In this document: one piece after another, positions 1 through 37,615 of the stretch
Layout: every line of letters starts with the position of its first letter
How positions within the stretch are numbered: the first letter of the stretch is position 1
Source: a virus
Taxonomy: Duplodnaviria > Heunggongvirae > Uroviricota > Caudoviricetes
IMG/VR virus record: IMGVR_UViG_2721755720_000002
Coordinates: 1-37,615 of that record
Reading direction: 5' to 3' (one strand)
DNA length: 37,615 nucleotides
The notes under the pieces: generated by a model
Told to the model about the DNA's origin: nothing
Database searches by the model: none
Seen by the model: only the letters and a program-made list of their open reading frames with translations
Program-made: the position numbers and the translations under genes

Positions 1-192
1 TCAGGAGCATTTCTGATTAACGCCACCGTTAAGAATCCACCCTTCAACAGCTTCACGAAGGTATGATTTGGGGTGGGTTCTGACTGGCTTCGGAAATCCG
101 TGCCGTTTGGTATAGTTCCAGATTGTCTGACGTGATGAAACACCGAGCTTGTTCATCACTTCTTTCTCAGGAATCAGACTGGTATCGGTCAT
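1..192 (-). CDS. AlpA/Xis-like small DNA-binding protein (excisionase or regulator); start at 192, 3' end likely runs past the window edge
   Basis: ORF track 63 aa MTDTSLIPEKEVMNKLGVSSRQTIWNYTKRHGFPKP, resembling AlpA-family HTH proteins that sit next to integrases; GGAGA Shine-Dalgarno upstream of ATG at 192; no stop codon before position 1. Confidence 0.55.
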   Translation of the reverse strand: MTDTSLIPEKEVMNKLGVSSRQTIWNYTKRHGFPKPVRTHPKSYLREAVEGWILNGGVNQKCS

Positions 193-269
193 CTTAATTC
201 TCCAGGCAAAAAGAAACCGCCATATAGCGGCTCTATCAGATATGTACAGGCCTCATCGAGTGTGAGGCG

Positions 270-614
270 TTAGTCCTTGCGTAGCTCGCTGATTCTTCTG
301 TAAGTCTCTGGTGCTTTGTTTCCGTGTATCTTCATTTCAGACTTCAACAGAGCAACGAGGGAATCCCATTCGTTGAGGATGCCTTTGAATGCCGGAACGC
401 GCTTTGCAACCTTGTCGAATGAATCTCTGATTTCTGGAATCTGCTCAACAAGCGCAACGCATCGCCGGAAGTCTGCTGCGTCATGTGGAGCACCGAAGCT
501 ATGACCATAGATATTCTTTTTCAGTCCACATGCGATTGAGGCAAGAGTTGCGCTACTGATGCCGACATCGCCAGTCGATTGCCATTTCAAAACCTTCATA
601 GCCAAATCTGACAT
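270..614 (-). CDS. hypothetical early-left phage protein (114 aa)
   Basis: Intact ORF with GGAGA Shine-Dalgarno before ATG at 614; no family recognised. Confidence 0.45.
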   Translation of the reverse strand: MSDLAMKVLKWQSTGDVGISSATLASIACGLKKNIYGHSFGAPHDAADFRRCVALVEQIPEIRDSFDKVAKRVPAFKGILNEWDSLVALLKSEMKIHGNKAPETYRRISELRKD

Positions 615-654
615 TTCTTGTCTCCATAAAACAAAACCCGCCGTAGCGAGTTCA

Positions 655-684
655 GATAAAATAAATCCCCGCGAATGCGAGGAT
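655..684 (-). terminator. candidate intrinsic terminator or attenuator on the minus strand after the ASCH-like gene
   Basis: Minus-strand hairpin TCCTCGC-ATT-GCGGGGA (one G-U pair) followed by a U-rich tract; read by eye. Confidence 0.3.
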
Positions 685-686
685 TG

Positions 687-971
687 TTATTCATTGCCGA
701 TATTCACCTTTATCGCGAACACCTTTACCGGTTTATCTCCGAAGTGTGGATGTGTGATTGTCTTCACTTCATATCCGCCATACGGGACGTCAATTCTGCG
801 ACTGGAATCGTCGCGCTTCGGATATCCCTTTGTGATAATCAGGCGGTCATACTCGCGGAACATAATTCGCTTATTCCAGTAGCCATTGCACAGGCGATAC
901 TCTTCCGTTTTCTCTCCGCGAATCATGGCATCGAAGTATTCACCTTTGACGGCAAGTTGCAGGTTAGCCAC
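687..971 (-). CDS. ASCH-like small domain protein (95 aa from GTG start)
   Basis: AGGAGG then 6 nt then GTG at 971-969; product VANLQLAVKGEYFDAMIRGEKTEEYR resembles ASCH-type N-termini; the longer track ORF (687..1046) lacks an RBS and overlaps the upstream gene. Confidence 0.45.
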   Translation of the reverse strand: MANLQLAVKGEYFDAMIRGEKTEEYRLCNGYWNKRIMFREYDRLIITKGYPKRDDSSRRIDVPYGGYEVKTITHPHFGDKPVKVFAIKVNIGNE

Positions 972-1182
972 GGTTAACCTCCTGCGCCGTTTTGATGATT
1001 GCTGCCAGACAATTCTTGCAAGGAACAAGCAGCGGTCCCTGCTCAATGCTCAATAGCGCATGCTGAGCACCATGAAAAAGCCATTCGAATGACCCAGGCC
1101 GATGACCGCACCATGTCTCAATCTCGTGCTTAGGGAGTTTAACTCCCTCTCGATAGTCATATTTGATGATGTGCTTGCTCAC
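964..1182 (-). CDS. hypothetical protein (72 aa, GTG start)
   Basis: AGGAGG 7 nt upstream of GTG at 1182; its stop overlaps the ASCH-like start. Confidence 0.45.
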   Translation of the reverse strand: MSKHIIKYDYREGVKLPKHEIETWCGHRPGSFEWLFHGAQHALLSIEQGPLLVPCKNCLAAIIKTAQEVNRG

Positions 1183-1370
1183 GACTTCACCTCCTGTTGA
1201 GCAGAAACCTGATTTTTGAGTGATTCAGAAATATTCCTGCAATACCTAGCGGATTCATCGTCGAAAATGCTTTCGAAATACTCAGCAATCCAGCCGAACA
1301 CAACAACCTGCTCATTGCTTGGATTTGCACTTTGATTGAAGGCGGTTATTAGTGATGCACTCATACTCAC
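1179..1370 (-). CDS. hypothetical protein (63 aa; GTG at 1370 or ATG at 1364)
   Basis: ORF with AGGAGG upstream; start codon ambiguous; GTGA overlap with the upstream stop. Confidence 0.4.
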   Translation of the reverse strand: MSMSASLITAFNQSANPSNEQVVVFGWIAEYFESIFDDESARYCRNISESLKNQVSAQQEVKS

Positions 1371-1927
1371 TTAACCTCCTGTTTTGGGGCTGCTGGAAGT
1401 GGCATCCAGTGGGTTATGATTACTTCGCGAGGATTGCAGTCGTCCTCTACTGGCTGCCACTCCGTCCATCCATTGGTTTTATGGACAAAGAAATAAGCAG
1501 GAATGTAGTCTGGTTCATCTCCTTCAAAATATGTTCCCCAGCAAAGATACAAGCAATTGCTATCAGGCATTCGCTCACTACAGCTTATCCAACCATCCGG
1601 AGTTCCCGGAGAGTTGCCATTTACATCGAAGTTTGGCTCTGCGTCCTGAACCAGGAGGATGTAACCATTCTTGGCTGTATCAAGTTCTAACGCCTCGGTG
1701 ACGGTGCCGAAATAGCGATTACCTAAATCAGCATCACAAGTGCTTACATCAATGGAAACTTCCATGCCTTCGATTAATTCTGGCAAGTTGTAAGTTTGGC
1801 TTACAGGCTCTGCTTCCAGCGATGACAGTGCAATTCGTGCCAGTTCCATTTGTTCGCCACGGGTAAGCCCGTTTTCAAGCGGGGATTTAATGAACAATTC
1901 GATACGTTCTTTAGTGATAGTGCTCAT
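1367..1927 (-). CDS. DUF551-like phage protein (186 aa)
   Basis: AAAGGAGAG Shine-Dalgarno then ATG at 1927; C-terminal ...FFVHKTNGWTEW...ITHWMPLPAAP resembles the DUF551 signature; the track ORF extends upstream without an RBS. Confidence 0.55.
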   Translation of the reverse strand: MSTITKERIELFIKSPLENGLTRGEQMELARIALSSLEAEPVSQTYNLPELIEGMEVSIDVSTCDADLGNRYFGTVTEALELDTAKNGYILLVQDAEPNFDVNGNSPGTPDGWISCSERMPDSNCLYLCWGTYFEGDEPDYIPAYFFVHKTNGWTEWQPVEDDCNPREVIITHWMPLPAAPKQEVK

Positions 1928-1928
1928 A

Positions 1929-2627
1929 TCACTCTCCTTTGATGCGAATGCCAGCGACGCATGGCACATTAACTTCCACGATGCGCACAGTTGGTTTGTA
2001 CATCTCAATCGCTGTCAGCCAGTCAGCGCCAGTCATGCGCTTTTCTGCATCGCCATTAGTCCACTTAACCGGTACACCAATAGCCTTCATCGCGATTTCT
2101 ATTTCCCCGGCGATGGCGCTTTTTCCGCAACCAGTAAAACCAGATACAACGACCAGAACTTCACCTTTGGCTGGTTTTATTTCCCGCGCTTCCAGTTCTG
2201 CTATGCGCTTACTTCCATCCGAGATAACACCTTCGTAATACTCACGCTGCTCGTTGAGTTTTGATTTTGCTTCCTCAAGCTCAACTCTCAGCTTCCCTAC
2301 CGTTAACGCAATATCCTCGTTCTCCTGGTCGCGGGATTTGATGTATTGCTGGTTCCTTTCCCGTTCATCCAGCAGCGCCAGCACGGTAGCTGGACTGGCT
2401 GCGGCGATGAATTCAGCATTGGCCTGCTGTTCCATTTGGAAATCTTCATCGAAACCGCTTTCAGGATGCGCTCCTTCAATTCTGCAAATGGGAATATATC
2501 CAGCAGCCTCGCGATGAATTAGCGCATCATCACAATCAAATCGGCTCTCTCCATATTCGAGCGACCATACACCACACGTTGCTTTTTCTGCCTTGGCACG
2601 CAGTGCCTCATAGTCAATCTTGCTCAC
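1929..2627 (-). CDS. Ea22/ead-like lambdoid early protein (232 aa, GTG start)
   Basis: AAGGAGG then GTG at 2627, overlapping the upstream stop (GTGA); coiled-coil middle and C-terminal region recalled as Ea22-like. Confidence 0.5.
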   Translation of the reverse strand: MSKIDYEALRAKAEKATCGVWSLEYGESRFDCDDALIHREAAGYIPICRIEGAHPESGFDEDFQMEQQANAEFIAAASPATVLALLDERERNQQYIKSRDQENEDIALTVGKLRVELEEAKSKLNEQREYYEGVISDGSKRIAELEAREIKPAKGEVLVVVSGFTGCGKSAIAGEIEIAMKAIGVPVKWTNGDAEKRMTGADWLTAIEMYKPTVRIVEVNVPCVAGIRIKGE

Positions 2628-3226
2628 TGGTTGCCTCCTTTGCGAATCTGTTCAGCGATATCTTCGAGAACACCATCAGAGAATGAGCGGTCAAAATCGC
2701 CTTCCGGCGCATTAGCCATAAACTCAGTAGAGGTAAGAATCATCCGGGCAATATCCGCGGCGTTCTTCGCAGTATCATCAATAAAACCAGCTTCCCAGGC
2801 AGCCAGCATTCTGTTCGCCACAAAGTAAGCTCCCTCCTTGCGTGCTTCAGTCTTCACTTCAGCCAGGAAAGCATCGGTGGCTGGTGTTTGCGGCATCCCT
2901 CCATCTGTTGCGCAGATATACGCATCAGATATTTCATCCTGCTCGCCATCAAACACGTAGCAACTCTGTGCGATAAATTTATTCAGCCCAGCATTCTCCG
3001 CTGCCAGCGCTGAAAACTTCTCGTGTGCCAACTTAACAGCCGAATCAGCCTGCTTAATTGACTCAATCGCTCTCTGCTGGTCTTCGGCCAGCGCCGAAAT
3101 CTTGGCCTCCGCTTCAGCAAATTTACGCACCAGATATTCAGCGTTTGTTTCGTTAACCTTTAAATCACATGGGATGCATTTACCTTTCAGAAATCCATCC
3201 ATCTCAATTAGTGACATTTGTTTCAT
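2624..3226 (-). CDS. hypothetical acidic early protein (about 200 aa; start at ATG 3226, alternatives 3244 or 3217)
   Basis: ORF track 2624..3244; the ATG at 3226 overlaps the stop of the upstream small ORF (ATGA). Confidence 0.4.
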
Positions 3227-3387
3227 TTCTTCCCACTCCGCCACATCGCATTCAGATATTTGTTGTCATTAACAGAACCGAAACTCTCTCGCTTAAGTAA
3301 TTCCTCTCTCGATGGCATTGGCTTTACGCGCTGGCGAATAATCATTTCTGCCGGAAGAATTCCGGGATTGTATGCAAGTCCTCTCAT
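3223..3387 (-). CDS. small hypothetical protein (54 aa)
   Basis: GAGGA Shine-Dalgarno right after the upstream stop, then ATG at 3387; product [15 protein letters not shown]... Confidence 0.3.
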
Positions 3388-3397
3388 GGTAAATTCC

Positions 3398-3694
3398 TCA
3401 GTCATTACTGATAGCGCCATAGCGTGAGCGGTAATTACGCAGGCGCGGGTCGATATATTCAGGGAATTGGGTATATGTGGCTTTGCGGAATGGTCGGATT
3501 GATGTCTGGTAAATTCGCTCTCGTTCTTCTTTCTCTGCAAGCCATATACAATGGCGAAATTCCTTTTCCTCTTTCGTTTCCTGCGGTAGCGACATTATCC
3601 GATCGTAGTTTTTTCTGAATTTATCCAGCACCTCCGATACGGAATTGCCGGAACAGCGGCGCGCGTCATCCGCACCATACAGAGGCGCTGGCAT
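3398..3694 (-). CDS. hypothetical protein (98 aa)
   Basis: AGGAG Shine-Dalgarno before ATG at 3694; sits directly downstream of the exonuclease gene. Confidence 0.45.
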
Positions 3695-3710
3695 GGTTTT
3701 CTCCTGTTGA

Positions 3711-4259
3711 TTATTTAGCTAACTTTTTCCAGATCGCTGAAACGTATTTGGCTTGGTGAATGGCATCATCAAGCGCGTTGTGGCGAGTTCCTTTGAATGG
3801 CATATCTCGCTTAGGGTCGAATCCTATTACCTTCCCAAGTTCGACGATTGTTCTTACGTCGCGGTCATTCCACCACTTCCACGGAACTGGCTGCCCTGTC
3901 AGCGAATAACTGTTTCGGAGAATAACGCAGTCAAATGATGCTCCATTCCCCCAAACCTGAACGAATTTGTGGTTAGCGTTCTTTATGATGAATTCAGATA
4001 ACCATGAAAGAGCCGTTGAAAGCTCCTGAGTGTTGCTGGTTAGCGATTTTCTGGCTTCTTCACTCTGTTCCAGCCACCATAAAATCGTTGAAGCGTCAGG
4101 ACGCGCTCGATATCGCATTGATGATTCAAGCGAGATATTTACCGAGAACTCTTCTCCTGTTTCTCCGGTATTCGGGTCAAAGAATACCGCCCCAATAGAA
4201 ATAACTGGCGCGTATGGCCCGTTGCCCATTGTTTCAAGGTCAACCATCAAGTGATTCAT
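3711..4259 (-). CDS. DnaQ-like (DEDDh) 3'-5' exonuclease
   Basis: 182 aa; MVDLETMG and HNALDDA motifs typical of DEDD exonucleases; AAGGA Shine-Dalgarno; lies next to SSB and the annealing protein. Confidence 0.7.
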   Translation of the reverse strand: MNHLMVDLETMGNGPYAPVISIGAVFFDPNTGETGEEFSVNISLESSMRYRARPDASTILWWLEQSEEARKSLTSNTQELSTALSWLSEFIIKNANHKFVQVWGNGASFDCVILRNSYSLTGQPVPWKWWNDRDVRTIVELGKVIGFDPKRDMPFKGTRHNALDDAIHQAKYVSAIWKKLAK

Positions 4260-4267
4260 GTAAGTCC

Positions 4268-4783
4268 TTAAATTGCGTGAATAGCGTGACGAGGGAAGGG
4301 GAGAGTTACTGGTGCAAAGGGGATATCGTCGTCAAAATCCATAGGTGGTTCGCTGTGATTTCCCTGCTGCTGAGGTTGCTGTCTTTGTTGCTGACCATTA
4401 TTTCGCTGAGGTGAAGACTGTTCATTGCCTCCTTGCTTGCCACCAAGCATTTGCATGGTTCCACCAACGCCCACGATGACTTCGGTAGTGAACCGATCCT
4501 GTCCGCTTTGATCCTGCCATTTTCTTGTCCGCAATTTGCCTTCAAGATAAACCTCAGAGCCTTTTCGCAGATATTCGCTGGCAATTTCTTCCAGTTTCCC
4601 GCTCATTACCACGCGGTGCCACTCCGTCTGCTCCTTTTGCTCTCCAGTTTTCTTATCACGCCATTGTTCTGACGTAGCAACGGTAAGGTTTGCAAATGCC
4701 GTTCCTGATGGTGAATATCTGATTTCTGGATCATGCCCAAGGCGACCAATAATGATCACCTTATTTACGCCTCTGCTTGCCAT
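4268..4783 (-). CDS. ssb: single-stranded DNA-binding protein with a 15-residue extension after the DDDIPF tip
   Basis: OB-fold N-terminus [22 protein letters not shown], Gly/Gln-rich linker, [11 protein letters not shown] followed by [15 protein letters not shown] before the TAA. Confidence 0.85.
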
Positions 4784-5491
4784 TTATGCCGCCTGTTTTA
4801 GTTCGTTAACTCTGATGTTCATTACCTGAACGCATTTAGCCTGCGCCTCCTCGTTGCCAGCCATTAATTGCCAGTCATGCTGATAACGCTCGATGAGTTT
4901 TTTCTTGTCAGTTTCTGTCGCTGCATAATCGCTGAAGTCTTTCAGGATTTGTTCGCAGTCAACCGATGGATATTTCTGGTTGGTATTTTCTGGTGATGGT
5001 TTGTTATCTGATGCTGGGATTGCCCAGCCCGGCAGCGATGGAGGGAGCCAGTAAAATCCTGTTCCATCCTTGAGTTTTGCCCTGTGCCATCCCTGCTTTT
5101 TGTCGAGAGATGTTTGTGCGAAACCTTCCTCAAGGTTATACAGATACCGACCGATTCCCCATTGAACGGCAGCGCGCTTCATTGCACCGGAACGACCACC
5201 TTTGACGGCTTCTACCTGCGTGTTTTCAGCAGCATCCCATTTGGTTACCCATTCGGAATCAATCTTTATCGATATGCCGCATTCAACGCCGCCGTTGTTG
5301 GGAATATCGCGGTATTCATTGCGCCATCCTGCTTTGCCGCAAACATCGTCCAGGCGTTTCATGATTGCCCGGTTCGTGACATAAGCCAGCACCATAGCCC
5401 ACACTTTGCCATCGCGTGTTTTACCGCTTTGCTGTATTCGCCATTCGATATCTTCAGGGCTGAATGGCTCATCGAATTTATTCAAATCCAT
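4784..5491 (-). CDS. Rad52-family (Sak/DUF1071-like) single-strand annealing protein
   Basis: 235 aa; KRAAVQWGIGRYLYNL motif recalled as Rad52/22-type; GAGGTGA Shine-Dalgarno; its stop directly abuts the ssb ATG. Confidence 0.55.
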   Translation of the reverse strand: MDLNKFDEPFSPEDIEWRIQQSGKTRDGKVWAMVLAYVTNRAIMKRLDDVCGKAGWRNEYRDIPNNGGVECGISIKIDSEWVTKWDAAENTQVEAVKGGRSGAMKRAAVQWGIGRYLYNLEEGFAQTSLDKKQGWHRAKLKDGTGFYWLPPSLPGWAIPASDNKPSPENTNQKYPSVDCEQILKDFSDYAATETDKKKLIERYQHDWQLMAGNEEAQAKCVQVMNIRVNELKQAA

Positions 5492-5578
5492 AATTCACCT
5501 CAGAATGGACATGGCCCAAGGAAATAACGCTGATTTAATACTTCAGTCTTTGCCGCATTTAAAAATACGCGAACACCT

Positions 5579-5750
5579 TCACGATCTCCCTTCTGGCGAT
5601 ACATTAACGCCTGCTGCGTGTACATGCGTCTCTGTAACTTGCTCTCCTTCACTGTGGTTGCAAGTGACATGAATATCTCCTTCGTTACCGATTAATTCTT
5701 TCATCTGACGAATGAATTCTTCGTCTGACCAGTTATCTGTAAAACTCATG
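5579..5750 (-). CDS. small acidic hypothetical protein (56 aa), in the position of lambda kil
   Basis: ATG at 5750 overlaps the TGA of the cIII-like gene (ATGA); product MSFTDNWSDEEFIRQMKELIG... Confidence 0.35.
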
Positions 5751-5916
5751 GACGGCCTTGTTGTTTCAAAATATCCCAAAGCTTTTCGAGCAAACTTTTC
5801 ATTCTTGGTTGTTTAAAGTCTGCTCCGGTTAAAATATTTTTTCGTGAATGCTGTACCGATAAAATCGGGTTGAAAGGGCGAACCGATGCCGCCCCTGCAA
5901 TAGCGAACTGTTGCAT
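5746..5916 (-). CDS. cIII: CIII-like small protein (56 aa), not in the ORF track
   Basis: AAGGAG then ATG at 5916; MQQFAIAGAASVRPFNPILSVQHSRKNILTGADFKQPRMKSLLEKLWDILKQQGRP; N-terminus and KSLLEKLWDIL region resemble lambda CIII from memory; syntenic position. Confidence 0.5.
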   Translation of the reverse strand: MQQFAIAGAASVRPFNPILSVQHSRKNILTGADFKQPRMKSLLEKLWDILKQQGRP

Positions 5917-5991
5917 AGGATGCTCCTTCTGTTTGATTGCATAACGAAAACGCCTCTAGTGAAGCGTTATTGGTATGCGGTAAAGCCGCGC

Positions 5992-6303
5992 TTAGGCGGC
6001 TGATGTTTCTTCTTTCAGGCTTTCGAGATATTTACGTGGGTCGTCGCAACATTGGCATTCGCTGTACCAATCCACCCAGCGATCAGTAAGCCCCATATCT
6101 GATAAATCTTCATCGGTAAGGCTCTCATCCCACATCTCAAGGCCGTTAGCATTGCAGTAATCAGGCTTGATGTTGTTGTCATACTGAAAGGCGTCATAAT
6201 CAGCCAGTGCGTCCATCAGGCGAACACCCTCTTCAACACTTGCCACTTCTACAATGAACGGCTTCATAGGTACTTGCGGGATATGCCAGACACGTAATTT
6301 CAT
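5992..6303 (-). CDS. acidic hypothetical early protein with ECQCC motif (103 aa)
   Basis: GGAGGA Shine-Dalgarno before ATG at 6303; highly Asp/Glu-rich product. Confidence 0.5.
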   Translation of the reverse strand: MKLRVWHIPQVPMKPFIVEVASVEEGVRLMDALADYDAFQYDNNIKPDYCNANGLEMWDESLTDEDLSDMGLTDRWVDWYSECQCCDDPRKYLESLKEETSAA

Positions 6304-6315
6304 ATTTCCTCCGTC

Positions 6316-6342
6316 AAAAAAATGCCCTCACACTGGAGGGCA
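6316..6342 (-). terminator. intrinsic terminator on the minus strand (tL-like) between the moron and downstream early genes
   Basis: Minus-strand hairpin TGCCCTC-CAGTGT-GAGGGCA followed by seven U. Confidence 0.55.
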
Positions 6343-6445
6343 AAGAAGATTTCCAATAATCAGAACAAGTCGGCTCCTGTTTAGTTACGAGCGACATTGC
6401 TCCGTGTATTCACTCGTTGGAATGAATACACAGTGCTTATTTGTA

Positions 6446-6916
6446 CTAATAAAATACCCAATTTTCTGTTTCTTGGTTGTGTCCAAAGTTATATTCAATA
6501 TCTGGTGTTGATGTATCAATATTCTTCATCCCATCAACAAGAGTTGATACAACAGCCAAATCTTGTTTGATTCTCATTAAATGGTATTTCTTCCGGCGCA
6601 ATAAACTTTCAATGGCAAGTTTCTTCGTTGGGAATGCAAAAGATCTTTCTGCATTTTTTGCTACTTTCTTAATTGCATATCTATTTCTCTTTTGTTTCCA
6701 TTCCTGTAACCACTGATTTGGTGCTGGTTTAAAATTAACAATCCAATGCGCAGGAACCAACCATGCATAATGCTCTGTCTGATGAAAAGCTATATATTGA
6801 AGTGCGAATATTTTGATTCCATCTTCTTCAACTGTCGCCTGGAATCTCCAGAAAACAGGCATTCCATCATGTTCAGTTTCTGATTCAGGAAAAGGTACGC
6901 TCCATGATTTTGTCAT
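6446..6916 (-). CDS. hypothetical AT-rich moron protein (156 aa) immediately downstream of N
   Basis: GAGGTGAG Shine-Dalgarno then ATG at 6916; coding region visibly AT-richer than its neighbours; followed by an intrinsic terminator; no motif recognised. Confidence 0.55.
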   Translation of the reverse strand: MTKSWSVPFPESETEHDGMPVFWRFQATVEEDGIKIFALQYIAFHQTEHYAWLVPAHWIVNFKPAPNQWLQEWKQKRNRYAIKKVAKNAERSFAFPTKKLAIESLLRRKKYHLMRIKQDLAVVSTLVDGMKNIDTSTPDIEYNFGHNQETENWVFY

Positions 6917-6924
6917 ATCTCACC

Positions 6925-7251
6925 TCAAATAAGTGGCTTGCTGCCTAATTTCATTTTCTGGCGACCAACACAAGTCACACCCATTTCACTGCGTGGCTTG
7001 CTGTACCATGTGCGCTGATTCTTGCGCTCAATACGCTGCAGGTTGCTTTCAATCTGTTCGTGGTATTCAGCCAGCACCGTAAGGTCTATCGGATTCAGTG
7101 CGCTTTCTACTCGTGATTTCGGTTTGCGATTCAGCGAGAGAATAGGGCGGTTAACTGGTTTTGCGCTTACCCCAACCAACAGGGGATTTGCTGCTTTCCA
7201 TTGAGCCTGTTTCTCTGCGCGACGTTCGCGGCGGCGTGTTTGTGCATCCAT
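6925..7251 (-). CDS. N: antitermination protein N (lambda type, 108 aa)
   Basis: Product MDAQTRRRERRAEKQAQWKAANPLLVGVSAKPVNRPILSLNRKPKSRVESALNPIDLTVLAEY... is near-identical to lambda N as recalled; nutL lies upstream. Confidence 0.9.
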   Translation of the reverse strand: MDAQTRRRERRAEKQAQWKAANPLLVGVSAKPVNRPILSLNRKPKSRVESALNPIDLTVLAEYHEQIESNLQRIERKNQRTWYSKPRSEMGVTCVGRQKMKLGSKPLI

Positions 7252-7361
7252 CTGGATTCTCCTGTCAGTTAGCTTTGAGTAACGCGCCGTGATGCTTATC
7301 TCCACGGTTGCTGTCTTGCAGCTGCATTTCGCGCTACTCAAAGCTTTCTGCTTTGAATGCT

Positions 7362-7392
7362 GCCCTTCTTCAGGGCTTAATTTTTAAGAGCC
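7362..7392 (-). promoter_or_regulatory. nutL: nutL (boxA plus boxB)
   Basis: Minus strand reads GCTCTTAAAAATTAAGCCCTGAAGAAGGGCA: boxA-like GCTCTTA and boxB hairpin GCCCTGAAGAAGGGC, matching lambda nutL. Confidence 0.8.
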
Positions 7393-7431
7393 TCACCTTC
7401 ATGGTGGTCAGTGCGTCCTGCTGATGGCTTA

Positions 7432-7504
7432 AAATTACAAGAAAGATTGTATGTTGTAAACAAGAAATATTGTAAAAAGGGGCGTGAAAAACAAAATCCA
7501 TTGT
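7432..7504 (-). promoter_or_regulatory. oL/pL: three 434-type 14-bp operators (7437-7450, 7460-7473, 7491-7504) with a candidate leftward promoter (-35 TTTACA 7460-7455, -10 TAATTT 7437-7432)
   Basis: ACAAGAAAGATTGT, ACAAGAAATATTGT and ACAAAATCCATTGT all fit ACAA-N6-TTGT; promoter hexamers with 17-bp spacing overlap them. Confidence 0.7.
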
Positions 7505-7553
7505 TTTTAAATGAAAAATAGTTTGTTTTTGGTTATCGAGATTGAGGTGGGGA

Positions 7554-8906
<1,353 letters not shown>

Positions 8907-8914
8907 GACATTTC

Positions 8915-8946
8915 CGCTCTTACACATCCCAGCCCTGAAAAAGGGC
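8915..8946 (+). promoter_or_regulatory. nutR: nutR (boxA CGCTCTTA 8915-8922, boxB 8932-8946)
   Basis: CGCTCTTACACATCCCAGCCCTGAAAAAGGGC, essentially the lambda nutR sequence. Confidence 0.85.
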
Positions 8947-9025
8947 ATCAAATTAAACCACACCTATGGTGTATGCATTTATTTGCATACATTCAATCAA
9001 TTGTTATCTAAGGAAATACTTACAT

Positions 9026-9304
9026 ATGCAACTTACAAGTACTCGCAAGAAAGCGAATGCAATTACAAGCAACATCCTGAATCGAATTGCTGTACGTGGT
9101 CAGCGAAAGGTTGCCGACGCGTTAGGGATTAATGAATCGCAAATTTCGCGATGGAAAGACAGTTTCATCCCAAAAATGGGAATGCTTCTTGCTGTTCTTG
9201 AATGGGGTGTTGAAGACGAGGAGTTGGCGGAACTGGCTAAGAAAGTAGCCAGAATGCTGACAAAAGAAAAAGCCCCGAAGAACGGCGAATTCTTCGAGGC
9301 CTGA
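9026..9304 (+). CDS. cII: CII-like lysogeny activator (92 aa)
   Basis: AAGGA Shine-Dalgarno then ATG at 9026; ...ESQISRWKDSFIPKMGMLLAVLEWGVEDEELAELAKKVARMLT parallels lambda CII. Confidence 0.8.
   Translation: MQLTSTRKKANAITSNILNRIAVRGQRKVADALGINESQISRWKDSFIPKMGMLLAVLEWGVEDEELAELAKKVARMLTKEKAPKNGEFFEA
9059..9072 (-). promoter_or_regulatory. candidate CII-binding site of a pRE-like promoter (TTGC-N6-TTGC on the minus strand)
   Basis: Forward GCAATTACAAGCAA gives TTGCTTGTAATTGC on the minus strand, inside the 5' part of cII as in lambda. Confidence 0.35.
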
Positions 9305-9338
9305 TGTAGAAAGACTGGATCAATCCACAGGAGTAATT

Positions 9339-9500
9339 ATGCCAAAACGTCGTAAGAAATACCAGGAAAAAGAAGAGATTCGACACCCTGATTCACCTGA
9401 GGGATTAGTGGTAGCCGCAGCAAATAACAGGGCGTTCGCAGAGCGCCTTGTTGGTGTTTACAGACTAGCCAAAGCAGGAGTGAAACATGGGCGTCGTTAA
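9339..9500 (+). CDS. small basic hypothetical protein (53 aa) between cII and O, overlapping the O start; not in the ORF track
   Basis: AGGAG then 5 nt then ATG at 9339; [53 protein letters not shown]. Confidence 0.3.
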   Translation: MPKRRKKYQEKEEIRHPDSPEGLVVAAANNRAFAERLVGVYRLAKAGVKHGRR

Positions 9501-10308
9501 GTTAGCTGATTACAGGCCTCAACTGGAGGTCGTGGAGCATCGCGTGGCAGATACCGAAGATGGTTTCATGCGCGTTGCTAACGAGATTACCGACAGTCTG
9601 CTGATGGCTGATTTAACCGTCCGGCAGTTGAAGGTGATGCTCGCTATCATGCGCAAGACATACGGATTCAATAAGCCGATGGATCGACTCACAAACACGC
9701 AGATAGCAGCCATGACAGGTATTCATCACACTCATGTTTGCGCTGCCAAGCGCCAGCTTATTGAGCGTAAATTCCTCATTGCTGATGGCGTGAAAATCGG
9801 AGTGAACAAGGTGGTTTCTCAGTGGATTAGCCAGGACAGCTTAACATTAGCTAAAACAGCTAATAAAACATTAGCCAAGTCGGCTAATGGGTATAAGCCA
9901 AGTCAGCTAAACACAAAAGACAATATACAAAAGACAATAAATACAAATACCCCCTTACCCCCTAACGGGGGAGGCGATGGGCAGGTTAAACCTGAACGTC
10001 GCAAGGCAGAACGAATCGACTACGAATCCTTCCTGAACGCCTACAACACCGAAGTCGGTGACAGACTGCCACACGCTGTTGCGGTCAACGAGAAACGCAA
10101 ACGCCGCCTGAAGAAAATCATCCCGCAACTGAAAACGCCAAACGTGGACGGTTTCAGAGCGTATGTCAGGGCGTTTGTGCATCAGGCCAAGCCGTTTTAC
10201 TTCGGAGACAACGACACGGGCTGGACGGCTGATTTTGATTACCTGCTGAGAGAAGACTCGTTAACGGGAGTTCGGGAAGGGAAGTTTGCAGACAGGGGGA
10301 TTGCATGA
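9487..10308 (+). CDS. O: replication initiator (lambda O-type N-domain)
   Basis: [37 protein letters not shown] parallels the lambda O N-terminus; iterons lie inside the gene. Confidence 0.8.
9826..9950. repeat. origin: about four ~20-bp iterons (near 9826, 9845, 9869, 9893) followed by an A-rich tract
   Basis: Repeated TTAGC...GCTAA units at about 24-bp spacing, then ACACAAAAGACAATATACAAAAGACAATAAATACAAATAC. Confidence 0.6.
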
Positions 10309-11681
10309 GACAGGATATCGAAGCGAGCGTTATCGGTGGCCTGCTGATTGGTGGATTAACTCCAACCGCCAGCGACGTTCTGGCAACGCTAGAGACGGAA
10401 GCGTTTTCAATTCCGCTCTACCGGAAAGCCTTCGAGGTTATTCGCAAGCAGGCGAGAAACAGAAACCTAATCGATGCGCTGATGGTTGCCGAGGCGTGCG
10501 GAGAGGAGCATTTCACGTCAATCCTGATGACCAGCAAAAACTGCCCGAGTGCCGCAAACCTGAAGGGATATGCCGGAATGGTCGCGGATAACTATCACCG
10601 CCGTCTGGTGCTGGAAATCATGGATGAAATGCGTGAACCAATCCAAAGCGGAACCATCGACGCATCGAGTCAGGCGATGGATGAACTTGTAAAGCGTCTT
10701 TCAGCCATCAGAAAGCCCCGTGACGAGGTTAAACCTGTACGGTTAGGGGAAATCATCACTGACTACACTGACACGCTTGACAGGCGTCTGAGGAACGGAG
10801 AAGAGTCAGATACCCTGAAGACCGGAATCGACGAACTTGACGCCATCACCGGAGGGATGAACGCAGAAGACCTGGTGATTATCGCCGCTCGTCCTGGTAT
10901 GGGTAAAACCGAACTGGCGCTTAAGATTGCCGAAGGCGTTGCAAGCCGCGTTATTCCTGGTTCTGACGTCCGGCGCGGAGTGTTGATTTTCTCGATGGAA
11001 ATGAGCGCATTGCAGATTGCAGAGCGAAGTATTGCCAACGCCGGGAGGATGTCGGTTAGCGTGCTGCGAAATCCTGCATCGATGGATGACGAAGGCTGGG
11101 CGCGCGTTGCTAACGGCATGAGTCAGCTTGCAGATTTGGATGTATGGGTAGTCGATGCCTCGCGGTTATCGGTCGAAGAAATACGCTCAATCGCAGAACG
11201 GCACAAACAGGAAAATCCAAACCTGTCACTCATCATGGCGGATTATCTTGGCCTGATTGAGAAGCCGAAAGCAGACCGCAACGACCTCGCAATTGCTCAC
11301 ATCTCCGGAAGCCTGAAGGCGATGGCGAAAGACCTGAAAACGCCTGTTATCTCCCTGAGTCAGCTTTCGCGCGATGTTGAGAAGCGACCAAACAAACGCC
11401 CGACAAACGCAGATTTGCGTGATTCAGGAAGCATTGAACAGGACGCAGACTCAATCATCATGCTCTATCGGGAAGCGGTATATGACGAGAACAGTAGCGC
11501 CGCACCATTTGCTGAAATCATCGTAACGAAAAACCGTTTTGGCTCACTTGGTACGGTTTACCAGCGGTTCTGCAACGGACACTTTGTTGCATGTGACCAG
11601 GATGAAGCCAGACAGATTTGCACAGCATCAAATGCGCCTGCTGCGCGTGGCAGGCGATATGCACAAGGGGCTGACGTATGA
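10305..11681 (+). CDS. DnaB-family replicative helicase (P22 gp12-type)
   Basis: 458 aa; DnaB N-domain, Walker [18 protein letters not shown], ...[12 protein letters not shown]; ATGA overlap with O. Confidence 0.85.
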
Positions 11682-11706
11682 CCATCTACATCACTGAGCT
11701 AATAAC

Positions 11707-11738
11707 AGGCCTGCTGGTAATCGCAGGCCTTTTTATTT
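11707..11738 (+). terminator. intrinsic terminator after the helicase gene (tR2-equivalent)
   Basis: Perfect 8-bp stem AGGCCTGC/GCAGGCCT with 8-nt loop followed by TTTTATTT. Confidence 0.6.
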
Positions 11739-11753
11739 GGGGGAGAGGGAAGT

Positions 11754-11975
11754 GTGGCTGACTGGCAAATTCCAATCATCATTCTTGCCGGAGCTTCGCT
11801 GGTTGCTGGCTTTATCCTGCTGAAAAAGCATAAAGACCGTGATCAAAAAGTCGAAGTTCTCTATGGGTATCCAGCGAACAGCACAACATGGCTGACCATT
11901 TACCACTACCGAAAATCAGGCCGCTGGGTATTCGAATGGGATGATCTGTTTGCTGAAAAGCGACCAAAGTCATAG
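11754..11975 (+). CDS. small membrane protein (73 aa, GTG start, one predicted transmembrane helix)
   Basis: GGGAGAGGGAA upstream of GTG at 11754; IPIIILAGASLVAGFILL hydrophobic segment. Confidence 0.4.
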   Translation: MADWQIPIIILAGASLVAGFILLKKHKDRDQKVEVLYGYPANSTTWLTIYHYRKSGRWVFEWDDLFAEKRPKS

Positions 11976-12076
11976 GGAGACATCAGCGAATGCATGATGT
12001 TTGAAGAAAGAAAATCCGGCGCAACCCGAGAAGAGTTTAACGAAGCGTGGGCGCGATTAAGTGAGAGAGGGTATTT

Positions 12077-12277
12077 GTGAGCAAGTACGAAAAATTAGAT
12101 CAAAACATTCTTTCAATGCTGAGTGAAAGACCAACACCTGTTTTTGATATCTGGCTTAAATGGCGGAGCAATGGAATGTATATCGAAACCATCGATCGCC
12201 GTATGCAATACCTGAGAAAGAAAGGGCTTGTTGCAAATGTGCGTGGGAAGGGTTGGGTGAAAATTAACCTGTCATAA
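12077..12277 (+). CDS. hypothetical nin-region protein (66 aa, GTG start)
   Basis: ORF track; GAGAGAGGG upstream of the start. Confidence 0.4.
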   Translation: MSKYEKLDQNILSMLSERPTPVFDIWLKWRSNGMYIETIDRRMQYLRKKGLVANVRGKGWVKINLS

Positions 12278-12288
12278 CGGGGATTGAT

Positions 12289-12573
12289 ATGGGCGAATCA
12301 AGAAAGCAGTTTGAGGAATACGTTGCCAAAAAATTGAGATTACCATTCGAGATGATAACCGAGGCAAGAAATGGTGATAGGTACTTCGCATTTTCAAGCA
12401 TGGATATTCGTCACTCCTTAAATGAGTGGTGGGCTTTATGGCAGGCATCGCGAGCAGCTATCGAGATTGAGCTTCCTGAAAGCTTTACCATGCATAGTGG
12501 GCGAACCCCATATCTGTATGTAAGCGAGGTGCAGAGCGCCATCCGCGCTGCTGGAGTCAAAGTGAAGGAGTAA
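12289..12573 (+). CDS. hypothetical nin-region protein (94 aa)
   Basis: ORF track with Shine-Dalgarno; stop abuts the ninB start. Confidence 0.45.
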   Translation: MGESRKQFEEYVAKKLRLPFEMITEARNGDRYFAFSSMDIRHSLNEWWALWQASRAAIEIELPESFTMHSGRTPYLYVSEVQSAIRAAGVKVKE

Positions 12574-12575
12574 CG

Positions 12576-12986
12576 ATGAAGCAAACAATCTTCCTCCGAA
12601 CTAAGCAACAACAGCAAGCCGCAATAAATGCCATCCTCGCAACACCACTCGATAAAGACAAGCCAGTCACCATCCGCATTACTGACTACAAGCGCAACCT
12701 TGACCAGAACGCAAAATTTCACGCGATGCTGGCGGATATCGCTCGTCAGGTTCAATGGTGCGATAAATGGCTAAAACCAGAACAATGGAAGGTTTTGTTG
12801 ATCAGCGGTCATGCAGTGGCAACAAAACAGGAAGCTGATGTTTTGCCCGGGCTTGAAGGCGAATACGTCAACATTCGCGAAAGTAGCGCGCAGATGAGTG
12901 TGAAGCGTATGGCAAGTCTGATTGAGTACACGACAGCATGGGCTATTGGTCAGGGCGTCAGATTTACCGACAGGAGGTACGAATGA
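12576..12986 (+). CDS. ninB: NinB (Orf-family recombination protein)
   Basis: AAGGAG Shine-Dalgarno; [21 protein letters not shown] region parallels lambda NinB. Confidence 0.75.
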
Positions 12987-13159
12987 GACGACAGCGACGA
13001 AGTATCACCGACATAATCTGTGAAAACTGCAAATACCTTCCAACGAAACGCTCCAGAAATAAACGCAAGCCAATCCCAAAAGAATCTGACGTAAAAACAT
13101 TCAATTACACGGCTCACCTGTGGGATATCCGGTGGCTAAGACATCGTGCGAGGAAATGA
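12983..13159 (+). CDS. ninE: NinE (58 aa)
   Basis: GGAGG then ATG at 12983 (ATGA overlap with ninB); [23 protein letters not shown]... recalled as NinE. Confidence 0.65.
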
Positions 13160-13530
13160 CAATGGATTATTCACAGTTAAGTGATTTTGAAATTAACAGA
13201 ATGGTAGGAGACATAATTTTTAAGGGCCTTTGGGCATGTAAGCCTGAAACATCAGGGAATAACACAAATAAATGGTATTACGGAAATGCTGATACAAGTC
13301 TTGAGCCATTAAACCCTTTACCTGACTACTGCAATGATCCGAGAGCTGCATGGCCTGTAATCGCAAAACATCAGATCAGCATATGTGCATACGAAAGAAA
13401 TAATCCTGGAATGAAGAATGAATATTGGTGGGAGGCGGATAGATTTTGTGAATTTATTACCATAGACAACAACCCACTCCGCGCCGCCATGATTGTCTTT
13501 CTCATGATGCAGGACGCCAATAATGCTTAG
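13156..13530 (+). CDS. NinX-like (DUF2591) protein (124 aa)
   Basis: ATG at 13156 overlaps the ninE stop; position and size match the P22 ninX slot; family assigned from memory. Confidence 0.45.
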
Positions 13531-13699
13531 CCCATCCCAATCCATTCAATACCAGAAAGAAAGCGTCGAGCGGGCTTTAACGTGCGCTAACTGCGGTCAG
13601 AAGCTGCATGTGCTGGAAGTTCATGTGTGTGAGCACTGCTGTGCAGAACTGATGAGCGATCCGAATAGCTCAATGTACGAGGAAGAAGACGATGAGTGA
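13523..13699 (+). CDS. ninF: NinF (58 aa, Cys-rich), not in the ORF track
   Basis: [58 protein letters not shown]; overlaps the preceding stop. Confidence 0.6.
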   Translation: MLSPSQSIQYQKESVERALTCANCGQKLHVLEVHVCEHCCAELMSDPNSSMYEEEDDE

Positions 13700-13961
13700 T
13701 TTCTCTGAGCTTATTTCCTTCAAAAAAGACAGAGAAGAAATGCGGACTGAATCTGTCTATTACGTTCAACACCGGAATAAACGCTCTGTGCTTGATCAGG
13801 AGCTGGTTATTACCGGAGACCTGGCATTCAGAACATATAAGGCCAGCATGGAAATGAAGGATTTCCCTAAATGTGGTTCTGAAAGAGAAGCCGCGTTAAA
13901 GCTGGCTGAGTGGATGCAGAGAATGGCTGCTGCAATTGAGAATTACTGGAGTGAACCATAA
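13692..13961 (+). CDS. hypothetical nin-region protein (89 aa)
   Basis: ORF track; ATG overlaps the ninF stop region. Confidence 0.45.
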   Translation: MSDFSELISFKKDREEMRTESVYYVQHRNKRSVLDQELVITGDLAFRTYKASMEMKDFPKCGSEREAALKLAEWMQRMAAAIENYWSEP

Positions 13962-14251
13962 TGGCTAACCTACGCAAAGAAGCACGCGGCAGAGAATGCC
14001 AGGTACGTATTTACGGCGTATGCAATGGCAATCCTGAAACTACAGTTCTGGCACATTACCGGATGGCTGGAATTTGCGGAACGGGAATGAAGCCTGACGA
14101 CCTGATCGGCGCATGGGCTTGTAGCGCGTGTCACGATGAAATCGACCGACGCACCCATAACCTCGACAACAAAGACGCCAGACTTTACCACCTCGAAGGC
14201 GTGATCAGGACGCAGGCGGTATTGCTGAAGGAGGGGAAGGTTAAGTCATGA
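13961..14251 (+). CDS. YbcO-like (DUF1364) Cys-rich putative nuclease (96 aa)
   Basis: MANLRKEARGRECQVRIYGVCNG...CSACHDEIDRR; recalled as similar to DLP12 YbcO, which also precedes rusA. Confidence 0.6.
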   Translation: MANLRKEARGRECQVRIYGVCNGNPETTVLAHYRMAGICGTGMKPDDLIGAWACSACHDEIDRRTHNLDNKDARLYHLEGVIRTQAVLLKEGKVKS

Positions 14252-14610
14252 ATGAATATCGGTTTGTGCTTCCATACCCGCCGTCGGTGAATACCTACTG
14301 GCGAAGAAGGGGAAGCCAATACTACATCAGCGATAAAGGCCAGAAATACCGAAAAGATGTACAGCAAATAATCCGCCAACTCAAGTTAGACATTTTCACC
14401 AAATCACGACTCCGCATCAAAGTCATCGCAGACGTTCCAGACTCCCGCCGCCGCGACCTCGACAACATCCTGAAAGGTTTACTCGACTCCCTTATCCACG
14501 CCGGATTTGCGGAAGACGACGAGCAATTCGATGACATTCGCGTAATTCGTGGTGTGAAAGTACCAGGTGGAAGGCTTGGAATAAAAATCACCGAACTGGA
14601 GAACGCATGA
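14248..14610 (+). CDS. rusA: RusA Holliday-junction resolvase
   Basis: 120 aa; ...RRRDLDNILKGLLDSLIHAGF...DDIRVIRG parallels E. coli RusA. Confidence 0.85.
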   Translation: MNEYRFVLPYPPSVNTYWRRRGSQYYISDKGQKYRKDVQQIIRQLKLDIFTKSRLRIKVIADVPDSRRRDLDNILKGLLDSLIHAGFAEDDEQFDDIRVIRGVKVPGGRLGIKITELENA

Positions 14611-14795
14611 ACGCCACAATTCAAACGATACCAGAGCTTCTTATCCAGACACGAGGCAATCAGACCGAAGTGGCAAGGATGCTTTCCTGCGCAAGAGGAA
14701 CAGTGCTCAAGTACAACCGAGACAGCAAAGGCGAGCGTCACGTAATAGTTAACGGCGTCCTGATGGTCAAACAGGGCAAAAGGGGAAGGCCATGA
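14607..14795 (+). CDS. ninH: NinH-like protein (62 aa)
   Basis: GNQTEVARMLSCARGTVLKY...IVNGVLMV parallels lambda NinH. Confidence 0.65.
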   Translation: MNATIQTIPELLIQTRGNQTEVARMLSCARGTVLKYNRDSKGERHVIVNGVLMVKQGKRGRP

Positions 14796-15415
14796 GACTC
14801 GAAAGCGTAGCTAAATTTCATTCGCCAAAAAGCCCGATGATGAGCGACTCACCACGGGCTACGGCTTCTGACTCTCTTTCCGGTACTGATGTGATGGCTG
14901 CTATGGGGATGGCGCAATCACAAGCCGGATTCGGAATGGCTGCATTCTGCGGTAAGCATGAACTCAGCCAGAACGACAAACAAAAGGCTATCAACTATCT
15001 GATGCAATTTGCACACAAGGTATCGGGGAAATACCGTGGCGTGGCAAAGCTTGAAGGAAATACTAAGGCAAAGGTACTGCAAGTGCTCGCAACATTCGCT
15101 TATGCGGATTATTGCCGTAGTGCCGCGACGCCGGGCGCAAGATGCAGAGATTGCCACGGTACAGGCCGTGCGGTTGATATATCAAAAACAGAGCTGTGGG
15201 GGAGAGTTGTTGAGAAAGAATGCGGAAGATGCAAAGGTGTCGGCTATTCAAGAATGCCAGCAAGCGCCGCATATCGCGCTGTAACGATGCTAATCCCCAA
15301 CCTTACTCAACCCACCTGGTCACGCACTGTTAAGCCGCTGTATGACGCTCTGGTGGTGCAATGCCACAAAGAAGAGTCAATCGCAGACAACATTTTGAAT
15401 GCGGTCACACGTTAG
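14792..15415 (+). CDS. Q: late antiterminator Q (lambda type, 207 aa)
   Basis: MRLESVAKFHSPKSPMMSDSPRATASDSLSGTDV... matches lambda Q throughout as recalled; pR' follows. Confidence 0.92.
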   Translation: MRLESVAKFHSPKSPMMSDSPRATASDSLSGTDVMAAMGMAQSQAGFGMAAFCGKHELSQNDKQKAINYLMQFAHKVSGKYRGVAKLEGNTKAKVLQVLATFAYADYCRSAATPGARCRDCHGTGRAVDISKTELWGRVVEKECGRCKGVGYSRMPASAAYRAVTMLIPNLTQPTWSRTVKPLYDALVVQCHKEESIADNILNAVTR

Positions 15416-15457
15416 CAGCATGATTGCCACGGATGGCAACATATTAACGGCATGATA

Positions 15458-15486
15458 TTGACTTATTGAATAAAATTGGGTAAATT
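15458..15486 (+). promoter_or_regulatory. late promoter pR' (-35 TTGACT 15458-15463, -10 TAAATT 15481-15486) with the qut region
   Basis: TTGACTTATTGAATAAAATTGGGTAAATTTGACTCAACGATGG matches the lambda pR'/qut region from memory. Confidence 0.8.
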
Positions 15487-15520
15487 TGACTCAACGATGG
15501 ATAAATGCACTCGTTAAATA

Positions 15521-15550
15521 AAGCCCTGAGTTAATAGCTCGGGGCTTTTT
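15521..15550 (+). terminator. tR'-like intrinsic terminator about 55 nt downstream of the pR' start
   Basis: Hairpin GCCCTGAG-TTAATAG-CTCGGGGC followed by TTTTT. Confidence 0.55.
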
Positions 15551-15848
15551 GCGTTTTAAGCACGGACTTTCTGAAAGCACATCAAACCAAATACCAGACA
15601 GACCAAAATAATCACCTTATCCGCTGTGGCTACGGTGTGGTGTGCTTTGCATAAAAGAAAACCAGCGCAATGGCTGGCTTCGTGAAAGCGGGTGGCAAGA
15701 GGCTGCGCTAACAACCTCCTGCCGTTTTGCTCGTGCATATCGGTCACGAACAAATCTGATTACTAAACACAGTAGCCTGGATTTGTTCTATCAGTAATCG
15801 ACCTTATTCCTAATTAAATAGAGCAAATCCCCTTATTGGGGGTAAGAC

Positions 15849-16172
15849 ATGAAGATGCCAGAAAAACATGACCTGTTAGCCGCCATTCTCGCGGCAAAGG
15901 AACAAGGCATCGGGGCAATCCTTGCGTTTGCAATGGCGTACCTTCGCGGCAGATATAATGGCGGTGCGTTTACAAAAACAGTAATCGACGCAACGATGTG
16001 CGCCATTATCGCCTGGTTCATTCGTGACCTTCTCGACTTCGCAGGACTAAGTAGCAATCTCGCTTATATAACGAGCGTGTTCATCGGCTACATCGGTACT
16101 GACTCGATTGGTTCGCTTATCAAACGCTTCGCTGCTAAAAAAGCCGGAGTAGAAGATGGTGGAAATCAATAA
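15849..16172 (+). CDS. S: holin S (lambda type) with dual Met1/Met3 start
   Basis: [34 protein letters not shown]... matches lambda S; ATG at 15849 and 15855. Confidence 0.92.
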
Positions 16173-16632
16173 TCAACGTAAGGCGTTCCTCGATATGCTG
16201 GCGTGGTCAGAGGGAACTGATAACGGACGGCAGAAAACCAGAAATCATGGTTATGACGTCATTGTAGGCGGAGAGCTATTCACTGATTACTCAGATCACC
16301 CTCGCAAACTTGTCACGCTAAACCCAAAACTAAAATCAACAGCAGCCGGACGTTACCAGCTTCTTTCCCGTTGGTGGGATGCCTATCGTAAGCAGCTTGG
16401 CCTGAAAGACTTCTCTCCGAAAAGCCAGGACGCTGTGGCATTGCAACAGATTAAAGAGCGTGGCGCTTTACCGATGATTGATCGCGGTGATATCCGTCAG
16501 GCAATCGACCGTTGCAGCAATATCTGGGCTTCGTTGCCGGGGGCTGGTTATGGACAGTTCGAGCATAAGGCTGACAGCCTGATTGCAAAATTCAAAGAAG
16601 CAGGCGGAACGGTCAGAGAGATTGAGGTATGA
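16156..16632 (+). CDS. R: endolysin R (lambda-type lytic transglycosylase, 158 aa)
   Basis: [39 protein letters not shown]... matches lambda R. Confidence 0.92.
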
Positions 16633-17066
16633 GCAGAGTCACCGCGATTATCTCCGCTCTGGTTATCTGCATCATCGTCTGCCTGTCATGGGCTGTTAAT
16701 CATTACCGTGATAACGCCATGACCTACAAAGAACAGCGCGACAAAGCCACATCCATCATCGCTGACATGCAGAAGCGTCAACGTGACGTAGCAGAACTCG
16801 ATGCCAGATATACAAAGGAGCTTGCTGATGCTAACGCGACTATCGAAAGTCTCCGTGATGATGTTTCTGCTGGGCGTAAGCGGCTGCAAGTCGCCGCCTC
16901 CTGTGCAAAGTCAAAGACCGGAGCCAGCAGCATGGGCGATGGAGAAAGCCCAGGACTTACAGCAGATGCTGAACTCAATTATTACCGTCTCCGAAGTGGA
17001 ATCGACAGGATAACCGCGCAGGTTAACTACCTGCAGGAGTACATCAGGACGCAATGTCTGAAATAA
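16629..17066 (+). CDS. Rz: i-spanin Rz
   Basis: N-terminus [30 protein letters not shown] matches lambda Rz; C-terminal half diverged. Confidence 0.85.
16828..17013 (+). CDS. Rz1: o-spanin Rz1 lipoprotein embedded in the +1 frame of Rz (61 aa)
   Basis: AAGGAG Shine-Dalgarno then ATG at 16828; lipobox LLGVSGC and proline-rich [13 protein letters not shown]. Confidence 0.75.
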
Positions 17067-17097
17067 TTTTTTTGCAAATCACAAAGTCCATTTAATG

Positions 17098-17121
17098 AGC
17101 CTCGCGATGCGGGGCTTTTTT
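17098..17121 (+). terminator. intrinsic terminator after the lysis cassette
   Basis: AGCCTCGC-GAT-GCGGGGCT followed by TTTTTT. Confidence 0.55.
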
Positions 17122-17128
17122 GCAATAA

Positions 17129-17155
17129 ATGCGTACCGCAACGCATGTTTTTTTT
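17129..17155 (+). terminator. second intrinsic terminator after the lysis cassette
   Basis: ATGCGT-ACCGCA-ACGCAT followed by eight T. Confidence 0.5.
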
Positions 17156-17270
17156 ACACCGAACCTGCCCCTTTGGAATGGGCCTTTGAGGATACCAGTT
17201 AGTGCTGGCGAGCCTCGGTGGGCTGGTTTCCTGTGCGGCAAAGGTTCATTTCAAATGGTAGGTAAACGTT

Positions 17271-17792
17271 ATGAATATCGTGCCACTTAATTACAAAGGT
17301 GAAATTGTCAGTTTCAACACTGATGGTTGGATCAACGTCACAGGTGTTGCTGAGAGATTTGGGAAACGCATTGATAACTGGATGCGTTTGGCAGAAACGC
17401 TTGAATACGTTCGTGCTTTAGACGAAGCGTTGACCGGGAAAGAATCTCAAATTTTACATCCCTCACAATCGAGGTATGTAAAAACCAGCAAGGCACGAAA
17501 GGACAGGGGTGGTGGTACGTGGCTACATCCAAAACTTTCAGTTGCATTTGCCCGTTGGTGTGATGCTCGTTTTGCTGTGTGGTGCGACCTGCACATTGAT
17601 AGTCTGCTTCGCGGTGAACTGACTGAGCAGCAGAAATATGAGCAAGCATGTCGCATTCGCGATGACCGGAAATCAAAAGCCAGCAATGGGGCAAGAGAGA
17701 TGGCTCGCTGGCGATGGGATAAGCCGGTTATTGAAGCAAATGTTGAGTACTGGCGCGAGCAACTGCAGTTGACTCTCGATATCGCGTGCTGA
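17271..17792 (+). CDS. KilA-N domain protein (173 aa)
   Basis: N-terminus MNIVPLNYKGEIVSFNTDGWINVTGVAERFGKRIDNWMRL resembles the KilA-N domain; two terminators upstream and about 350 bp of non-coding DNA downstream. Confidence 0.6.
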   Translation: MNIVPLNYKGEIVSFNTDGWINVTGVAERFGKRIDNWMRLAETLEYVRALDEALTGKESQILHPSQSRYVKTSKARKDRGGGTWLHPKLSVAFARWCDARFAVWCDLHIDSLLRGELTEQQKYEQACRIRDDRKSKASNGAREMARWRWDKPVIEANVEYWREQLQLTLDIAC

Positions 17793-18149
17793 TGGCAAAC
17801 GCAAAACTGCGTTATCGAAAAAATCAAAGCATTACTAGAACTGAGCAACGGCTATCCATTACAAAGCCCATCTACGGGTGGGCTTGATAATGAAACCAGA
17901 ATTTATTCTGGGAAACCAGTTACGGCAGTACAGCGAAACAACCCAAGCCAGTAAGTGGGGAAATAACACTGGCAGCCACTGAAAGATGAACCTCATGCCT
18001 TATGGCAAAAAAGATTCTTTGTGGTGGCGGACTGATGGAAAGACATCGGTTATTGCAGAGACCATTCAATGAGTGGTCTCGAAAATGACTTATACCCTAC
18101 ACGGGATAACTTAACTGATATCCCTTTTAACGGATAAACGGAGCCAACA

Positions 18150-18392
18150 ATGGCAGAGATTATTCCCATGACTGAAGAACAGAAATTCCAGTTAGAGATT
18201 TACAAACTGGTCATGAACCAGAACGCAGCCGCAGAAGAAGCATTTCAGTTCATTGGCACTGACGAGCTGAAGCTTGAGTTATTCAAAATTCACTTCCAGT
18301 CAGGCGGCGCTAATTCAGATATCACGACCCGCACTATCGAAGCGGTGCGTAAATCGAAGGAAGCGTTAGACCTGTTCACTACCGGAGCATAA
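18150..18392 (+). CDS. hypothetical protein (80 aa) upstream of the terminase genes
   Basis: ORF track with GGAG upstream. Confidence 0.4.
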   Translation: MAEIIPMTEEQKFQLEIYKLVMNQNAAAEEAFQFIGTDELKLELFKIHFQSGGANSDITTRTIEAVRKSKEALDLFTTGA

Positions 18393-18471
18393 ACATGGCA
18401 ACTCAAGGTTTCGACAACCCATCCAAATTCCGCGATGAATGGGATAAGCAAGCAGAAGGGAAATAATCAAT

Positions 18472-18897
18472 ATGGCGACTGAGAAAAAGAACGTCGGTCG
18501 CCCTTCGGATTACCTGCCGGAGGTGGCTGATGATATCTGTGCGCTGCTTGCCTCCGGGGAAAGTCTGGTTAAGGTTTGCAAGCGCCCCGGCATGCCAGCA
18601 AAGGCTACTGTATTTCGCTGGCTGTCAGAGCATGACGAATTTAGAGACAAGTACGCGAAGGCAACTGAGGCACGAGCTGATTCTATTTTCGAAGAGATAT
18701 TCGAAATTGCTGACAATGCGATTCCAGATGCTGCTGAGGTGGCAAAGGCAAGACTTCGCGTTGATACCCGCAAATGGGCGCTGGCCCGAATGAATCCCCG
18801 TAAGTATGGCGACAAGGTAACTAACGAGCTTGTCGGTAAGGACGGCGGCGCAATCCAGATTGAAACATCACCGATGAGCACTCTATTCGGAAAATGA
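18472..18897 (+). CDS. terminase small subunit (Sf6 gp1-like)
   Basis: 141 aa; GRPSDYLPEVADDICALLASGESLVKVCKRPGMP...RKWALARMNPRKYGDK recalled as Sf6-type small terminase. Confidence 0.8.
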   Translation: MATEKKNVGRPSDYLPEVADDICALLASGESLVKVCKRPGMPAKATVFRWLSEHDEFRDKYAKATEARADSIFEEIFEIADNAIPDAAEVAKARLRVDTRKWALARMNPRKYGDKVTNELVGKDGGAIQIETSPMSTLFGK

Positions 18898-20306
18898 CCT
18901 CGATTAATCCTATCTTTGAACCGTTCATTGAGGCGCATCGCTACAAAGTCGCCAAAGGCGGTCGAGGTAGCGGTAAGTCATGGGCAATTGCGAGGCTGCT
19001 TGTTGAAGCGGCGCGTCGGCAGCCAGTGCGTATTCTCTGCGCTCGTGAACTGCAAAACAGTATCAGCGATTCAGTAATCCGGTTGCTTGAAGACACCATA
19101 GAGCGGGAAGGGTATTCGGCTGAGTTTGAAATTCAGCGTTCAATGATTCGTCATCTCGGAACGAATGCTGAATTCATGTTCTACGGCATCAAAAACAACC
19201 CTACGAAGATTAAATCGCTCGAAGGTATTGATATCTGCTGGGTGGAAGAAGCGGAGGCGGTAACGAAGGAATCGTGGGATATTCTGATACCAACCATTCG
19301 CAAGCCGTTTTCCGAAATATGGGTGAGCTTCAACCCGAAAAACATCCTCGACGATACCTATCAGCGATTCGTTGTAAATCCTCCCGATGATATTTGTCTG
19401 CTGACGGTGAACTACACCGACAACCCGCATTTTCCTGAAGTTCTCCGTCTGGAGATGGAAGAGTGTAAACGCAGAAATCCGACACTGTATCGTCACATCT
19501 GGCTTGGTGAGCCAGTAAGCGCAAGTGATATGGCAATCATCAAACGTGAATGGCTTGAAGCCGCAACCGATGCGCACAAGAAACTCGGATGGAAAGCGAA
19601 AGGCGCGGTTGTTTCTGCACATGACCCGTCAGATACAGGGCCAGATGCTAAAGGTTACGCATCGCGTCACGGTTCGGTGGTTAAGCGCATTGCCGAAGGT
19701 CTGCTGATGGACATCAACGATGGTGCTGACTGGGCTACTTCGCTGGCTATTAAAGACGGCGCTGACCATTACCTGTGGGATGGTGATGGTGTTGGTGCCG
19801 GGCTACGCAGACAGACAACGGAAGCGTTCTCCGGCAAGAAAATCACCGCCACGATGTTCAAGGGCAGTGAATCGCCATTCGATGAAGATGCGCCGTATCA
19901 GGCCGGAGCATGGGCTGATGAAGTCGTACAGGGTGACAACGTTCGCACTATTGGCGATGTGTTCCGCAATAAGCGAGCACAATTCTATTACGCGCTGGCT
20001 GACAGGCTGTATCTGACATATCGGGCGGTTGTTCACGGTGAGTATGCAGACCCAGACGACATGCTGAGTTTCGACAAAGAAGCGATAGGCGAGAAGATGC
20101 TGGAGAAGCTGTTTGCAGAACTGACGCAGATTCAGCGCAAATTCAATAATAACGGGAAGCTGGAGCTTATGACTAAGGTCGAAATGAAGCAGAAGCTCGG
20201 TATTCCATCTCCTAACCTGGCTGATGCGCTGATGATGTGTATGCATTGCCCGGCATTGGTCCGCGAAGAAACAGAAATATACGTTCCCTCATCCTCCGGT
20301 TGGTAA
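18894..20306 (+). CDS. terminase large subunit
   Basis: 470 aa; Walker A KGGRGSGKSWAIA, C-terminal nuclease-like domain; ATGA overlap with the small subunit. Confidence 0.9.
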   Translation: MTSINPIFEPFIEAHRYKVAKGGRGSGKSWAIARLLVEAARRQPVRILCARELQNSISDSVIRLLEDTIEREGYSAEFEIQRSMIRHLGTNAEFMFYGIKNNPTKIKSLEGIDICWVEEAEAVTKESWDILIPTIRKPFSEIWVSFNPKNILDDTYQRFVVNPPDDICLLTVNYTDNPHFPEVLRLEMEECKRRNPTLYRHIWLGEPVSASDMAIIKREWLEAATDAHKKLGWKAKGAVVSAHDPSDTGPDAKGYASRHGSVVKRIAEGLLMDINDGADWATSLAIKDGADHYLWDGDGVGAGLRRQTTEAFSGKKITATMFKGSESPFDEDAPYQAGAWADEVVQGDNVRTIGDVFRNKRAQFYYALADRLYLTYRAVVHGEYADPDDMLSFDKEAIGEKMLEKLFAELTQIQRKFNNNGKLELMTKVEMKQKLGIPSPNLADALMMCMHCPALVREETEIYVPSSSGW

Positions 20307-20308
20307 AC

Positions 20309-22435
20309 ATGGCAGAGACATTAGAGAAAAAACATGAGCGGATCATGCTCAGGTTTGACCGCGCCTATTCTCCACAGCAGGAAGTGCGCGAAAAGTGCAT
20401 TGAAGCTACGAGGTTTGCTCGTGTCCCCGGAGGTCAATGGGAAGGAGCAACGGCGGCTGGAACTAAGCTTGATGAGCAGTTCGAGAAGTATCCTAAGTTT
20501 GAAATCAATAAGGTAGCAACTGAACTTAACCGCATCATTGCAGAATACCGCAATAACAGAATCACCGTTAAGTTTCGTCCTGGTGACAGAGAGGCAAGCG
20601 AAGAGTTAGCCAATAAATTAAATGGTCTGTTCCGTGCTGACTACGAAGAAACCGATGGCGGTGAGGCTTGCGATAATGCATTTGACGACGCTGCTACTGG
20701 TGGTTTCGGTTGCTTCCGTTTGACGTCGATGCTGGTCAATGAATACGACCCCATGGACGATCGTCAGCGTATTGCTATTGAACCAATATACGACCCGTCG
20801 CGCTCTGTGTGGTTTGACCCTGACGCTAAGAAGTACGACAAATCTGACGCGTTGTGGGCGTTCTGCATGTATTCGTTGTCACCTGAAAAATATGAGGCTG
20901 AATACGGAAAGAAACCTCCTGCTTCTCTGGATGTAACGTCTATGACCAGTTGGGAATATGACTGGTTTGATGCAGATGTTATTTACATAGCGAAGTATTA
21001 CGAAGTTCGTAAAGAGTCTGTTGACGTCATCAGTTATCGACATCCAATCACTGGAGAGATTGCAACATACGACAGTGATCAGGTTGAAGATATTGAAGAT
21101 GAACTGGCAATAGCTGGATTTCAGGAAGTGGCAAGGCGCTCAGTGAAGCGCCGTCGTGTGTATGTATCAGTAGTGGATGGTGATGGTTTCCTTGAGAAAC
21201 CTCGACGTATTCCTGGTGAGCATATCCCCCTCATCCCGGTTTATGGAAAACGCTGGTTCATTGATGACATTGAGCGTGTCGAAGGGCACATTGCAAAAGC
21301 AATGGATCCACAGCGTTTGTACAACCTTCAGGTTTCAATGCTGGCTGATACTGCAGCGCAAGACCCCGGTCAGATCCCTATAGTTGGCGTGGAGCAAATT
21401 CGTGGACTTGAGAAGCACTGGGAGGCTCGCAACAAGAAACGCCCAGCGTTCTTGCCGTTGCGCGAAGTGAGAGATAAATCTGGCAACATTATCGCTGGAG
21501 CTACCCCGACAGGATATACACAGCCTGCGGTTATGAATCAGGCATTGGCTGCATTACTACAGCAAACCAGTGCAGATATTCAGGAGGTTACAGGCGGCAG
21601 TCAGGCCATGCAGCAGATGCCAAGTAATATTGCTCAGGAAACGGTTAACAACTTGATGAACAGAGCAGATATGGCTTCGTTTATCTATCTGGACAATATG
21701 GCGAAAAGTCTTAAACGCGCTGGTGAAGTATGGCTGTCAATGGCGCGTGAAGTGTACGGTTCAGAACGTGAAGTGCGCATCGTTAACGAAGATGGAAGTG
21801 ATGATATCGCTGTCCTGAGCGCACAGGTTGTTGACAGGCAAACAGGGGCTGTTGTTGCGTTAAATGACCTTTCTGTCGGTCGATACGATGTGACGGTTGA
21901 TGTTGGACCAAGCTACACAGCACGACGTGATGCAACGGTTTCTGTACTGACAAATGTCCTTAGCTCTATGCTTCCAACAGACCCAATGCGCCCGGCAATT
22001 CAGGGTATTATTCTGGACAATATCGATGGCGAAGGCCTTGATGACTTCAAAGAGTACAACCGAAACCAACTGCTGATATCTGGTATTGCAAAACCACGCA
22101 ATGAGAAAGAGCAGCAGATTGTTCAACAGGCGCAAATGGCAGCACAAAGCCAGCCAAATCCTGAAATGGTTCTCGCTCAGGCGCAAATGGTAGCAGCGCA
22201 GGCAGAAGCGCAAAAAGCAACTAACGAAACTGCTCAAACTCAAATCAAAGCATTTACTGCCCAGCAGGATGCGATGGAGAGTCAGGCAAACACTGTCTAT
22301 AAACTGGCTCAAGCCAGAAACATCGATGACAAAGCAGTGATGGAGGCAATACGCCTTCTGAAAGATGTCGCCGAGTCACAACAACAGCAATTCCAGTCAC
22401 CACCACAGTCACCGGCAGACTTAATGCCGAGTTAA
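20309..22435 (+). CDS. portal protein (about 708 aa, P22/Sf6-type)
   Basis: ATG at 20309 just after the terminase stop; long Gln/Ala-rich C-terminal helix typical of P22-like portals; the track ORF extends upstream into the terminase gene. Confidence 0.85.
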   Translation: MAETLEKKHERIMLRFDRAYSPQQEVREKCIEATRFARVPGGQWEGATAAGTKLDEQFEKYPKFEINKVATELNRIIAEYRNNRITVKFRPGDREASEELANKLNGLFRADYEETDGGEACDNAFDDAATGGFGCFRLTSMLVNEYDPMDDRQRIAIEPIYDPSRSVWFDPDAKKYDKSDALWAFCMYSLSPEKYEAEYGKKPPASLDVTSMTSWEYDWFDADVIYIAKYYEVRKESVDVISYRHPITGEIATYDSDQVEDIEDELAIAGFQEVARRSVKRRRVYVSVVDGDGFLEKPRRIPGEHIPLIPVYGKRWFIDDIERVEGHIAKAMDPQRLYNLQVSMLADTAAQDPGQIPIVGVEQIRGLEKHWEARNKKRPAFLPLREVRDKSGNIIAGATPTGYTQPAVMNQALAALLQQTSADIQEVTGGSQAMQQMPSNIAQETVNNLMNRADMASFIYLDNMAKSLKRAGEVWLSMAREVYGSEREVRIVNEDGSDDIAVLSAQVVDRQTGAVVALNDLSVGRYDVTVDVGPSYTARRDATVSVLTNVLSSMLPTDPMRPAIQGIILDNIDGEGLDDFKEYNRNQLLISGIAKPRNEKEQQIVQQAQMAAQSQPNPEMVLAQAQMVAAQAEAQKATNETAQTQIKAFTAQQDAMESQANTVYKLAQARNIDDKAVMEAIRLLKDVAESQQQQFQSPPQSPADLMPS

Positions 22436-22448
22436 CCAGGAGTAATCA

Positions 22449-23333
22449 ATGGAAAACGAACTGATCATCGACGGTCAGGTTATTGACCTGTCTGAAACAC
22501 AGGAAAATGCAGAAGAAACCATCATCCAAACAGAGTCACAGCCTGAGAATGAAAGCCAGGATGACAACGGTAAAGAGGTGGAAACTGAGCCTGAAAAAAC
22601 CGAAGAGACACCAGAAGATTACGCCTTGCGTATTGGTGATGAAGAAATTCAGCTTAACGCTGACGATGATGATCACATTGACGGGCAACCTGCACCGCAA
22701 TGGGTGAAAGATCTTCGCAAAGGCTTCAAAGAAACACAGAAAGAAAACCGTGAGTTGCGCCGCCAGCTTGAGGAAGCATTAGCCAAGCCAGCGGAACATC
22801 AGCAACCACAGCCAGACGCTATTCCACCAAAACCGACTCTTGAGTCGTGTGATTATGACGAACAGGCGTTTGAACAGGCATTGACTGATTGGCATGAGAA
22901 AAAAGGCCGTGTCGAACAGCAGCAGCAACAAAAACTACGTCAGCAACAGGAATACCAGCAGCGTTTCCAGCAAAGGGTAGAAGCGCATAAACAACGGGCA
23001 GCCAAACTTCCTGTGAAAGATTATCAGGAAATGGAAGCCATTGTTCTTAGTGAGCTACCACCAATTCAGCAGGAAATCATCATTCACTGTGCAGACGAAG
23101 GCTCTGAACTACTCGCCTATGGCTTAGGTAAGAGCCAGCAATTACGCCAGCGTGTAGCCGCTGAGACAGATCCAATTCGCGCAGCATTCCTCTTGGGGCA
23201 GATTAGCAAACAGGTAAGCCTTGCTCCAAAACCAAAGAAAGCCATCAAGCCAGAGCCGGAAGTACGTGGTGGCGGTGCTGATGCGAAACAAGACGAATTC
23301 AACAAATTATGCCCCGGCGCAAAAATCGAATAA
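22449..23333 (+). CDS. scaffolding protein
   Basis: 294 aa, acidic N-terminus, Gln-rich coiled-coil middle, helix-turn-helix-like C-terminus; between portal and coat. Confidence 0.75.
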   Translation: MENELIIDGQVIDLSETQENAEETIIQTESQPENESQDDNGKEVETEPEKTEETPEDYALRIGDEEIQLNADDDDHIDGQPAPQWVKDLRKGFKETQKENRELRRQLEEALAKPAEHQQPQPDAIPPKPTLESCDYDEQAFEQALTDWHEKKGRVEQQQQQKLRQQQEYQQRFQQRVEAHKQRAAKLPVKDYQEMEAIVLSELPPIQQEIIIHCADEGSELLAYGLGKSQQLRQRVAAETDPIRAAFLLGQISKQVSLAPKPKKAIKPEPEVRGGGADAKQDEFNKLCPGAKIE

Positions 23334-23344
23334 GGAAAAGATAA

Positions 23345-24616
23345 ATGCCTAACAATCTCGACAGTAACGTCAGTCAAATCGTTCTGAAAAAATTCCTTCC
23401 GGGTTTTATGTCAGATTTAGTTCTGGCGAAAACCGTAGACCGTCAGTTGCTGGCAGGTGAAATCAACTCCAGCACTGGCGATAGCGTTAGCTTTAAACGT
23501 CCGCATCAATTCTCATCCCTCCGTACTCCCACTGGTGATATTTCAGGGCAAAATAAAAACAACCTGATCTCAGGTAAAGCTACGGGGCGTGTAGGTAACT
23601 ACATCACTGTTGCTGTTGAATATCAGCAACTGGAGGAAGCGATCAAGCTTAACCAGCTGGAAGAAATTCTCGCGCCGGTTCGCCAGCGAATCGTTACCGA
23701 CCTTGAAACAGAGCTTGCTCACTTCATGATGAATAACGGTGCGTTGTCACTTGGTAGCCCCAATACTCCAATCACCAAATGGTCTGATGTTGCGCAGACG
23801 GCATCTTTCCTGAAAGACCTCGGCGTTAATGAAGGTGAAAACTATGCTGTAATGGATCCATGGTCTGCACAGCGACTTGCTGATGCGCAGACTGGTTTGC
23901 ATGCTTCAGATCAATTGGTTCGTACTGCATGGGAGAACGCACAGATCCCAACCAATTTTGGCGGCATTCGCGCACTGATGTCTAATGGGCTTGCCTCTCG
24001 TACGCAGGGGGCATTTGGCGGAACACTGACAGTCAAAACACAGCCAACTGTTACCTATAACGCAGTTAAAGACTCATACCAGTTCACTGTAACATTGACC
24101 GGAGCGACAGCCAGCGTTACAGGTTTTCTGAAAGCTGGTGATCAGGTCAAATTCACCAATACCTACTGGCTGCAACAGCAGACCAAACAGGCGTTGTATA
24201 ACGGAGCCACACCAATTAGCTTCACTGCAACGGTTACTGCTGATGCTAATTCAGACAGCGGTGGCGATGTGACGGTTACGCTTTCTGGTGTTCCGATTTA
24301 TGACACTACAAACCCGCAGTACAACTCTGTAAGTCGTCAGGTAGAGGCAGGCGATGCCGTATCTGTAGTAGGCACTGCTAGCCAGACAATGAAGCCAAAC
24401 CTGTTCTATAACAAGTTCTTCTGTGGACTTGGCTCTATCCCACTGCCGAAACTGCACAGTATTGATTCTGCTGTTGCAACATATGAAGGTTTCTCCATCC
24501 GCGTACATAAATACGCAGATGGCGATGCCAACGTGCAAAAAATGCGCTTCGACTTACTGCCTGCATATGTGTGCTTTAACCCTCACATGGGCGGTCAGTT
24601 CTTCGGTAATCCGTAA
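23345..24616 (+). CDS. major coat protein (Sf6/P22 type, 423 aa)
   Basis: Size and position; followed by a terminator; similarity recalled. Confidence 0.8.
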   Translation: MPNNLDSNVSQIVLKKFLPGFMSDLVLAKTVDRQLLAGEINSSTGDSVSFKRPHQFSSLRTPTGDISGQNKNNLISGKATGRVGNYITVAVEYQQLEEAIKLNQLEEILAPVRQRIVTDLETELAHFMMNNGALSLGSPNTPITKWSDVAQTASFLKDLGVNEGENYAVMDPWSAQRLADAQTGLHASDQLVRTAWENAQIPTNFGGIRALMSNGLASRTQGAFGGTLTVKTQPTVTYNAVKDSYQFTVTLTGATASVTGFLKAGDQVKFTNTYWLQQQTKQALYNGATPISFTATVTADANSDSGGDVTVTLSGVPIYDTTNPQYNSVSRQVEAGDAVSVVGTASQTMKPNLFYNKFFCGLGSIPLPKLHSIDSAVATYEGFSIRVHKYADGDANVQKMRFDLLPAYVCFNPHMGGQFFGNP

Positions 24617-24620
24617 TAAC

Positions 24621-24647
24621 AAGGGGCTTACGCCCCTTTTATGTTTT
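24621..24647 (+). terminator. intrinsic terminator after the coat gene
   Basis: AGGGGC-TTAC-GCCCCT followed by TTTTATGTTTT. Confidence 0.5.
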
Positions 24648-24658
24648 AAGGAAACAAT

Positions 24659-24844
24659 ATGGATCGGATGAGTGTATTCCTTGCCGCAGATAACGAATCC
24701 GGGCATGTACAGGCCGTTATCGCAGAAAAAGACTTCCAGTTTTTCGAAAGGTTGGGCTTTGTTGCCTCAGTTGATGAATTGAAACCGACCAGTAAGCGAG
24801 GTCGTAAGGCGGCAGACAATGGCAACAGTACTGACAAAGGGTGA
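24659..24844 (+). CDS. small hypothetical protein (61 aa)
   Basis: AAGGA Shine-Dalgarno; overlaps the start of the gp4 homologue. Confidence 0.35.
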   Translation: MDRMSVFLAADNESGHVQAVIAEKDFQFFERLGFVASVDELKPTSKRGRKAADNGNSTDKG

Positions 24845-25301
24845 GATCGTCCTTTTTGCGCTTCGTAAGTTTGCTATTGCTTCTAATGCATCGCTGACTG
24901 ATGTTGAGCCGCAATCAATTGAAGATGGTGTAAATGATCTGGAAGATATGATGTCCGAGTGGATGATTAACCCCGGCGACATTGGTTACGCTTTCGCAAC
25001 TGGAGATGATCAGCCATTACCAGATGATGAGTCAGGTCTTCCAAGAAAATACAAACACGCAGTAGGCTATCAGTTATTGCTGAGAATGCTATCTGATTAC
25101 AGCCTTGAACCAACTCAGCAAGTTCTCAGTAACGCCCAACGCTCATATGATGCCTTGATGACCGACACTCTGGTTGTTCCTTCAATGCGACGACGTGGAG
25201 ATTTTCCTGTAGGGCAGGGTAATAAATATGACGTGTTCACATCTGACCGATATTATCCAGGCGATCTCCCTCTGATTGATGGCGATATCCCAAACGCATA
25301 G
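24819..25301 (+). CDS. tail accessory factor (P22 gp4-like)
   Basis: 160 aa; ...LRKFAIASNASLTDVEPQSIEDGVNDLEDMMSEW parallels P22 gp4 as recalled. Confidence 0.7.
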   Translation: MATVLTKGEIVLFALRKFAIASNASLTDVEPQSIEDGVNDLEDMMSEWMINPGDIGYAFATGDDQPLPDDESGLPRKYKHAVGYQLLLRMLSDYSLEPTQQVLSNAQRSYDALMTDTLVVPSMRRRGDFPVGQGNKYDVFTSDRYYPGDLPLIDGDIPNA

Positions 25302-25309
25302 GTGAATAA

Positions 25310-26728
25310 ATGCCTATTCAGCAACTTCCGCTTATGAAAGGTGTCGGCAAAGACTTTAGAAACGCCGACTATATCGACTATCTGCCAGTGAATATGTTGG
25401 CTACACCCAAAGAAATCCTGAACAGCAGCGGATATCTTCGCTCATTCCCGGGCATTGCCAAACGTTCTGATGTGAACGGCGTATCGCGCGGAGTTGAGTA
25501 CAACATGGCGCAGAGTGCTGTTTATCGCGTGTGTGGGGGCAAGCTGTATAAGGGCGAAAGCGAAGTCGGTGATGTTGCCGGAAGTGGTCGTGTATCAATG
25601 GCACATGGTCGGACATCACAGGCAGTAGGCGTTAATGGTCAACTGGTCGAGTATCGCTATGATGGCACGGTTAAAACCGTCTCAAACTGGCCTACAGACA
25701 GCGGATTCACTCAGTATGAGTTAGGTTCGGTTCGCGACATTACGCGTTTACGTGGGCGTTATGCGTGGTCAAAAGACGGTACTGATTCATGGTTTATCAC
25801 TGACCTTGAAGACGAATCACATCCTGACCGATACAGCGCACAATATCGCGCAGAGTCTCAGCCTGACGGCATCATCGGCATCGGAACATGGCGAGACTTC
25901 ATCGTATGCTTTGGTTCATCGACGATTGAATATTTCTCCCTGACGGGTGCAACCACCGTTGGTGCTGCTTTGTATGTCGCACAGCCATCACTGATGGTGC
26001 AGAAAGGTATTGCCGGAACTTACTGCAAAACGCCGTTTGCTGATTCCTATGCGTTTATCAGCAATCCGGCAACAGGTGCGCCGTCTGTGTATATCATCGG
26101 TTCCGGTCAGGTGTCACCAATCGCCAGCGCGAGCATTGAGAAAATCCTCCGCTCCTACACTGCTGATGAACTGGCTGATGGCGTGATGGAATCGTTGCGG
26201 TTTGATGCGCATGAGTTGCTGATTATCCATCTTCCGCGCCACGTCCTCGTATACGACGCATCTTCAAGCGCCAATGGTCCGCAATGGTGTGTGTTGAAAA
26301 CAGGCCTGTATGACGATGTGTACCGCGCTATCGACTTCATTTACGAAGGCAATCAGATAACGTGCGGCGATAAGCTGGAATCGGTTATCGGCAAATTGCA
26401 GTTCGATATCAGCAGCCAGTACGACAAGCAACAGGAACACCTGTTGTTTACTCCGTTGTTCAAAGCGGATAACGCAAGAGTGTTCGACCTTGAGGTTGAA
26501 TCTTCAACTGGCGTTGCGCAGTACGCTGACCGCCTGTTCCTCTCTGCAACCACTGACGGAATCAATTACGGACGTGAGCAGATGATTGAACAGAATGAAC
26601 CGTTCGTTTACGACAAACGTGTTTTGTGGAAGCGAGTCGGGCGCATCAGGAAAAATGTCGGCTTCAAATTGCGCGTTATCACGAAGTCACCTGTCACTCT
26701 GTCTGGCGCTCAGATAAGGATTGAGTAA
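25310..26728 (+). CDS. tail hub/accessory factor (P22 gp10-like, 472 aa)
   Basis: [35 protein letters not shown]... and same length as P22 gp10. Confidence 0.85.
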
Positions 26729-27576
26729 TGGCGGATTCGAATCTCAATGTGCCGGTAATCATTCAGGCTACACGGCTCGACACATCAGTCCTTCCACGCA
26801 ATATCTTCTCGCAGTCGTATCTGCTTTACGTTATCGCACAGGGTACTGATGTTGGTAACGTGGCGAACAAGGCCAACGAGGCCGGACAGGGCGCTTATGA
26901 TGCACAAGTCAGGAACGATGAGCAGGATGTGATTCTGGTCGATCACGAAATTCGACTAGCATCGGCTGAAGCGAAGATACAGGACCACGAAACAAGGATC
27001 ACTAACGCAGAAGCGGCGATAGTCGGCCTTGATTCACGATTAACGACAGCAGAAAACGATATTGATTATCTGACGGATGAAGTTGTCTCCATTCAAAACA
27101 CGCTTTCAGACCATGAAACGCGCATCGATGCTCTTGAGTATGCCACTACGCGCAAGAAGTCAGAGGTTGTTTACTCTGGCGTATCAGTAACCATCCCGAC
27201 AGCGCCTACCAACCTTGTTAGCCTGCTGAAAACGCTCACGCCGTCATCGGGCACGTTGGCACCATTCTTCGACACCGTTAACAACAAGATGGTTGTGTTC
27301 AACGAGAACAAAACCTTGTTCTTCAAGCTGTCGATTGTCGGGACGTGGCCCAGCGGAACCGCCAACAGATCAATGCAGCTAACCTTTTCCGGCTCTGTTC
27401 CTGACACGTTGGTCAGCAGTCGTAATGCGGCGACAACAACCGATAACATCCTGTTAGCTACGTTCTTCAGCGTGGATAAAGACGGCTTTCTTGCCACAAA
27501 TGGCAGCACGTTAACCATTCAGTCGAATGGTGCGGCGTTTACTGCCACAACCATCAAAATCATTGCGGAGCAGTGA
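26728..27576 (+). CDS. tail needle (gp26-like N-terminus with a C-terminal knob, 282 aa)
   Basis: [43 protein letters not shown] matches the gp26 N-terminus; heptad repeats; extra C-terminal domain as in Sf6-type needles. Confidence 0.8.
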
Positions 27577-28043
27577 TGGAAATAAAACTCATCGATAATC
27601 CGGTGAAGCTTGCAGAATTCCTCAACAACCCGGCAAACACGGGAAATATCGTAGACAGTGGAGATAAATACTACATCAAACCTGATGCGGTATATCTCGG
27701 CATCTACGAAGGATTAGTGCTGGCTGGAGTTCATGAAGTGCGTAACTTCTGGCATAGCGTTGTTGAATGCCATGCGGTGTACGACCCCGGATTCCGTGGT
27801 GAATATGCACTGCAAGGGCATCGATTATTCTGCAAATGGCTTCTCGAAAACTCACCATTCCTTAACAGCATCACCATGGTTCCTGACACCACGAAATACG
27901 GACGGGCAATTATCCGTTTGCTTGGCGCTACCCGTGTTGGTCACCTTGATGATGCGTACATGAGTAACGGAAAACCGGTTGGAATCACCCTCTATCAATT
28001 ACCTCGTTCAAAATATGAGGAGCTATTAAATGTTAGTACTTAG
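27576..28043 (+). CDS. gp14-like head assembly/ejection-associated protein
   Basis: Positional equivalent of P22 gene 14; ATG at 27576 overlaps the needle stop. Confidence 0.45.
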   Translation: MEIKLIDNPVKLAEFLNNPANTGNIVDSGDKYYIKPDAVYLGIYEGLVLAGVHEVRNFWHSVVECHAVYDPGFRGEYALQGHRLFCKWLLENSPFLNSITMVPDTTKYGRAIIRLLGATRVGHLDDAYMSNGKPVGITLYQLPRSKYEELLNVST

Positions 28044-28689
28044 CGAAAGCTTCAAGAATAAATTGCTTCCCATGAATGGGTACATGAAAGGCGGCAGCGA
28101 CTCCGGCTCTAAAGCCCAGGCACGCGCAACTGAAAAGGGTATCGAATTGCAGCGTGAAATGTGGCAGACGAACATGCAAAACCTTGCACCTTTCACGCCA
28201 CTCGCTCAGCAGTACGTATCACAGTTGCAGAATCTTTCCTCTCTTCAGGGTCAAGGTCAGGCTCTTAACCAGTATTACAACTCTCAGCAGTACAAAGACC
28301 TTGCAGGTCAGGCGCGCTATCAGAGTCTGGCAGCAGCAGAGGCAACGGGTGGATTAGGCTCTACAGCAACCGGAAACCAGTTGGCAGCAATCGCGCCTAC
28401 ACTCGGTCAAAACTGGCTGTCAGGTCAGATGAACAACTACAACAATCTGGCAAATATCGGCCTTGGTGCTCTTACAGGTCAGGCAAACGCTGGGCAGAAC
28501 TACGCTAACAACGTCAGCCAATTGTATCAACAGCAGGCGGCAGCATCTGCGGCTAATGCGAATAAACCATCAGGATTTCAGAGCGCCTTGGGGGGAGCGG
28601 CAGCAGGTGCAGCTGCAGGTACTGCAATCATGCCTGGTTGGGGTACAGCAATTGGTGCTGGCGTCGGTCTTCTTGGTTCACTTTTTTAA
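28030..28689 (+). CDS. ejection protein (P22 gp7-like)
   Basis: 219 aa, Gly/Ala/Gln-rich, GAGGAG Shine-Dalgarno; position in the gp7-gp20-gp16 series. Confidence 0.6.
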   Translation: MLVLSESFKNKLLPMNGYMKGGSDSGSKAQARATEKGIELQREMWQTNMQNLAPFTPLAQQYVSQLQNLSSLQGQGQALNQYYNSQQYKDLAGQARYQSLAAAEATGGLGSTATGNQLAAIAPTLGQNWLSGQMNNYNNLANIGLGALTGQANAGQNYANNVSQLYQQQAAASAANANKPSGFQSALGGAAAGAAAGTAIMPGWGTAIGAGVGLLGSLF

Positions 28690-28701
28690 TGGAGGTGTCT
28701 C

Positions 28702-30096
28702 TTGGCTACATGGCAACAGGCTGGTAATTCAGGTGCGCTTCTTGCCGGGTTAGGCGGCATGAACTCCAACGCTCCAAGAGCAAGTGATGCAGACGCCACG
28801 CTTGCATACATTCGACAGAATAACGAGATGGAGCGTTCAGGACGTAATAACGTTGGCTTGCAGGCTTTGCAGGGCATTTCATCTGTCATGGATATGTATA
28901 AGCAGATGGATCAGCAGAAGCGGCAGCAAGAGTTTCAGCAGGCTTATGCTGATGCATATACATCTGGTGACCGCGATGCAATGCGAAAGCTGGCATCACA
29001 GTATCCTGAGCAGTTTGACGCTGTAAGAAACGGCATGAAATTTGTCGATGAAGACCAGCGTTCCACTGTCGGTACACTGGCAGCAAGTGCCAGACTCGCA
29101 GCTTCATCTCCAGAAGCCATGATGTCATGGTTGCAGAACAACTCATCTGAGCTTACTCGTGCCGGAGTAGACCCTCTGGATGTGGCGAAAATGTATCAGC
29201 AAAATCCACAAGGTTTCACAGAGTTTGTTGATCACCTTGGAATGGCTGCACTTGGTCCAGAACAATATTTTCAGGCGCAAGACAGAATCGTTGGGCGTGA
29301 GATTGATCGCGGAAAACTTGCAGAGACAATCCGCAGCAATCAGGCTGGCGAGGCGCTAACAGCACGAGGTCAGAACATCACGATGCGCGGTCAGGATTTA
29401 TCTGCTTCTACTGCGCGACGCGGGCAGGATTTGGCAATGCAGCGAGCGTCAACAAGAGGAACCGCTGGGAATGATGAGCGTACAGTTCAGTTATCAGATG
29501 GCAGAACTGTAACGGTTGGCGGGAAACTTCACGGAGCTGGGGCAAATGCGTTCTACGAAGGCATCGACAACGAGGGGAATATGGTTCGCGTTCCTGCCAG
29601 TTCAATCGCAGCGCCTGCAACATCGTCTGCATCAGCACAAAACTATGCCATGAAGAAGGATATCGACGCGATCGCAAATGCAGACGCTTCTGCTCTCGAT
29701 TTCATGACAGGAATGACCGGAGGCGCAGGTAACCCGGCAATTGGTGCTGATGTTCGCAGCCGATTAACAGGAAAAGAGCAGCGCCAGTTATATAACTCAG
29801 CACAACGTATTCAGGGCAGAATGCAGAATCAGGGTGTGGCGGCAGCAAGGGACATGGGGGCCAGTGGTATTAACACCGTTGCAGAAGCGAAGATGTATTT
29901 TCAGGGGATGCCGCAGGTTGACTATTCAAGCCCGGAGGCTATGCAGCAGTCGATTCGCGAGATTCAGGAATACACCAACAATTACAACCAACAATATAAC
30001 GTTAATGTTGGTAAATCTCAGCGGCAGCAATCTCAACCTGCACAGGTATCACAGCCAGCAGCCAGCAGTAACTTTTCTTCACTATGGGGTGATTAA
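28702..30096 (+). CDS. ejection protein (P22 gp20-like; probable TTG start)
   Basis: 464 aa; GGAGG 6 nt upstream of TTG at 28702; size and position match gp20. Confidence 0.6.
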
Positions 30097-32093
30097 TGGC
30101 TAAAGCATGGAAAGATGTTATCGCCTCTCCACAGTATCAGGCGTTAGCACCAGAACAAAAAGCGCAGGCTCAGGAGCAATACTTCAATGAAGTCGTGGCC
30201 CCGCAAGCCGGAGAAAATGCAGAGCAGGCTAAGCAAGCTTTCTATGCTGCCTATCCATTGCCATCTGTGCAGCCAGTGGATACACAGCAACCAGTAGCAC
30301 AGCAACAACCACAGCAAAGTGGATTTATGTCTGATCTTGGCGAAGCAGTAAAAGAGACTGGTCGCGGACTGGTGCAGGCTGGCGTGAACGTGGCAAACAT
30401 ACCTGCATCAGTTGCAGATGCTGTAACAAGCGCGGCGGCATGGGCTGGCGGTAAACTCGGTATTGGCGATGGTACATATCAGCCAGCGCCACGAGTAACA
30501 ACGCAGGGATTAGAGCAGGACTTTGGCCTTCAGCAAGGCGCGCTGACTCCACAAACGACAGAGGGAAGGGTATTTGCTGAAGCATTGCCTTACCTCACTC
30601 CTGCTGGCGTTGAGAGAGCGGCGGTACAGGCACCAACACTTGCTGGTCGAATTGCTCAGGGGGCAACTCGCCTTCTAGCAGAAAACGCAGTTGGATCACT
30701 TGCTGCAAATAGTGCGAAAGATGATGCGGAAGCACTCGCCACCGATTTAGGCGTTGGTGTACTTGCTGGCGGTGCTATTAACGCTGCCGGACGTGGATTA
30801 GGTGCTGCTTATCGTGGCGTTCGTGGTGCTATCGCGCCAGAAGCGCAGCAGGCTATCAGATTTGCAGAGCGTGAAGGAGTTCCTCTGCACACCACAGACC
30901 TGTTACAGCCTACTTCCCGCGTCGGGAAATTGGCGCAGACGACAGCGGAAAATATCCCCCTAGCTGGCACAAGCGGAATGAGAGCAACGCAACAGGAAGC
31001 GAGAAGCCAGTTGGTGCAGAGATTTGCTGATAAATTCGGTGAGTATGATCCAGCTGTTGTTATTGACAGCCTTAAAGCGAAAACATCAGGAATTCGTCGT
31101 GCTGCAGGGAACCGTCTTGAGCAGGTTCAGAATGCTATGGCTGGAGTAAACATTCAGCCTGCGCGAGCAATTCAGCAGATTGATACAGAATTATCTAACC
31201 TGCAGAAGCTTGGTAAGGTTGCTGATAACGAGACAATTTCAAAACTTCAGTCATATCGTGATGAGCTTGTTCGCAATGCTGGCCCTGATGGTCCGGTAAA
31301 TCTGGATTTGAAGCAATTAAGCGACCTGCGCAGCCAGTTCAGAATGGACGTGAAGGGTGAGCGACCAGTGTTACCAAACCGTTCCGATGCTGCCATTCAG
31401 CGCGTTTACAAGGCAATGACTGACGATATCAATGGTGCCATTGGTCAGAATCTTGGCAACGATACTCTCCGTAAATATCAGCAGGCCAATGCCGTCTACG
31501 CTGACGAAGCGGCGAAACTAAAGAATACCAGGCTGAAGAATGTTCTCATGAAAGGCGACCTGACGCCGGAAGTTGTCAACAACATGCTATTCAGCAAGAA
31601 CAAATCGGAAATTAAGACGCTGTATAACTCAGTTGGTCGTGTTGGCAGGGCGCAAATGCGCAATGGCATCATTGGAAAGGCGATGGAGAAATCTGGCGGA
31701 TCCCCTGACCAGTTCCTTCGGCAGCTTAACATCCTGCAAAACCAGACTGGCATCACATTTAAGGGGCAGGACGCTGCTTATCTGAAAGGATTAAAAAACT
31801 ATCTGCAATCCACGCAGCAGGCTGCAAAAGCGGCAGTAACAACACCCACAGGGCAGCAAACTATCCCGTTCATTATTGGGTATGGGACGGCAATGAACCC
31901 GGCGACAACTGGCGCAGCAGTAAGCTACGGACTTCTTACTCGCGCCTATGAGAGCGAGCTATTCAGAAATGCAATGCTCCGAATGGCAAACTCCCCACGC
32001 GGATCAACAGCGTTCGAGAAAGCCATGCAGCAGGCACAAAAGGCCATTAACGCCCTGACTCAGGGGGCTAAGTCTGATGCGCTGTCAGAATAG
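30096..32093 (+). CDS. ejection protein (P22 gp16-like)
   Basis: 665 aa; last gene of the ejection series, before the immI-like region. Confidence 0.6.
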   Translation: MAKAWKDVIASPQYQALAPEQKAQAQEQYFNEVVAPQAGENAEQAKQAFYAAYPLPSVQPVDTQQPVAQQQPQQSGFMSDLGEAVKETGRGLVQAGVNVANIPASVADAVTSAAAWAGGKLGIGDGTYQPAPRVTTQGLEQDFGLQQGALTPQTTEGRVFAEALPYLTPAGVERAAVQAPTLAGRIAQGATRLLAENAVGSLAANSAKDDAEALATDLGVGVLAGGAINAAGRGLGAAYRGVRGAIAPEAQQAIRFAEREGVPLHTTDLLQPTSRVGKLAQTTAENIPLAGTSGMRATQQEARSQLVQRFADKFGEYDPAVVIDSLKAKTSGIRRAAGNRLEQVQNAMAGVNIQPARAIQQIDTELSNLQKLGKVADNETISKLQSYRDELVRNAGPDGPVNLDLKQLSDLRSQFRMDVKGERPVLPNRSDAAIQRVYKAMTDDINGAIGQNLGNDTLRKYQQANAVYADEAAKLKNTRLKNVLMKGDLTPEVVNNMLFSKNKSEIKTLYNSVGRVGRAQMRNGIIGKAMEKSGGSPDQFLRQLNILQNQTGITFKGQDAAYLKGLKNYLQSTQQAAKAAVTTPTGQQTIPFIIGYGTAMNPATTGAAVSYGLLTRAYESELFRNAMLRMANSPRGSTAFEKAMQQAQKAINALTQGAKSDALSE

Positions 32094-32182
32094 CTTCGCA
32101 AATACCAGGAACGTGCAAAAACCAAATATGTAGAACGCAATATTCAGCATATCTCTGTGCATAAATCCTCCGTAACGGATGG

Positions 32183-32443
32183 TTATCTGCTGTCTTTTTT
32201 ATATAGCTTCTTGAGCGTATCAAAGACAATTTTCTTAACCATATCAGATTGTTGTTCTGCCATACGCTCTGCATCGTCAATGTAAACTGATGCAGAGCTT
32301 TGTTTATCCAATGATTCCTCAATCGCTGCAATTATCTCTGAGTTCAGCGATCTGTTATTCATCTTCGCACGCTGTTTAATCTTCGCGTGGAGTTCATGCG
32401 GAAGTCTCAAGTGAAACTGCGCCTCGTCGTATTTGCTGTACAT
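32183..32443 (-). CDS. mnt: Mnt-like ribbon-helix-helix repressor (86 aa)
   Basis: ATG at 32443; FHLRLPHELHAKIKQRAKMNNRSLNSEIIAAIEESL plus ...DMVKKIVFDTLKKLYKK parallel P22 Mnt as recalled. Confidence 0.7.
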   Translation of the reverse strand: MYSKYDEAQFHLRLPHELHAKIKQRAKMNNRSLNSEIIAAIEESLDKQSSASVYIDDAERMAEQQSDMVKKIVFDTLKKLYKKDSR

Positions 32444-32499
32444 CCTTGATGCCTCACCAGTTGGGTGGAATGGCATCGTAACCTACTGGATAAATACTC

Positions 32500-32540
32500 A
32501 ATAGTACCATTTCGGTATGCAATCACATCATGGTTGCATC
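32500..32540. promoter_or_regulatory. candidate operator and divergent promoter region between mnt and the tailspike
   Basis: Imperfect inverted repeats TACC-ATTTC-GGTA and ATGCAA...TTGCAT within the 120-bp intergenic region. Confidence 0.3.
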
Positions 32541-32564
32541 ATATCATTCGTCTGGAGCAATGAA

Positions 32565-34976
32565 ATGTCAGATATCACCGCAAATGTTGTGGTAAGCATG
32601 CCTTCGCAACTCTTCACTATGGCGCGTTCTTTTAAAGCCGTAGCCAATGGCAAAATTTATATCGGTAAAATTGATACTGACCCTGTAAATCCTGAAAACC
32701 AGATTCAGGTTTATGTGGAGAACGAAGACGGTTCTCACGTTCCTGTTTCTCAACCAATCATCATTAACGCTGCTGGTTACCCGGTATATAACGGACAGAT
32801 TGCCAAATTCGTAACTATGCAAGGCCATTCTATGGCTGTATATGATGCGTACGGTTCTCAGCAATTCAATTACCCAAACGTTCTTAAATACGACCCTGAC
32901 CAGTTGCGTCAGGAGCTTGGCGGTTACGATGGCGCAAAGGTCATCGGTGAGTGTCCAGACATCGAAACGCTAAGGACTATTGAGCCACAGGAAAACAGTC
33001 AGCGCATTATCGTCCGCCATCACACCCTTAATTCTGGTTACGGTGGTGGTCAGTTCCGTTCCCGCCTTGATGGTTCATCGTACACAGATAACAATGGCAC
33101 GGTCATCAAGACTACGGGTGGCGCAGTGTGGCTGCGTATCAATGCCGATATTATAAACCCTCTGATGTTCGGCGCGATCCCAGACGGTGTTACTGATTGT
33201 TCAAGTGCGTTCACTAATGCACTTTCGGCTGGTAGCATTGTTGTTCCTGACGGTGAATTCAAAATATCAAACGTGCAGGTTCCCACTAAAACAAGCATTC
33301 GTGGTAACGGGTACAAATCTAAAATCGTTGTTCCTACAGGCCAGGCATCGTTCCTAGTTGGGAATTCCTCTGCGGCTACAACAATAGATTATTTCGATGG
33401 TTGTAATATTTCTGATTTGCATATTTGGTCTGATTCAGTAGCGGCTGGCACCATTGGGATAATCACGAACGGAATTAGCTCTTCAAGATTTGAAAACATT
33501 GTTTATACCAAAACAAACATTGTTATTCGTCAGGACCATGCGGAAGGCTGTACTTTCAGAAATATCAGTAACTCTGATTTGGAAAATGGTGATACTGACC
33601 CTGTGTTTGTGATTTTTTCTCAGATAAATAAACGTTCAAATGATAATTCATATTTAAACTTTGTAGCGAGAAGTAGTGATACAGAGATTTATTTAGGAAT
33701 GGTAGGTGGTGGTGACGTAACTGTGGCACAGCACGATGGCATCACTATCGAAGACTGCATTCTGTTTCCGTGTCAGAAGGATAACATTTATGTTGCAAAC
33801 GGAAGGATGGGTAGGATCTCAAATAATGAGTTGTTTGTAGCTGGAAGAAATGGAATTCGCATAGACGCAGTTGTAACAAACATGTCAATTACAGGGAATA
33901 ATATTCCTTGGTCTGGAAGATTTACTGCAGGCGGGGCTGATGCAATACTGGTGCAAACAGTGGCTGGTAGCGCTTCTTCCGCAGTTGGACAGGTGGATAT
34001 TAGCAATAACATCATCAGTATGCCTTCTGGCTGCGGAATGAGGGTTGCTGGGATTGGTCAAGTAACTATTACTAATAACACTATTGTCTCTCCAAATAAC
34101 ATTAAAACAACAGTGACTGGACCATTCACTGCTAAGCAATATGACGGAATAAGGATTAACGGAGCTTGCGGATATATATTTGTATCTGATAACCATGTCA
34201 CCACAGGAAGACACGGTCAGGGCGGTGATGATTTCTCAACGAACTGGAGATATGATGTTTTTGTTGAGTCTACCGTCATAAATGGAGTTGTTAAGCATCC
34301 TGGAATAAATGTTTTAAATCTTTCGCCTTACATTGATGTACAACTCCCTATAACTAGATATATTCAGGGTCGACATCAGACTCTATACAAGGAGGTTAAC
34401 AGTCCGTACGCAACAACTAACTGGAGGGTTGCCTCAGGAACGGGAACCATATCAGCAGTATCTGCAACTAATCCATACTCTGGGGAGTTAACAAATACCG
34501 TATTGCAGTTTGTAAACACATCCGGAACTTCAATTTTCTCAAGAGGAGAAAATACCACAACTGCGGGTGACCCAATTGGCGCTGTTTTTAAGGTTAGGTG
34601 CACATCTCCGACATCCGCTTATGTTACGTTCAGTATTGTAGTTGGCGGTTCGGTCTTTGTTCAGAGAAGCATAATGGTAGGTGCAGGGTGGGGTGAGATA
34701 GACATGCGCAGACTGGGAGCGCCTGCAGGGGTTGTTGCTTTTCAGGTTTCAATATCAGATATATGCACCATACAAATAGCCGAAGTTAGGGTGACCAAGA
34801 CCACAGAAGCGCCCCAATTATCAGGTACATATTATGGAACATCAATCCCTACATCCGGCTACTATAAGGTTGGAGATATAGTTAAAAACTCAGTCCCAAC
34901 ACCTGGATCTCCGAGAGGCTGGGTGTGCACAGCGTCAGGGACTCCAGGATCATGGGTATCAGAAGGAAATCTGTGA
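32565..34976 (+). CDS. tailspike: P22-type head-binding N-domain fused to a divergent beta-helix receptor-binding domain (803 aa)
   Basis: GGAG Shine-Dalgarno then ATG at 32565; [56 protein letters not shown] matches the P22 gp9 N-terminus; remainder has beta-helix-like repeats and is AT-richer. Confidence 0.85.
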
Positions 34977-34980
34977 AGAA

Positions 34981-34996
34981 GCGCCACGGATGGCGC
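34981..34996. terminator. candidate bidirectional terminator hairpin between the convergent tailspike and AlgJ-like genes
   Basis: GCGCCA-CGGA-TGGCGC, with a T-rich tract on the plus side. Confidence 0.4.
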
Positions 34997-35001
34997 AAAT
35001 G

Positions 35002-36123
35002 TTATTTTGGAAGATTAGTAAACCAAGGGATTGTCATTGCCTGGCGTTCAACCGCAGTGACTATTACCAGATCAGGTTTATAGGTACCAATTATGCGCGT
35101 CATAATTTCAGGTGTCGCCATAACAGCCTGATAATGCTGCTGGAATATGTTGGAGAAGGTAGCGTTCATGAACGGTTCCATTCCATCACCAAATGAATCA
35201 CGTAACCACAAGACCTTCATTGAGTTAAGTGCAGTTTCATTCCTGGTTTCCTGAGGAACATTACGATGTATGGTAGAGTTATCAATCGGTAACACTTTTT
35301 TGAATGCCCCATACCAGTCATAAACCTTGACAGTCTTTGCACCAGGTACTTTTGCAGTGTACTCAACATCTATTAGAGAGTCCTGAAGGCGAAGGAATCT
35401 ACTAAGGTCACCACCATTTCGTGATGATGCTGAAATATCAACGTCTTTATCGGTGAGCCATTTTATATTAGGTACTTGTTGAGAAATTCTATGCGAAATC
35501 TCCTTGTAACCGGCCCATGCACCTCTTTTGTTCCAGTGGGTATCGGTTTTATAATATAGAGGGCCATTATTCTTCAAGTTATCAAAAGACGCACCCATAT
35601 TGATGAAGGTGTGATCGCCTTTTGCTGAAGACAAGAGGTATTGAGTGTTTCTGCTACCGCCATTTTCGATAAGCCATTTTGGCGAAAACTCGGGGTAAAC
35701 TGTATGTTTATCTGGAGCAAAGCTTACAAAGTATCCCTTGCCGCCATAACTTTTGACGTAACTATCCCAGGCAATCCTTGCTTTAGCCATTTTGTCTATC
35801 TGCGGCCTGATATCCTTTGTAAGATTCCTCTTTTCTGAAAGAGTGTTTGAATATTTATCACCAAGGAACAGCCATCCATTTTTACCAACTATGGTCTCTT
35901 CAGGATAAAGAGATATCCCAACTTTATATAGCACACCAGACAGAGGCGGGATTGCAGAGTCAAGGTTATACAGACCATCAACGTTAAACCAATCAGTAAC
36001 ATCAGTTTTAGAGAAGTCAATAATTTTCGCACCATTAATAGCACCATCTTTAACATTTACCAACGGCGCTATCATTAAAAGAGCGAGTGAACTCACAGCA
36101 AAACTACAGATGTATTTTTTCAC
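35002..36123 (-). CDS. AlgJ/AlgX-like SGNH-type periplasmic O-acetyltransferase partner with N-terminal signal anchor (373 aa from GTG; ATG at 36162 possible)
   Basis: GAGGAG then 6 nt then GTG at 36123; hydrophobic N-terminus ICSFAVSSLALLMIAPLV; YYKTDTHWNKRG motif resembling the AlgJ/AlgX catalytic D-x-H-W; LRDSFG downstream; overlaps the MBOAT stop. Confidence 0.6.
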   Translation of the reverse strand: MKKYICSFAVSSLALLMIAPLVNVKDGAINGAKIIDFSKTDVTDWFNVDGLYNLDSAIPPLSGVLYKVGISLYPEETIVGKNGWLFLGDKYSNTLSEKRNLTKDIRPQIDKMAKARIAWDSYVKSYGGKGYFVSFAPDKHTVYPEFSPKWLIENGGSRNTQYLLSSAKGDHTFINMGASFDNLKNNGPLYYKTDTHWNKRGAWAGYKEISHRISQQVPNIKWLTDKDVDISASSRNGGDLSRFLRLQDSLIDVEYTAKVPGAKTVKVYDWYGAFKKVLPIDNSTIHRNVPQETRNETALNSMKVLWLRDSFGDGMEPFMNATFSNIFQQHYQAVMATPEIMTRIIGTYKPDLVIVTAVERQAMTIPWFTNLPK

Positions 36124-36133
36124 GACTCGCTCC

Positions 36134-37615
36134 TCAGAAATTAAAATACAGGAAAACTGCATTTGTGGATTTTATGGTTGCATACACGGCAGTTACAAAA
36201 AGAACAACCATACATATTGTTTTAATACCATAAGACCCCTTGGCGATGGTCATTTCGTATGAGTTTTTTAATGGGGTGATTATGAAACCAATTAATATCA
36301 ACGAATAGCAAAGGAAGTTCTCAACAATTCCAACGGGAAGGAATGTTGATAATTTATCTGTAAATACGCCACCCCATGCCAGCATGTCAGTTGGAGCATT
36401 CTGAATGGATAGTGCACTTACTGAACCAATGTCAATCATTCCTCGCAGGATACGCATGGCATCGCCTACAGAATGAGCACGGAAGAAAACCCACGCAACG
36501 TTAACAAACATAAATGTAATAAACCATGCCAGAACCGAAGGTAGCGAGAACCCTCTACGCTTCCACCATCGGTGGATGACAAGAGCGCCACCATGCAGCA
36601 CGCCCCATATGATAAACATCCAACTTGCACCGTGCCACAGCCCACCCAGAACGAACGTAGCAAACAGATTAAAATACACCCTGGCGCTGGAACATCGGTT
36701 CCCACCCAAAGGGATGTATATATAATCGCGAAGATAGCGACCAAGGGTTATGTGCCATCTGCGCCAAAAGTCCTGTATATCAAAAGATTTGTATGGTGAA
36801 TTGAAGTTTAGAGGGAGCCATATGTTAAAGAGAAGCGCGGCCCCGATCGCCATGTCACAGTAACCACTAAAATCAAAATAAAGTTGAAATGTGTAAGAAA
36901 GACTGGCGGCCCATGAGCTAAAGAAATCATGCTGCGCCCCAGGTGCAAACCCTGCATCTGCGAACACTGCAAAGTTATCCGCGATAACAACCTTCTTGAA
37001 TAACCCAACACTGAAGATAAACAACCCCATAAAAATATTTCTGTATCTTATAGCGCAATTCCACTTAGACTGGAACTGGGTCATCATCTCTTTATGGTGA
37101 AGTATTGGCCCTGCTATAAGGTGCGGGAAGAATGTTACGAACAATGCATAGTTGACGAAGTCATACTCTTTAGCGCTCCCTCTGTAACTATCAACAAGAA
37201 AAGCCGTTTGGGTAAAAGTATAAAAACTAATACCGAGTGGAAGTATTATGTTCCTAAAAGTAAGCTCATAACCGCTAAGAGCATTGAAATTCTCAATGAA
37301 GAAGTTTGTGTATTTATAATAACCAAGCAAAGACAAATTCACGATAATAGCTATTGTTAAAATTGCCTTACGCGAAAACGGTATTCTGACCCCTTTGACA
37401 TGCGGAGAGACAGCCCCTCCGGCAATGAAGTTGAAAAGGATGGAACCTAACAATAATGGGAGATAGCTCACATCCCAATAGCCATAGAAGAAGAGACTGC
37501 AAGCCACAAGCCAAACCTTTCCAGCGTATACCATTCTGATTTTATTTAAGAAAAAGTACACAAAGAAGGATATAGGCAAAAACAGAAAAATGAATACAGG
37601 AGTACTGAAAAGCAT
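36134..37615 (-). CDS. MBOAT-family membrane-bound O-acyltransferase (AlgI/DltB/PatA-like, 493 aa); start codon is the last three bases of the window
   Basis: Multi-pass membrane protein; N-terminus MLFSTPVFIFLFLPISFFVYFFL; FWRRWHITLGRYLRDYIYIPLGG and LWHGASW motifs carrying the conserved MBOAT His; AT-rich coding region. Confidence 0.85.
   Translation of the reverse strand: MLFSTPVFIFLFLPISFFVYFFLNKIRMVYAGKVWLVACSLFFYGYWDVSYLPLLLGSILFNFIAGGAVSPHVKGVRIPFSRKAILTIAIIVNLSLLGYYKYTNFFIENFNALSGYELTFRNIILPLGISFYTFTQTAFLVDSYRGSAKEYDFVNYALFVTFFPHLIAGPILHHKEMMTQFQSKWNCAIRYRNIFMGLFIFSVGLFKKVVIADNFAVFADAGFAPGAQHDFFSSWAASLSYTFQLYFDFSGYCDMAIGAALLFNIWLPLNFNSPYKSFDIQDFWRRWHITLGRYLRDYIYIPLGGNRCSSARVYFNLFATFVLGGLWHGASWMFIIWGVLHGGALVIHRWWKRRGFSLPSVLAWFITFMFVNVAWVFFRAHSVGDAMRILRGMIDIGSVSALSIQNAPTDMLAWGGVFTDKLSTFLPVGIVENFLCYSLILIGFIITPLKNSYEMTIAKGSYGIKTICMVVLFVTAVYATIKSTNAVFLYFNF

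Follow-up and report, generated by a model that had tools for sequence, protein, structure and literature searches.

That lambda-like phages pack genes closely, with each stop codon touching or overlapping the next start, is textbook knowledge dating from the 1980s. Overlaps of the ATGA type are typical of the lambdoid nin regions (PMC8022706, citing Kroger & Hobom 1982 and Cheng et al. 1995). Overlapping genes have also been tested for translational coupling, and 13 of 14 pairs were found to be strictly coupled, five of the pairs coming from E. coli; one E. coli pair was uncoupled, and the contribution of the Shine-Dalgarno sequence varied from gene to gene (PMC6728339). Classic coupled pairs often encode subunits of one complex (PMC10666635). 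A further described system is that of the boundary sequences (Clark 2001 and Susskind & Botstein 1978, as cited in PMC3029335), and relaxed recombination has been reported as well (PMC2327257, PMC3945230).

The locus described here shares features with each of these systems. Like the nin region it consists of small accessory genes in an antiterminated lambdoid early operon, with TGA stop codons overlapping ATG or GTG starts, and the curated Sf6 genome shows the same overlap pattern in both its nin and its ea regions. Unlike the nin region, which is rightward, the run lies in the leftward (PL) operon and has a higher share of GTG starts with a perfect AGGAGG. As in coupled pairs such as trpB-trpA (Huber et al. 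2019, PMC6728339), the genes are co-directional, the overlaps are of -4, -1 or -8 nt and the Shine-Dalgarno sequence lies inside the upstream gene; in contrast to the classic pairs, adjacent genes here are accessory ones with no relation to each other, and they vary from phage to phage. Finally, the junctions resemble lambdoid boundary sequences (Clark et al. 2001 for HK620; 'bsq' in Sf6) in being short and conserved between non-homologous flanks, and the Sf6 element bsq3 is located at the start of the ead homologue. They differ from boundary sequences in that the conserved element coincides with a ribosome-binding site and start codon. The overlap-packed early genes are real, ordinary and already known, and involve no new principle.

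The ea region of a P22-like phage

Judged by its sequence, the window, by which we mean the whole stretch of 37,615 nucleotides that was analysed, is a P22-like temperate phage of the HK620/Sf6 type (P22/Sf6/HK620-like) with its leftward early genes on the minus strand. The top DNA matches of the region are Sf6, HK620, Huey and HK633, the gene order is the same in the Sf6 annotation, and 434-type OL operators are found at 7437-7504. Within the leftward early operon (PL, N-antiterminated), positions 687-3694 form the distal accessory part, termed 'ea'. The ea genes lie downstream of PL/OL, N, erf, ssb and abc2 and upstream of xis, which is the position of the early-left ea region in P22-like phages (Lederbergvirus), and homologous genes are present in those phages. 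Eight co-directional genes occupy 687-3694 on the minus strand and are listed here in order, followed by the end of the tightly packed chain.

3398..3694, minus strand: abc2 (anti-RecBCD protein 2), 98 aa, ATG 3694; Pfam PF11043 (3.2e-61, residues 1-98)
3223..3387, minus strand: DUF2737 gene, 54 aa, ATG 3387, 10 nt past the abc2 stop
2624..3226, minus strand: orf200 (Ea22-like C-terminal part), ATG 3226, ATGA overlap with the DUF2737 stop
1929..2627, minus strand: ead/Ea22-like gene, 232 aa, GTG 2627, GTGA overlap; AGGAGG 2639..2634
1367..1927, minus strand: DUF551 gene, 186 aa, ATG 1927, 1 nt past the ead stop (TGAtATG); AGGAG 1938..1934
1179..1364, minus strand: orf61, most likely ATG 1364, 2 nt past the DUF551 stop; AGGAGG 1380..1375
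964..1182, minus strand: orf72, GTG 1182, GTGA overlap; AGGAGG 1195..1190
687..971, minus strand: orf94, 94 aa, GTG 971, 8-nt overlap (GTGGCTAA); AGGAGG 983..978; last gene of the chain
634..685, minus strand: two terminator-like hairpins (685..664 and 653..634), directly past the orf94 stop

We infer that these genes are expressed from a single transcript. A consensus scan of the minus strand within 687-3694 found no promoter-like site, and the corresponding terminator scan, also by consensus only, gave one weak internal terminator-like site at 2807..2786, with strong hairpins only after orf94. Neither Rfam nor tRNA scanning of the whole window returned a match. NCBIfam supplied no names for the small proteins of the region; PGAP names the orf94 product an ASCH-domain protein.

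Start codons across related loci

Start sites were compared across about 285 related loci. The sequence-only reading had preferred short starts to the longest open reading frames and had suggested examining their conservation in related prophages. In that comparison the homologous start codon is kept at the short starts, and the preference is borne out by homologues, profiles, PGAP annotation and third-position variation, with the exception of the start at 1370. The related loci confirm the starts at 971, 1182, 2627, 3226 and 3387, where every aligned locus has a start codon in first position, and relatives in which another gene lies upstream keep it at exactly the homologous position. Identity to the window drops from more than 0.9 to about 0.3, the background level, upstream of about -15 to -20; similarity collapses just upstream of the Shine-Dalgarno sequence because the upstream gene differs between phages. 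Together these sequence comparisons support the short starts over the longest frames. Longest-frame starts not chosen here are at 1046, 2008, 3244 (GTG, orf200) and 3540 (TTG, DUF2737).

At the head of the chain abc2 begins 16 nt after its upstream gene, and no overlap occurs there in relatives, where the gaps are +13 to +46 (25 contexts). The Shine-Dalgarno sequence of the DUF2737 gene, GAGGAA, overlaps the abc2 stop. Pfam and PHROG profiles start at residue 12 of a 65-aa version of this protein, which corresponds to ATG 3387, and the aligned first codon is ATG in 87/87 homologues, including Sf6 with its different upstream gene; the longest frame, from TTG 3540, was rejected on these grounds. 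The orf200 start has a weak Shine-Dalgarno sequence (GGAG at 3239..3236) and an overlap of -4 in 23/23 contexts. A start equivalent to GTG 3244 is excluded, because one homologue has TAA in frame, two codons upstream of the ATG. We also considered a hidden internal start in orf200, from AGGAGG 2838 and the in-frame GTG 2821; this motif most likely just encodes K-E-G in a mosaic protein. For ead, residues 2-146 align with positions 1-139 of Pfam PF13935, 95 homologues begin with GTG and 42 with ATG at the homologous codon (ATG in Sf6), and the spacing with different partners is -4, -14 or +1. DUF551 has ATG in all true N-terminal homologues, with gaps of +1, -4, +3, +10 or +2.

A start at 1370, proposed for the next gene on the basis of a GTGA overlap at 1370/1367, did not hold. 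The GTGA is present and would give orf61 63 aa, with ATG 1364 two codons downstream in frame. However, the GTG is lost (GTT) in 4/30 homologues while ATG 1364 is invariant, the PHROG profile begins at residue 3 of the 63-aa version, and PGAP annotates 61 aa, so that the comparative data favour ATG 1364. The C-terminal tail of DUF551, ...PKQEVK*, encodes the Shine-Dalgarno sequence of orf61, and the GTG at 1370 probably arises simply from the AAG-TGA tail that forms part of a linker shared between junctions. The first codon of orf72 is GTG in 47/48 homologues, with an overlap of -4 in 13/14 contexts. For orf94, positions 1-93 of PHROG_625 align with residues 1-93, homologues have GTG (84) or ATG (26) at the same position, and the spacing is -8 in 37 contexts and -1 in 9. 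In a prophage of 96% identity, PGAP likewise annotates orf94 and orf72 as encoding 94 aa and 72 aa.

This raises the question of whether the GTG codons are real starts at all. Translation could instead begin at downstream ATGs (926 in orf94, 2435 in ead), leaving the overlaps as annotation artefacts. GTG is the weaker initiator, and for the 63-aa version of orf61 the data do favour an ATG two codons downstream. Yet orf72 has no in-frame ATG at all as an alternative, the proteins as started at GTG match Pfam and PHROG profiles from residue 1-2 onwards, and relatives switch the codon to ATG at the same position in two genes, orf94 and ead. The codons right after GTG also evolve as coding sequence, variable sites falling at third codon positions in 14/16 cases in orf72 (p=1e-5) and 10/16 in orf94 (p=0.016), and AGGAGG stands 5-6 nt before GTGs 971, 1182 and 2627 and 4 nt before GTG 1370. 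We consider an artefact of this kind very improbable.

With GTG initiation retained, the value of the comparison lies mainly in annotation. The comparison fixes the start codons of eight small genes of the phage, of which three are GTG, with 1370 moved to 1364, and shows the longest frame to be a wrong call in five cases (orf94, DUF551, orf200, DUF2737 and orf56b). The Sf6 annotation likewise agrees with the shorter start for a gene-38-like frame elsewhere in the window.

Overlaps and ribosome-binding sites

From N to the last early-left gene the gaps are 8, 142, 75, -4, -92, 8, 0, 8, 16, 10, -4, -4, 1, 2 (or -4), -4 and -8 nt. The earlier statement that nearly every junction overlaps was overstated, as only 6-7 of the 16 early-left junctions do. 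Nor are overlaps enriched in 687-3694 relative to the rest of the window (4/7 vs 18/47, Fisher p=0.42), and in curated Sf6 24/58 same-strand junctions overlap; since the frequency does not exceed that of the rest of the genome, there is nothing special to this operon in this respect. GTG starts are marginally enriched, at 3/8 vs 4/51 outside the region, where the gene calls are heuristic (p=0.046).

Direct reading confirmed the GTGA at 1182/1179 and 2627/2624 and the ATGA at 3226/3223. At 971/964 the genes do overlap, by 8 nt (GTGGCTAA: GTG 971..969, TAA 966..964), in a form other than the ATGA or GTGA that had been described. Two further overlaps that the sequence-only reading had placed in the early-left operon lie outside 687-3694.

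5746..5749, minus strand: ATGA overlap of orf56a and orf56b, analogous to the Sf6 gp31/gp30 junction
7955..7958, minus strand: ATGA overlap of the cI-like repressor gene and the gene-38-like gene, on the repressor (PRM) transcript

The first of these is an overlap as reported, with the coordinate off by one (ATG 5749..5747; position 5750 starts CAT). The second is a true ATGA; being upstream of OL/PL (operators 7437-7504), it belongs to the repressor operon and not to the early-left operon.

The association of GTG starts with a strong Shine-Dalgarno sequence inside the upstream gene was upheld. A perfect AGGAGG precedes all four GTGs (971, 1182, 1370 and 2627), with duplex energies of -11.0 to -11.6 kcal/mol, and 4 of the 5 minus-strand AGGAGG motifs in 600-3700 are at GTG junctions (binomial P about 1e-6). 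Duplex energies average -9.25 kcal/mol within the region and -6.8 elsewhere. As in coupled pairs, the Shine-Dalgarno sequence sits inside the upstream gene at a working distance from the downstream start, and from DUF2737 to orf94 the gaps of -4, -4, +1, +2 (or -4), -4 and -8 are as close as in such pairs. Folding of seven junction RNAs revealed no significant structure masking the Shine-Dalgarno sequence (Z -1.3 to +2.1). Each of 200 shuffles folds better than the ead site, and the orf94 site has a small hairpin that is missing from alternative contexts.

The shared linker and the proposed coupling of neighbours

The junctions share a linker, CAGGAGGTKAA, with the consensus CAGGAGGT[G/T]AA. 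We observed CAGGAGG[TC][GT]AA in 115 contexts, and in 114 of these a start codon follows. The linker, of 11-25 nt, precedes at least 15 downstream gene families and follows at least six upstream families, so that a short conserved junction stands between unrelated flanks in different phages. On a small scale it illustrates cleanly that lambda-like phages can exchange accessory genes without loss of their expression.

As the best overall explanation, which we hold to be quite likely, the ea chain would be translated by reinitiation and site opening and joined by this portable linker. From DUF2737 on, each ribosome-binding site lies within the last codons of the preceding gene, with start codons that overlap the preceding stop (ATGA, GTGA, GTGnnTAA) or follow it 1-2 nt later, and the three GTG starts are each paired with a perfect AGGAGG. 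A ribosome finishing one gene may be captured by the adjacent Shine-Dalgarno sequence and restart, and a passing ribosome may also hold the site open for fresh initiation; reinitiation and site opening would thus allow the whole chain to be translated without untranslated gaps. Coupling of this kind is plausible, a reasonable extension to the ea chain of what published tests found for other pairs of genes. Ribosome-binding site and start codon behave as a portable unit that moves with many different genes, being read as the ...Q-E-V-K/N tail of whichever gene is upstream. The tight stoichiometric coupling suggested earlier does not fit the relatives, where the same gene stands behind many unrelated upstream genes (orf94 behind a different one in 61/65 contexts, ead behind an unrelated one in 59/67). 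As neighbours swap freely between phages, a fixed partner ratio is unlikely to be a selected trait. Since the linker travels with many genes, the arrangement would secure expression of interchangeable modules rather than the ratio of particular partners.

It is also conceivable, if rather unlikely, that the overlaps reflect passive genome compaction and the joining of modules, each gene being translated independently from its own strong Shine-Dalgarno sequence. The perfect AGGAGG sites are strong enough for independent initiation, and the junction RNAs are unstructured, the ead site being more open than every shuffle, so no significant structure makes translation depend on an upstream ribosome; both observations count against coupling. 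Partners swap freely, and among tested pairs the Shine-Dalgarno contribution is gene-dependent and one pair is uncoupled (PMC6728339). Passive compaction accounts less well for a spacing of -8 to +2 kept behind many unrelated genes, while abc2 is always at +13 to +46; tight spacing kept despite partner swaps suggests selection on the spacing itself. The weak GTG starts are, moreover, concentrated at overlapping junctions (3/3 here, 5/6 in Sf6), and most tested overlapping pairs are coupled (PMC6728339). Somewhat less doubtful, though still short of probable, is that the junctions are mainly recombination linkers, the 'boundary sequences' of modular theory, at whose short shared homologies phage Erf/Rad52-type recombinases exchange accessory genes, with a secondary role in translation. 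The recurrence of one linker between so many gene families would fit this, as would the break in homology just upstream of it and the 'bsq3 boundary sequence' annotated at the ead start in the Sf6 record. Against it, the core is an optimal Shine-Dalgarno sequence plus start codon, whose conservation translation by itself would explain, and a role in recombination is suggested only by the pattern of joints. Other contexts of the same gene use different ribosome-binding sequences, with four classes for orf94, and the linker is therefore not required.

Between the portable translational linker that we favour and a recombination element lies the tentative possibility, to which we give limited credence, that a standardised linker (...CCG-CAG-CAGGAGGT[G/T]AA plus start codon, about 11-25 nt) has been selected both as a ribosome-binding site and as homology for Erf/Rad52-type swaps. 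Were this so, any new joint could be expressed immediately, the price being a junk Q-E-V-K/N tail carried by the upstream protein.

Operon setting and gene model

In DNA searches the window fell among the HK620/Sf6-type P22-like podophages; the top matches, in mosaic pieces of ~95-97% identity, were Escherichia phage Huey, Shigella phage Sf6, HK633, Sf101 and HK620. Five 434-type operator sites (ACAAnnnnnnTTGT) were found in the window, against 0.9 expected by chance. These mark OL and OR, and the phage therefore has a 434/Sf6-type immunity region. The operators at 7437-7504 place PL/OL near 7440-7500, and the minus-strand early-left operon accordingly extends from this point to 687. Its order matches the leftward order of the curated Sf6 record, with N, accessory genes, kil, erf, ssb, nuclease, abc2, the 'ea' genes and xis. 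Terminator-like hairpins border gene blocks inside this operon, and N-modified polymerase presumably reads through them.

Operators and hairpins
8642-8677: two further 434-type operators
7437-7504: three 434-type operators, between a gene-38-like ORF and N
6323-6342, minus: terminator-like hairpin before orf103
634-685, minus: two terminator-like hairpins directly 3' of orf94
214-233, minus: terminator-like hairpin before the xis-like gene

Candidate starts in the eight-gene chain were each scored for Shine-Dalgarno pairing, and the products checked against Pfam and PHROG profiles. The same starts were picked by an independent gene caller, a heuristic one for which the long ORFs of the window served as training set.

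Genes of the chain
3694..3398, minus: abc2, ATG, 98 aa
3387..3223, minus: DUF2737, ATG, 54 aa
3226..2624, minus: orf200, ATG, 200 aa
2627..1929, minus: ead/Ea22, GTG, 232 aa
1927..1367, minus: DUF551, ATG, 186 aa
1364..1179, minus: orf61, ATG (alternative GTG 1370, giving orf63), 61 aa
1182..964, minus: orf72, GTG, 72 aa
971..687, minus: orf94, GTG, 94 aa

Overlaps at the junctions

The sequence-only reading had described ATGA or GTGA overlaps at nearly every early-left junction. Read directly, 1182/1179 and 2627/2624 are indeed GTGA, and 3226/3223 and 7958/7955 ATGA. The overlap at 971/964 is present but spans 8 nt (GTGGCTAA) and is neither motif; the junction placed at 5750/5746 exists with its ATG one position away, at 5749; and 1370/1367 does carry GTGA, but with an in-frame ATG two codons downstream. 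As a generalisation the claim was incorrect, the gaps from N to orf94 (negative, overlap in nt; positive, spacer) being 8, 142, 75, -4, -92, 8, 0, 8, 16, 10, -4, -4, 1, 2, -4 and -8. Nor is 7958/7955 early-left: this junction, between the repressor gene and the gene that follows it, lies upstream of PL and so is part of the repressor transcript. Overlap frequency did not differ between the region and the rest of the window (4/7 versus 18/47, p=0.42), and in curated Sf6 24/58 junctions overlap, across the virion, ea, nin and lysis regions. A perfect AGGAGG lies upstream of each of the four GTGs, and of the five AGGAGG that the minus strand has in 600-3700, four fall at these GTG junctions (P ~1e-6).

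The ATG at 5749 opens the first of two ORFs that overlap in different frames.

5749..5579, minus: 56-codon ORF
5670..5500, minus: second 56-codon ORF, overlapping the first by 92 nt

A good Shine-Dalgarno site precedes the second, and the equivalent Sf6 pair, gp30/gp29, is annotated with an 80-nt overlap. Heuristic calls gave two more candidate GTG starts on small genes of the rightward nin-like region (11754-12277, plus strand); the Sf6 nin region also has GTG starts, mostly at overlapping junctions.

Short starts and the longest ORFs

We collected ~285 related loci from viral contigs by searching with five of the proteins, and identified in them the homologous codon for every proposed start. 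For orf94 it is GTG in 84 homologues and ATG in 26, and the upstream gene is unlike the window's in 61/65 distinct contexts. The orf72 codon is GTG in 47/48, that of ead GTG in 95 and ATG in 42, and that of DUF2737 ATG in 87/87, also behind a different gene in Sf6. Sf6 has ATG in place of the window's GTG for both ead and a remnant of orf94. Within each gene identity to the window is >0.9; upstream of roughly -15 to -20, immediately 5' to the Shine-Dalgarno site, it is down to background (~0.3), so the extensions of the longest ORFs do not belong to these genes. Of the variable sites in the first few codons that follow the GTG, 14/16 in orf72 (p=1e-5) and 10/16 in orf94 (p=0.016) are third positions, showing that these codons are translated. 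The earlier preference for short starts is thus borne out, with the start codon kept behind differing upstream genes (orf94, DUF2737) and identity lost upstream.

In the fetched loci orf200 always follows DUF2737, so the mosaic-upstream argument is unusable for its start. A start at GTG 3244 was excluded by one homologue with an extension-frame TAA two codons before the ATG. The internal AGGAGG (2838..2833) and in-frame GTG 2821 of orf200 are probably merely K-E-G coding. The gene (2624-3226, minus) also has a mosaic make-up: in other phages (loci L225-L262) the C-terminal ~130 residues are fused to N-terminal parts of many kinds.

A shared linker and translation of the chain

Three window junctions have CAGGAGGT[T/G]AA in common, a form of an 11-nt linker, CAGGAGG[TC][GT]AA, that precedes small gene families here and in the related loci (L002-L285).

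1375-1380, minus: shared linker
1190-1195, minus: shared linker
978-983, minus: shared linker

Across the fetched loci the 11-mer occurs in 115 distinct contexts, with ATG or GTG 3-12 nt after it in 114, and it has at least 15 downstream gene families and at least six upstream partners. Translated in the frame of the upstream gene it gives ...Q-E-V-K/N, a few residues and a stop, a tail found on at least six unrelated upstream proteins; hence the like endings of DUF551 (...PKQEVK*), orf63 (...AQQEVKS*) and orf72 (...TAQEVNRG*). Since the linker stands before many gene families and behind several, the ribosome-binding site and start codon together behave as a portable unit, and the mosaic joints lie directly 5' of it. 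Tight spacing outlasts a change of upstream partner: it is -8 in 37 contexts and -1 in 9 for orf94, -4 in 13/14 for orf72, -4 in 23/23 for orf200, and -4, -14 or +1 for ead. The abc2 spacing, in contrast, is always +13 to +46.

The evidence speaks against the proposed GTG 1370 start of orf63. The GTG is GTT in 4/30 homologues, in which the upstream stop is shifted and forms ATGA with the downstream ATG. ATG 1364 is invariant, PHROG_23654 begins at residue 3 of orf63, and the PGAP annotation of a 96%-identical E. coli prophage gives 61 aa. The GTG is explained as incidental to the AAG-TGA (K-stop) form of the linker.

The junction layout is compatible with translational coupling by termination-reinitiation. 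A published test found strict coupling in 13/14 overlapping pairs, five of the pairs being from E. coli, with a Shine-Dalgarno contribution that varied among pairs (PMC6728339). It is also possible that each gene initiates independently from its own Shine-Dalgarno site, as these sites are very strong. The junction RNAs showed no significant folding (z -1.3 to +2.1), and the ead site was more open than all 200 shuffles. Tight stoichiometric coupling, as previously suggested, found no support: neighbours are swapped freely from phage to phage, which makes a fixed ratio of particular partners unlikely as a selected trait. A more plausible benefit is expression of each interchangeable module together with a gap-free translated message.

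PMC8022706, citing work of 1982 and 1995, describes ATGA overlaps between tightly packed accessory genes as characteristic of the nin region in all lambdoid phages. For HK620 and P22, work cited in PMC3029335 proposed that mosaic joints carry short conserved boundary sequences. The Sf6 record annotates boundary sequences as 'bsq' features, one at the ead start. The finding thus reads correctly an architecture of a known type; the original observation is partly confirmed and its interpretation partly supported, and the phenomenon is ordinary and already known. Its practical use is in start-codon annotation.

Compared with window 687-971, Sf6 (L001, 560-605) retains just an 11-codon orf94 remnant (ATGGCTAACCTGCAACTTGACGTCAAAGGTGAATAA), the body of the gene looking as if lost by deletion between two TGAATA repeats.

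Follow-up and report, generated by a model that had tools for sequence, protein, structure and literature searches.

The recombination genes of the early left operon

The window, i.e. the entire 37,615-nt stretch of caudoviricete DNA analyzed here (positions 1 to 37,615 of IMG/VR record IMGVR_UViG_2721755720_000002), carries a compact block of minus-strand genes (Table 1). An initial annotation had described a tightly packed operon for an annealing protein, an SSB and an exonuclease at 3711-5491 and had taken it for a phage recombination module. Both statements were borne out: the three ORFs lie back to back, with the TAA stop of the single-strand annealing protein (SSAP) gene abutting the ATG of ssb (0 nt) and a gap of 8 nt between ssb and exo, and profile searches identified the SSAP, the SSB and the exonuclease, with an Abc2 homolog adjoining them after a further 16 nt. 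The fourth gene of the block, abc2, lies outside the stretch originally described, and is overlapped by a longer ORF (3223-3540). At the other end, the small 56-aa ORF terminates 8 nt upstream of the SSAP gene, in a slot that is also filled in the phages Sf6, HK75 and CurroJimenez.

Table 1. Genes and junctions of the recombination block, with the profiles or comparisons on which the calls are based
Feature	Position	Strand	Basis
HK97 gp42-like ORF of 56 aa, at the place of arf in P22	5500..5670	-	PHROG 1723, E=4.5e-34
SSAP gene, 235 aa	4784..5491	-	PF04098, PHROG 1097
ssb, bacterial-type SSB, 171 aa	4268..4783	-	PF00436
Upstream junction of the exonuclease cassette, 8-nt spacer	4260..4267	-	comparison with HK75, Sf6, CurroJimenez
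exo, DexA/Rv2179c-family DEDDh exonuclease (predicted 3'-5'), 182 aa	3711..4259	-	PF16473, PHROG 255
Downstream junction of the exonuclease cassette, 16-nt spacer	3695..3710	-	junction comparison
abc2, homolog of the anti-RecBCD protein Abc2	3398..3694	-	PF11043, PHROG 656

Based on the presence of an N gene (6925-7341) and a cI-like repressor gene upstream, the block can be placed in the pL early left operon. Genes for an anti-RecBCD protein, an SSB, a nuclease and an annealing protein are thus contiguous in this operon, which is the arrangement that characterizes the ES18/epsilon34 class of Rec modules. A scan for promoter and terminator signals inside the block returned none above the shuffled background; promoter-like sites were in fact fewer than in shuffled sequence, and hence provide no evidence for expression of exo on its own.

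The N-terminal domain of the SSAP is of the Rad52/Sak type (Rad52_Rad22, PF04098, E=5e-26, score 91.9 bits with the cutoff at 20.3) and the protein matches PHROG 1097 with E=2e-129, while its C-terminal 70 residues (nt 4784-4996) are 66% identical to the C-terminus of P22 Erf (E=1e-24). It is therefore a chimera with a Rad52/Sak-type N-terminal and a P22 Erf-type C-terminal region, whose annealing domain is not that of the Erf family; the same chimera has been reported for epsilon34 gp36 (PMC2629481). The SSB (PF00436, E=4e-37) displays an internal DDDIPF motif followed by a 15-residue extension (nt 4271-4315), which is retained in many phage SSBs; the NCBIfam SSB models stop at residue 156. 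A correlation between this extension and the presence of exo was considered and discarded, as the extension occurs in HK75, which lacks exo, and the SSB of several loci with exo has the canonical IPF end. The abc2 product matches PF11043 over its full length (E=3.2e-61) and PHROG 656 with E=5.5e-56. Neither the exonuclease nor the SSAP nor Abc2 is represented by an NCBIfam model.

The nucleases that classically partner annealing proteins resect 5'-3', giving rise to 3' tails. Among the window ORFs we found no similarity to lambda Exo, Bet or Gam, to RecE or RecT, or to Cas4-like PD-(D/E)XK nucleases: when lambda Exo, RecE and two Cas4-like nucleases were used as phmmer queries, none of these ORFs was hit at E<=1, the exo product has no PD-(D/E)XK match in Pfam, and no nuclease domain was detected in the other left-operon ORFs scanned. 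The block resembles lambda Red (Exo-Bet-Gam) and Rac RecET in being an early-left-operon module that combines an SSAP, a nuclease and an anti-RecBCD function, but differs from them in having a DEDDh nuclease, predicted to act 3'-5', in place of a PD-(D/E)XK nuclease acting 5'-3'. A further difference from lambda is that Abc2 would, by analogy with P22, enlist RecBCD, which in lambda is inhibited by Gam.

The product of the exonuclease gene

The exo product is matched by the Rv2179c-like 3'-5' exonuclease profile PF16473 (E=2.3e-73; 246.1 bits against a cutoff of 27) over its full length, with residues 2-177 covering profile positions 1-177 of 177, and belongs to PHROG 255, 'exonuclease'. The DEDDh residues D7, E9, D110, H160 and D165 do not vary among 14 homologs sharing 58-81% identity and coincide in the alignment with the catalytic positions of T4 DexA, which is also the top match in a phmmer search of the PDB (8KEL, E=2.8e-14). 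An AlphaFold (AF2) model of the protein (pLDDT 90.7, pTM 0.88) adopts an RNase H-like alpha/beta fold, for which Foldseek recovered DexA (8KEN/8KEL) as the best match (TM 0.79, E=6e-12), followed by RNase T, ExoI and Orn, with further neighbors including the Cas2-DnaQ domain, Cap18, REXO2 and ERI. The protein is thus robustly a member of the DEDDh (DnaQ-like) superfamily, as had been surmised earlier from its motifs, and it is not of the lambda Exo/RecE type; the polarity predicted from this membership is 3'-5'. The gene is under purifying selection (dN/dS ~0.13) and bears no mark of a foreign origin in its GC or GC3 content. With PADLOC the sole match was a weak, generic one to a Cas-associated DEDDh domain (E=2e-4), and the product matched no defense or anti-defense family.

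Despite sharing the Pfam family, the fold and the DEDDh residues with DexA (33% identity), the exo product is 45 residues shorter, lacks the extra loops and the D90 tetramer contact of DexA, and is encoded beside ssb in the pL operon of a temperate phage, whereas DexA comes from a lytic phage with modified DNA. DexA is a non-essential, ssDNA-preferring 3'-5' exonuclease that is active in T4 double-strand-break repair during intron homing, where it affects both homing efficiency and co-conversion. The DEDDh fold is likewise shared with the SSB-associated ExoI, ExoX and RNase T of E. coli, which act on the 3' ends of ssDNA; the C-terminal tip of SSB recruits ExoI, and during repair RNase T trims 3' overhangs. 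The single-domain exo product shows no evident SSB-binding domain of the ExoI type, and that it may interact with the SSB is suggested by the linkage of the two genes.

An optional cassette that travels with the SSB gene

Comparison of the junctions across related phages revealed that exo is a precise one-gene cassette situated between the ssb stop codon and the ribosome-binding site of abc2. At the upstream junction the Shine-Dalgarno sequence of exo, AAGGA, overlaps the ssb stop codon, and at the downstream junction the spacer contains the AGGAG ribosome-binding site of abc2, the same sequence being found directly after the ssb stop in HK75. HK75 and Sf6, close relatives with the same SSAP-SSB-Abc2 genes, are devoid of exo, with the slot being empty in the former and occupied by an HNH gene in the latter; in CurroJimenez it houses both an HNH gene and exo. 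The full block was recovered in 13 of 241 phage records. Across E. coli genomes, the SSAP-SSB pair was found in 374, exo in 151 and the full block in 139, so that exo is missing from ~60% of otherwise similar modules.

We then surveyed the gene contexts of 151 exo loci. Among 73 species-level loci, 13 are linked to an SSB gene and 35 to int/xis, with none linked to both. The SSB-linked loci encompass four with Rad52, four with Sak4 and SSB-2, two with Sak4b, two with Erf and one in which no SSAP was called. In a neighbor-joining tree the enterobacterial SSB-linked exonucleases form a single clade, in which all members with available upstream sequence are SSB-linked and exo directly follows ssb regardless of the annealing protein (Rad52, Erf or either of two Sak4 types); at least three further SSB-linked cases fall outside this clade. 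The members of a large sister clade adjoin xis/int and occur without recombination genes, their neighbors instead coding for dNMP phosphatase, dATP/dGTP pyrophosphohydrolase and DNA-modification proteins. In the lytic phages RcPacific and VLCpiM12a we observed the order PD-(D/E)XK nuclease, gp2.5-like annealing protein, DEDDh exonuclease and DNA polymerase, implying that the family is an addition there and not a replacement. The exonuclease is an accessory, present in some modules and not in others, that keeps company with the SSB gene. A 217-aa 'SSB' in one exo protein cluster, which might have been taken for a functional fusion, is an in-frame SSB::exo deletion remnant.

Abc2, called at the surveyed loci with tblastn and phmmer, was found near three of 12 species-level SSB-linked exo modules, with no other nuclease in any of the 12, and in 37 of 38 viral contigs among the E. 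coli and Salmonella relatives. In modules lacking Abc2, the small proteins encoded downstream differ from one another and none is similar to Abc2.

Source of resection and potential roles of the exonuclease

The arrangement itself is already known: it was described for epsilon34 in 2008 (Villafane et al., PMC2629481) and explicitly so in Genome Research in 2025 (PMC12315714), where ES18-class Rec modules show the same order of Abc2, the epsilon34 gp34-type 'DnaQ' nuclease, SSB and a chimeric Rad52/Erf SSAP. In these works the nuclease was called 'unusual in this context' and 'DnaQ-like 3'-to-5''. Identity of the window DNA is ~86% with epsilon34/g341c, 92% with mEp235/mEpX2 and 98% with CurroJimenez_Bas106; with nothing essential setting its module apart, it represents another member of this group. 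A literature search on Rv2179c in phages, or on DEDDh exonucleases with a prophage SSB, yielded nothing relevant. What the present survey adds is the linkage to the SSB gene across SSAP types, the exact cassette junctions and the population frequencies.

The Abc2 protein of P22 binds RecC (PMC9836394) and re-programs host RecBCD into a 5'-3' resecting enzyme, which is the published reason for phages with Abc2 carrying no exonuclease of that kind (PMC9836394, PMC5928155). The window phage resembles the P22 system (Arf, Erf, Abc1, Abc2) in its Abc2 homolog, the Erf-type C-terminus of its SSAP, the lack of a phage 5'-3' exonuclease, the operon position and the absence of Chi, and differs from it in the Rad52/Sak-type annealing domain and in having an SSB, with or without exo, in place of Abc1. 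By analogy, 5'-3' resection in the window phage would most likely be supplied by host RecBCD re-programmed by Abc2. The number of Chi sites in the window (0 against 1.03 expected) fits phages with Abc2, the difference being not significant. With Abc2 near just a quarter of the species-level SSB-linked modules, this argument applies to the window and its E. coli and Salmonella relatives rather than to the whole clade, and given the many SSAP-SSB-exo modules of other species without a recognizable Abc2, a different mechanism may hold for the family as a whole. The earlier proposal that a DnaQ-like enzyme is used instead of a lambda Exo/RecE-type nuclease therefore stands insofar as the nuclease is not of that type; the further implication, that it stands in for the 5'-3' resection nuclease, finds no support in view of the adjoining Abc2, the optional presence of exo and the coexistence of the family with PD-(D/E)XK nucleases.

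The module is of the P22/epsilon34 type, and its exo product may be viewed as an SSB-linked accessory trimmer of 3' ends, a reading to which we assign a probability of roughly one half and which favors the end-trimming role that the initial annotation had offered as a fallback. Under this proposal, Abc2-reprogrammed RecBCD would generate 3' tails by 5'-3' resection, as expected from homology to P22, and the SSB and the SSAP would coat and then anneal them. The DEDDh enzyme would act as a 3'-5' exonuclease on ssDNA 3' ends within the SSB-covered intermediates, trimming non-homologous or excess 3' tails and flaps such that the annealed joints become extendable or ligatable, comparable to the processing of 3' tails by T4 DexA in double-strand-break repair. 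That a predicted 3'-5' exonuclease gene is retained directly behind ssb in the company of four unrelated families of annealing proteins suggests that 3' end processing on SSB-coated DNA is a real step of phage annealing recombination. This does not overturn current models: the arrangement is published, the gene is optional and Abc2 is the standard explanation for the missing 5'-3' nuclease in the window. Since recombineering is built on phage SSAP modules, it is of practical use to know which accessory genes benefit or impair them. Several observations count against trimming: 3'-5' exonucleases such as ExoI and ExoX usually lower recombination by destroying 3' tails (Genome Res 2025, PMC12315714), Abc2 is near so few of the species-level modules, the large sister clade has no link to recombination genes, the E. 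coli homolog EcD reportedly lacks activity on unmodified dsDNA and serves in anti-T4 defense (PMC12153337), and Pfam names the PF16473 family an exoribonuclease.

Alternatively, the enzyme might have a DexA-like function apart from annealing, either degrading DNA to feed nucleotide pools or attacking the DNA of competing phages. Its location among the Rec genes would then be a matter of convenient expression and not of shared function. The latter idea ('HREX') is the published proposal that E. coli DexA homologs digest 5hmC-modified T-even DNA (NAR 2025, PMC12153337); the homolog EcD (HAK9828821.1), supplied on a plasmid, protected cells from T4, and scavenging of host DNA is among the established roles of DexA. 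EcD is a short form that keeps the catalytic residues and the Trp and has no D90 equivalent, and the exo product likewise has W130 at the position of DexA W152, T82 rather than Asp at that of D90, and a short form without the DexA loops, which are the features used in PMC12153337 to predict an EcD-like enzyme. This likeness to EcD concerns the published features; EcD is not listed in any of the five E. coli clusters inspected. The equivalent of DexA D169 is ambiguous, with F147 in the MAFFT column and D148 adjacent to it in a gapped region. The nucleotide-metabolism and DNA-modification neighbors of the sister clade and the optional, cassette-like nature of the gene also agree with such a role. 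However, exo lies among recombination genes in the repressed pL operon, with spacers of 8 and 16 nt and no promoter signal, so that its expression in a lysogen is not expected, and its invariable place after non-homologous SSB genes and gp2.5-like genes would be left unexplained. Together with the weak and generic nature of the PADLOC match, this makes a function apart from annealing doubtful.

We also consider it unlikely that in SSAP-SSB-exo modules the DexA-family enzyme works with the SSB as a dedicated recombination nuclease of reversed polarity, exposing 5' tails or being required to finish annealed joints. Here, the 'different mechanism' raised by the initial annotation, the enzyme would be the true resection nuclease of the module, resecting duplexes 3'-5' to expose complementary 5' tails, which the SSB and the SSAP would anneal before a polymerase fills from the recessed 3'-OH ends. 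A precedent is offered by vaccinia virus, which recombines via complementary strands exposed by the 3'-5' proofreading exonuclease of its E9 DNA polymerase (PMC1802553, PMC9415595), although there the exonuclease is part of the polymerase, and duplex resection by the window enzyme would be an analogy. For nine of the 12 species-level SSAP-SSB-exo loci, a search over ~4 kb turned up neither Abc2 nor a lambda Exo, RecE or Cas4-like gene, which would make the DEDDh enzyme the sole nuclease of those modules; its position after ssb is kept across four SSAP types; and phage Tritos has a DEDDh domain in place of PD-(D/E)XK on a RecE N-terminal scaffold, although Tritos-type phages have no SSAP. If true, this would amount to a third kind of phage recombination nuclease partner beside lambda Exo/RecE and hijacked RecBCD. 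Against it, the window carries Abc2, exo is absent from the majority of similar E. coli modules as well as from the viable phages HK75, Sf6, HK620 and P22, 84 of 246 Rec modules have no nuclease whatever, DexA prefers ssDNA and EcD left unmodified dsDNA undegraded, and in lytic phages the family occurs alongside PD-(D/E)XK nucleases.

A role outside DNA recombination appears quite improbable. The enzyme could in that case be, for example, an exoribonuclease acting on RNA 3' ends, or an anti-defense factor removing a signal (ssDNA, RNA or an oligonucleotide) that the host produces in response to the phage SSB, SSAP or anti-RecBCD proteins. The family takes its name from Rv2179c, a 3'-5' exoribonuclease of M. 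tuberculosis, among the structural neighbors of the exo product are RNase T, Orn, REXO2, ERI and the CBASS-associated Cap18, and recent papers tie RecBCD-antagonizing phage proteins to the activation of defense systems. Nevertheless, in sequence as well as fold the DNA exonuclease DexA is its closest characterized relative, the searches for defense and anti-defense families gave no match, and nothing specific points to an RNA or signal substrate. Finally, proofreading in trans for a DNA polymerase, likewise suggested earlier, is compatible with the DnaQ-like fold and with the proximity of the family to a DNA polymerase gene in RcPacific, VLCpiM12a and two Photorhabdus/Xenorhabdus loci, yet is very improbable, because the window phage, although it has genes for an O-type initiator and a DnaB-type helicase, has none for a polymerase, and host Pol III has its own epsilon subunit.

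The recombination block and its DEDDh exonuclease

The initial annotation had described a tight operon of annealing protein, SSB and exonuclease, and the coordinates bear this out as three abutting minus-strand genes: the single-strand annealing protein (SSAP) gene has its stop codon directly against the start codon of ssb, and the exonuclease gene (exo) follows ssb after an 8-nt gap. That annotation also made the DEDDh enzyme a stand-in for an Exo-type nuclease, overlooking the gene for Abc2, the P22 counterpart of which binds RecC (PMC9836394), 16 nt downstream of exo. The block belongs to the early pL operon of a prophage of P22-like or lambdoid type, with the N gene and a cI-like repressor upstream and DUF2737, Ead/Ea22 and DUF551 genes downstream. 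A 105-aa ORF (3223-3540) overlapping abc2 in another frame was discarded as an artefact, the real gene being the DUF2737 ORF. The operon also carries, upstream, a P22 gp17-type superinfection-exclusion gene, and an SGNH/AlgX-like acyltransferase-type gene near the window's right end may be a surface-modification (seroconversion) gene.

Features of the window and of compared loci (L-numbers, surveyed relatives)
Feature	Position	Strand	Profile match or remark
SSAP, Rad52/Rad22 family, 235 aa	4784-5491	-	PF04098, E=5e-26; PHROG 1097, E=2e-129
Erf-type SSAP C-terminal domain	4784-4996
SSB, bacterial type, 171 aa	4268-4783	-	PF00436, E=4e-37
SSB C-terminus	4268-4315
exo, Rv2179c-like DEDDh exonuclease, 182 aa	3711-4259	-	PF16473, E=2.3e-73; PHROG 255
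Abc2, anti-RecBCD, full-length	3398-3694		PF11043, E=3.2e-61
DUF2737, 54 aa	3223-3387		PF10930, E=4e-29
gp17-type superinfection exclusion	5992-6303		PF17420, E=4e-55
N gene	6925-7341		upstream of block
SGNH/AlgX-like	35002-36162	-
SSB-tail comparison regions	L001:3196-3685; L003:3469-3958
Sister-clade loci	L008-L011, L029-L070, L138-L176		exo at ~4001-4546 in each
Tritos 'exonuclease VIII', 823 aa	L005:1584-4055

Profile classification places the nuclease among DEDDh (DnaQ-like) enzymes, as first read, rather than in a 5'-3' family, and the annealing protein in PF04098. Residues D7, E9, D110, H160 and D165, which align with the T4 DexA catalytic positions, are unchanged in homologues down to 58% identity. 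DexA (8KEL/8KEN) gave the only matches in a sequence search of solved structures (E=2.8e-14) and the best structural match (TM 0.79) to the AlphaFold model (pLDDT 90.7), followed by RNase T, the Cas2-DnaQ domain, Cap18, ExoI and Orn. Based on sequence and predicted fold, we regard the DEDDh classification as robust; a dN/dS of ~0.13 points to purifying selection. An E. coli protein annotated as SSB (P0130, 217 aa) joins SSB residues 1-59 in frame to exonuclease residues 26-182. The D7/E9 motif is missing, and the fusion is evidently left over from a deletion in a decaying prophage.

None of the window's ORFs resembles lambda Exo/Bet/Gam, RecE/RecT or Cas4-like nucleases, and the window has no Chi site (1.03 expected, not significant); these absences, and the 66% identity between the last 70 SSAP residues and the P22 Erf C-terminus, fit the P22 Abc2 system. 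The SSAP is a chimera of a Rad52/Sak-type N-terminal domain and an Erf-type C-terminal domain of ~70 aa, as described for epsilon34 (PMC2629481); the latter may be a partner-interaction domain common to Abc2-type modules.

An optional cassette with a linkage to SSB

Close relatives have the SSAP, SSB and Abc2 genes in common and vary in the slot between ssb and abc2, which is empty in HK75, holds an HNH endonuclease gene in Sf6, HNH plus exo in CurroJimenez_Bas106, and exo alone in the window, mEp235, mEpX2, epsilon34 and g341c. The insertion is exact to the nucleotide: in HK75 ...CAATTTAA adjoins TCAGGAGAAAAACATG (abc2), and in the window ...CAATTTAA adjoins GGACTTACATG...exo...TAAATAA, then TCAACAGGAGAAAACCATG (abc2). 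The whole block occurs in only 13 of 241 matching phage records; of 5,426 complete E. coli genomes, 374 have this SSAP-SSB pair, 151 the exonuclease and 139 all of the block. In these genomes exo DNA is at least 95% identical to the window's (by megablast with the 549-nt query, which more distant copies would escape), whereas adjoining SSAP-SSB DNA ranges from 80 to 99%, suggesting that the cassette spread recently among diverged modules. As Sf6, HK75, HK620 and P22 form plaques without it, exo is dispensable for growth, and the HK620 Sak4 with its own SSB suffices for oligonucleotide recombineering (PMC5928155).

The arrangement is already known, the window (98% identical to Bas106, and 99.9% identical to a prophage of E. 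coli PEC301) being a further, near-identical member of a published gene set. The 2008 epsilon34 genome paper reported exactly these genes and described the nuclease as 'unusual in this context' (PMC2629481); a later survey considered the epsilon34 gene a likely Rec-module member and found DnaQ-type genes sporadically near int (PMC12315714). The puzzle in the initial annotation is the one these authors had raised. Our additions are the exact cassette junctions, population frequencies, an SSB-linked clade spanning four annealing-protein types, and coexistence with PD-(D/E)XK nucleases.

We surveyed 160 loci with exo relatives (80 one-genome-per-species bacterial and 80 viral contigs), classifying neighbours in 151. 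Of the species-level loci, 73 have sequence upstream of exo; in these, an SSB gene lies directly upstream in 13 (once with HNH between) and xis or int directly downstream in 35, with no locus in both sets. In a neighbour-joining tree the enterobacterial SSB-linked exonucleases form one clade, all of whose members with upstream sequence are SSB-linked, although they are paired with different annealing proteins (Rad52-type, Erf-type, Sak4 or a second AAA_24/Sak4-like type), with an SSB of bacterial type or of the unrelated HK620 type, and with different downstream genes. Photorhabdus, Thalassotalea and Tolumonas have further SSB-linked cases outside this clade. The acidic-aromatic tips that terminate both SSB types (DDDIPF, DDNFSPF) belong to the kind by which partner proteins are recruited. 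The exonuclease is not a random passenger. In the lytic-type phages RcPacific and VLCpiM12a, whose genes run in the order PD-(D/E)XK nuclease, gp2.5-like ssDNA-binding/annealing protein, DEDDh exonuclease and DNA polymerase, the DEDDh enzyme accompanies rather than replaces a classical resection-type nuclease.

The sister exonuclease clade (54-63% identity) has xis/int immediately downstream in every case and lies near genes for DUF2303 (YfdQ-like), dNMP phosphatase, dATP/dGTP pyrophosphohydrolase domains (PF04447), DndB and methyltransferases; SSB, SSAP and other recombination genes are absent nearby in the surveyed loci. This nucleotide-pool and DNA-modification theme recalls the link of T4 DexA to the host dGTPase (optA).

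Proposed role and alternatives

We propose that Abc2-modified RecBCD would generate 3' tails, that SSB and SSAP would coat and then anneal them, and that the DEDDh enzyme would trim single-stranded 3' ends (tails and flaps that are in excess or lack homology), rendering the joints extendable and sealable; we put this composite at about even odds. We hold with high confidence that exo is an accessory and no substitute for Exo in this phage, and with moderate confidence that its role would be 3' end trimming. The proposal is drawn mainly from the nearest characterised homologue, T4 DexA, a non-essential 3'-5' exonuclease preferring ssDNA over dsDNA, and from the general requirement of single-strand annealing for 3' flap removal. 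In T4 double-strand-break repair, DexA and the polymerase exonuclease together affect both co-conversion and the efficiency of homing. The original idea of a Rec module with a DEDDh nuclease stands; replacement of Exo is not supported, since Abc2 is present and exo is optional.

Reversed-polarity annealing, with 3'-5' resection exposing 5' tails, is possible, especially because neither Abc2 nor another nuclease lies within ~4 kb in 9/12 SSB-linked modules at species level and because phage Tritos encodes an 'exonuclease VIII' in which residues 262-625 are 40% identical (E=2e-62) to the non-catalytic N-terminal region of Rac RecE and a DEDDh domain, 59% identical to the window's, takes the place of the C-terminal PD-(D/E)XK domain; no RecT gene adjoins it. 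Vaccinia polymerase likewise exposes 5' tails by 3'-5' resection (PMC1802553). Against this stand the optional nature of exo, the preference of DexA for ssDNA, the reported inactivity of the E. coli homologue EcD on unmodified dsDNA (PMC12153337), and the many Rec modules that lack any nuclease (PMC12315714). A dedicated SSB-coupled recombination nuclease, whether reversed-polarity or joint-finishing, strikes us as quite improbable. DexA-like scavenging, or the published 'HREX' defence against 5hmC phages (PMC12153337), is a rival favoured by features used in that paper, W130 and the absence of Asp at the DexA D90 position, but exo is part of a repressed operon and shows no separate promoter signal, and the SSB linkage would be left unexplained. 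There is little to support an RNA or anti-defence role, or proofreading, the phage having no polymerase gene.

The window SSB extends 15 residues beyond the canonical DDDIPF tip, an extension that many phage SSBs keep and of which prophages of Thalassotalea and Tolumonas have variants; it is uncorrelated with exo presence. The free Phe at the SSB C-terminus is what partner proteins bind, so the extension may alter which ones are recruited. In Sf6 and CurroJimenez the IPF codon marks the exact point after which the HNH gene has been inserted; this restores the canonical ...DIPF stop, and the HNH gene itself reads through the old 14-codon SSB tail.

Follow-up and report, generated by a model that had tools for sequence, protein, structure and literature searches.

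The stretch of DNA analyzed here (the window; 37,615 nt) is, over its whole length, a P22-like (Sf6/HK620-like) prophage. Its ssb gene lies on the minus strand at positions 4268 to 4783 (171 codons plus TAA in the open reading frame list and translation), and the product matches PF00436 (E = 4e-37) and phrog_44 (E = 3e-67). The genes on either side are on the same strand. Upstream, the stop codon of a Rad52/Rad22-family single-strand annealing gene (4784 to 5491; PF04098, E = 5e-26) abuts the ssb start; this gene is of the kind called "Erf-like," as its relatives in Sf6, ES18, and HK75 are annotated. Downstream lie a gene for an Rv2179c/DnaQ-like 3′-5′ exonuclease (3711 to 4259; PF16473, E = 2e-73) and the anti-RecBCD gene abc2 (3398 to 3694; PF11043, E = 3e-61). 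Only 8 nt separate the ssb stop (TAA, 4268 to 4270, minus strand) from the start of the exonuclease gene, and no endonuclease open reading frame lies between them. Within the minus-strand sequence ATTTAAGGACTTACATG, an AAGGA Shine-Dalgarno sequence overlaps the ssb stop and ends 5 nt before the exonuclease ATG (4257 to 4259).

The SSB protein itself can be divided into four segments, all encoded on the minus strand. Residues 1 to 112 (4448 to 4783) form the OB-fold domain, as judged from the Pfam match to residues 6 to 105 and from matches to the PDB entries 1eqq, 7f2n, and 1sru. Residues 113 to 145 (4349 to 4447) form a disordered linker rich in Gln, Gly, and Pro, delimited by its variability among relatives and by AlphaFold2 pLDDT values below 50. 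The canonical acidic SSB tip follows at residues 146 to 156 (4316 to 4348) and ends in D-D-D-I-P-F. Here, however, the tip is internal: the translation continues past Phe156 for a C-terminal tail of 15 residues (157 to 171; 4271 to 4315), a tail found in hundreds of genomes. Alignments of the window SSB with structures of E. coli-type SSBs (E ~1e-65) end at residue 156, and the SSB profiles in the PHROG comparison likewise end there. The protein is thus of the bacterial type in its fold, linker, and tip but lacks a C-terminal Phe with a free α-carboxylate, the feature central to the SSB-hub model. More than 12 genome maintenance proteins are organized around the C-terminal tip of SSB, and the free Phe at its end is regarded as essential. 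An AlphaFold2 monomer model built from a 50-sequence alignment was poor (mean pLDDT, 47.5; tail, ~30) and provided no structural information.

Sequence comparison placed a mosaic breakpoint between SSB body types in the linker region, and a second mosaic junction coincides with the ssb stop and the overlapping exonuclease Shine-Dalgarno sequence (TAAGGACTTAC; 4260 to 4270, minus strand). Past the same TAA, relatives continue with either GGACTTACATG, leading into the exonuclease gene, or TCAGGAGAAAATCATG, leading into abc2. The exonuclease gene is an optional module, following the tail in some relatives and missing in others.

The same extension recurs on a large scale. Of 5,426 complete E. coli genomes, 406 contain tail DNA, and 298 have the tail joined directly to the tip in an open reading frame that PGAP annotates as "ssb." The core of the tail DNA was found in at least 120 IMG/VR contigs and formed an SSB extension in 91 of the 120 sampled. 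In a search of 5.8 billion proteins, ~115 of the 120 top-ranking clusters had the tail; these came from Escherichia, Klebsiella, Citrobacter, Salmonella, and Enterobacter. Among named phages, the ssb genes of HZ41 and ECP1 are 96 to 98% identical to that of the window and have an extension of identical length; those of HK75, mEp235, mEpX2, epsilon34, and g341c are ~74% identical, and all have the 15-residue extension. CP-1639 is another named phage with a tailed, uninterrupted ssb gene. A scan of species-representative genomes yielded only 9 loci, and an exhaustive search of 50%-identity representatives yielded 11 matches, all short (51 to 120 amino acids [aa]) and mostly apparent fragments; the small number of matches at 50% identity presumably reflects clustering of full-length tailed SSBs under canonical SSB representatives.

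An open reading frame running 15 codons past a motif would be unremarkable by chance alone; it is because the arrangement is replicated across genomes that we regard the tail as real. It is extremely improbable that a stop codon after DIPF was lost through faulty sequencing or assembly or through a recent mutation private to this prophage. Although some close relatives (Sf6, ES18, sal5, and phiKp_30) do have a stop directly after DIPF, they have an endonuclease gene, intact or as a remnant, at this position, and the identical arrangement in the complete E. coli genomes, the many named phages, and the best protein clusters already refutes the error reading. A sequence-only reading of the locus had described positions 4268 to 4330 as a stop codon preceded by 15 residues and DDDIPF, attached to an otherwise normal SSB fold, linker, and acidic tip, with the TAA adjoining the exonuclease Shine-Dalgarno sequence; translation, PF00436, and the PDB matches bear out this description. 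It had suggested excluding a stop-codon error and aligning the SSBs of related prophages. The hundreds of independent genomes, together with purifying selection on the extra codons (see below), exclude such an error, and the alignment shows the tail to be conserved among the SSBs that bear it. It had also proposed that a stop right after DIPF in related genomes would count against the extension. Such stops were found in Sf6 and ES18, but they accompany an inserted homing endonuclease gene and do not refute the extended allele. That reading overlooked the conservation of the tail across the family, the tie between the site and homing endonucleases, and the presence of the module on proteins other than SSB. 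On this comparative evidence, we consider the 15 extra codons to be real coding sequence that is translated and under selection.

The tail was 15 residues long in all cases, including the variants from Enterobacteriaceae, Morganellaceae, and Vequintavirinae. Its consensus, preceded by an acidic stretch and xPF, is A-P-[VI]-[TG]-L-[PQ]-[FY]-x-x-H-x-I-x-x-[IL]-COOH, and the tail of the window SSB fits it. We measured conservation in an alignment of 50 cluster representatives, all of them tail bearing and 74 to 96% identical to the window protein. Mean column entropy was 0.32 bits for the OB fold, 1.49 bits for the linker, 0.21 bits for the tip, 0.14 bits for tail residues 1 to 10, and 0.73 bits for tail residues 11 to 15. 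Among tail-bearing SSBs, the first 10 residues of the tail are therefore more conserved than the OB fold. The last five vary only conservatively (A/T/V, I/V/M, H/Y, A/V, and I/L).

Conservation of the tail reflects constraint on its amino acid sequence rather than on its DNA. The DNA for this analysis came from back-translated pattern scans, so the sample was ascertained partly through the tail motif and the pairwise comparisons are not independent; counting only unconditioned codons as evidence, we obtained a pS of 0.58, a pN of 0.07, and a dN/dS ratio of 0.07 for APVTL, the five tail codons left free by the search pattern. In the tip, pN was 0.02 versus a pS of 0.77 to 0.88, indicating strong purifying selection. 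Synonymous change is abundant in the tail DNA (e.g., GCTCCTGCGACATTACCATTTCCTCGCCAC versus GCACCAGTAACTCTCCCCTTCCCTCGTCAC), and at tail residues P2, T4, and L5 every synonymous codon is in use. Over most of the tail, free variation at synonymous sites rules out conservation at the level of DNA or RNA, for instance, of a boundary sequence or a ribosome binding site context; only the last few tail nucleotides overlap the Shine-Dalgarno sequence of the next gene.

The tail is not confined to one kind of SSB or even to SSBs. Several subtypes of E. coli-like SSB carry it, as does a second SSB class (MAINTITISGNVGKD..., 153 to 157 aa) that is PF00436 positive but only ~25% identical in the OB fold. 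Divergent tails surfaced in the exhaustive search of cluster representatives, and a profile search retrieved a Morganellaceae variant, comprising more than 100 prophage SSB clusters that end in APIGLPYPRHAIYVI, from Providencia, Proteus, Moellerella, and Xenorhabdus. A tblastn search of phage genomes with the tail found it at the extreme C terminus of the DnaB-type primase-helicase of lytic, ~145-kb Vequintavirinae, which ends in ...DDDTPFAPIGLQYAKHAIYVI; individual C termini are ...GPDDDTPFAPIGLQYAKHAIYVI in KpS8 and Mydo, ...DMDDDTPFAPIGLQYANHAIYVL in KE23, and ...DFDNDTPFAPIGLQYANHAIYAL in GAP31. An SSB-like protein of ~400 residues (phrog_4477) is tailed too (SSBI34, ...MDFDEDIPFAPVGLQYPNHAIYVL). 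Within the Vequintavirinae, the tail is therefore found on both the primase-helicase and the SSB-like protein, with the examples coming from different phages. Since an acidic stretch, xPF, and exactly 15 residues are present in every case, the unit is best described as tip plus tail, and its distribution across these sequences indicates a portable C-terminal module that is not specific to SSB.

The boundary between tip and tail is also the place where some relatives carry an HNH endonuclease gene. The window has the uninterrupted, endonuclease-free allele, whereas in Sf6, IME10, N7, Bas106, and Huey the match to its ssb gene is split by ~450 bp. In these split phages, SSB ends in NFDDSDIPF or NFDDEIPF, followed by a stop and then by the endonuclease gene. 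The Sf6 endonuclease, gp26, belongs to phrog_2340 (E = 3e-47); a Pfam search returned no match for gp26, which PHROGs does recognize. The position of insertion could be defined precisely. Compared with the window, L164 has a 463-bp cassette in place of positions 4313 to 4328 (minus strand), with flanks that are 97% and 94% identical, and L168 represents an empty-site allele with an Sf6-type tip, which places the insertion at the very junction of tip and tail, directly 3′ of the Phe156 codon (4316 to 4318, minus strand) in window coordinates. The DNA of the empty site at the tip/tail boundary reads GATATCCCCTTTGCACCAGTAACTC. Presence/absence polymorphism at one precise site was likewise seen for Sf6, for Huey, and for rV5 versus Bas48 and Bas56.

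In Sf6, the cassette supplies SSB with a stop codon, and the gp26 open reading frame reads out through the old SSB tail, so that the tail forms the last 14 residues of gp26; a GenBank note records there "14 contiguous amino acids identical to ... E. coli SSB." The converse, in which the tail originated as the C terminus of an Sf6-type endonuclease and a deletion left it as a scar on SSB, was rejected. Homologues of gp26 elsewhere lack the tail, ending approximately in ...HNKPIYP(D/E)E plus unrelated residues, and SSBs with no endonuclease carry tails that are old and varied. Because of these tailless homologues, and because the phrog_2340 match stops at residue 143 of the 159 residues of Sf6 gp26, the tail is native to SSB, with the endonuclease open reading frame merely reading through it. 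In Salmonella phages, a second, unrelated type of endonuclease (HNH_3; ES18 gp47) takes the place of the tail. Decay products exist as well, including a remnant in phiKp_30 and SSB::HNH and HNH::exonuclease chimeras.

The same association extends to the Vequintavirinae. In KE23, a homologue of gp26 (33% identity, E = 1e-19) has its start within the tail codons of the primase-helicase gene; the KpS8 primase-helicase has the tail without the endonuclease. In the genus Vequintavirus, the SSB-like protein ends in DIPF and a stop at 408 aa where the allele lacks the endonuclease (Bas48_0087 and Bas56_0085). In endonuclease-carrying alleles (rV5 gp209 and Bas49_0089), the stop is replaced by APVGLQYGKSRIHAL, and the endonuclease open reading frame starts inside it; only these alleles have the tail on the SSB-like protein in this genus. 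Sequence comparison thus indicates that a single endonuclease family has inserted just 3′ of the DIPF codons of three unrelated genes and that it can carry tail codons along, as in the one clear case, Vequintavirus. The DNA at the tip/tail boundary is the insertion site, and putatively the homing site, of a single HNH endonuclease gene family. As in known free-standing HNH homing endonucleases, the polymorphism occurs at a precise site in backgrounds that are 94 to 97% identical, the insertion lies beside highly conserved coding sequence, and decayed remnants are found; the differences are that the window has the empty site and that site-specific cleavage and homing are putative here. As a separate observation, the likely orthologue type of the DRT10 trigger Bas52_0087 is Bas48_0087, which ends at a free FDDDIPF, so that the tail probably has no part in the triggering of DRT10.

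The sequence-only reading had further suggested that the extension might make this SSB specific for the phage recombination proteins. The distribution of the tail does not support specificity for the adjacent annealing protein or exonuclease, or for any one neighboring phage protein, since the neighbors differ. Tailed SSB genes are located downstream of three unrelated annealing families (Rad52-like, ERF [PF04404], and Sak4-like AAA_24) and are followed by the exonuclease gene, by a gene for an Abc2 homologue (phrog_656), or by an unrelated gene. The Vequintavirinae carriers, including those with the tail on the primase-helicase, have none of these annealing, exonuclease, or abc2 neighbors. 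These varied neighbors and neighbor-free carriers favor a partner common to all these phages, and because the temperate carriers encode no polymerase, a host protein would be the simplest candidate. From this distribution, the partner of the tail would probably be a host protein.

Comparison with known systems helps to define what is unusual here. The window SSB resembles E. coli SSB in its OB fold (PF00436; 1eqq and 7f2n), its disordered linker, and a tip identical to that of the E. coli protein. In E. coli SSB, however, Phe is the last residue and its α-carboxylate is anchored by partners (PMC10164576), whereas 15 conserved residues follow it in the window SSB. The gene also corresponds to the "SSB-1" of lambdoid Rec modules (Sf6 gp27 and ES18 gp48), which likewise lies between the annealing protein gene and abc2 and whose nucleotide identity to the window over the shared part is 97% for Sf6 and 90% for ES18. 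An endonuclease gene at this point makes the SSBs of Sf6 and ES18 stop at DIPF; the window SSB is tailed, like those of HK75, epsilon34, ECP1, and CP-1639. According to a 2025 survey (PMC12315714), in which the extension goes unmentioned, SSB-1 has never been the subject of experiments. The SSB of HK620 is a phage Rec-module SSB with C-terminal residues that are needed with a phage recombination partner: its tail (NDYPPF) stimulates the cognate annealase Sak4, and a cognate tail is required (PMC5928155). That tail, however, is terminal and resembles the SSB C terminus, without an extension, and the HK620 protein is not a close homologue of bacterial SSB.

The Vequintavirinae may resemble phage T7 in that one peptide is found on both an SSB-like protein and a primase-helicase of the group, in examples from different phages. 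In T7, the SSB gp2.5 and the helicase-primase gp4 share acidic C-terminal tails with a free terminal aromatic residue, and these tails bind the phage polymerase. Here, in contrast, the aromatic residue is internal, the 15-residue tail is nonacidic and ends in Ile or Leu, and the temperate carriers encode no polymerase. By analogy, the sharing of this peptide between the two kinds of protein suggests that both dock at one site on a third protein.

What the tail would do to the tip can be framed in terms of how the host handles SSB. Host SSB-interacting proteins bury the terminal Phe, whose α-carboxylate is anchored by a "basic lip," and deletion of this Phe abolishes partner binding and is lethal (PMC10164576). 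The argument of the sequence-only reading that an internal Phe loses its α-carboxylate anchor is in line with that work, from which a loss of binding to host partners may be inferred. We propose that, with Phe internal, the α-carboxylate would be unavailable to the docking pocket of host SSB-interacting proteins, that classical SSB partners would bind poorly or differently, and that the tail would alter the partner set. The pattern of the tail (alternating hydrophobic residues, an invariant His, and a hydrophobic free C terminus) could represent a second docking peptide, and the protein that it docks to would be common to all tail-bearing phages and most likely of host origin. The 26-residue tip plus tail would then act as one composite docking peptide with a partner of its own and not as a mere cap. 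Three observations argue for a composite peptide over a cap: the tip is under strong purifying selection, conservation of the tail extends to its length as well as its sequence, and the unit is reused on the primase-helicase. Strong selection on the tip would also be unexpected if the tail simply inactivated it. In our estimate, the best overall explanation, with a probability of roughly 55%, is that tip and tail form a selected, composite, and portable peptide that alters the partners of SSB and adds a second docking site, that its DNA serves as an endonuclease site, and that the window carries the uninterrupted allele. We would advance only tentatively, at well below even odds, the more specific proposal that the tip plus 15 residues is a portable linear motif with which varied replication and recombination proteins of Enterobacterales phages dock onto one host hub without a free Phe, that the DNA of the motif is the HNH homing site, and that an rV5-like cassette transplants the motif onto DIPF-ending proteins.

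Several other explanations of the tail were weighed against the composite docking peptide. The least elaborate is that the tail only blocks the Phe carboxylate, keeping host ExoI, RecJ, RecQ, and similar proteins off recombination intermediates without having a partner of its own. The role of the α-carboxylate as the key anchor in host partner pockets (PMC10164576) is consistent with such a cap, as is the position of the module within a cluster for DNA end protection and annealing (the anti-RecBCD gene abc2 and the annealing protein gene), and a DRT10 preprint proposes that phage SSB tips may interact with ExoI and defense systems. But any extension would suffice as a cap, yet the sequence and exact length of this one are strongly conserved, and on primase-helicases the capping of an SSB tip would have no obvious meaning; we therefore consider a pure cap unlikely. 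A translated but functionless by-product, left as a scar when homing endonucleases were gained and lost or when mosaic modules recombined at their boundary, would account for the coincidence of the tip/tail boundary with the endonuclease insertion site, for the rV5-type tail that comes with the endonuclease cassette where endonuclease-free alleles end at DIPF, and for the decaying chimeras. Phages with tailless SSBs (Sf6, ES18, and Huey) are viable, and this, together with the tie between tail and endonuclease in Vequintavirus, means that the tail is dispensable in some backgrounds, which speaks against an essential role, and can hitchhike with a selfish gene. A neutral scar should not, however, show a dN/dS ratio of ~0.07 amid plentiful synonymous change, conservation of its first 10 residues beyond that of the OB fold, and a length fixed at 15 residues in Enterobacteriaceae, Morganellaceae, and Vequintavirinae, nor would it be expected on the KpS8 primase-helicase, which keeps the tail with no endonuclease nearby. 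We judge a neutral origin improbable.

Two further readings assign the tail a conventional linear signal. One is a β-clamp-binding motif that tethers SSB or the helicase to the host sliding clamp, and we rate it as equally improbable. A change of Gln to Ala in the clamp-binding motif of epsilon (ATSMAF) weakens binding. In the tail, PVTLPF and PIGLQY fit at positions 2 to 6 (hydrophobic, small, Leu, any, and Phe/Tyr); in PVTLPF, the residues at positions 2, 4, and 6 are V, L, and F and that at position 1 is Pro, a likeness to clamp hexapeptides in sequence only. The known hexapeptides include QLSLPL and QTSMAF, and ATSMAF has been used as the altered epsilon-motif variant (PMC3664792). A disordered terminus is the usual setting of clamp-binding motifs, and both carrier proteins act at replication forks. 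Nevertheless, position 1 is Pro and not Gln in all variants, the resemblance is short, and the second half of the tail, PRHAIHAI, which is equally conserved, is left unexplained. The other, which we find slightly less probable still, is a C-terminal degradation or remodeling signal that sets protein lifetime. The end of the tail, basic and then hydrophobic, is like a MuA-type ClpX signal: the free C terminus (...AI, VI, or AL) is conserved as hydrophobic ([AVS]-[IL]), R, K, or H precedes it, and the tail is predicted to be disordered. This similarity is weak, and a degron would explain neither the conservation of APVTLPF nor why a helicase and an SSB should share one on an acidic tip.

Full-text searches, covering the searchable part of the literature, returned nothing relevant on the tail peptide or on C-terminal extensions of prophage SSBs, and the window copy is an ordinary member of a large family that appears not to have been characterized as such. 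A large natural family with an internal tip followed by a conserved peptide provides a ready-made experiment on the contribution of the carboxylate to SSB docking. The tail also points to a partner sought alike by the recombination SSBs of temperate phages and the primase-helicases of lytic phages. The findings are relevant to recombineering, in which portability depends on the cognate SSB and on tail compatibility, and the tail may bear on the triggering or evasion of defense systems that sense phage SSBs. Finally, the locus offers a clear case in which a putative homing endonuclease family targets DNA that encodes a candidate protein interaction motif and, in the rV5 lineage, appears to have carried that motif to a gene that lacked the tail.

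An acidic xPF tip followed by a 15-residue tail also forms the C-terminal end of the DnaB-type primase-helicase of lytic Vequintavirinae (loci L169, L170, L175, L176, and L178), among them Salmonella phage KE23 (primase-helicase/HNH region, L169 545-3032) and Klebsiella phage KpS8 (primase-helicase region, L170 488-2551), and this tail is homologous to that of the prophage SSB. In KE23, the start of an HNH gene resembling Sf6 gp26 falls within the tail codons of the primase-helicase. The SSB-like protein of the genus Vequintavirus exists in both states: it terminates at a free ...DIPF in the endonuclease-free phages Bas56 and Bas48 (L182 and L183, 501-1727), whereas the homing-endonuclease-carrying phages rV5 and Bas49 (L180 and L181, 856-2722) add a 15-residue tail (APVGLQYGKSRIHAL). 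The tail is found on this protein only in the endonuclease-carrying phages; therefore, the endonuclease cassette imports the tail codons. Bas48_0087 ends in SFDDDIPF*, similar to the FDDDIPF motif that a preprint reports in its putative orthologue Bas52_0087, the trigger of DRT10 (bioRxiv 10.64898/2026.04.29.721553).

Chimeric or truncated open reading frames, either SSB fused to an HNH C-terminus or HNH fused to exonuclease, occur among proteins P0131, P0134, P0144, P0173, P0180, and P0183, and phiKp_30 retains a noncoding HNH remnant (L009 1950-2155) in which mutated tail DNA is still present (…CACGCTGCATATGCAATTTAA). All of them arose by decay of the endonuclease cassette. For ~100 complete Escherichia coli genomes, the match was confined to the tail DNA (query positions 33-78) with no RefSeq feature beneath it, which suggests that PGAP often leaves the gp26-type endonuclease reading frame unannotated.

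Two sets of source labels look wrong, or their records contaminated: contig L138 (CACSKA010000001.1, labeled “Chryseobacterium sp. 18061”) has a Rec module of the enterobacterial type that includes a tailed SSB, and the “Campylobacter jejuni” phage records (“Campylobacter phage,” MG0656xx) are 98 to 99% identical to rV5-like coliphages.

Downstream of ...GCAATTTAA, the window and relatives L002, L005, and L006 have one of two alternatives: GGACTTACATG, which leads into the exonuclease gene and then abc2, or TCAGGAGAAAATCATG, which leads straight into abc2. The exonuclease-abc2 junction of the window is TAAATAATCAACAGGAGAAAACCATG, and the TAATCA..GGAGAAAA context recurs there. The exonuclease gene (region 3711-4270, minus strand) is an optional module whose insertion point is exactly the ssb stop codon. 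The early-left operon of the window holds both abc2 (3398-3694, minus strand) and a homologue of the P22-type superinfection-exclusion protein gp17 (5992-6303, minus strand; PF17420). A Pfam search with the 206-residue open reading frame at 2624-3244 gave no match.

A second type of endonuclease gene (HNH_3/zf-His_Me_endon), unrelated to the gp26 type, lies directly after ssb in Salmonella phages sal5 (L003) and ES18 (L004) (2010-2531 in both), and the tail is absent there. In L168 (2037-2504), an empty-site relative, a similar HNH_3 gene separates ssb from the annealing-protein gene. Selfish endonuclease genes have a hot spot in the flanks of ssb.

Follow-up and report, generated by a model that had tools for sequence, protein, structure and literature searches.

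An AT-rich gene downstream of N in a P22-like lambdoid phage occupies an exchangeable slot bounded by the conserved PreS/tL2a element

The 156-aa ORF that follows the antiterminator gene N in a P22-like lambdoid phage is a gene of the pL operon, and the terminator located behind it belongs to a conserved element, tL2a/PreS, that is common to many lambdoid phages. This was observed in the 37,615-nt stretch of DNA of the IMG/VR record IMGVR_UViG_2721755720_000002, which is called the window hereafter. We favour an account in which the ORF is an exchangeable cassette of the pL operon, placed between the 3' end of N and PreS/tL2a, that codes for a binding protein acting in counter-defence or host takeover. 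Taken as a whole this account appears somewhat probable; its conclusions on the architecture of the locus very probably hold.

Early-left operon and identity of the gene

The window is of the P22-like (Sf6/HK620-like) lambdoid type. Its early-left operon lies on the minus strand and consists, in order, of nutL, N, the 156-aa ORF, an untranslated stretch of 142 nt, the gp17-like gene and, further along, small cIII-like and kil-like ORFs followed by the genes for an Erf-type recombinase and an SSB (Table 1). The hairpin at the annotated nutL of lambda is identical to the nutL boxB of the window, and N shares 93.6% nucleotide identity with lambda N over 6950-7277. The stop codon of N (TGA, 6927-6925) is separated from the ATG of the 156-aa ORF by only 8 nt.

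Table 1. Positions of the features of the early-left region, in window coordinates
Feature	Position	Strand	Basis or remark
nutL boxB GCCCTGAAGAAGGGC	7362..7376	minus	Upstream anchor of the pL operon; read from sequence
boxA-like GCTCTTAAA	5' of nutL boxB GCCCTGAAGAAGGGC	minus	Read from sequence
Antiterminator N, lambda-type	6925..7254	minus	PF11438 (N36) E 1.6e-26; phrog_271
Shine-Dalgarno GAGGTGA of the 156-aa ORF	6920..6926	minus	Overlaps the N stop codon; read from sequence
156-aa ORF, PHROG 1636	6446..6916	minus	ATG 6916-6914; 18.6 kDa, pI 9.05
Perfect 14-bp hairpin	6402..6433	minus	5' end of the 120-nt block; between the ORF stop and PreS
Putative homologue of lambda sRNA LPR1/PreS	6316..6404	minus	99.2% identity of the surrounding block to lambda
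Intrinsic terminator, lambda tL2a equivalent	6316..6342	minus	Terminator seen in the preliminary description
P22 gp17-like protein, labelled superinfection exclusion	5992..6303	minus	PF17420 E 4e-55; phrog_1510
Second conserved terminator-like hairpin AACGCTTCACTAGAGGCGTT with T-rich tail	5949..5968	minus	Lambda L003 1513-1494

A preliminary description of this DNA had noted a strong Shine-Dalgarno sequence on an ORF immediately after N, a composition richer in AT than that of the flanks, and a clean terminator made of a stem plus seven U. All three were borne out. The GAGGTGA motif stands directly ahead of the ATG, a 7-bp hairpin is followed by a T7 run, and the GC profile sets the ORF clearly apart from its neighbours. 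The ORF has a GC content of 0.357 and a GC3 of 0.274, compared to 0.506 for N, 0.471 for the downstream gp17-like gene and 0.473 for the whole window. This places it at the 0.2nd percentile among all windows of 471 nt, and the lowest GC of the entire stretch (minimum 0.350) is reached in the run of such windows that covers the ORF.

Several findings establish the ORF as a genuine gene. Its product aligns with PHROG 1636 from end to end (E 5.4e-112, residues 1-156 of the 156-position profile), it gives a confident AlphaFold model, and its close homologues at 55-85% identity, which come from Escherichia, Pectobacterium, Brenneria, Cronobacter and Rosenbergiella, are of unchanged length and share 40 invariant residues. 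Antisense to the gene we noted a promoter-like TACACA-17-TAAAAT (6427-6455, plus strand) and a hydrophobic plus-strand ORF of 79 aa (6477-6716); both are probably chance products of AT-rich sequence.

Judged by its sequence, the gene is the already catalogued but functionally uncharacterised HK97 gp45 / 933W L0079. The protein is 100% identical to an unannotated ORF of H-19B located between N and gene 17, 99.4% identical to 933W L0079, Min27 ORF20 and proteins of phi24B and BP-4795, and 98.7% identical to HK97 gp45. At the DNA level, H-19B, PA28, many Stx1 and Stx2 phages and others share 98.6-99.1% identity with the region 6300-6930. At least 1000 contigs encode exactly this protein, and the gene is present in 597 of the 5426 complete E. 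coli genomes (∼11%), with up to four copies per genome; it is always annotated as hypothetical, its PGAP name being 'hypothetical protein'. The order of N followed by a gp45-type ORF is also seen in 933W, H-19B, HK97 and metagenomic lambdoid contigs. Together with the gp45 and L0079 entries, a 'putative terminator' annotation that the HK97 record carries after gene 45 indicates that both the ORF and the terminator had been catalogued before. A search of the literature available to us on L0079, HK97 gp45, phrog_1636 and NP_037731 returned nothing relevant.

The terminator corresponds to tL2a and the sRNA PreS

The preliminary description had assigned the terminator to the gene as its own. This assignment has to be given up, since the hairpin forms the 3' end of a 120-nt block shared with lambda at 99% identity, and this block follows Ral, orf184 and many other cassettes. 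By BLAST, window 6317-6436 (120 nt) is 99.2% identical to lambda 33925-34045, an intergenic stretch flanked by ral and ea10. When the window was aligned with lambda, H-19B and 933W, ∼120 nt were essentially invariant in all four sequences, which became unrelated within a few bases outside this block. The terminator stem (6342-6323, TGCCCTC/GAGGGCA) contains 5 GC pairs among its 7 bp and closes a 6-nt loop, with the T7 run at 6322-6316. The folding energy of 6342-6316 is -12.3 kcal/mol (z = -3.1), and lambda has the same terminator site (L003 1953-1932).

In lambda, LPR1, which has been renamed PreS, is an Hfq-dependent sRNA having its 3' end at tL2a. It is ∼88 nt long, is processed to ∼68 nt, is made in the lytic cycle only, pairs with host mRNAs, boosts the translation of dnaN and helps phage DNA replication (Silverman et al., bioRxiv 10.1101/2024.10.31.621285). 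The same preprint takes an identity of at least 92% to lambda LPR1 as its measure of conservation, and the value here is 99.2%. The 5' end given in Table 1 for the copy in the window is an estimate, obtained by counting back from the T-run by ∼88 nt, the length that northern blots gave for lambda. In the predicted fold of this copy, a single-stranded AU-rich linker joins a stem-loop at the 5' end to the terminator hairpin and its poly-U, as is typical of Hfq sRNAs. We regard the block as the counterpart of lambda PreS/tL2a; its expression, Hfq binding and processing would be as in lambda, by extrapolation from the 99% identity. A search of 5400-9000 against Rfam 15 gave no match, which indicates that PreS is not yet an Rfam family.

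The 14-bp hairpin at the 5' end of the block is highly stable (-21.7 kcal/mol, z = -6.8) and does not vary between lambda, H-19B and 933W. Possible roles are those of a processing site for an RNase and of an element that stabilises the 3' end of the mRNA upstream.

Exchangeable cassettes between N and PreS

We fetched 120 IMG/VR stretches carrying the 43-nt PreS core, and asked at each of the 115 usable loci which ORF ends just upstream of the core. These upstream ORFs fell into 22 clusters. Ral was found at 25 loci, phrog_1273 (89-99 aa) at 17, the 156-aa ORF at 16, phrog_1965 (152-227 aa) at 14, N itself at 11 and phrog_3054 (membrane-like, 121-149 aa) at 6, followed by many rarer clusters. 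The N-to-PreS slot holds at least 20 unrelated cassettes in these 115 loci, and Ral forms a cluster separate from that of the 156-aa ORF. Apart from Ral, the cassettes that were scanned belong to PHROGs of unknown function (phrog_1273, 1965, 3054, 1372, 12139 and others). The accessory status proposed earlier for the ORF is consistent with this comparison, as the slot holds other genes in related phages. One 293-aa cassette was seen to end with a Nun-like C-terminal motif (phrog_5632, E 7e-5).

Another cassette of the slot, beginning MEALVVERSEDGYW, is the orf184 that Silas et al. describe; it triggers the gop-beta-cII abortive-infection system and comes from an accessory region common with ral (bioRxiv 10.1101/2023.04.06.535777). 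We had considered the 156-aa ORF itself as a candidate for orf184 and rejected it, orf184 being a different cassette of the same slot. The gp45-family motif was found in none of the 200 accessory genes screened by Silas et al.

The downstream side of PreS is also variable, with ea10 at 36 loci and gp17 or other genes elsewhere. The second conserved hairpin (Table 1) is located 3' of gp17 in the window and between ea10 and cIII in lambda. Together with PreS/tL2a it brackets a second slot, which contains gp17 in the window and H-19B and ea10 in lambda and 933W. The picture is one in which conserved RNA elements appear to form the boundaries between exchangeable cassettes.

On the other side of the gene, identity to 933W spans 6317-6978 and identity to lambda N spans 6950-7277. 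Between its own, unrelated N and L0079, 933W carries a fossil reading '...VTCVGRQKMKLGSKPLI*', the end of a lambda-type N (L002 3602-3659). This fossil is non-coding and comprises the last ∼17 codons of such an N; its counterpart in the window, 6925-6978, is the live C-terminus of N. In HK97 the gap after N is as long as in 933W. The fossil places the recombination joint inside N. The right-hand junction of the cassette lies inside the 3' end of N, and the joint marks a move of the gp45/L0079 cassette between N types. The gene had also been described as independently acquired; this stands in the sense of cassette exchange between conserved boundaries, with a junction in the 3' end of N, and in no other sense.

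Protein family and predicted fold

Pfam, NCBIfam and PADLOC searches with the 156-aa protein gave noise only, in line with the earlier statement that no motif could be recognised; the best PADLOC match, Cas1_II (E 0.0097, 13 bits, 46 residues), is itself noise. At E ≤ 1, Pfam returned noise only and did not place the protein in the Ral family (PF11058), and at E ≤ 10 no recurrent Pfam family emerged from 63 family members. Neither the single protein nor the family profile found a PDB sequence below E 0.1. Among 1.84 billion representatives, a profile search yielded 87 proteins at E ≤ 1e-3, each a representative at 50% identity and most of them 130-160 aa long. They include proteins from phages of Vibrio, Pantoea and Klebsiella, from a Mu-like contig and from many metagenomic phage contigs. 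The relatives are encoded in arrays of small early genes, with no constant partner.

AlphaFold gave a weak model from an alignment of close homologues (pLDDT 69.5) and a very confident one from the wide alignment of 63 sequences (pLDDT 93.7, pTM 0.81). The predicted strands span residues 19-30, 33-46, 50-55 and 83-86, and the predicted helices 56-61 and 66-74, both short, and 98-130. The protein is thus laid out as an acidic N-terminal three-stranded sheet, a very basic centre continuing as a helix of 33 residues, and a C-terminal tail that is conserved and is ordered in the model. Between residues 74 and 118 there are 16 K/R against 2 D/E, and both termini are acidic. Foldseek against BFVD returned 12 matches at E ≤ 1e-3, every one an uncharacterised phage protein. 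The phages concerned infect Erwinia, Achromobacter, Delftia, Rhizobium, Sinorhizobium, Tenacibaculum and Cellulophaga, and they span N4-like, Ackermannviridae-like, Erwinia, Rhizobium and Bacteroidota phages.

Near-invariant positions in the wide family are limited to G33, E/Q46, T47, K87 and A101, a pattern that speaks for a binding protein rather than an enzyme; no conserved catalytic residues were found across this family. We also found no signal peptide, membrane segment or hydrophobic segment in the protein. It is predicted to be soluble, and it belongs to a family that is confined to phages and whose fold is not recognised. Remote homology and structure prediction, which might have revealed a conserved housekeeping function, did not do so and led to PHROG 1636 and this fold. 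The family motif RFAFxTKEEA...RK is one that we take to resemble the LGTFxTxEEAA element of AP2. An AP2/integrase-type or other known DNA-binding fold was considered and dropped, as neither profile nor fold evidence supported it.

Proposed expression and function

A crude consensus scan of the minus strand between 6917 and ∼7500, which missed pL too, detected no sigma-70-like site, and no terminator-like site was found on that strand from the pL region to 6342. The Shine-Dalgarno sequence over the stop codon of N, the 8-nt gap and the lack of a promoter-like site indicate an early gene of the pL operon that is co-transcribed with N. The ORF would be transcribed from pL together with N, and its translation is probably coupled to that of N. 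As there is no intrinsic terminator between pL and tL2a and no room for one between N and the ORF, we infer that the ORF is expressed as early as N, before antitermination is needed. Its product would appear within minutes of the onset of lytic growth and would be absent from the repressed lysogen.

Polymerase stopping at tL2a would yield an N-ORF-PreS transcript, from which PreS could arise by processing. N-modified polymerase would pass tL2a into gp17, cIII, kil and the recombination genes. Such read-through is plausible by analogy with lambda, where N is needed for read-through at tL2.

The predicted lytic-only and very early timing, the variable and dispensable slot that it shares with Ral, an anti-restriction protein, and with orf184, the basic, soluble and non-enzymatic build and the spread into virulent phages infecting distant bacteria lead us to infer that the protein is a binding effector. 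It would act by binding, not by catalysis, on nucleic acid or on a widely conserved host factor, and its role would be early counter-defence or host takeover, like that of its slot-mates Ral and orf184. That it binds such a target early, and so blunts defence or redirects the host, has in our judgement a little less than an even chance; it is location and timing that suggest the counter-defence part. More doubtful is the broader proposal that gp45/L0079 founds a widespread phage-specific family, with a fold absent from the PDB, of counter-defence or host-takeover effectors that are made with N among the earliest proteins of an infection and whose basic helix binds a broadly conserved bacterial target. 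The targets would then be DNA or RNA, RNA polymerase, or a common restriction-type defence.

A nucleic-acid-binding protein could instead serve the phage's own early programme, by regulating transcription or antitermination together with N, or the processing, stability or action of PreS. We consider such a regulatory role unlikely.

Slightly less likely still is a true moron, that is, a gene having its own promoter and terminator that is expressed from the prophage and helps the lysogen, for example by superinfection exclusion or defence against other phages. The strongly AT-deviant composition of the ORF and its presence or absence among related phages would fit this view, as would the exclusion labels on neighbouring genes (gp17 in the window, sieB in lambda). 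The fit ends at the signals for expression, because the 8-nt spacer, with the Shine-Dalgarno sequence in the stop codon of N, leaves no room for a promoter outside N, and the scan detected no promoter-like site within N on the minus strand, although it is insensitive enough to have missed pL. The terminator is the common backbone element tL2a/PreS and is not cassette-borne. The protein is without the signal peptide or membrane segment typical of exclusion proteins and has no PADLOC match, and its relatives occur in phages of N4-like and Ackermannviridae-like type, which are virulent and form no lysogen that could be protected. The ORF, which had been called a classic moron, is therefore not a moron in the strict sense: it shows no promoter of its own and lies in the pL operon.

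It is very improbable that the ORF is not a functional gene at all but an AT-rich spacer, or a precursor or 5' leader of PreS, as its extreme AT content and the lack of a known function or motif might suggest, given the retention of its length and of 40 invariant residues in homologues of several genera with as little as 55% identity, the wider family of 87 representatives, the very confident AlphaFold model from a deep alignment, the strong Shine-Dalgarno sequence, and the occurrence of PreS with many unrelated upstream cassettes.

A different gene of the window, 7554-8030 (minus strand, probable true start 7958), lies directly 3' of the cI repressor gene (7955-8587), in the position of lambda rexAB. 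It belongs to phrog_2651 (unknown function) in a region with a local GC of ∼0.37-0.38. Read from its second Met, the start codon of which overlaps the cI stop, the product has a signal-peptide-like N-terminus. Unlike the 156-aa ORF, this gene may well encode a conversion or exclusion protein that is exported and expressed in the lysogen.

Implications

The gene was already catalogued, and the adjoining sRNA and terminator had been described. The present analysis is of value because it corrects the reading as a moron with its own terminator, delimits an accessory hotspot, the N-to-PreS slot, and singles out gp45/L0079 as a well-posed target for counter-defence screens. A gene that ∼11% of the complete E. 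coli genomes carry, and with them most of the sequenced Stx1 and Stx2 phages, has no function assigned. Its location in the Ral slot, its probable timing as early as that of N and its confidently predicted, unrecognised fold make it, with some 20 slot-mates, a candidate for anti-defence and host-takeover screens. If the broader proposal on gp45/L0079 holds, the N-to-PreS slot of lambdoid and Stx phages would be a hotspot from which effectors could be mined. For annotation, an apparent cassette-owned terminator is to be replaced by the conserved sRNA gene PreS/tL2a; since this element is also a recombination boundary, the resident cassette would supply the precursor transcript of the sRNA.

Comparison with known systems

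Morons have a dedicated promoter, and the prophage expresses them. Morons as they were reportedly defined for HK97 and HK022, by Juhala et al. in 2000, share with the 156-aa ORF a deviant, AT-rich composition, presence or absence among related genomes and a terminator at the 3' end. The ORF differs from them in showing no promoter of its own and in being embedded in and coupled to the pL operon, and in that its terminator is part of the backbone; from the operon structure, expression from a repressed prophage would not be expected.

The closest counterparts are HK97 gp45, 933W L0079, Min27 ORF20 and the H-19B ORF, which likewise come directly after N and are followed by the same hairpin and T-run. 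The window has a lambda-type N and an 8-nt gap to the ORF, whereas HK97, 933W and H-19B have an H-19B-type N and a gap of 44-58 nt. The gene downstream of the gp45-type ORF differs as well, being gp17 in the window and H-19B, ea10 in 933W and cIII in HK97.

PreS/tL2a of the window and of lambda have the same GC hairpin with poly-U and the same predicted fold, and one base change adjoins the T-run. The element comes after the 156-aa ORF and before gp17 in the window, and after ral and before ea10 in lambda. Ral and orf184 occupy the same slot as the 156-aa ORF, between N and PreS/tL2a, and all three are early accessory genes of the pL operon. Ral (66 aa, PF11058) and orf184 (107 aa, acidic) differ from the basic 156-aa protein, which belongs to a different PHROG and is unrelated to them in sequence and family.

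Follow-up and report, generated by a model that had tools for sequence, protein, structure and literature searches.

The KilA-N gene of this phage genome lies between the genes for lysis and those for packaging, and it would be one allele of an exchangeable accessory gene in a lambdoid late operon. We consider it probable that the locus is a late-operon cassette, insulated by a terminator, damped in translation, and exchanged by recombination in its conserved flanks. Two RNA elements, a structured leader in front of the gene and a hairpin present twice behind it, show covariation on the late-transcript strand and lie outside Rfam. The window, that is, the whole 37,615-nt stretch of DNA that was analyzed, comes from an HK620/Sf6-like phage with E. 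coli as its host, and the features of the locus are collected in Table 1.

Table 1. Features of the locus from the last lysis gene to the small terminase gene (window positions)
Feature	Position	Strand	Description and basis
Rz spanin gene	16629-17066	+	Pfam Phage_lysis, E 1.9e-34; ORF list
Intrinsic terminator T1	17097-17123	+	9-bp G+C-rich stem, 3-nt loop, T6; fold
Second hairpin T2	17129-17155	+	Hairpin 17129-17146: 6 bp, 6-nt loop, then T8; scan and fold
Structured leader RNA	17156-17273	+	118 nt; long interrupted hairpin 17163-17263; ends at ATG
KilA-N cargo gene	17271-17792	+	173 aa; Pfam KilA-N
60-bp tail	17793-17852	+	Accompanies this KilA-N gene type only; BLAST block boundaries
Trailer hairpin copy A	17857-17892	+	Two-tier; model R2 61.1 bits; MFE -20.6 kcal/mol, z -5.3
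Conserved noncoding spacer	17893-18047	+	Further hairpins, e.g., 17896-17911; alignments
Trailer hairpin copy B	18051-18087	+	Model R2 56.1 bits; folds
Core block	18071-18138	not applicable	68 bp, near-invariant; column conservation, 101 unique sequences
DUF2560 gene	18150-18392	+	Pfam DUF2560, E 1.1e-43
Sf6-type small terminase gene	18472-18897		Downstream of DUF2560; large terminase next

Rz, within which Rz1 is nested in the +1 frame according to the ORF list, is the last lysis gene and forms the left anchor of the slot. The right anchor in P22-like phages is the DUF2560 gene, a homologue of P22 orf80 and HK620 hkbM according to the annotations in Emek, P22, and HK620. The 1.08 kb of the locus are 97 to 99% identical in Emek, HK544, ev099, and 135 complete E. 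coli genomes; the locus is already known, and its KilA-N gene is already annotated in other phages. In a 17-mer scan of genome contigs, relevant matches were found only in E. coli (L026) and Shimwellia (L032), and the rest were almost all attributable to chance. The block is absent from DLP12 of E. coli K-12.

Two consecutive terminators follow Rz, as a first-pass annotation of this DNA had noted. The T1 hairpin (17097-17117) reads GAGCCUCGC-GAU-GCGGGGCUU in the fold and is followed by T6, and a G+C-rich hairpin with a U-run, the usual signature of a putative intrinsic terminator, was found at both T1 and T2. The consensus terminator scan missed T1, which came from the fold. In the comparison of locus variants T1 was kept after Rz in most loci, and the records of Emek, HK544, and mEpX1 mark a rho-independent terminator at the homologous position. 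The T2 hairpin is retained in other variants with different sequences and without the T-run, and it appears to be terminator-like in this variant only. The terminators had been said to close the lysis operon, which does not apply in the usual sense, since the lysis and packaging genes of lambdoid phages form a single Q-antiterminated late transcript.

A promoter had been suggested for the noncoding stretch behind the gene; a consensus scan found no σ70-like promoter on the + strand from 16600 to 18600, and in the core and the leader, where the scan was likewise negative, manual inspection found poor hexamers only. Such a scan may miss weak promoters, as exemplified by the functional pid promoter of P22 with its poor -10 hexamer, AATCCT (PMC8835761). 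Beyond the stop codon of the KilA-N gene, neither scan nor fold found a hairpin with a T-run; the hairpin at 17799-17812 in the tail is weak (z -1.3, not significant) and lacks one. Given that no promoter matched, and in line with what is generally known of lambdoid phages, we infer that the cargo is expressed late only.

The leader folds with an MFE of -49.2 kcal/mol (z -4.8 against shuffles), and covariance model R1 scores it at 83.5 bits (E 8e-21). MAFFT with RNAalifold gave the upper stems only, and realignment to the covariance model was used instead. In that alignment 81.6% of cells were paired, compared with 41 to 56% when the model was slid, and 21 of 34 pairs were altered on both sides, compared with 10.4 ± 1.6 in shuffles; in the lower stem, where the variants differ in register, 8 to 18 of the 33 sequences were scored as unpaired at some columns. 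Leader matches occur on the late-sense strand only, directly 5' of the cargo ATG, and the leader variants of P22, HK022, HK620, and L167 had no match in Rfam. A Shine-Dalgarno (SD) motif, AGGU, lies 7 nt 5' of the KilA-N ATG and is predicted to pair with an anti-SD segment of the hairpin. The predicted probability that the SD is unpaired is 0.02 in the window and averages 0.16 over 32 variants, and the leader is thus predicted to sequester the SD of the cargo gene. In addition, the fold consists of about 34 bp broken by an asymmetric internal loop, a shape that is suggestive of an RNase III processing site.

At two sites in late operons, the same leader stands in front of at least six cargo architectures. 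Behind it we found pRha, pRha with ORF11CD3, KilA-N, KilA-N with ORF11CD3, KilA-N with P63C, or, as a separate type, T5orf172; at the second site, directly after Q and the terminator of Q, the cargo is HNH_3 with AP2.

Downstream of the cargo gene lie 357 bp (17793-18149) in which the longest ORFs have 33 to 49 aa, in agreement with the earlier view of about 350 bp devoid of a convincing ORF. The + strand ORFs (30, 27, 21, and 29 codons) were rejected because their homologues carry 1- to 2-nt indels, changes in poly-A length, or a lost ATG; these indels are also located within both - strand ORFs (45 and 49 codons), which were likewise rejected, and two small + strand ORFs (33 and 34 aa) had no match in Pfam. 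The small hairpins that had been noticed here go beyond chance: the + strand folds at -114.2 kcal/mol, compared with -79.0 ± 5.1 in shuffles (z -6.9), and the - strand has a z of -4.2. Copy A of the two-tier trailer hairpin is built from CAUUA/UAAUG as the outer stem, CA/GA as a 2x2 internal loop, and an inner stem of 9 bp, with UGAUAAUG at the end of the 3' arm. Copy B reads UAUUG...GAGACCAUUC-AAU-GAGUGGUCUC...AAAUG; its outer stem is weaker in the window owing to a C-to-A change. Compensatory variants of copy B are GAGGCC/GGCCUC in P22 and AAAGCC/GGCUUU in Emek. Pairing reached 98.4% across the alignment, compared with 33 to 50% when the model was slid. Many of the pairs are G.U pairs, compatible with the + strand RNA only, and model R2 gave 44 to 61 bits for sense matches and at most 21 bits for antisense matches. 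The 2x2 internal loop is near-invariant, whereas the neighboring positions vary.

Several known kinds of element were considered for this stretch. None of the families in Rfam 15 matched at the gathering score over the whole window, and over 16900-18500 the matches were at chance level (E ≥ 0.85), such as Proteo-phage-1 with 16.8 bits, where the gathering score is 42; the small RNA (sRNA) that had been proposed thus corresponds to no known sRNA family. The sRNAs Pas, AgvB, and AsxR were ruled out by their location near Q and the holin gene. The imperfect hairpin after each cargo gene gave the idea of integron-like attC cassettes, which was rejected because no integrase was found and because the G.U substitutions indicate selection at the RNA level rather than the DNA level.

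The first-pass annotation had made the noncoding stretch part of a variable island and had set conservation in all related phages against that reading; conservation of this kind was found for the noncoding part and not for the KilA-N gene. The roughly 350-bp stretch occurs without the KilA-N gene in 2,555 of 5,426 E. coli genomes, and the lambdoid phages that share it carry different cargo and three unrelated packaging modules. The noncoding DNA is a conserved backbone, not cargo, that is common to hundreds of lambdoid phages. In contrast, the content of the slot varies: among 120 viral contigs surveyed, some held Rha, one of several KilA-N types, T5orf172, or Gp49-family genes, and others were empty there. 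Within the backbone, HK620 carries 67 additional bp at about 17905-17915 relative to the window, and 18047/18048 is a recurrent insertion point, occupied by a Gp49-family gene or, in Emek and HK544, by the orf53 segment; a copy of the 23-codon ORF at 18395-18466 is inserted at 18047 in these two phages. In Stx2 phage 1717, hairpin A is fused to the tail of hairpin B; in L147, a deletion that leaves no cargo runs from the leader into the trailer; and in O157:H7, T1, a single hairpin, and the core are present without cargo. These three arrangements look like footprints of recombination. In HK97-like phages the first 82 nt of DUF2560 persist upstream of the HNH gene.

In the mechanism that we favor, the exchangeable gene would sit in a fixed frame of the Rz stop codon, T1, a small hairpin, a leader of about 100 nt that pairs with the SD, the cargo ORF, one or more two-tier hairpins, the 68-bp core, and the packaging genes. 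Unmodified RNA polymerase would halt at T1, so that the cargo would be silent in the lysogen, and only the Q-modified, terminator-resistant polymerase would transcribe it, late. The leader would damp or gate translation of the cargo, either by plain occlusion of the SD or for as long as the hairpin is neither opened nor cut, with RNase III as a candidate for the cleavage; such damping would suit a potentially toxic DNA-binding cargo. The two-tier hairpins would act in the + strand late mRNA, possibly as intercistronic stability or processing elements or, alternatively, in gating the AUG in the 3' arm of the hairpin. Leader and trailer hardly differ between phages that are otherwise distinct, which would allow homologous recombination there to swap, insert, or delete the cargo.

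A broader reading, which we regard as possible and somewhat doubtful, takes the leader and the trailer hairpins as undescribed cis-regulatory motifs that form a portable "expression frame" and double as recombination linkers. The frame would serve selfish or toxic DNA-binding and nuclease genes in lambdoid late operons; the terminator would insulate, the leader would gate translation, perhaps through RNase III or a trans-acting factor, the 3' hairpins would set the fate of the mRNA, and the linkers would turn the slot into a cassette exchanger.

It is unlikely that the noncoding stretch is mostly neutral debris of decayed ORFs and old terminator stems that spread recently and serves only as a substrate for recombination. 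All copies are 85 to 99% identical, and the conservation may therefore partly reflect recent spread rather than selection. Relics do exist, namely, the DUF2560 remnant and the ORF copy described above, and the broken small ORFs could be pseudogenes. P22, SE16, and Stx2-1717 are viable without large parts of the stretch, from which the trailer would be dispensable. However, debris would not explain the folding z of the + strand, the strand asymmetry of the model scores, the substitutions, compensatory or G.U-only, that are seen in the two hairpin copies and from one paralogous type to another, or the near-invariance of the 68-bp core and of the 2x2 internal loop beside varying neighbors.

The cargo protein matches Pfam KilA-N (PF04383) at residues 7-114 with 77.5 bits (E 8.2e-22; cut-off 23.8), so that a KilA-N protein does follow the terminators as first annotated. 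A domain search of its C-terminal half had been proposed. Residues 118-172 form a helical hairpin and appear to be a divergent ORF11CD3 domain (PF10549): PHROG 518 (Rha-like) matched residues 118-170 at 4e-9, and BLASTP aligned the protein to the C terminus of HkbK (E 1.7e-9), which passes the PF10549 profile with 50.5 bits. The direct PF10549 scan gave 16.2 bits (E 0.013), below the cut-off of 25, while precomputed Pfam annotation lists PF10549 for a 100%-identical protein. Of 703 homologues, 120 were listed, and nearly all of these had precomputed PF04383 and PF10549; a few short or truncated ones had PF04383 only. PHROG 129 matched over the full length. An AlphaFold2 model reached a pLDDT of 93.1, and Foldseek found nothing significant in the PDB for it (the best match, the APSES protein PCG2, 4ux5, was weak, with E 0.53 and probability 0.28); a sequence search of the PDB gave no match. 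Since it combines KilA-N with a divergent ORF11CD3 domain, the protein is probably a member of the "Bro network", a set of phage DNA-binding proteins that swap domains, and by analogy with P22 Rha it is expected to have a nonessential late DNA function that would harm phage growth if misregulated.

Alternatively, the KilA-N gene could be an autonomous moron or defense gene that is active in the prophage and whose product serves as a toxin, regulator, or anti-phage factor; we find this distinctly unlikely. The slot had been called a hotspot for morons and defense cargo, and variable content was indeed found in HK620, P22, and the 120 contigs. It is a documented moron hotspot of the P22 late region, rha/pid (Cenens et al. 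2013, PMC3573128), where pid is a genuine moron with its own promoter and terminator (PMC3573128, PMC8835761). As in a moron locus, the gene is flanked by neighbors that in related phages adjoin each other or enclose other content, and the upstream terminators would shield it from read-through of the lysis genes. BstA, the abortive-infection protein of phage BTP1, presumably carries a KilA-N domain. On the defense side, the sole match in PADLOC-DB 2.0 was PDC-S22 (1.2e-5), which spans the KilA-N domain only, and no defense partner gene lies beside the gene, its neighbors being Rz and DUF2560; assignment to a defense system was rejected on these grounds. The own promoter upstream and own terminator downstream of a moron were not found by consensus scan, which weak promoters could escape, and both terminators lie upstream of the gene, unlike in a classical moron. 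The leader is common to Rha, HkbK, and endonuclease cargo, and no anomaly was seen in the composition of the locus. In addition, the five highly expressed genes of the BTP1 lysogen transcriptome include pid and not its neighbor rha (PMC7067206).

The core block is the most widespread piece of the locus, occurring in about 2,500 E. coli genomes and beside three types of packaging module. It contains a 9-codon mini-ORF and four alternating TTATCCC/GGGATAA-like half-sites, which, read directly from the sequence, form two inverted pairs about 28 bp apart. These pairs, the near-invariance over 101 variants, and the presence of the core whatever the cargo upstream or the packaging type downstream are what a DNA site (e.g., paired operators for a dimeric protein) or an sRNA gene or processed sRNA might look like. 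We consider this improbable: no promoter or terminator was found by scan and no Rfam family matches; P22, in which the pid insert replaces the 3' part of the core, and SE16 both lack that part; and no candidate binding protein co-varies with the core, because the cargo differs between phages. The suggestion of a packaging-related sequence, such as an accessory site for pac or cos, has next to no likelihood. The stretch does lie immediately 5' of the terminase-proximal genes, but the same sequence adjoins three unrelated terminase types, being found ahead of small terminases of the Sf6, P22, and lambda-like types and ahead of HK97-like HNH/terminase modules, and P22-like pac sites fall within the small-terminase gene.

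The KilA-N gene itself is ordinary; annotations of it already exist for several phages and for many prophages of E. coli, and the slot is a mosaic hotspot of the textbook kind. The possible importance lies in the frame around it, with a structured leader that serves multiple cargo architectures. If the leader truly gates translation, this would explain how potentially toxic Bro-network genes are tolerated and exchanged, would give an experimental handle on the long-unexplained Rha and KilA-N proteins, and would add two RNA motifs to the catalogues of phage gene regulation. There is also a caution for annotators, since RNA structure covers the GTG that is annotated as the start of P22 rha, as well as several "hypothetical proteins" of the stretch.

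Finally, we compared the cassette with known systems. Emek orf173 (YP_006560618), HK544 gp62, and the ev099 gene are the same gene with the same leader and trailer (97 to 99% nucleotide identity) after Rz; the existing annotation names the product "KilA-N domain-containing protein" and also shows the terminator upstream. Emek and HK544 differ in an additional segment of about 115 to 130 bp at window position 18047, and in HK544 the module lies in an HK97-like siphovirus, 5' of an HNH endonuclease gene. The rha-orf25-pid-orf80 region of P22 occupies the same slot, with a leader about 80% and a trailer 92% identical and with orf80 as the DUF2560 gene. P22 Rha shares the C-terminal ORF11CD3 domain with the KilA-N protein of the window, but its N-terminal domain is Phage_pRha, and P22 carries the divergently transcribed pid moron within the core block, where the window is in the "empty" state. 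In HK620, the closest whole-genome relative, the slot is filled by hkbK/hkbL; HkbK has the same KilA-N and ORF11CD3 architecture, and the trailer is the same from window position 17853, whereas the leader is another sequence variant, hkbL is an extra small gene, and the identity between the two proteins is about 28% in the C-terminal part only. The Bro network (PMC10111431) and Orf11 of Pseudomonas phage D3 resemble the cargo alleles in two-domain make-up, small size, and domain shuffling, although this family is defined by domains, not by function. The predicted leader resembles the lambda N leader and T7 R1.1-type sites in having a long interrupted hairpin with an asymmetric loop just 5' of the start codon, and the trailer hairpins, as folded, resemble intercistronic REP-like stabilizer hairpins in lying between cistrons of a long operon without a U-tract; these known elements differ in having no sequence or Rfam relation to those of the window.

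The window represents an E. coli phage or prophage of P22-like type (Lederbergvirus): in sequence comparison, HK620 matched 12000-24000 with 96.6% identity over 79% of the length, and Sf6 matched the packaging and head genes at 97.9%. The KilA-N gene, correctly named in the first-pass annotation, lies between Rz and the packaging genes, in a slot which that annotation had called a hotspot, and related phages bore this out. The slot is filled by a different gene pair, hkbK and hkbL, in the closest relative HK620, by rha in P22, by a gp73-like KilA-N+P63C protein in HK022 and mEp234, and by unrelated genes in phage Huey, whereas it is empty of cargo in O157:H7 prophages. The present KilA-N type was found in just 3 of the 120 IMG/VR contigs surveyed, which share a 25-mer downstream of the gene. 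A 1.08-kb segment recurred at 97 to 99% identity in Salmonella phage Emek, in HK544 and ev099 (both Escherichia phages), and in no fewer than 135 complete E. coli genomes. Relatives carrying the segment are already annotated with a "KilA-N domain-containing protein," and the gene is already known.

Coordinates of features in the window
Feature	Position	Detail
Q-type antiterminator	14792-15415	
Holin	15849-16172	
Lysozyme	16156-16632	
Rz with Rz1 embedded	16629-17066	
T1 (first intrinsic terminator after Rz)	17097-17117 (to 17123 with T6)	9-bp G+C-rich hairpin, then T6; fold
Second hairpin	17129-17146	then T8; terminator scan
Leader	17156-17273	83.5 bits (covariance model)
KilA-N ORF	17271-17792	173 aa; KilA-N domain E 8.2e-22
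Homology start after this KilA-N gene	17793	
Homology start after hkbL	17853	
Trailer hairpin A	17857-17892	
Recurrent insertion point	~17905-17915	HK620
Homology start after rha	17922	
Recurrent insertion point	18047/18048	Gp49-family gene, or orf53 segment of Emek
Trailer hairpin B	18051-18087	
68-bp core	18071-18138	
Recurrent insertion point	18097-18137	P22 pid moron
Packaging context 1	beyond 18138	DUF2560 with Sf6- or P22-type TerS
Packaging context 2	beyond 18138	ylcI-like gene, opposite orientation, with lambda-like TerS
Packaging context 3	beyond 18138	HNH endonuclease modules
DUF2560 gene	18150-18392	homologue of P22 orf80
23-codon ORF	18395-18466	
Sf6-type small terminase	18472-18897	then large terminase, portal

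The full-length protein matched PHROG 129 ("transcriptional regulator"). In a domain search of the C-terminal half, the last 55 residues matched a Rha-like PHROG at 4e-9, and the C-terminus aligned to HkbK (E 1.7e-9), which in turn links to the C-terminus of P22 Rha (E 2.4e-7). Both HkbK and Rha strongly passed ORF11CD3; a direct Pfam scan of the KilA-N protein for this domain gave 16.2 bits, under the 25-bit cutoff. The protein database entry for the identical protein lists PF04383 and PF10549, as do nearly all of the 120 listed of 703 homologues, which come from enterobacteria and Pseudomonas; among these 120, a few that are short or truncated have PF04383 alone. The HkbK and Rha alignments and the database listing point to a divergent ORF11CD3 domain. 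On sequence grounds, the two domain matches make the protein a member of the "Bro network," a set of domain-swapping DNA-binding proteins of phages that takes in KilA-N, ORF11CD3, and Phage_pRha (PMC10111431). The AlphaFold2 model was confident (pLDDT 93.1): its N-terminal domain mixes beta and alpha elements, and residues 118-172 at the C-terminus form a long helical hairpin; no solved structure was significantly similar, the best being an APSES domain (E 0.53). Base composition at the locus was unremarkable.

Two terminators upstream of the gene had been proposed, and both were found as hairpins followed by a T-run. T1 rests on folding and on its homologues in Emek, HK544, and mEpX1, which are annotated as rho-independent terminators. 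The consensus scan overlooked this canonical 9-bp stem with T6, and its output is not to be taken as complete. Across about 80 distinct loci, the 330 nt after Rz were alike in architecture, not in sequence: T1, a small G+C hairpin, an interrupted hairpin of about 100 nt, the SD, and the ATG, in at least four divergent sequence variants. A covariance model built on 28 unique leaders found one copy per locus, always on the late-sense strand and ending at the ATG of the cargo. Pairing held for 81.6% of cells in the model-fitted alignment, compared with 41 to 56% with partners slid, and 21 of 34 pairs showed changes on both sides, compared with 10.4 ± 1.6 in shuffles, a count reached by 0 of the 500 shuffles. 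Three upper-stem pairs switched cleanly (AU18/GC15, GC16/CG15, and CG17/AU7/GC7). The lower stem aligned more poorly because its register differs between variants; each variant folded singly still formed the long hairpin. The SD (AGGU) was predicted to be paired: the probability of its being unpaired averaged 0.16 across 32 variants and was 0.02 for the window.

The leader also occurs at a second late-operon site, where it immediately follows Q and the terminator of Q and stands ahead of an HNH_3+AP2 gene, in two of the compared loci, L167 and L129. In L167 (1540-2440), the leader and the endonuclease-like gene are followed by two tRNA genes; in L129 (10950-11224, minus strand), only a truncated 54-aa remnant follows. 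In Shimwellia pseudoproteus (NZ_WBXP01000045, 4404-5403), the same leader and trailer enclose a Rha-type cargo, and the cassette frame thus reaches beyond Escherichia, Shigella, and Salmonella. For P22 rha (P22-pbi, AF527608, 896-1501, 201 aa), the annotated start, a GTG, falls within the leader hairpin, and the leader match there (850-967) ends at an ATG lying 69 nt 3' of this GTG, from which Rha would have 178 aa. The additional 23 N-terminal residues probably reflect an annotation artifact.

Downstream of the gene, the absence of a convincing ORF in about 350 bp was confirmed: the 357 bp hold ORFs of 33 to 49 codons at most, whose frames are broken in homologues by 1- to 2-nt indels, poly(A) length variation, or a lost ATG. 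The small hairpins noted there were also supported, with folding far beyond shuffles (z of -6.9 on the plus strand and -4.2 on the minus strand). As the sole query, 17793-18149 matched 209 phage records and 2,555 of 5,426 E. coli genomes. Homology begins right after the stop codon of whichever upstream gene is present and runs to 18138, beyond which three unrelated packaging contexts follow. By these matches, the stretch is conserved backbone, not cargo, and the proposed island holds for the KilA-N ORF only. Two annotated genes start within the stretch and are probably not real as annotated: a 118-aa "hypothetical protein" of Salmonella phage SE16 (1710-2066), a DUF2560 homologue over-extended at its N-terminus, and Emek orf53 (2586-2747).

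The trailer hairpin is built from an outer stem of 5 bp, a conserved 2x2 internal loop (CA/GA), and an inner stem of 9 to 10 bp, and its 3' arm terminates in UGAUAAUG. Pairing reached 98.4% of cells among 26 distinct copies, orthologous and paralogous, compared with 33 to 50% slid, and both-side changes numbered 41 cells, compared with 14.1 ± 4.0 in shuffles. One-sided changes were mainly G.U pairs, which are compatible only with plus-strand RNA. Its covariance model gave sense matches of 44 to 61 bits and antisense matches of at most 21, confined to this locus. Weak extra matches of 26 to 31 bits in loci L108 (5007-5042 and 5628-5663) and L154 (8753-8788, minus strand) sit some 2 kb upstream from the main locus and may represent diverged copies close to the Q-holin region. 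No variant of leader or trailer matched a family in Rfam 15, and the structured flanks appear to be undescribed, as far as Rfam and searchable papers show. The near-invariant core, the most widespread piece of the locus (about 2,500 E. coli genomes), contains four alternating TTATCCC/GGGATAA-type half-sites, a 9-codon mini-ORF, and three mutually exclusive hairpins.

The flanks also carry recombination footprints. In Stx2 phage 1717 (L009, 2501-2591), hairpin A is joined to the tail of hairpin B, and directly to the core block, with the intervening DNA deleted, and an O157:H7 prophage (L207, 2460-2570) retains Rz, T1, a single hairpin, and the core but no cargo gene; both are natural deletion derivatives. 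Locus L147 lacks cargo through a deletion from the leader 3' half into the trailer. The HK97-like siphoviruses HK544, HK022, mEp234, and mEpX1 retain an 82-nt piece from the start of the DUF2560 gene (18150-18231), fused ahead of an HNH endonuclease gene and apparently left over from an exchange of modules with P22-like phages. The footprints in phage 1717, L147, and the HK97-like phages fit cargo exchange by homologous, occasionally illegitimate, recombination in the conserved flanks. The 23-codon ORF between the DUF2560 gene and the small terminase (MATQGFDNPSKFRDEWDKQAEGK) has a paralogous copy at the 18047 breakpoint in Emek (2686-2750) and HK544 (~2677-2745), with 88% identity over 42 nt.

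These comparisons established the anatomy of the locus, the variability of its cargo, and the conservation and covariation of its flanks. A consensus scan gave no promoter-like sites on the plus strand of the locus, and known RNA families and defense-system matches were absent. Of the roles suggested in the first-pass annotation, there was no sign of packaging-related sequence, the same stretch preceding unrelated packaging contexts, of a small-RNA gene, or of an autonomous moron, which would have its own promoter. Defense cargo likewise left no sign: PADLOC gave the KilA-N protein only a weak, domain-level match, and an NCBIfam search of it gave none. T1 would halt unmodified RNA polymerase, so that the cargo would be transcribed by Q-modified polymerase alone, as part of the late operon. 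The leader hairpin may limit or gate translation of the cargo, a DNA-binding protein that could be harmful, and the trailer hairpins may work in late mRNA through stability, processing, or start-codon gating. Rha of P22 and phi80 reportedly inhibits phage growth in IHF mutants, as a 1995 title by Henthorn and Friedman has it; to our knowledge, this is the sole phenotype known for any protein of this slot. In the BTP1 lysogen, the only highly expressed genes are bstA, cI, pid, gtrA, and gtrC, and rha, beside pid, is unlisted (PMC7067206), a pattern that indirectly supports the proposed mechanism. The structured flanks are the only part of the locus that merits follow-up.

In other phages, the trailer hairpin abuts the hkbL stop codon or that of the Gp49-family gene. 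The 3' part of the core is absent in P22 and SE16, and P22 orf25 is an extended form of the 9-codon mini-ORF. The pid moron of P22 is located "between orf25 and orf80" (PMC3573128), and the window represents the empty state at this site.

Follow-up and report, generated by a model that had tools for sequence, protein, structure and literature searches.

The mnt–tailspike locus

The stretch of DNA analysed here, referred to as the window, is the 37,615-nucleotide IMG/VR virus record IMGVR_UViG_2721755720_000002, in which a gene for an Mnt homologue (32183–32443, minus strand) is flanked by two genes of P22 type. On one side lies the gene for a P22 gene 16-type DNA transfer/ejection protein (30096–32093, plus strand), identified from annotated relatives and the ORF list; it is the last late-operon gene before mnt, with which it is convergent across an 89-bp gap. 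On the other side lies the tailspike gene (32565–34976, plus strand), whose product begins with MSDITANVV and consists of a P22-type head-binding domain (Pfam Head_binding, E=1.6e-65) followed by a beta-helix receptor-binding part (Pfam Beta_helix), the C-terminal part being matched in 1 of 5426 complete E. coli genomes. Its Shine-Dalgarno motif GGAG (32554–32557) and ATG (32565–32567), together spanning 32554–32567 on the plus strand, can be read from the sequence, and PGAP places the start identically in relatives. The mnt and tailspike genes are divergent, and since the tailspike starts at 32565, the intergenic region between them measures 121 bp (32444–32564), in agreement with the 120 bp given in an earlier note on this DNA. 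The unit sits between the homologues of genes 16 and 9, is transcribed against the late operon and has mnt as its sole regulator gene, and an identical gene order is found in ST64T, L, ST160, Sf101 and VSe13.

In the ORF list, mnt is the internal part of a longer frame (32183–32476, minus strand, 97 aa) with an internal ATG at 32443. This internal ATG is likely the true start, giving a protein of 86 aa, and the upstream ATG is probably spurious, because a Shine-Dalgarno GAGG stands 8 nt upstream of the former, PGAP calls an 86-aa CDS (WP_001543869.1) in E. coli no107 and CEC15, and diverged relatives (loci L044, L058 and L020) lack the 11 additional codons. The 97-aa form was rejected as a genuine product; the predicted −10 element overlaps its ATG.

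Mnt and Arc serve as textbook models of how ribbon-helix-helix proteins recognise DNA. The window protein combines an N-terminal Arc-type ribbon-helix-helix domain (Pfam PF03869, E=1e-14, exceeding the curated cut-off) with the C-terminal Mnt coiled coil (Repressor_Mnt, PF11423, E=8.7e-15, 54.6 bits against a cut-off of 20.9). It matches PDB 1mnt (E=1.2e-18, the alignment covering 1mnt residues 3–75) as well as the tetramerisation domain 1qey (E=6e-8), and it is 48.8% identical to P22 Mnt. Judged by these matches, the protein is a genuine member of the Mnt family, as the earlier note had supposed in describing an Mnt-like ribbon-helix-helix gene. Its DNA-contacting strand reads Q9-F10-H11-L12-R13, and N-terminal residues set specificity in Arc and Mnt, according to the part of Knight and Sauer (1989) cited in PMC3413123.

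The usual immI partners of mnt are missing. Homologues of P22 Ant, Arc and SieA were found nowhere in the window (tblastn, E<1), and 30 otherwise unassigned ORFs scanned with Pfam and PHROG yielded no antirepressor of the Ant, P22AR, Bro or Rha types. The sar RNA gave no Rfam match window-wide at the gathering threshold and none within 32000–32700 at E≤1. No second ribbon-helix-helix ORF was found, tblastn with Arc was empty in the region, the 32-aa plus-strand ORF lying between mnt and the tailspike is unrelated, and no degraded arc is seen within the 121 bp. The lack of arc and ant between mnt and the tailspike, already remarked upon before this analysis, thus extends to the whole window, and a search of the prophage for ant-like genes, suggested at the same time, returned no antirepressor. 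The tailspike gene directly follows the predicted operator described below, and no antirepressor gene stands under Mnt control in the window. Only an ORF with a KilA-N domain, at 17271–17792, is loosely related; it was rejected as a hidden Mnt target because the window holds no other operator-like site, even with 2 mismatches allowed. A KilAC antirepressor is annotated in the nin region of a related E. coli prophage, where the window has NinX-like and unknown ORFs.

Predicted promoters and operator

Close to mnt, the regulatory DNA can be aligned base for base with P22 Pmnt, Pant and Omnt, and the similarity stops about 2 nt past the operator. From homology to the annotated P22 Pmnt we infer the position of a leftward mnt promoter (32475–32501, minus strand), with a −35 element TTGAGT (32501–32496), a 15-nt spacer and a −10 element TACGAT (32480–32475). 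The short spacer belongs to the window's sub-lineage, and the predicted promoter is missed by a consensus scan; GCATCGTA together with CAA of the Pmnt −35 is present in the type-B lineages aligned or listed. The adjoining 5′ untranslated leader of mnt (32444–32476, minus strand) is non-coding and contains the Shine-Dalgarno motif as the complement of 32452–32455. A nested inverted repeat, GATGCC...GGCATC (32448–32477) around CACC...GGTG, occupies this leader and the −10 region, and its arms vary compensatorily between lineages (CACC/GGTG, CACTT/AAGTG, GTCC/GGAC), as judged by eye from an alignment in which MAFFT puts the arms out of register between lineages. On the plus strand, the orthologue of P22 Pant overlaps Pmnt and reads ATGGCA-16-TAAATA, without the conserved final T of the −10 element; it looks decayed. 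A consensus-based scan detected no plus-strand promoter in 31900–32800, and by the same consensus standard the operator overlaps no strong rightward Pant. A promoter-like CTGACA-17-AATGAT on the minus strand (32571–32543) is not conserved beyond the sub-lineage and was taken as chance.

Directly upstream of the Pmnt −35 element lies the predicted Mnt operator, AGTACCATTTCGGTATG (32503–32519, without strand), which has its core GTACC-N5-GGTAT at 32504–32518 and contains the shorter inverted repeat TACC-N5-GGTA at 32505–32517. By position it is the orthologue of P22 Omnt; it aligns with AGGTCCACGGTGGACCT of P22 and AAGACCACCGTGGTCTT of phage L, and occurs once in the window; its perfect arms of 4–5 bp are weaker than the 7–8 bp of P22 and L. 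The operator is exact or carries a 1-nt change in all 77 relatives ascertained by protein, independent samples that are either few in number (5 genomes and about 10 phages) or very closely related (95–100% identity), and it is found in Escherichia, Buttiauxella, Serratia and Citrobacter loci. IMG/VR contains 520 Mnt relatives. In this collection, about 112 genuine operator copies all lie between a QFHLR-type mnt and a tailspike start, a conservation that is partly circular because most of these loci were ascertained by the operator search itself. The operator always lies 46–62 nt upstream of a tailspike start, in several genera and with tailspike N-termini that have diverged.

Operator and DNA-contacting strand co-vary in at least three specificity classes: HFNFR occurs with GGTCCAC-G-GTGGACC (P22, epsilon34), QFNLR with AGACCAC-C-GTGGTCT (L, ST64T, ST160, Gally) and QFHLR with GTACC-N5-GGTA(T/C) (the window, Sf101, 55989, VSe13, JEP4 and four other genera). 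In the one Citrobacter copy that carries a nonsense codon, an arm of the operator is mutated as well. E. coli 55989 and JEP4 possess a second complete immI with its own operator, TTGGTTCTAGAACCAA, and still keep the mnt–operator unit beside the tailspike. On this comparative evidence the shorter palindrome, GTACC-N5-GGTAT, is probably the Mnt operator, rather than the conspicuous long repeat that lies next to it.

The same loci bear on the idea of a trans-acting immunity, in which the Mnt of a prophage would shut off the antirepressor promoter in superinfecting relatives that share its operator and so spare the prophage from induction. Prophage Mnt silences the antirepressor promoter of superinfecting P22 in this manner, and the resident prophage repressor of the window is a LexA-like CI-type protein, a kind of repressor that is a plausible antirepressor target. 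However, the operator stands before an intact arc or ant in 0 of the approximately 112 IMG/VR loci, the only ant sequence to its right being a 3′ fragment between operator and tailspike in one relative (L104), and the ant modules that coexist with the unit have a different repressor and operator. We consider trans-acting immunity very unlikely.

The long inverted repeat

The best inverted repeat of the region is ATGCAATCA-CATCA-TGGTTGCAT (32517–32539, plus strand), with 9-nt arms at 32517–32525 and 32531–32539. Imperfect inverted repeats in the intergenic region had been put forward in the earlier note as a possible operator; the repeats are indeed present, but the long one is limited to the window/Sf101/IME10 sub-lineage, while it is the shorter palindrome that tracks the DNA-binding domain. 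Besides its prominence, the long repeat has in its favour as an operator that its arms stay complementary in variants, one double change included, and that it comes near the 21-bp length of the annotated P22 Arc operator. It is missing, on the other hand, from 55989, VSe13, JEP4 and other lineages although their DNA-binding domain is nearly identical, and in all other lineages, including P22 upstream of gene 9, an unrelated hairpin occupies its position. In the pair counts, 94.6% of cells are paired, compared with 25–58% when slid. The GC/GU alternation is valid on the plus strand only, its G.U pairs requiring plus-strand RNA, and window-type variants keep the pairing (U.G to C-G or U-A, C-G to U.G), which we read as RNA-type variation because the complementary DNA strand would mismatch at the changed positions. 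Single-sequence RNA folding of the intergenic region gave z-scores of −0.8 to −1.8, not significant on their own. The long repeat was rejected as the Mnt operator on these comparative grounds (lineage distribution, pair counts and variants), a role that we regard as quite unlikely for it, and the better reading is that it forms a hairpin in the leader of the tailspike mRNA.

Selection on mnt

A lone mnt could in principle be a decaying, non-functional leftover of immI, which the authors of the phage L study name as one possibility (PMC8022706). The disappearance of arc, ant and sar, the decay of Pant and the occasional mnt pseudogenes (L055, L098 and Citrobacter L017) would fit such a leftover. 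The rate of protein change would not: mean dN/dS is 0.075 in the mnt N-domain, and dN/dS values run at about 0.04–0.14, with synonymous sites saturated between mnt sub-lineages. Moreover, 112 of the 114 extracted copies reach 83 aa or more and just 2 have premature stops, the promoter hexamers, Shine-Dalgarno motif and operator are kept across genera while the flanks diverge, and the module is present in 242 of 5426 complete E. coli genomes (~4.5%). By these sequence-based measures mnt is subject to strong purifying selection; it looks to be retained by selection and not in decay, which largely refutes the remnant reading and leaves it highly improbable. The proposal of the earlier note that the gene is a remnant of an immI module divides accordingly into two parts: an origin by arc–ant loss is supported by the alignment with P22 regulatory DNA and by the ant fragment of L104, whereas purifying selection speaks against a mere remnant.

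A probable minimal ant moron and its possible roles

The reading that we favour, with a probability of roughly 0.7, is that of a minimal "ant moron" (a term defined in PMC2629481), in which a functional repressor gene of the Mnt family, complete with promoter and operator, was left behind when recombination removed arc, ant and sar. The Mnt homologue most likely tetramerises via its C-terminal coiled coil, and we infer both that its N-terminal beta-sheet (Q9, H11 and R13) binds the palindrome GTACC-N5-GGTAT at 32504–32518 and any effect that it has on the tailspike. With the operator predicted to abut the −35 element of the leftward mnt promoter, in the geometry of P22 Omnt/Pmnt, and with the Pant orthologue apparently decayed, the repressor most likely controls its own promoter. 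Because of that same decay, transcription of the tailspike would be expected from late-operon read-through, crossing mnt in antisense. The long repeat at 32517–32539 would act as a hairpin of the tailspike mRNA leader, not as an operator. The repressor would also be placed to modulate transcription into the tailspike, since its sole detectable site lies in the tailspike leader. A rewiring of Mnt to control of the tailspike or of its own synthesis, as had been suggested beforehand, is plausible. A repressor acting on its own promoter only would bring no obvious benefit, so a further target or function is probably missing from this scheme.

A rival reading is dedicated control of the tailspike. 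The mnt–operator unit may have been co-opted either as a roadblock or insulator that excludes upstream or stray transcription from the tailspike gene in the lysogen and tunes late read-through, or for repressing a weak residual rightward promoter. The position of the operator, always 46–62 nt from a tailspike start in several genera, points in this direction, as does the persistence of the unit beside the tailspike in genomes whose ant module is separate and has its own repressor, and the ant moron of P22 and its repressors were suggested to set tailspike levels (Adams et al. 1985, to the extent cited in PMC2629481). The adjacency, however, is a trivial result of an arc–ant deletion too, the consensus scan detected no rightward promoter and the Pant orthologue lacks its key −10 T, and a late RNA polymerase with a phage antiterminator may ignore bound repressor. 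Tailspike control in this sense is possible but doubtful. It is unlikely, in our estimate, that the block of mnt, operator and leader hairpin forms an autonomous, widely exchanged tailspike control cassette, unrelated to antirepressor control, through which prophage Mnt blocks or meters tailspike transcription; if it does, Mnt could cripple tailspike synthesis in superinfecting relatives with the same operator, which would be a new form of inter-phage exclusion.

For the minimal ant moron, the significance lies in lone mnt genes that appear to be selectively maintained, with operator and strand co-varying, and that are tied to the tailspike start even beside a separate antirepressor module. 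The natural strand/operator pairs are usable for studying how beta-sheet DNA recognition evolves. The remainder of the finding is ordinary phage mosaicism.

Comparison with known systems

The lone-mnt arrangement is already described: mnt-only "ant morons" have been published for ST64T, ST104, Para1 and phage L (Villafane 2008, PMC2629481; Zaworski 2020, PMC8022706), and the hypotheses given there, a new function or a remnant, are the two that the earlier note raised for this locus. New here are the analysis of selection, the likely identity of the operator, the linkage to the tailspike and the leader-hairpin reading of the long repeat.

First of all, the module resembles P22 Mnt and immI in protein family, two-domain architecture and sequence (49% identity), in its location between genes 16 and 9 and orientation against the late operon, and in homologous promoter/operator DNA in which the operator abuts the Pmnt −35 element. 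Unlike P22 immI, the window lacks arc, ant, sar and sieA and its Pant orthologue looks decayed; P22 pairs HFNFR with GGTCCAC-G-GTGGACC, whereas the window pairs QFHLR with GTACC-N5-GGTAT, and the N-terminal arm of the window protein is two residues longer than that of P22 Mnt, which is the length of the Arc arm. Second, ST64T, ST104, L, ST160 and Para1 share with the window an mnt gene divergent from the tailspike (~121–135 bp), a kept operator and the loss of arc and ant. They differ in pairing QFNLR with AAGACCACCGTGGTCTT, in usually having one additional small gene between gene 16 and mnt, and in a bsq-type leader hairpin that replaces the hairpin of the window. Third, Sf101, IME10 and the E. 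coli prophage locus of WP_001543869.1, a protein labelled "Arc family DNA-binding protein", have essentially the same module, with 93–95% identity in DNA and 96.5–100% in protein. The Sf101 paper nowhere mentions mnt, immunity or an antirepressor, the gene is unannotated in IME10, and RefSeq labels that of Sf101 "partition protein ATPase", a wrong label for lone mnt genes. Finally, P22 Arc has the same ribbon-helix-helix fold, an arm of equal length and an almost identical recognition strand, Q9-F10-N11-L12-R13 compared with Q9-F10-H11-L12-R13 in the window. Arc, on the other hand, is a protein of 53 aa without a tetramerisation coiled coil and with another operator, while the window protein possesses the C-terminal domain of Mnt.

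The mnt-like gene and its missing partners

The window comprises most of a P22-like (Lederbergvirus-type) prophage, as judged from its open reading frames and from profile searches. The left part holds the early-left genes, a LexA-like CI repressor (7955-8587), cII, replication and nin genes and a Q-type late-gene antiterminator; the middle, after the antiterminator, holds the lysis genes, terminase, portal, scaffold, coat and ejection proteins; and the gene 16 homologue (30096-32093) is followed by the mnt-like gene, the tailspike and two minus-strand acyltransferase genes. The early-left region also encodes, at 5992-6303 on the minus strand, a homologue of P22 gp17, a protein related to superinfection exclusion (Pfam GP17, E=4e-55). 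Whereas P22-like phages usually carry gtrABC or oac downstream of the tailspike, this one has genes for an AlgX-like SGNH acetyltransferase and an MBOAT O-acyltransferase (35002-36162 and 36134-37615, both minus strand); the pair is possibly an unusual lysogenic-conversion cassette of two components for O-acetylation of surface polysaccharide. No phage record matched the acyltransferase DNA, and the receptor-binding part of the tailspike was found in 1 of 5426 complete E. coli genomes (CEC15), which has the same two acyltransferase genes.

The open reading frame flagged in the earlier note is genuine and spans 32183..32476 on the minus strand (97 amino acids). Translation probably begins at the ATG at 32443, for a product of 86 amino acids, because a GAGG Shine-Dalgarno sequence lies 8 nt upstream, PGAP chooses this form (WP_001543869.1 in E. 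coli no107 and CEC15) and diverged relatives are without the 11-codon N-terminal extension. With the tailspike starting at 32565, the divergent intergenic region is 32444-32564, as previously given, and measures 121 bp. The proposed Mnt-like ribbon-helix-helix identity holds: the 86-amino-acid protein has both Mnt hallmark domains, the Arc-type ribbon-helix-helix (PF03869, E=1e-14) and the C-terminal tetramerisation domain (PF11423, E=8.7e-15). Among solved Mnt structures it matches 1mnt at E=1.2e-18 and 1qey at 6e-8, and its identity to P22 Mnt is 48.8%. On alignment with P22 Mnt and Arc, its recognition strand reads Q9-F10-H11-L12-R13, whereas that of P22 Mnt is H-F-N-F-R and that of Arc, Q9-F10-N11-L12-R13, differs at residue 11. 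The C-terminal coiled coil is a mosaic, with at least six unrelated-looking types on a nearly invariant N-domain (window 32183-32320; compared loci L018-L136) and a junction in the linker around SKPSPVSGYRD, which amounts to domain shuffling inside the protein. RefSeq phage records (e.g. NC_002371, P22 mnt; NC_027398, Sf101 gp14) and PHROG 795 give homologues the name "partition protein ATPase", clearly a wrong label for a ribbon-helix-helix repressor of 83-86 amino acids.

The absence of an arc or ant partner is borne out across the window, including elsewhere in the prophage: P22 Ant, Arc and SieA gave no tblastn match, Pfam and PHROG scans found no antirepressor family among the unassigned open reading frames, and Rfam did not find sar RNA. 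The interval from the lysis genes to terminase, which houses a rha-like gene in P22, here contains a KilA-N domain gene (17271-17792, plus strand; Pfam E=8e-22). Its match to the PHROG 129 profile is confined to positions 1-173 of 273, so the gene may be truncated. As a candidate antirepressor it showed no supporting sign, and a motif scan of the window found no Mnt operator-like site near it.

Predicted promoter and operator

Reading outwards from the mnt start codon, the alignment gives continuous DNA homology from P22 to the window. The predicted Pmnt −10 element is TACGAT (32480-32475, minus strand; TATCAT in P22) and the predicted −35 element TTGAGT (32501-32496, minus strand; TTGAGA in P22), with a spacer of 15 nt versus 17 nt in sister lineages. 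The annotated P22 operator AGGTCCACGGTGGACCT aligns with the predicted operator AGTACCATTTCGGTATG at 32503-32519, a motif that occurs once in the window; L, ST64T, ST160 and Gally have AAGACCAC(C/A)GTGGTCT(T/C) at this position. Similarity to P22 ends about 2 nt past the operator; neither more nor less than mnt, Pmnt and the operator has been kept. In the orthologue of P22 Pant (ATGGCA-16-TAAATA), the −10 element no longer ends in the invariant T, and a consensus scan found no rightward promoter.

Across types, the sequences indicate that operator and recognition strand change together. HFNFR is paired with GGTCCAC (P22, epsilon34), QFNLR with AGACCAC, and QFHLR with GTACC-N5-GGTA(T/C), the last in the window, Sf101, E. 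coli 55989, Salmonella phage VSe13 and JEP4, as well as in protein-ascertained loci of Escherichia sp., Buttiauxella, Serratia and Citrobacter; the Buttiauxella operator is a near-perfect 15-bp palindrome, GTACCATTTTGGTAC. Arc and Mnt specificity is set by N-terminal residues, according to Knight and Sauer 1989 as cited in PMC3413123.

A nested inverted repeat, GATGCC...GGCATC around CACC...GGTG (32448-32477), spans the mnt Shine-Dalgarno sequence and −10 region. Its inner arms vary compensatorily by lineage (CACC/GGTG, CACTT/AAGTG, GTCC/GGAC; alignment registers differ); possible roles are to hold down Mnt translation or to lend stability to the 5' end of the mRNA.

A probable hairpin in the tailspike leader

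The earlier note placed a possible operator in the intergenic inverted repeats, which fits the short palindrome predicted at 32503-32519 and not the conspicuous repeat ATGCAATCA/TGGTTGCAT at 32517-32539, probably the one then seen. The latter is limited to the window/Sf101/IME10 sub-lineage and has the pairing pattern of plus-strand RNA; we interpret it as a conserved leader hairpin of the tailspike mRNA. At the corresponding position, all other lineages carry another hairpin, CCGTAGCC-N-GCTGCGG and relatives, and that of P22 lies upstream of gene 9 (L004, the P22 locus, 4657-4685), inside the "boundary sequence" annotated in CUS-3. Among 16 diverse sequences, 94.6% of cells are paired versus 25-58% with the partner slid, covariation exceeds all 500 shuffles, and the G-C/G.U and C-G/U.G alternations are valid only in plus-strand RNA. 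Window-type variants replace U.G by C-G or U-A, and in one relative two changes compensate each other, which is modest support; single-sequence folding of the region was not significant. More generally, in alignment A2 a hairpin located 20-45 nt before the tailspike start codon is conserved, with compensatory changes, across P22-like phages, the window having an unrelated one there. The leader hairpin could act as an mRNA stabiliser or processing site.

Conservation of gene and operator

Scanning IMG/VR for the operator yielded 119 loci, about 112 of them genuine, a sample thus ascertained through the operator. Every genuine locus has a QFHLRL-strand mnt 50-60 nt to the left of the operator and a tailspike start 46-62 nt to the right; about 10 (e.g. 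L014, L033, L051, L059) keep only the first five tailspike codons (MSDIT/MTDIT), fused to unrelated sequence, as in JEP4. The idea of a decaying remnant is not borne out. Of 114 extracted mnt copies, 112 encode at least 83 amino acids and two have premature stops; in one further locus, L096, mnt has no stop and reads into unrelated sequence within the stretch examined. The 40-codon DNA-binding core occurs in 51 nucleotide but 16 protein versions, with a mean dN/dS of 0.075, synonymous sites being saturated between sub-lineages. Because this sample was operator-ascertained, a protein-ascertained one was also taken (the best 80 of 520 IMG/VR relatives), in which the operator was exact in 73 of 77 and a single-base variant in the other four. 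The one clear pseudogene among diverged genomes, in Citrobacter (L017, 4001-4252 plus upstream), has TAG at codon 5 and a mutated left operator arm (GTACT versus GTACC); gene and site there appear to be decaying together.

Origin and independence from the antirepressor

Loss by recombination, as the earlier note suggested, finds support in locus L104, where a 3' fragment of ant (P22 Ant residues 191-300), on its sequence a deletion scar, lies between hairpin and tailspike; this supports an origin by arc-ant deletion. In P22 (L004 4543-4585), just past the ant terminator, the pre-gene-9 boundary sequence is repeated and followed by a stretch resembling internal ant codons (GAGCTTGAAGGAGAG); this repeat, L104 and locus L206 look like scars of repeated ant-moron deletions. 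Two recombination junctions flank the tailspike start; position 32551, immediately before the Shine-Dalgarno sequence of the tailspike, is where hundreds of matches in E. coli start.

A guard function of QFHLR-type Mnt against antirepressors was also considered. E. coli 55989 and JEP4 carry a complete second module upstream, with arc and a P22AR/Rha-type antirepressor, and still retain the QFHLR-type mnt and operator immediately beside the tailspike; this double layout recurs in about 20 IMG/VR loci. The second module has its own repressor, Mnt-like but different (strand DRFNIRLP), as well as a good promoter (TTGACA) and a perfect palindrome, TTGGTTCTAGAACCAA; the GTACC-type operator is absent from its ant promoter. 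Furthermore, L104 is the only locus with ant sequence right of a GTACC-type operator, and only as a fragment, which argues against guarding.

The best supported reading of these sequences is that Mnt is functional and, as a tetramer bound at 32503-32519, controls Pmnt; the operator centre lies about 43-45 bp upstream of the predicted Pmnt start, a geometry as in P22. The tailspike would be transcribed through late read-through, antisense across mnt, and bound Mnt may also meter transcription into it. An older P22 suggestion cited in PMC2629481 would fit such metering, which would explain the tight mnt-tailspike linkage; a repressor of itself only has no obvious selective value, and a piece of biology is thus probably missing. 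The earlier observation was correct, its interpretation right only in part.

Comparison with known P22-like phages

The lone-mnt arrangement has been reported before and is common. The interval between gene 16 and gene 9 in P22-like phages was termed the "ant moron" by Villafane et al. 2008 (PMC2629481), and for phage L Zaworski et al. (PMC8022706) already give both hypotheses of the earlier note, a rewired repressor or an immI remnant. The records of L, ST64T, ST160, Gally, VSe13 and Sf101 show this arrangement; the module DNA is 93-95% identical to IME10, where the gene is unannotated, and to Sf101, where it is mislabelled. At least 80% of 32100-32700 is found in 242 of 5426 complete E. coli genomes, with the gene annotated "Arc family DNA-binding protein". 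QFHLR-type Mnt, by comparison, is a new specificity class within a known kind of system, and it makes a minor question long left hanging in P22 biology directly testable.

Follow-up and report, generated by a model that had tools for sequence, protein, structure and literature searches.

The window analysed here, a stretch of 37,615 nucleotides, carries a tailspike gene (32565-34976, plus strand, as are all domain coordinates given below) in which a P22-type head-binding domain is joined to a rare receptor domain that lies beside a convergently oriented pair of putative acetyltransferase genes. We consider it likely that this is a module-exchange tailspike with an O-antigen receptor, O180 being the candidate, inherited as a block together with a cassette that masks the receptor by acetylation.

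The gene is a single intact open reading frame of 803 aa, recognized in the ORF list and by the Pfam families Head_binding and Beta_helix. Its ATG at 32565, which a GGAG ribosome-binding site read from the sequence precedes by 8 nt (32553-32556, plus strand), gives the canonical N-terminus and is the start used in RefSeq for the counterpart in the complete E. coli genome CEC15, annotated there as 'phage tailspike protein'. An in-frame ATG further upstream (32517) would add 16 residues that are missing from the homologues. Upstream of the spike, a Pfam profile search places an Mnt gene at 32183-32476, and the annotations of CEC15 and of another close relative, L002, show gp7/gp20/gp16-like genes followed by Mnt. 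The spike gene thus occupies the position expected in a P22-like genome of the Lederbergvirus type: it follows the ejection-protein genes and immI and closes the late operon. Of the backbone, 49-58% of nucleotides 1-25000 of the window are covered by Sf6 and HK620 matches at 96-98% identity. The gene encodes the tailspike of an Sf6/HK620-like (Lederbergvirus-type) E. coli prophage, ordinary in kind and itself uncharacterised. Within the 25-nt gap between the stop codons of the spike and of its convergent neighbour lies a GC-rich hairpin (34981-34996), a possible bidirectional terminator; it is a consensus match that does not rise above shuffle expectation in the terminator-like scan. Promoter and terminator scans gave no excess over shuffle expectation, and Rfam and tRNA scans across the whole window gave no matches.

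The preliminary description had called the spike a chimera whose first roughly 110 residues parallel the P22 gp9 head-binding domain, and both statements are borne out. Residues 1-112 (32565-32900) form the head-binding, or virion adaptor, domain: Pfam PF09008 matches residues 1-113 over all 113 positions of its profile (E 1.6e-65), the PDB chains of Sf6 gp14 and P22 gp9 match residues 1-117 at E 8e-65 and about 1e-48, respectively, and the identity to Sf6 gp14N is 89% (Foldseek list, rank 50). The DNA of HK620, Sf6, IME10, CUS-3 and epsilon34 is 82-92% identical to the gene from nt 1 to about 341-350 only, and the P22, Sf6 and HK620 receptor domains in the PDB give no phmmer match past residue 117 at E<=1. 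With receptor-domain subtypes defined by at least about 30% identity over the domain (PMC10408124), the spike falls outside the P22, Sf6 and HK620 subtypes. Residue 113 is where homology to the non-P22 tailspike L009 sets in, together with the similarity to tailspikes whose N-terminal adaptors are of another type (Tail_spike_N, T7 fibre). The module junction, a recombination boundary, is accordingly placed at residues 113-118 (QLRQEL; 32901-32918), where the phage DNA matches end and L009 homology begins; between CEC15 and the window, a cluster of mismatches stops at 32868.

Base composition, which had been proposed to reveal the same boundary, tells a different story. Taken as a whole, the receptor part has no higher AT content than the head-binding part (43.7% vs 43.0% GC); that claim holds for the helix core alone (residues 332-640; 40.8% GC, GC3 32%), which is the minimum of the gene and whose 600-nt windows have a GC fraction of 0.395-0.41 vs a 5th percentile of 0.429 for the remaining window. 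The expected breakpoints at about 32900 and 35000 do not appear, as the shifts fall elsewhere: GC drops from the 49.5% of the structural genes already at about 32100, climbs to 48-52% at 32750-33200 and, after the helix core, is back up to 46-49% at 34400-35000. Composition is thus non-uniform across the gene, where uniformity would have spoken against a chimera. Since the head-binding part is equally AT-rich and GC fluctuates inside the gene, we rejected composition breakpoints as the main argument for chimerism; the junction at 32900 is established by comparison with relatives.

The part that follows the junction had been said to be unlike the P22, Sf6 and HK620 receptor domains, which is correct, but it is not without characterised relatives, because residues 118 to about 300 align to residues 255-438 of CBA120 TSP2 (D3' and the first helix rungs, E 4e-31). 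The phiV10 tail spike is 43% identical over residues ~117-295. This TSP2/phiV10-like stretch is a shared neck with the first rungs and not the part that determines specificity. The neck module itself (residues 118-205, 32916-33179; PF27114, Phage_tail_beta) corresponds to the domain named D3' in TSP2 (PMC7506556) and is 56-100% identical in 29 of the 29 aligned tailspikes, irrespective of their helix. It is followed by a right-handed parallel beta-helix (residues ~206-600, 33180-34364) delineated by AlphaFold2 (AF2), Foldseek and PF13229. The AF2 monomer model has a pLDDT of 85-96 over residues 130-550, and Foldseek relates it at probability 1.00 to many tailspike helices, the best matches for the whole spike being CBA120 TSP2, the Klebsiella K2-2 TSP and TSP4; the helix is presumed to be the glycan-binding and depolymerase body. 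A C-terminal jelly-roll, CBM-like domain (residues ~620-745, 34422-34799) is likewise delineated by AF2 (pLDDT 88 for residues 591-803) and by Foldseek, which matches it to CBM22, CBM4, CBM61 and CBM16 and also to the C-terminal domains of CBA120 TSP4, the K2-2 TSP and Kp7 gp52. The last 28 residues (776-803, 34890-34973) form a conserved motif recognized as a 3' homology block, which is 61-89% identical even where the tailspike helix is less than 20% identical. The spike therefore has the TSP2-type layout, in which a D3' neck leads into a D3 helix and then into D4, the C-terminal domain.

The receptor domain is rare. Among 5426 complete E. coli genomes, CEC15 (O180:H14) is the only carrier; the phage collection holds no record that covers more than 26% of it, BFVD gave no match above 25% identity, and scans of IMG/VR and of GTDB representatives gave no close relative. 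The preliminary description was thus right to call the receptor type uncharacterised, as the phage collection, BFVD, IMG/VR, the GTDB representatives and the PDB yielded no near-identical spike of known specificity. In lytic-type contigs, the same receptor domain (72-78% identity) follows adaptors of the Tail_spike_N or T7-fibre type. Internally, the receptor domain is a patchwork too. Residues ~526-775 (34140-34890), which comprise the distal helix and the C-terminal domain, form a swapped segment carrying a rare allele: its nucleotide identity to L002 is 62-67%, the flanks are 97-100% identical, and identity returns to 95-100% at the C-terminal motif. Two allele groups exist for this segment (segment table). 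Such sharp allele boundaries inside the spike mark where recombination reshuffles it, with the central helix unchanged.

Downstream of the spike and convergent with it lie two minus-strand genes separated by 10 nt. The first (35002-36123) encodes a 373-aa AlgX/AlgJ-type, SGNH-like putative polysaccharide O-acetyltransferase with a GTG start; a longer ATG ORF begins at 36162, and the CEC15 annotation uses the 373-aa form. The protein has a hydrophobic N-terminus, matches PF16822 at E 1.2e-14 and finds B. cereus PatB1 (weakly, E 5e-6) and AlgJ in the PDB. The second gene (36134-37615) encodes a 493-aa MBOAT-family membrane acyltransferase (PF03062, E 6.5e-35; DltB structures, E 3e-27), its start codon being the last triplet of the window. 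NCBIfam gave nothing above cutoff for the spike, AlgX-like and MBOAT proteins, and the MBOAT protein matches DltB there far below cutoff. The MBOAT protein is 70% identical over its full length to gp41 of phage JBD44, and it keeps the WRRWHITL motif, whose histidine has a role known generally for MBOATs. With this motif and an adjoining AlgX/AlgJ/PatB-type gene, the two genes constitute an MBOAT-SGNH pair. The AlgX-like protein is 36.6% identical to JBD44 gp40 over 93% of its length and keeps the DTHW and RDSFG motifs. A preprint on JBD44, citing earlier work, describes gp40-41 as O-antigen acetylators, and deletion of these genes reduced spontaneously released phage about 10^4-fold (bioRxiv 10.1101/2024.03.05.583538). 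The suggestion that the cassette could modify the polysaccharide recognized by the spike is supported by this homology, since the JBD44 genes also adjoin a tailspike gene and are reported to acetylate the O-antigen that their phage uses as receptor.

The receptor domain is probably specific for an O180-type O-antigen, the link coming from one complete genome. CEC15 is of serotype O180:H14 (PMC10680302), its wzx and wzy genes are annotated as O180, and O180 accounts for 6 of the 5426 complete E. coli genomes. Receptor-protein subtypes of Lederbergvirus prophages follow the O-serogroup of the host (PMC10408124), and in relatives with a 44%-identical receptor domain the cassette slot is occupied by gtrABC, an O-antigen glucosylation module. 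It is possible, though unlikely, that the spike instead targets another polymer, such as colanic acid, a capsule or the enterobacterial common antigen, and that this exopolysaccharide is what the cassette acetylates. Over residues 1-682, the best PHROG family is indeed annotated 'tail spike protein with colanic acid degradation activity'; its score, however, comes mostly from the head-binding domain and neck, since families matching residues 1-207 only reach 315 vs 367 bits. AlgX/AlgJ-MBOAT pairs classically modify exopolysaccharides such as alginate and cellulose (PMC9558356), and the P22-like phage CUS-3 carries a capsule-specific spike, an endosialidase tailspike, on this adaptor. Against this stand the rare O-serogroup of the sole genome with the domain, the gtrABC genes in the equivalent slot of relatives, and the nearest described cassette, that of JBD44, which acts on the O-antigen according to the preprint cited above.

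Returning to the O-antigen reading, the sequence comparisons support the co-inheritance of the receptor domain and the MBOAT/AlgX-like cassette, as had been suggested. Past 32868, CEC15 and the window differ by 8 mismatches in 4.7 kb that comprise the receptor domain and the cassette; the L002 cassette is 100% identical and that of CEC15 shows 5 mismatches, so that the near-identical block shared with both crosses the spike-cassette boundary. Receptor domain, AlgX-like gene and MBOAT gene occur together in four other backgrounds, one of them with a non-P22 adaptor, and the MBOAT partner is 81-94% identical throughout. AlgX-like copies that are 88-100% identical adjoin this receptor-domain family in the window, CEC15, L002, L009 and L016, and copies at least 88% identical occur beside this family only, while a 68%-identical Enterobacter copy adjoins an unrelated spike. 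Somewhat less probable again than a different target polymer is adjacency by chance, in which the cassette would be an independent moron in the right-end cargo slot that modifies an unrelated polymer, for example peptidoglycan, as PatA/PatB do. Related prophages have gtrABC or nothing in the slot, relatives of the receptor domain lack the cassette (L003, and L004-6, which have gtrABC), cassette relatives occur without an adjoining spike (L011), as in a P2-like prophage away from any spike, or beside the unrelated Enterobacter spike, and in the PDB the AlgX-like protein is closest in sequence to an enzyme named PatB. From the receptor-domain relatives without cassette and the cassette relatives without spike it follows that the slot serves also as a general cargo site. 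However, the receptor domain and the AlgX-like protein, which is likely the partner specific for the acceptor, vary together, the CEC15/L002 block runs through the boundary, and the weak match is to PatB1, which we take to be an acetyltransferase of the secondary cell wall polysaccharide and not of peptidoglycan. Whether the linkage goes as far as one mobile 'recognise-and-mask' unit, moved as a block between unrelated phages with the AlgX-like enzyme co-evolving with the glycan specificity of the spike, is a tentative proposition to which we give somewhat less than even weight.

In the preferred reading of a receptor-masking, block-inherited module, residues 1-112 would dock the spike on a P22-type tail, and the beta-helix would bind and most probably cleave the repeating units of the host surface polysaccharide. 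The neck and the last 28 residues, which flank the variable core, are likely handles for homologous recombination, and via these shared blocks receptor domains may pass between temperate and lytic phages. In a lysogen, the MBOAT and AlgX-like pair would most likely act in the periplasm and O-acetylate this very polysaccharide, which the spike could then neither bind nor cut; superinfection would be blocked, and released progeny would not be lost on sibling lysogens. It is very improbable that the spike binds without cleaving or that it is the inactive remnant of a prophage that has become defective: no catalytic pair is assignable, PF13229 on residues 387-508 barely passes its threshold (27.2 vs 25.9 bits) and the early region of the CEC15 prophage contains an inserted IS66 element, but the intact reading frame is preceded by a good ribosome-binding site, the 99%-identity homologue of the spike represents 47 member sequences, six acidic residues (D345, D360, D391, D406, D527 and D564) are invariant in relatives 35-100% identical, the close structural neighbours are all active depolymerases, and lytic phages, in which the domain must function, use it too.

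Tailspike receptor domains set the strain range of a phage and also serve as serotyping and biocontrol reagents. The present one would add a subtype for the rare O180, which is absent from the published catalogue of E. coli subtypes (PMC10408124), and, if the tentative mobile-unit proposition holds, an O-acetylated O180 variant would be a new phage-encoded serotype. A 2022 review lists roles of bacterial MBOATs only in alginate, cellulose, peptidoglycan and teichoic acid (PMC9558356); under the same mobile-unit proposition, MBOAT-SGNH pairs would stand beside Gtr and acyltransferase-3 as a third kind of system for O-antigen seroconversion in enterobacteria, one that is also found in Pseudomonas phages. 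Through its linkage to an MBOAT-SGNH acetylation cassette, the spike provides an E. coli model in which receptor masking by a non-classical seroconversion system can be tested directly.

Compared with known systems, the spike resembles P22 gp9, Sf6 gp14 and HK620 gp9 in its head-binding domain, the placement of its gene behind those for the ejection proteins and Mnt, its beta-helix and the serotype-conversion slot that follows. Unlike them, it has in addition the D3'-like neck, the CBM-like domain and the conserved terminal motif, and is 803 aa long vs 623 aa for Sf6 gp14 and 666-667 aa for P22 gp9 (PDB chains). The best structural neighbour is CBA120 TSP2 (ORF211; PDB 5w6p, 6w4q; Foldseek E 2e-20), which has a different N-terminal adaptor and, across the full structure, only about 16% identity to the present spike. 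In TSP2, Asp506, Glu568 and Asp571 are catalytic; they are located in an inter-subunit cleft (PMC7506556), a feature that a monomer model does not show, and lie beyond the region alignable by sequence. The phiV10 tail spike is O157-specific, and nothing points to such specificity here. The order and orientation of MBOAT, AlgX-like and convergent tailspike genes are identical to those of the JBD44 'anti-Kronos' module gp39-gp40-gp41, and both cassettes are low in GC (41-43%) relative to their phages. JBD44, however, has a Pseudomonas host, and its gp39 was rejected as a homologue of our spike, the two being unrelated except for a weak match of the neck module (E 0.003); since its acceptor-side enzyme has strongly diverged from ours, the target sugar is presumably different. 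Like Sf6 Oac, an acyltransferase-3 enzyme, and gtrABC of P22 and SfV, the cassette lies beside the tailspike at the prophage end and presumably modifies the O-antigen receptor, but it belongs to different enzyme families, an MBOAT being paired here with a separate SGNH-like partner.

It is textbook knowledge that receptor domains are exchanged on the head-binding adaptor of P22. The 803-residue tailspike encoded at 32565-34976 (+ strand) has a real chimeric layout, far beyond chance, because its head-binding matches are confined to residues 1-117 and a search of PDB chains gave no P22, Sf6 or HK620 receptor-domain match past residue 117. Sf6 gp14 (E 8e-65) and P22 gp9 chains match residues 1-117, the full Pfam Head_binding profile matches residues 1-113 (E 1.6e-65), identity to Sf6 gp14N is 89%, and Megablast of the gene against 50,697 phage records returned matches only from nt 1 to ~341-350, at 82-92% identity, in HK620, Sf6, IME10, CUS-3 and epsilon34. 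The preliminary description, which had proposed a P22-type head-binding domain joined to a dissimilar receptor part, is thus borne out. The ORF listing of the window shows an intact reading frame up to 34976; its ATG at 32565, preceded by GGAG at 32553-32556, yields the canonical ten-residue start and is equivalent to the RefSeq start of the E. coli CEC15 spike. Starting from another in-frame ATG, 48 nt further upstream, would lengthen the protein by 16 residues (32517-32564) that are present in no homologue; the ribosome-binding site favours 32565 over 32517, and automatic gene prediction may choose the wrong start.

The boundary can be placed at residues 113-118 (nt 32901-32918), since the CEC15 prophage (locus L001) differs from the window at 18 positions within 32594-32868 and at only 3 over the 2.1 kb of the spike gene that follow, and since the spike of locus L009, which has another adaptor, aligns to ours from residue 113 on. 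The adjoining 2.6-kb acetyltransferase cassette (35002-37615, - strand) has 5 mismatches to CEC15, so that the receptor domain and the cassette behave as one near-identical block downstream of the boundary, which supports the earlier proposal that they were acquired together. In its stated form the accompanying composition claim fails, as the receptor part is no richer in AT than the head-binding part (43.7% vs 43.0% GC; 49.5% in the structural genes and 47.3% over the whole window), and composition alone places neither of the breakpoints suggested at 32900 and 35000: GC declines already at ~32100, is locally high at 32750-33200 (48-52%) and is 46-49% at 34400-35000. The helix core (residues 332-640; 40.8% GC, GC3 32%) is similar in composition to the cassette (AlgX-like gene 40.5%, MBOAT gene 41.5%), and its 600-nt windows (GC 0.395-0.41) lie under 0.429, the 5th percentile for the rest of the window.

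Upstream of the spike, the immI region following the gp16-like gene (32094-32564) holds a sole mnt-like gene (32183-32476, - strand); the same interval contains sieA, an unknown gene, mnt, arc and ant in the related P22-like prophage L002, and mnt, arc, ant and a Rap1a-domain gene in loci L005 and L006. The 5' part (30312-30511) of the gene for the 665-aa gp16-like ejection protein is ~80% identical to CEC15, the remainder being 94-99% identical, and by its sequence looks like another mosaic boundary; upstream of this gene the two prophages diverge strongly (~75% identity around 28087-29244). The CEC15 counterpart of the protein is longer (797 aa) and is annotated with a lytic transglycosylase domain.

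The AlphaFold2 model of the spike (mean pLDDT 74; 85-96 over residues 130-550) shows a predicted receptor body in the form of a long right-handed beta-helix, with CBA120 TSP2, Klebsiella K2-2 TSP, TSP4, Sf6 and several capsule depolymerases as the best PDB neighbours. It is preceded by a neck module (residues 118-205; precomputed Pfam label PF27114, Phage_tail_beta), which is 56-100% identical in 29 of 29 aligned homologues, whatever their helix, and which aligns to CBA120 TSP2 residues 255-438 (E 4e-31), equivalent, in the terms of PMC7506556, to the D3' module and first rungs. Modelled separately, residues 591-803 form a predicted jelly roll (pLDDT 88) that resembles CBM22, CBM4, CBM61 and CBM16 modules as well as the C-terminal domains of TSP4, K2-2 TSP and Kp7 gp52, and the last 28 residues form a terminal motif that keeps 61-89% identity even in homologues with <20% identity in the helix. 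Six acidic residues of the helix, D345, D360, D391, D406, D527 and D564, are invariant in relatives at 35-100% identity and are candidate catalytic residues; the catalytic residues of TSP2 lie outside the region alignable to our spike. Blocks conserved across phage genera (32916-33179 and 34890-34973) bracket the variable core of the gene. Conserved motifs were described as flanking receptor domains in lytic genera and not in Lederbergvirus prophages (PMC10408124); the spike of this prophage may be an exception to that pattern.

The spike is chimeric at more levels than was first proposed, as follows from its patchwork identity to relatives and from segment tables in which homologues fall into discrete allele groups. 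Between the window and L002 the cassettes are identical and the spikes differ patchily, with 100% identity over 32940-33540, 71% over 33540-33690, 97% over 33690-34140, 62-67% over 34140-34890 and 95-100% after 34890. At residues 206-331 the window, L002 and homologue P0004 share one allele (97-98%), others being 62-71% identical; at residues 526-775 L002 clusters with lytic-phage spikes (mutual identity 93-98%), and the allele of the window and CEC15 is a rarer one, with homologue P0005 nearest at 83%. The central helix (residues 332-525) is the most conserved segment (81-98% within the group at 72-100%). Such sharp intragenic allele boundaries are among the less ordinary points of this spike.

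The receptor domain is rare. It occurs in 1 of 5426 complete E. coli genomes, that of CEC15; tblastn of the phage collection gave no record spanning >26% of it, BFVD no match above 25% identity, and scans of IMG/VR and GTDB representatives no close relative. Searching 5.8 billion proteins yielded ~20 clusters similar over the full length of the spike: one at 99% identity (47 member sequences) and two at 87% (including L002) with the head-binding adaptor, ten at 72-78% with mostly Tail_spike_N or T7-fibre type adaptors (one on the lytic-type contig L007), and P0014 at 63% with a T7-fibre type adaptor, from the T7-like phage L017; other relatives (38-57%) have mixed adaptors.

We propose, with moderate confidence, that the receptor is the O180 O-antigen, because CEC15 is O180:H14 (PMC10680302), O180 is rare and receptor-protein subtypes of Lederbergvirus prophages track host O-serogroup (PMC10408124, with no mention of an O180 subtype). 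The wzx and wzy of CEC15 are annotated as O180 family, a pair found in 6 of 5426 complete E. coli genomes, so that the chance of the sole domain carrier being O180 by accident is ~0.001, although this is one observation only. In the literature searched, no paper linked O180 to a tailspike. The spike is a new case of domain exchange on the P22 adaptor, with an uncharacterised and probably O180 specificity. The CEC15 prophage lies between sbcB and dacD, beside the his operon and ~23 kb from the O180 cluster (galF-gnd); transfer of a single chromosomal segment could therefore move the O-antigen genes along with spike and cassette.

The cassette, convergent with the spike gene, encodes an MBOAT protein (36134-37615, - strand; PF03062, E 6.5e-35) and an AlgX/AlgJ-type SGNH-like protein (35002-36123, - strand; PF16822, E 1.2e-14). 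Among solved structures the former is nearest to DltB and the latter to PatB1 and AlgJ. Relative to the window, L002 has an 87% identical receptor domain and 100% identical AlgX-like and MBOAT DNA; the corresponding values are 76%, 89.5% and 94% in L009, with its non-P22 adaptor, and 57%, 88% and 93% in L016. The Enterobacter prophage L010 combines an unrelated spike with 68% and 85% identical enzymes, and the P2-like prophage L011, with no adjacent spike, has 55% and 81%. The MBOAT partner is thus conserved and the AlgX-like acceptor-side enzyme diverges along with the spike, the pattern expected if both were to read the same glycan. There are counter-examples: relatives with 57% and 44% identical domains carry, respectively, nothing and gtrABC in the slot. 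L015 (2779-6726) has intact gtrABC and a Peptidase_S24 gene beside a truncated, 241-aa AlgX-like gene (81% identical), has no structural genes of a phage close by, and looks like a remnant of one conversion module displaced by another. These cases argue for a general seroconversion site in which modules replace one another. Several otherwise different prophages have a small Peptidase_S24 (HumD/UmuD-like) gene just past the MBOAT/AlgX-like or gtrABC cassette (L001 13188-13577, L002 13188-13574, L004 and L005 11375-11761, L010 5981-6370, L011 4557-6119, L015 2039-2422), in L011 together with an IMS (UmuC-like) gene.

From these data we infer that the trimeric spike would dock via its head-binding domain and its helix would bind and cleave O-antigen, bringing the virion to the outer membrane. 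After lysogeny, the AlgX-like transferase in the periplasm would receive acetyl groups from MBOAT and acetylate the O-unit, which spikes of that specificity would then no longer engage. Architecture, junction, linkage and homology are established by the comparisons above, and the activity, the receptor and the masking are the inferred parts of this scheme. Such a recognise-and-mask unit would be of greater interest if confirmed.

In the phage collection, homologues of the AlgX-like protein occur only in Pseudomonas phages of the JBD44 group. The JBD44 gene order, gp41 (MBOAT) and gp40 (AlgX-like) convergent with gp39 (tailspike), is exactly that of the window; our MBOAT is 70% identical to gp41 across all 493 residues and our AlgX-like protein 36.6% identical to gp40. 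DNA identity between the MBOAT genes (JBD44 cassette at L008 3508-6119) reaches 73-79% in 150-nt windows. The JBD44 cassette has 43% GC beside a spike gene of 54.6% and is thus foreign there too, which suggests transfer of a low-GC module between phages whose hosts belong to different bacterial orders. A 2024 preprint (10.1101/2024.03.05.583538) states that gp40 and gp41 acetylate the O-antigen (serotype O10); their deletion lowered free phage in lysogen cultures ~10^4-fold and left the induced burst unaffected. That a P22-like prophage of enterobacteria has a conversion cassette of MBOAT-SGNH type, and that this cassette is related across genera to that of JBD44, are further less ordinary features.
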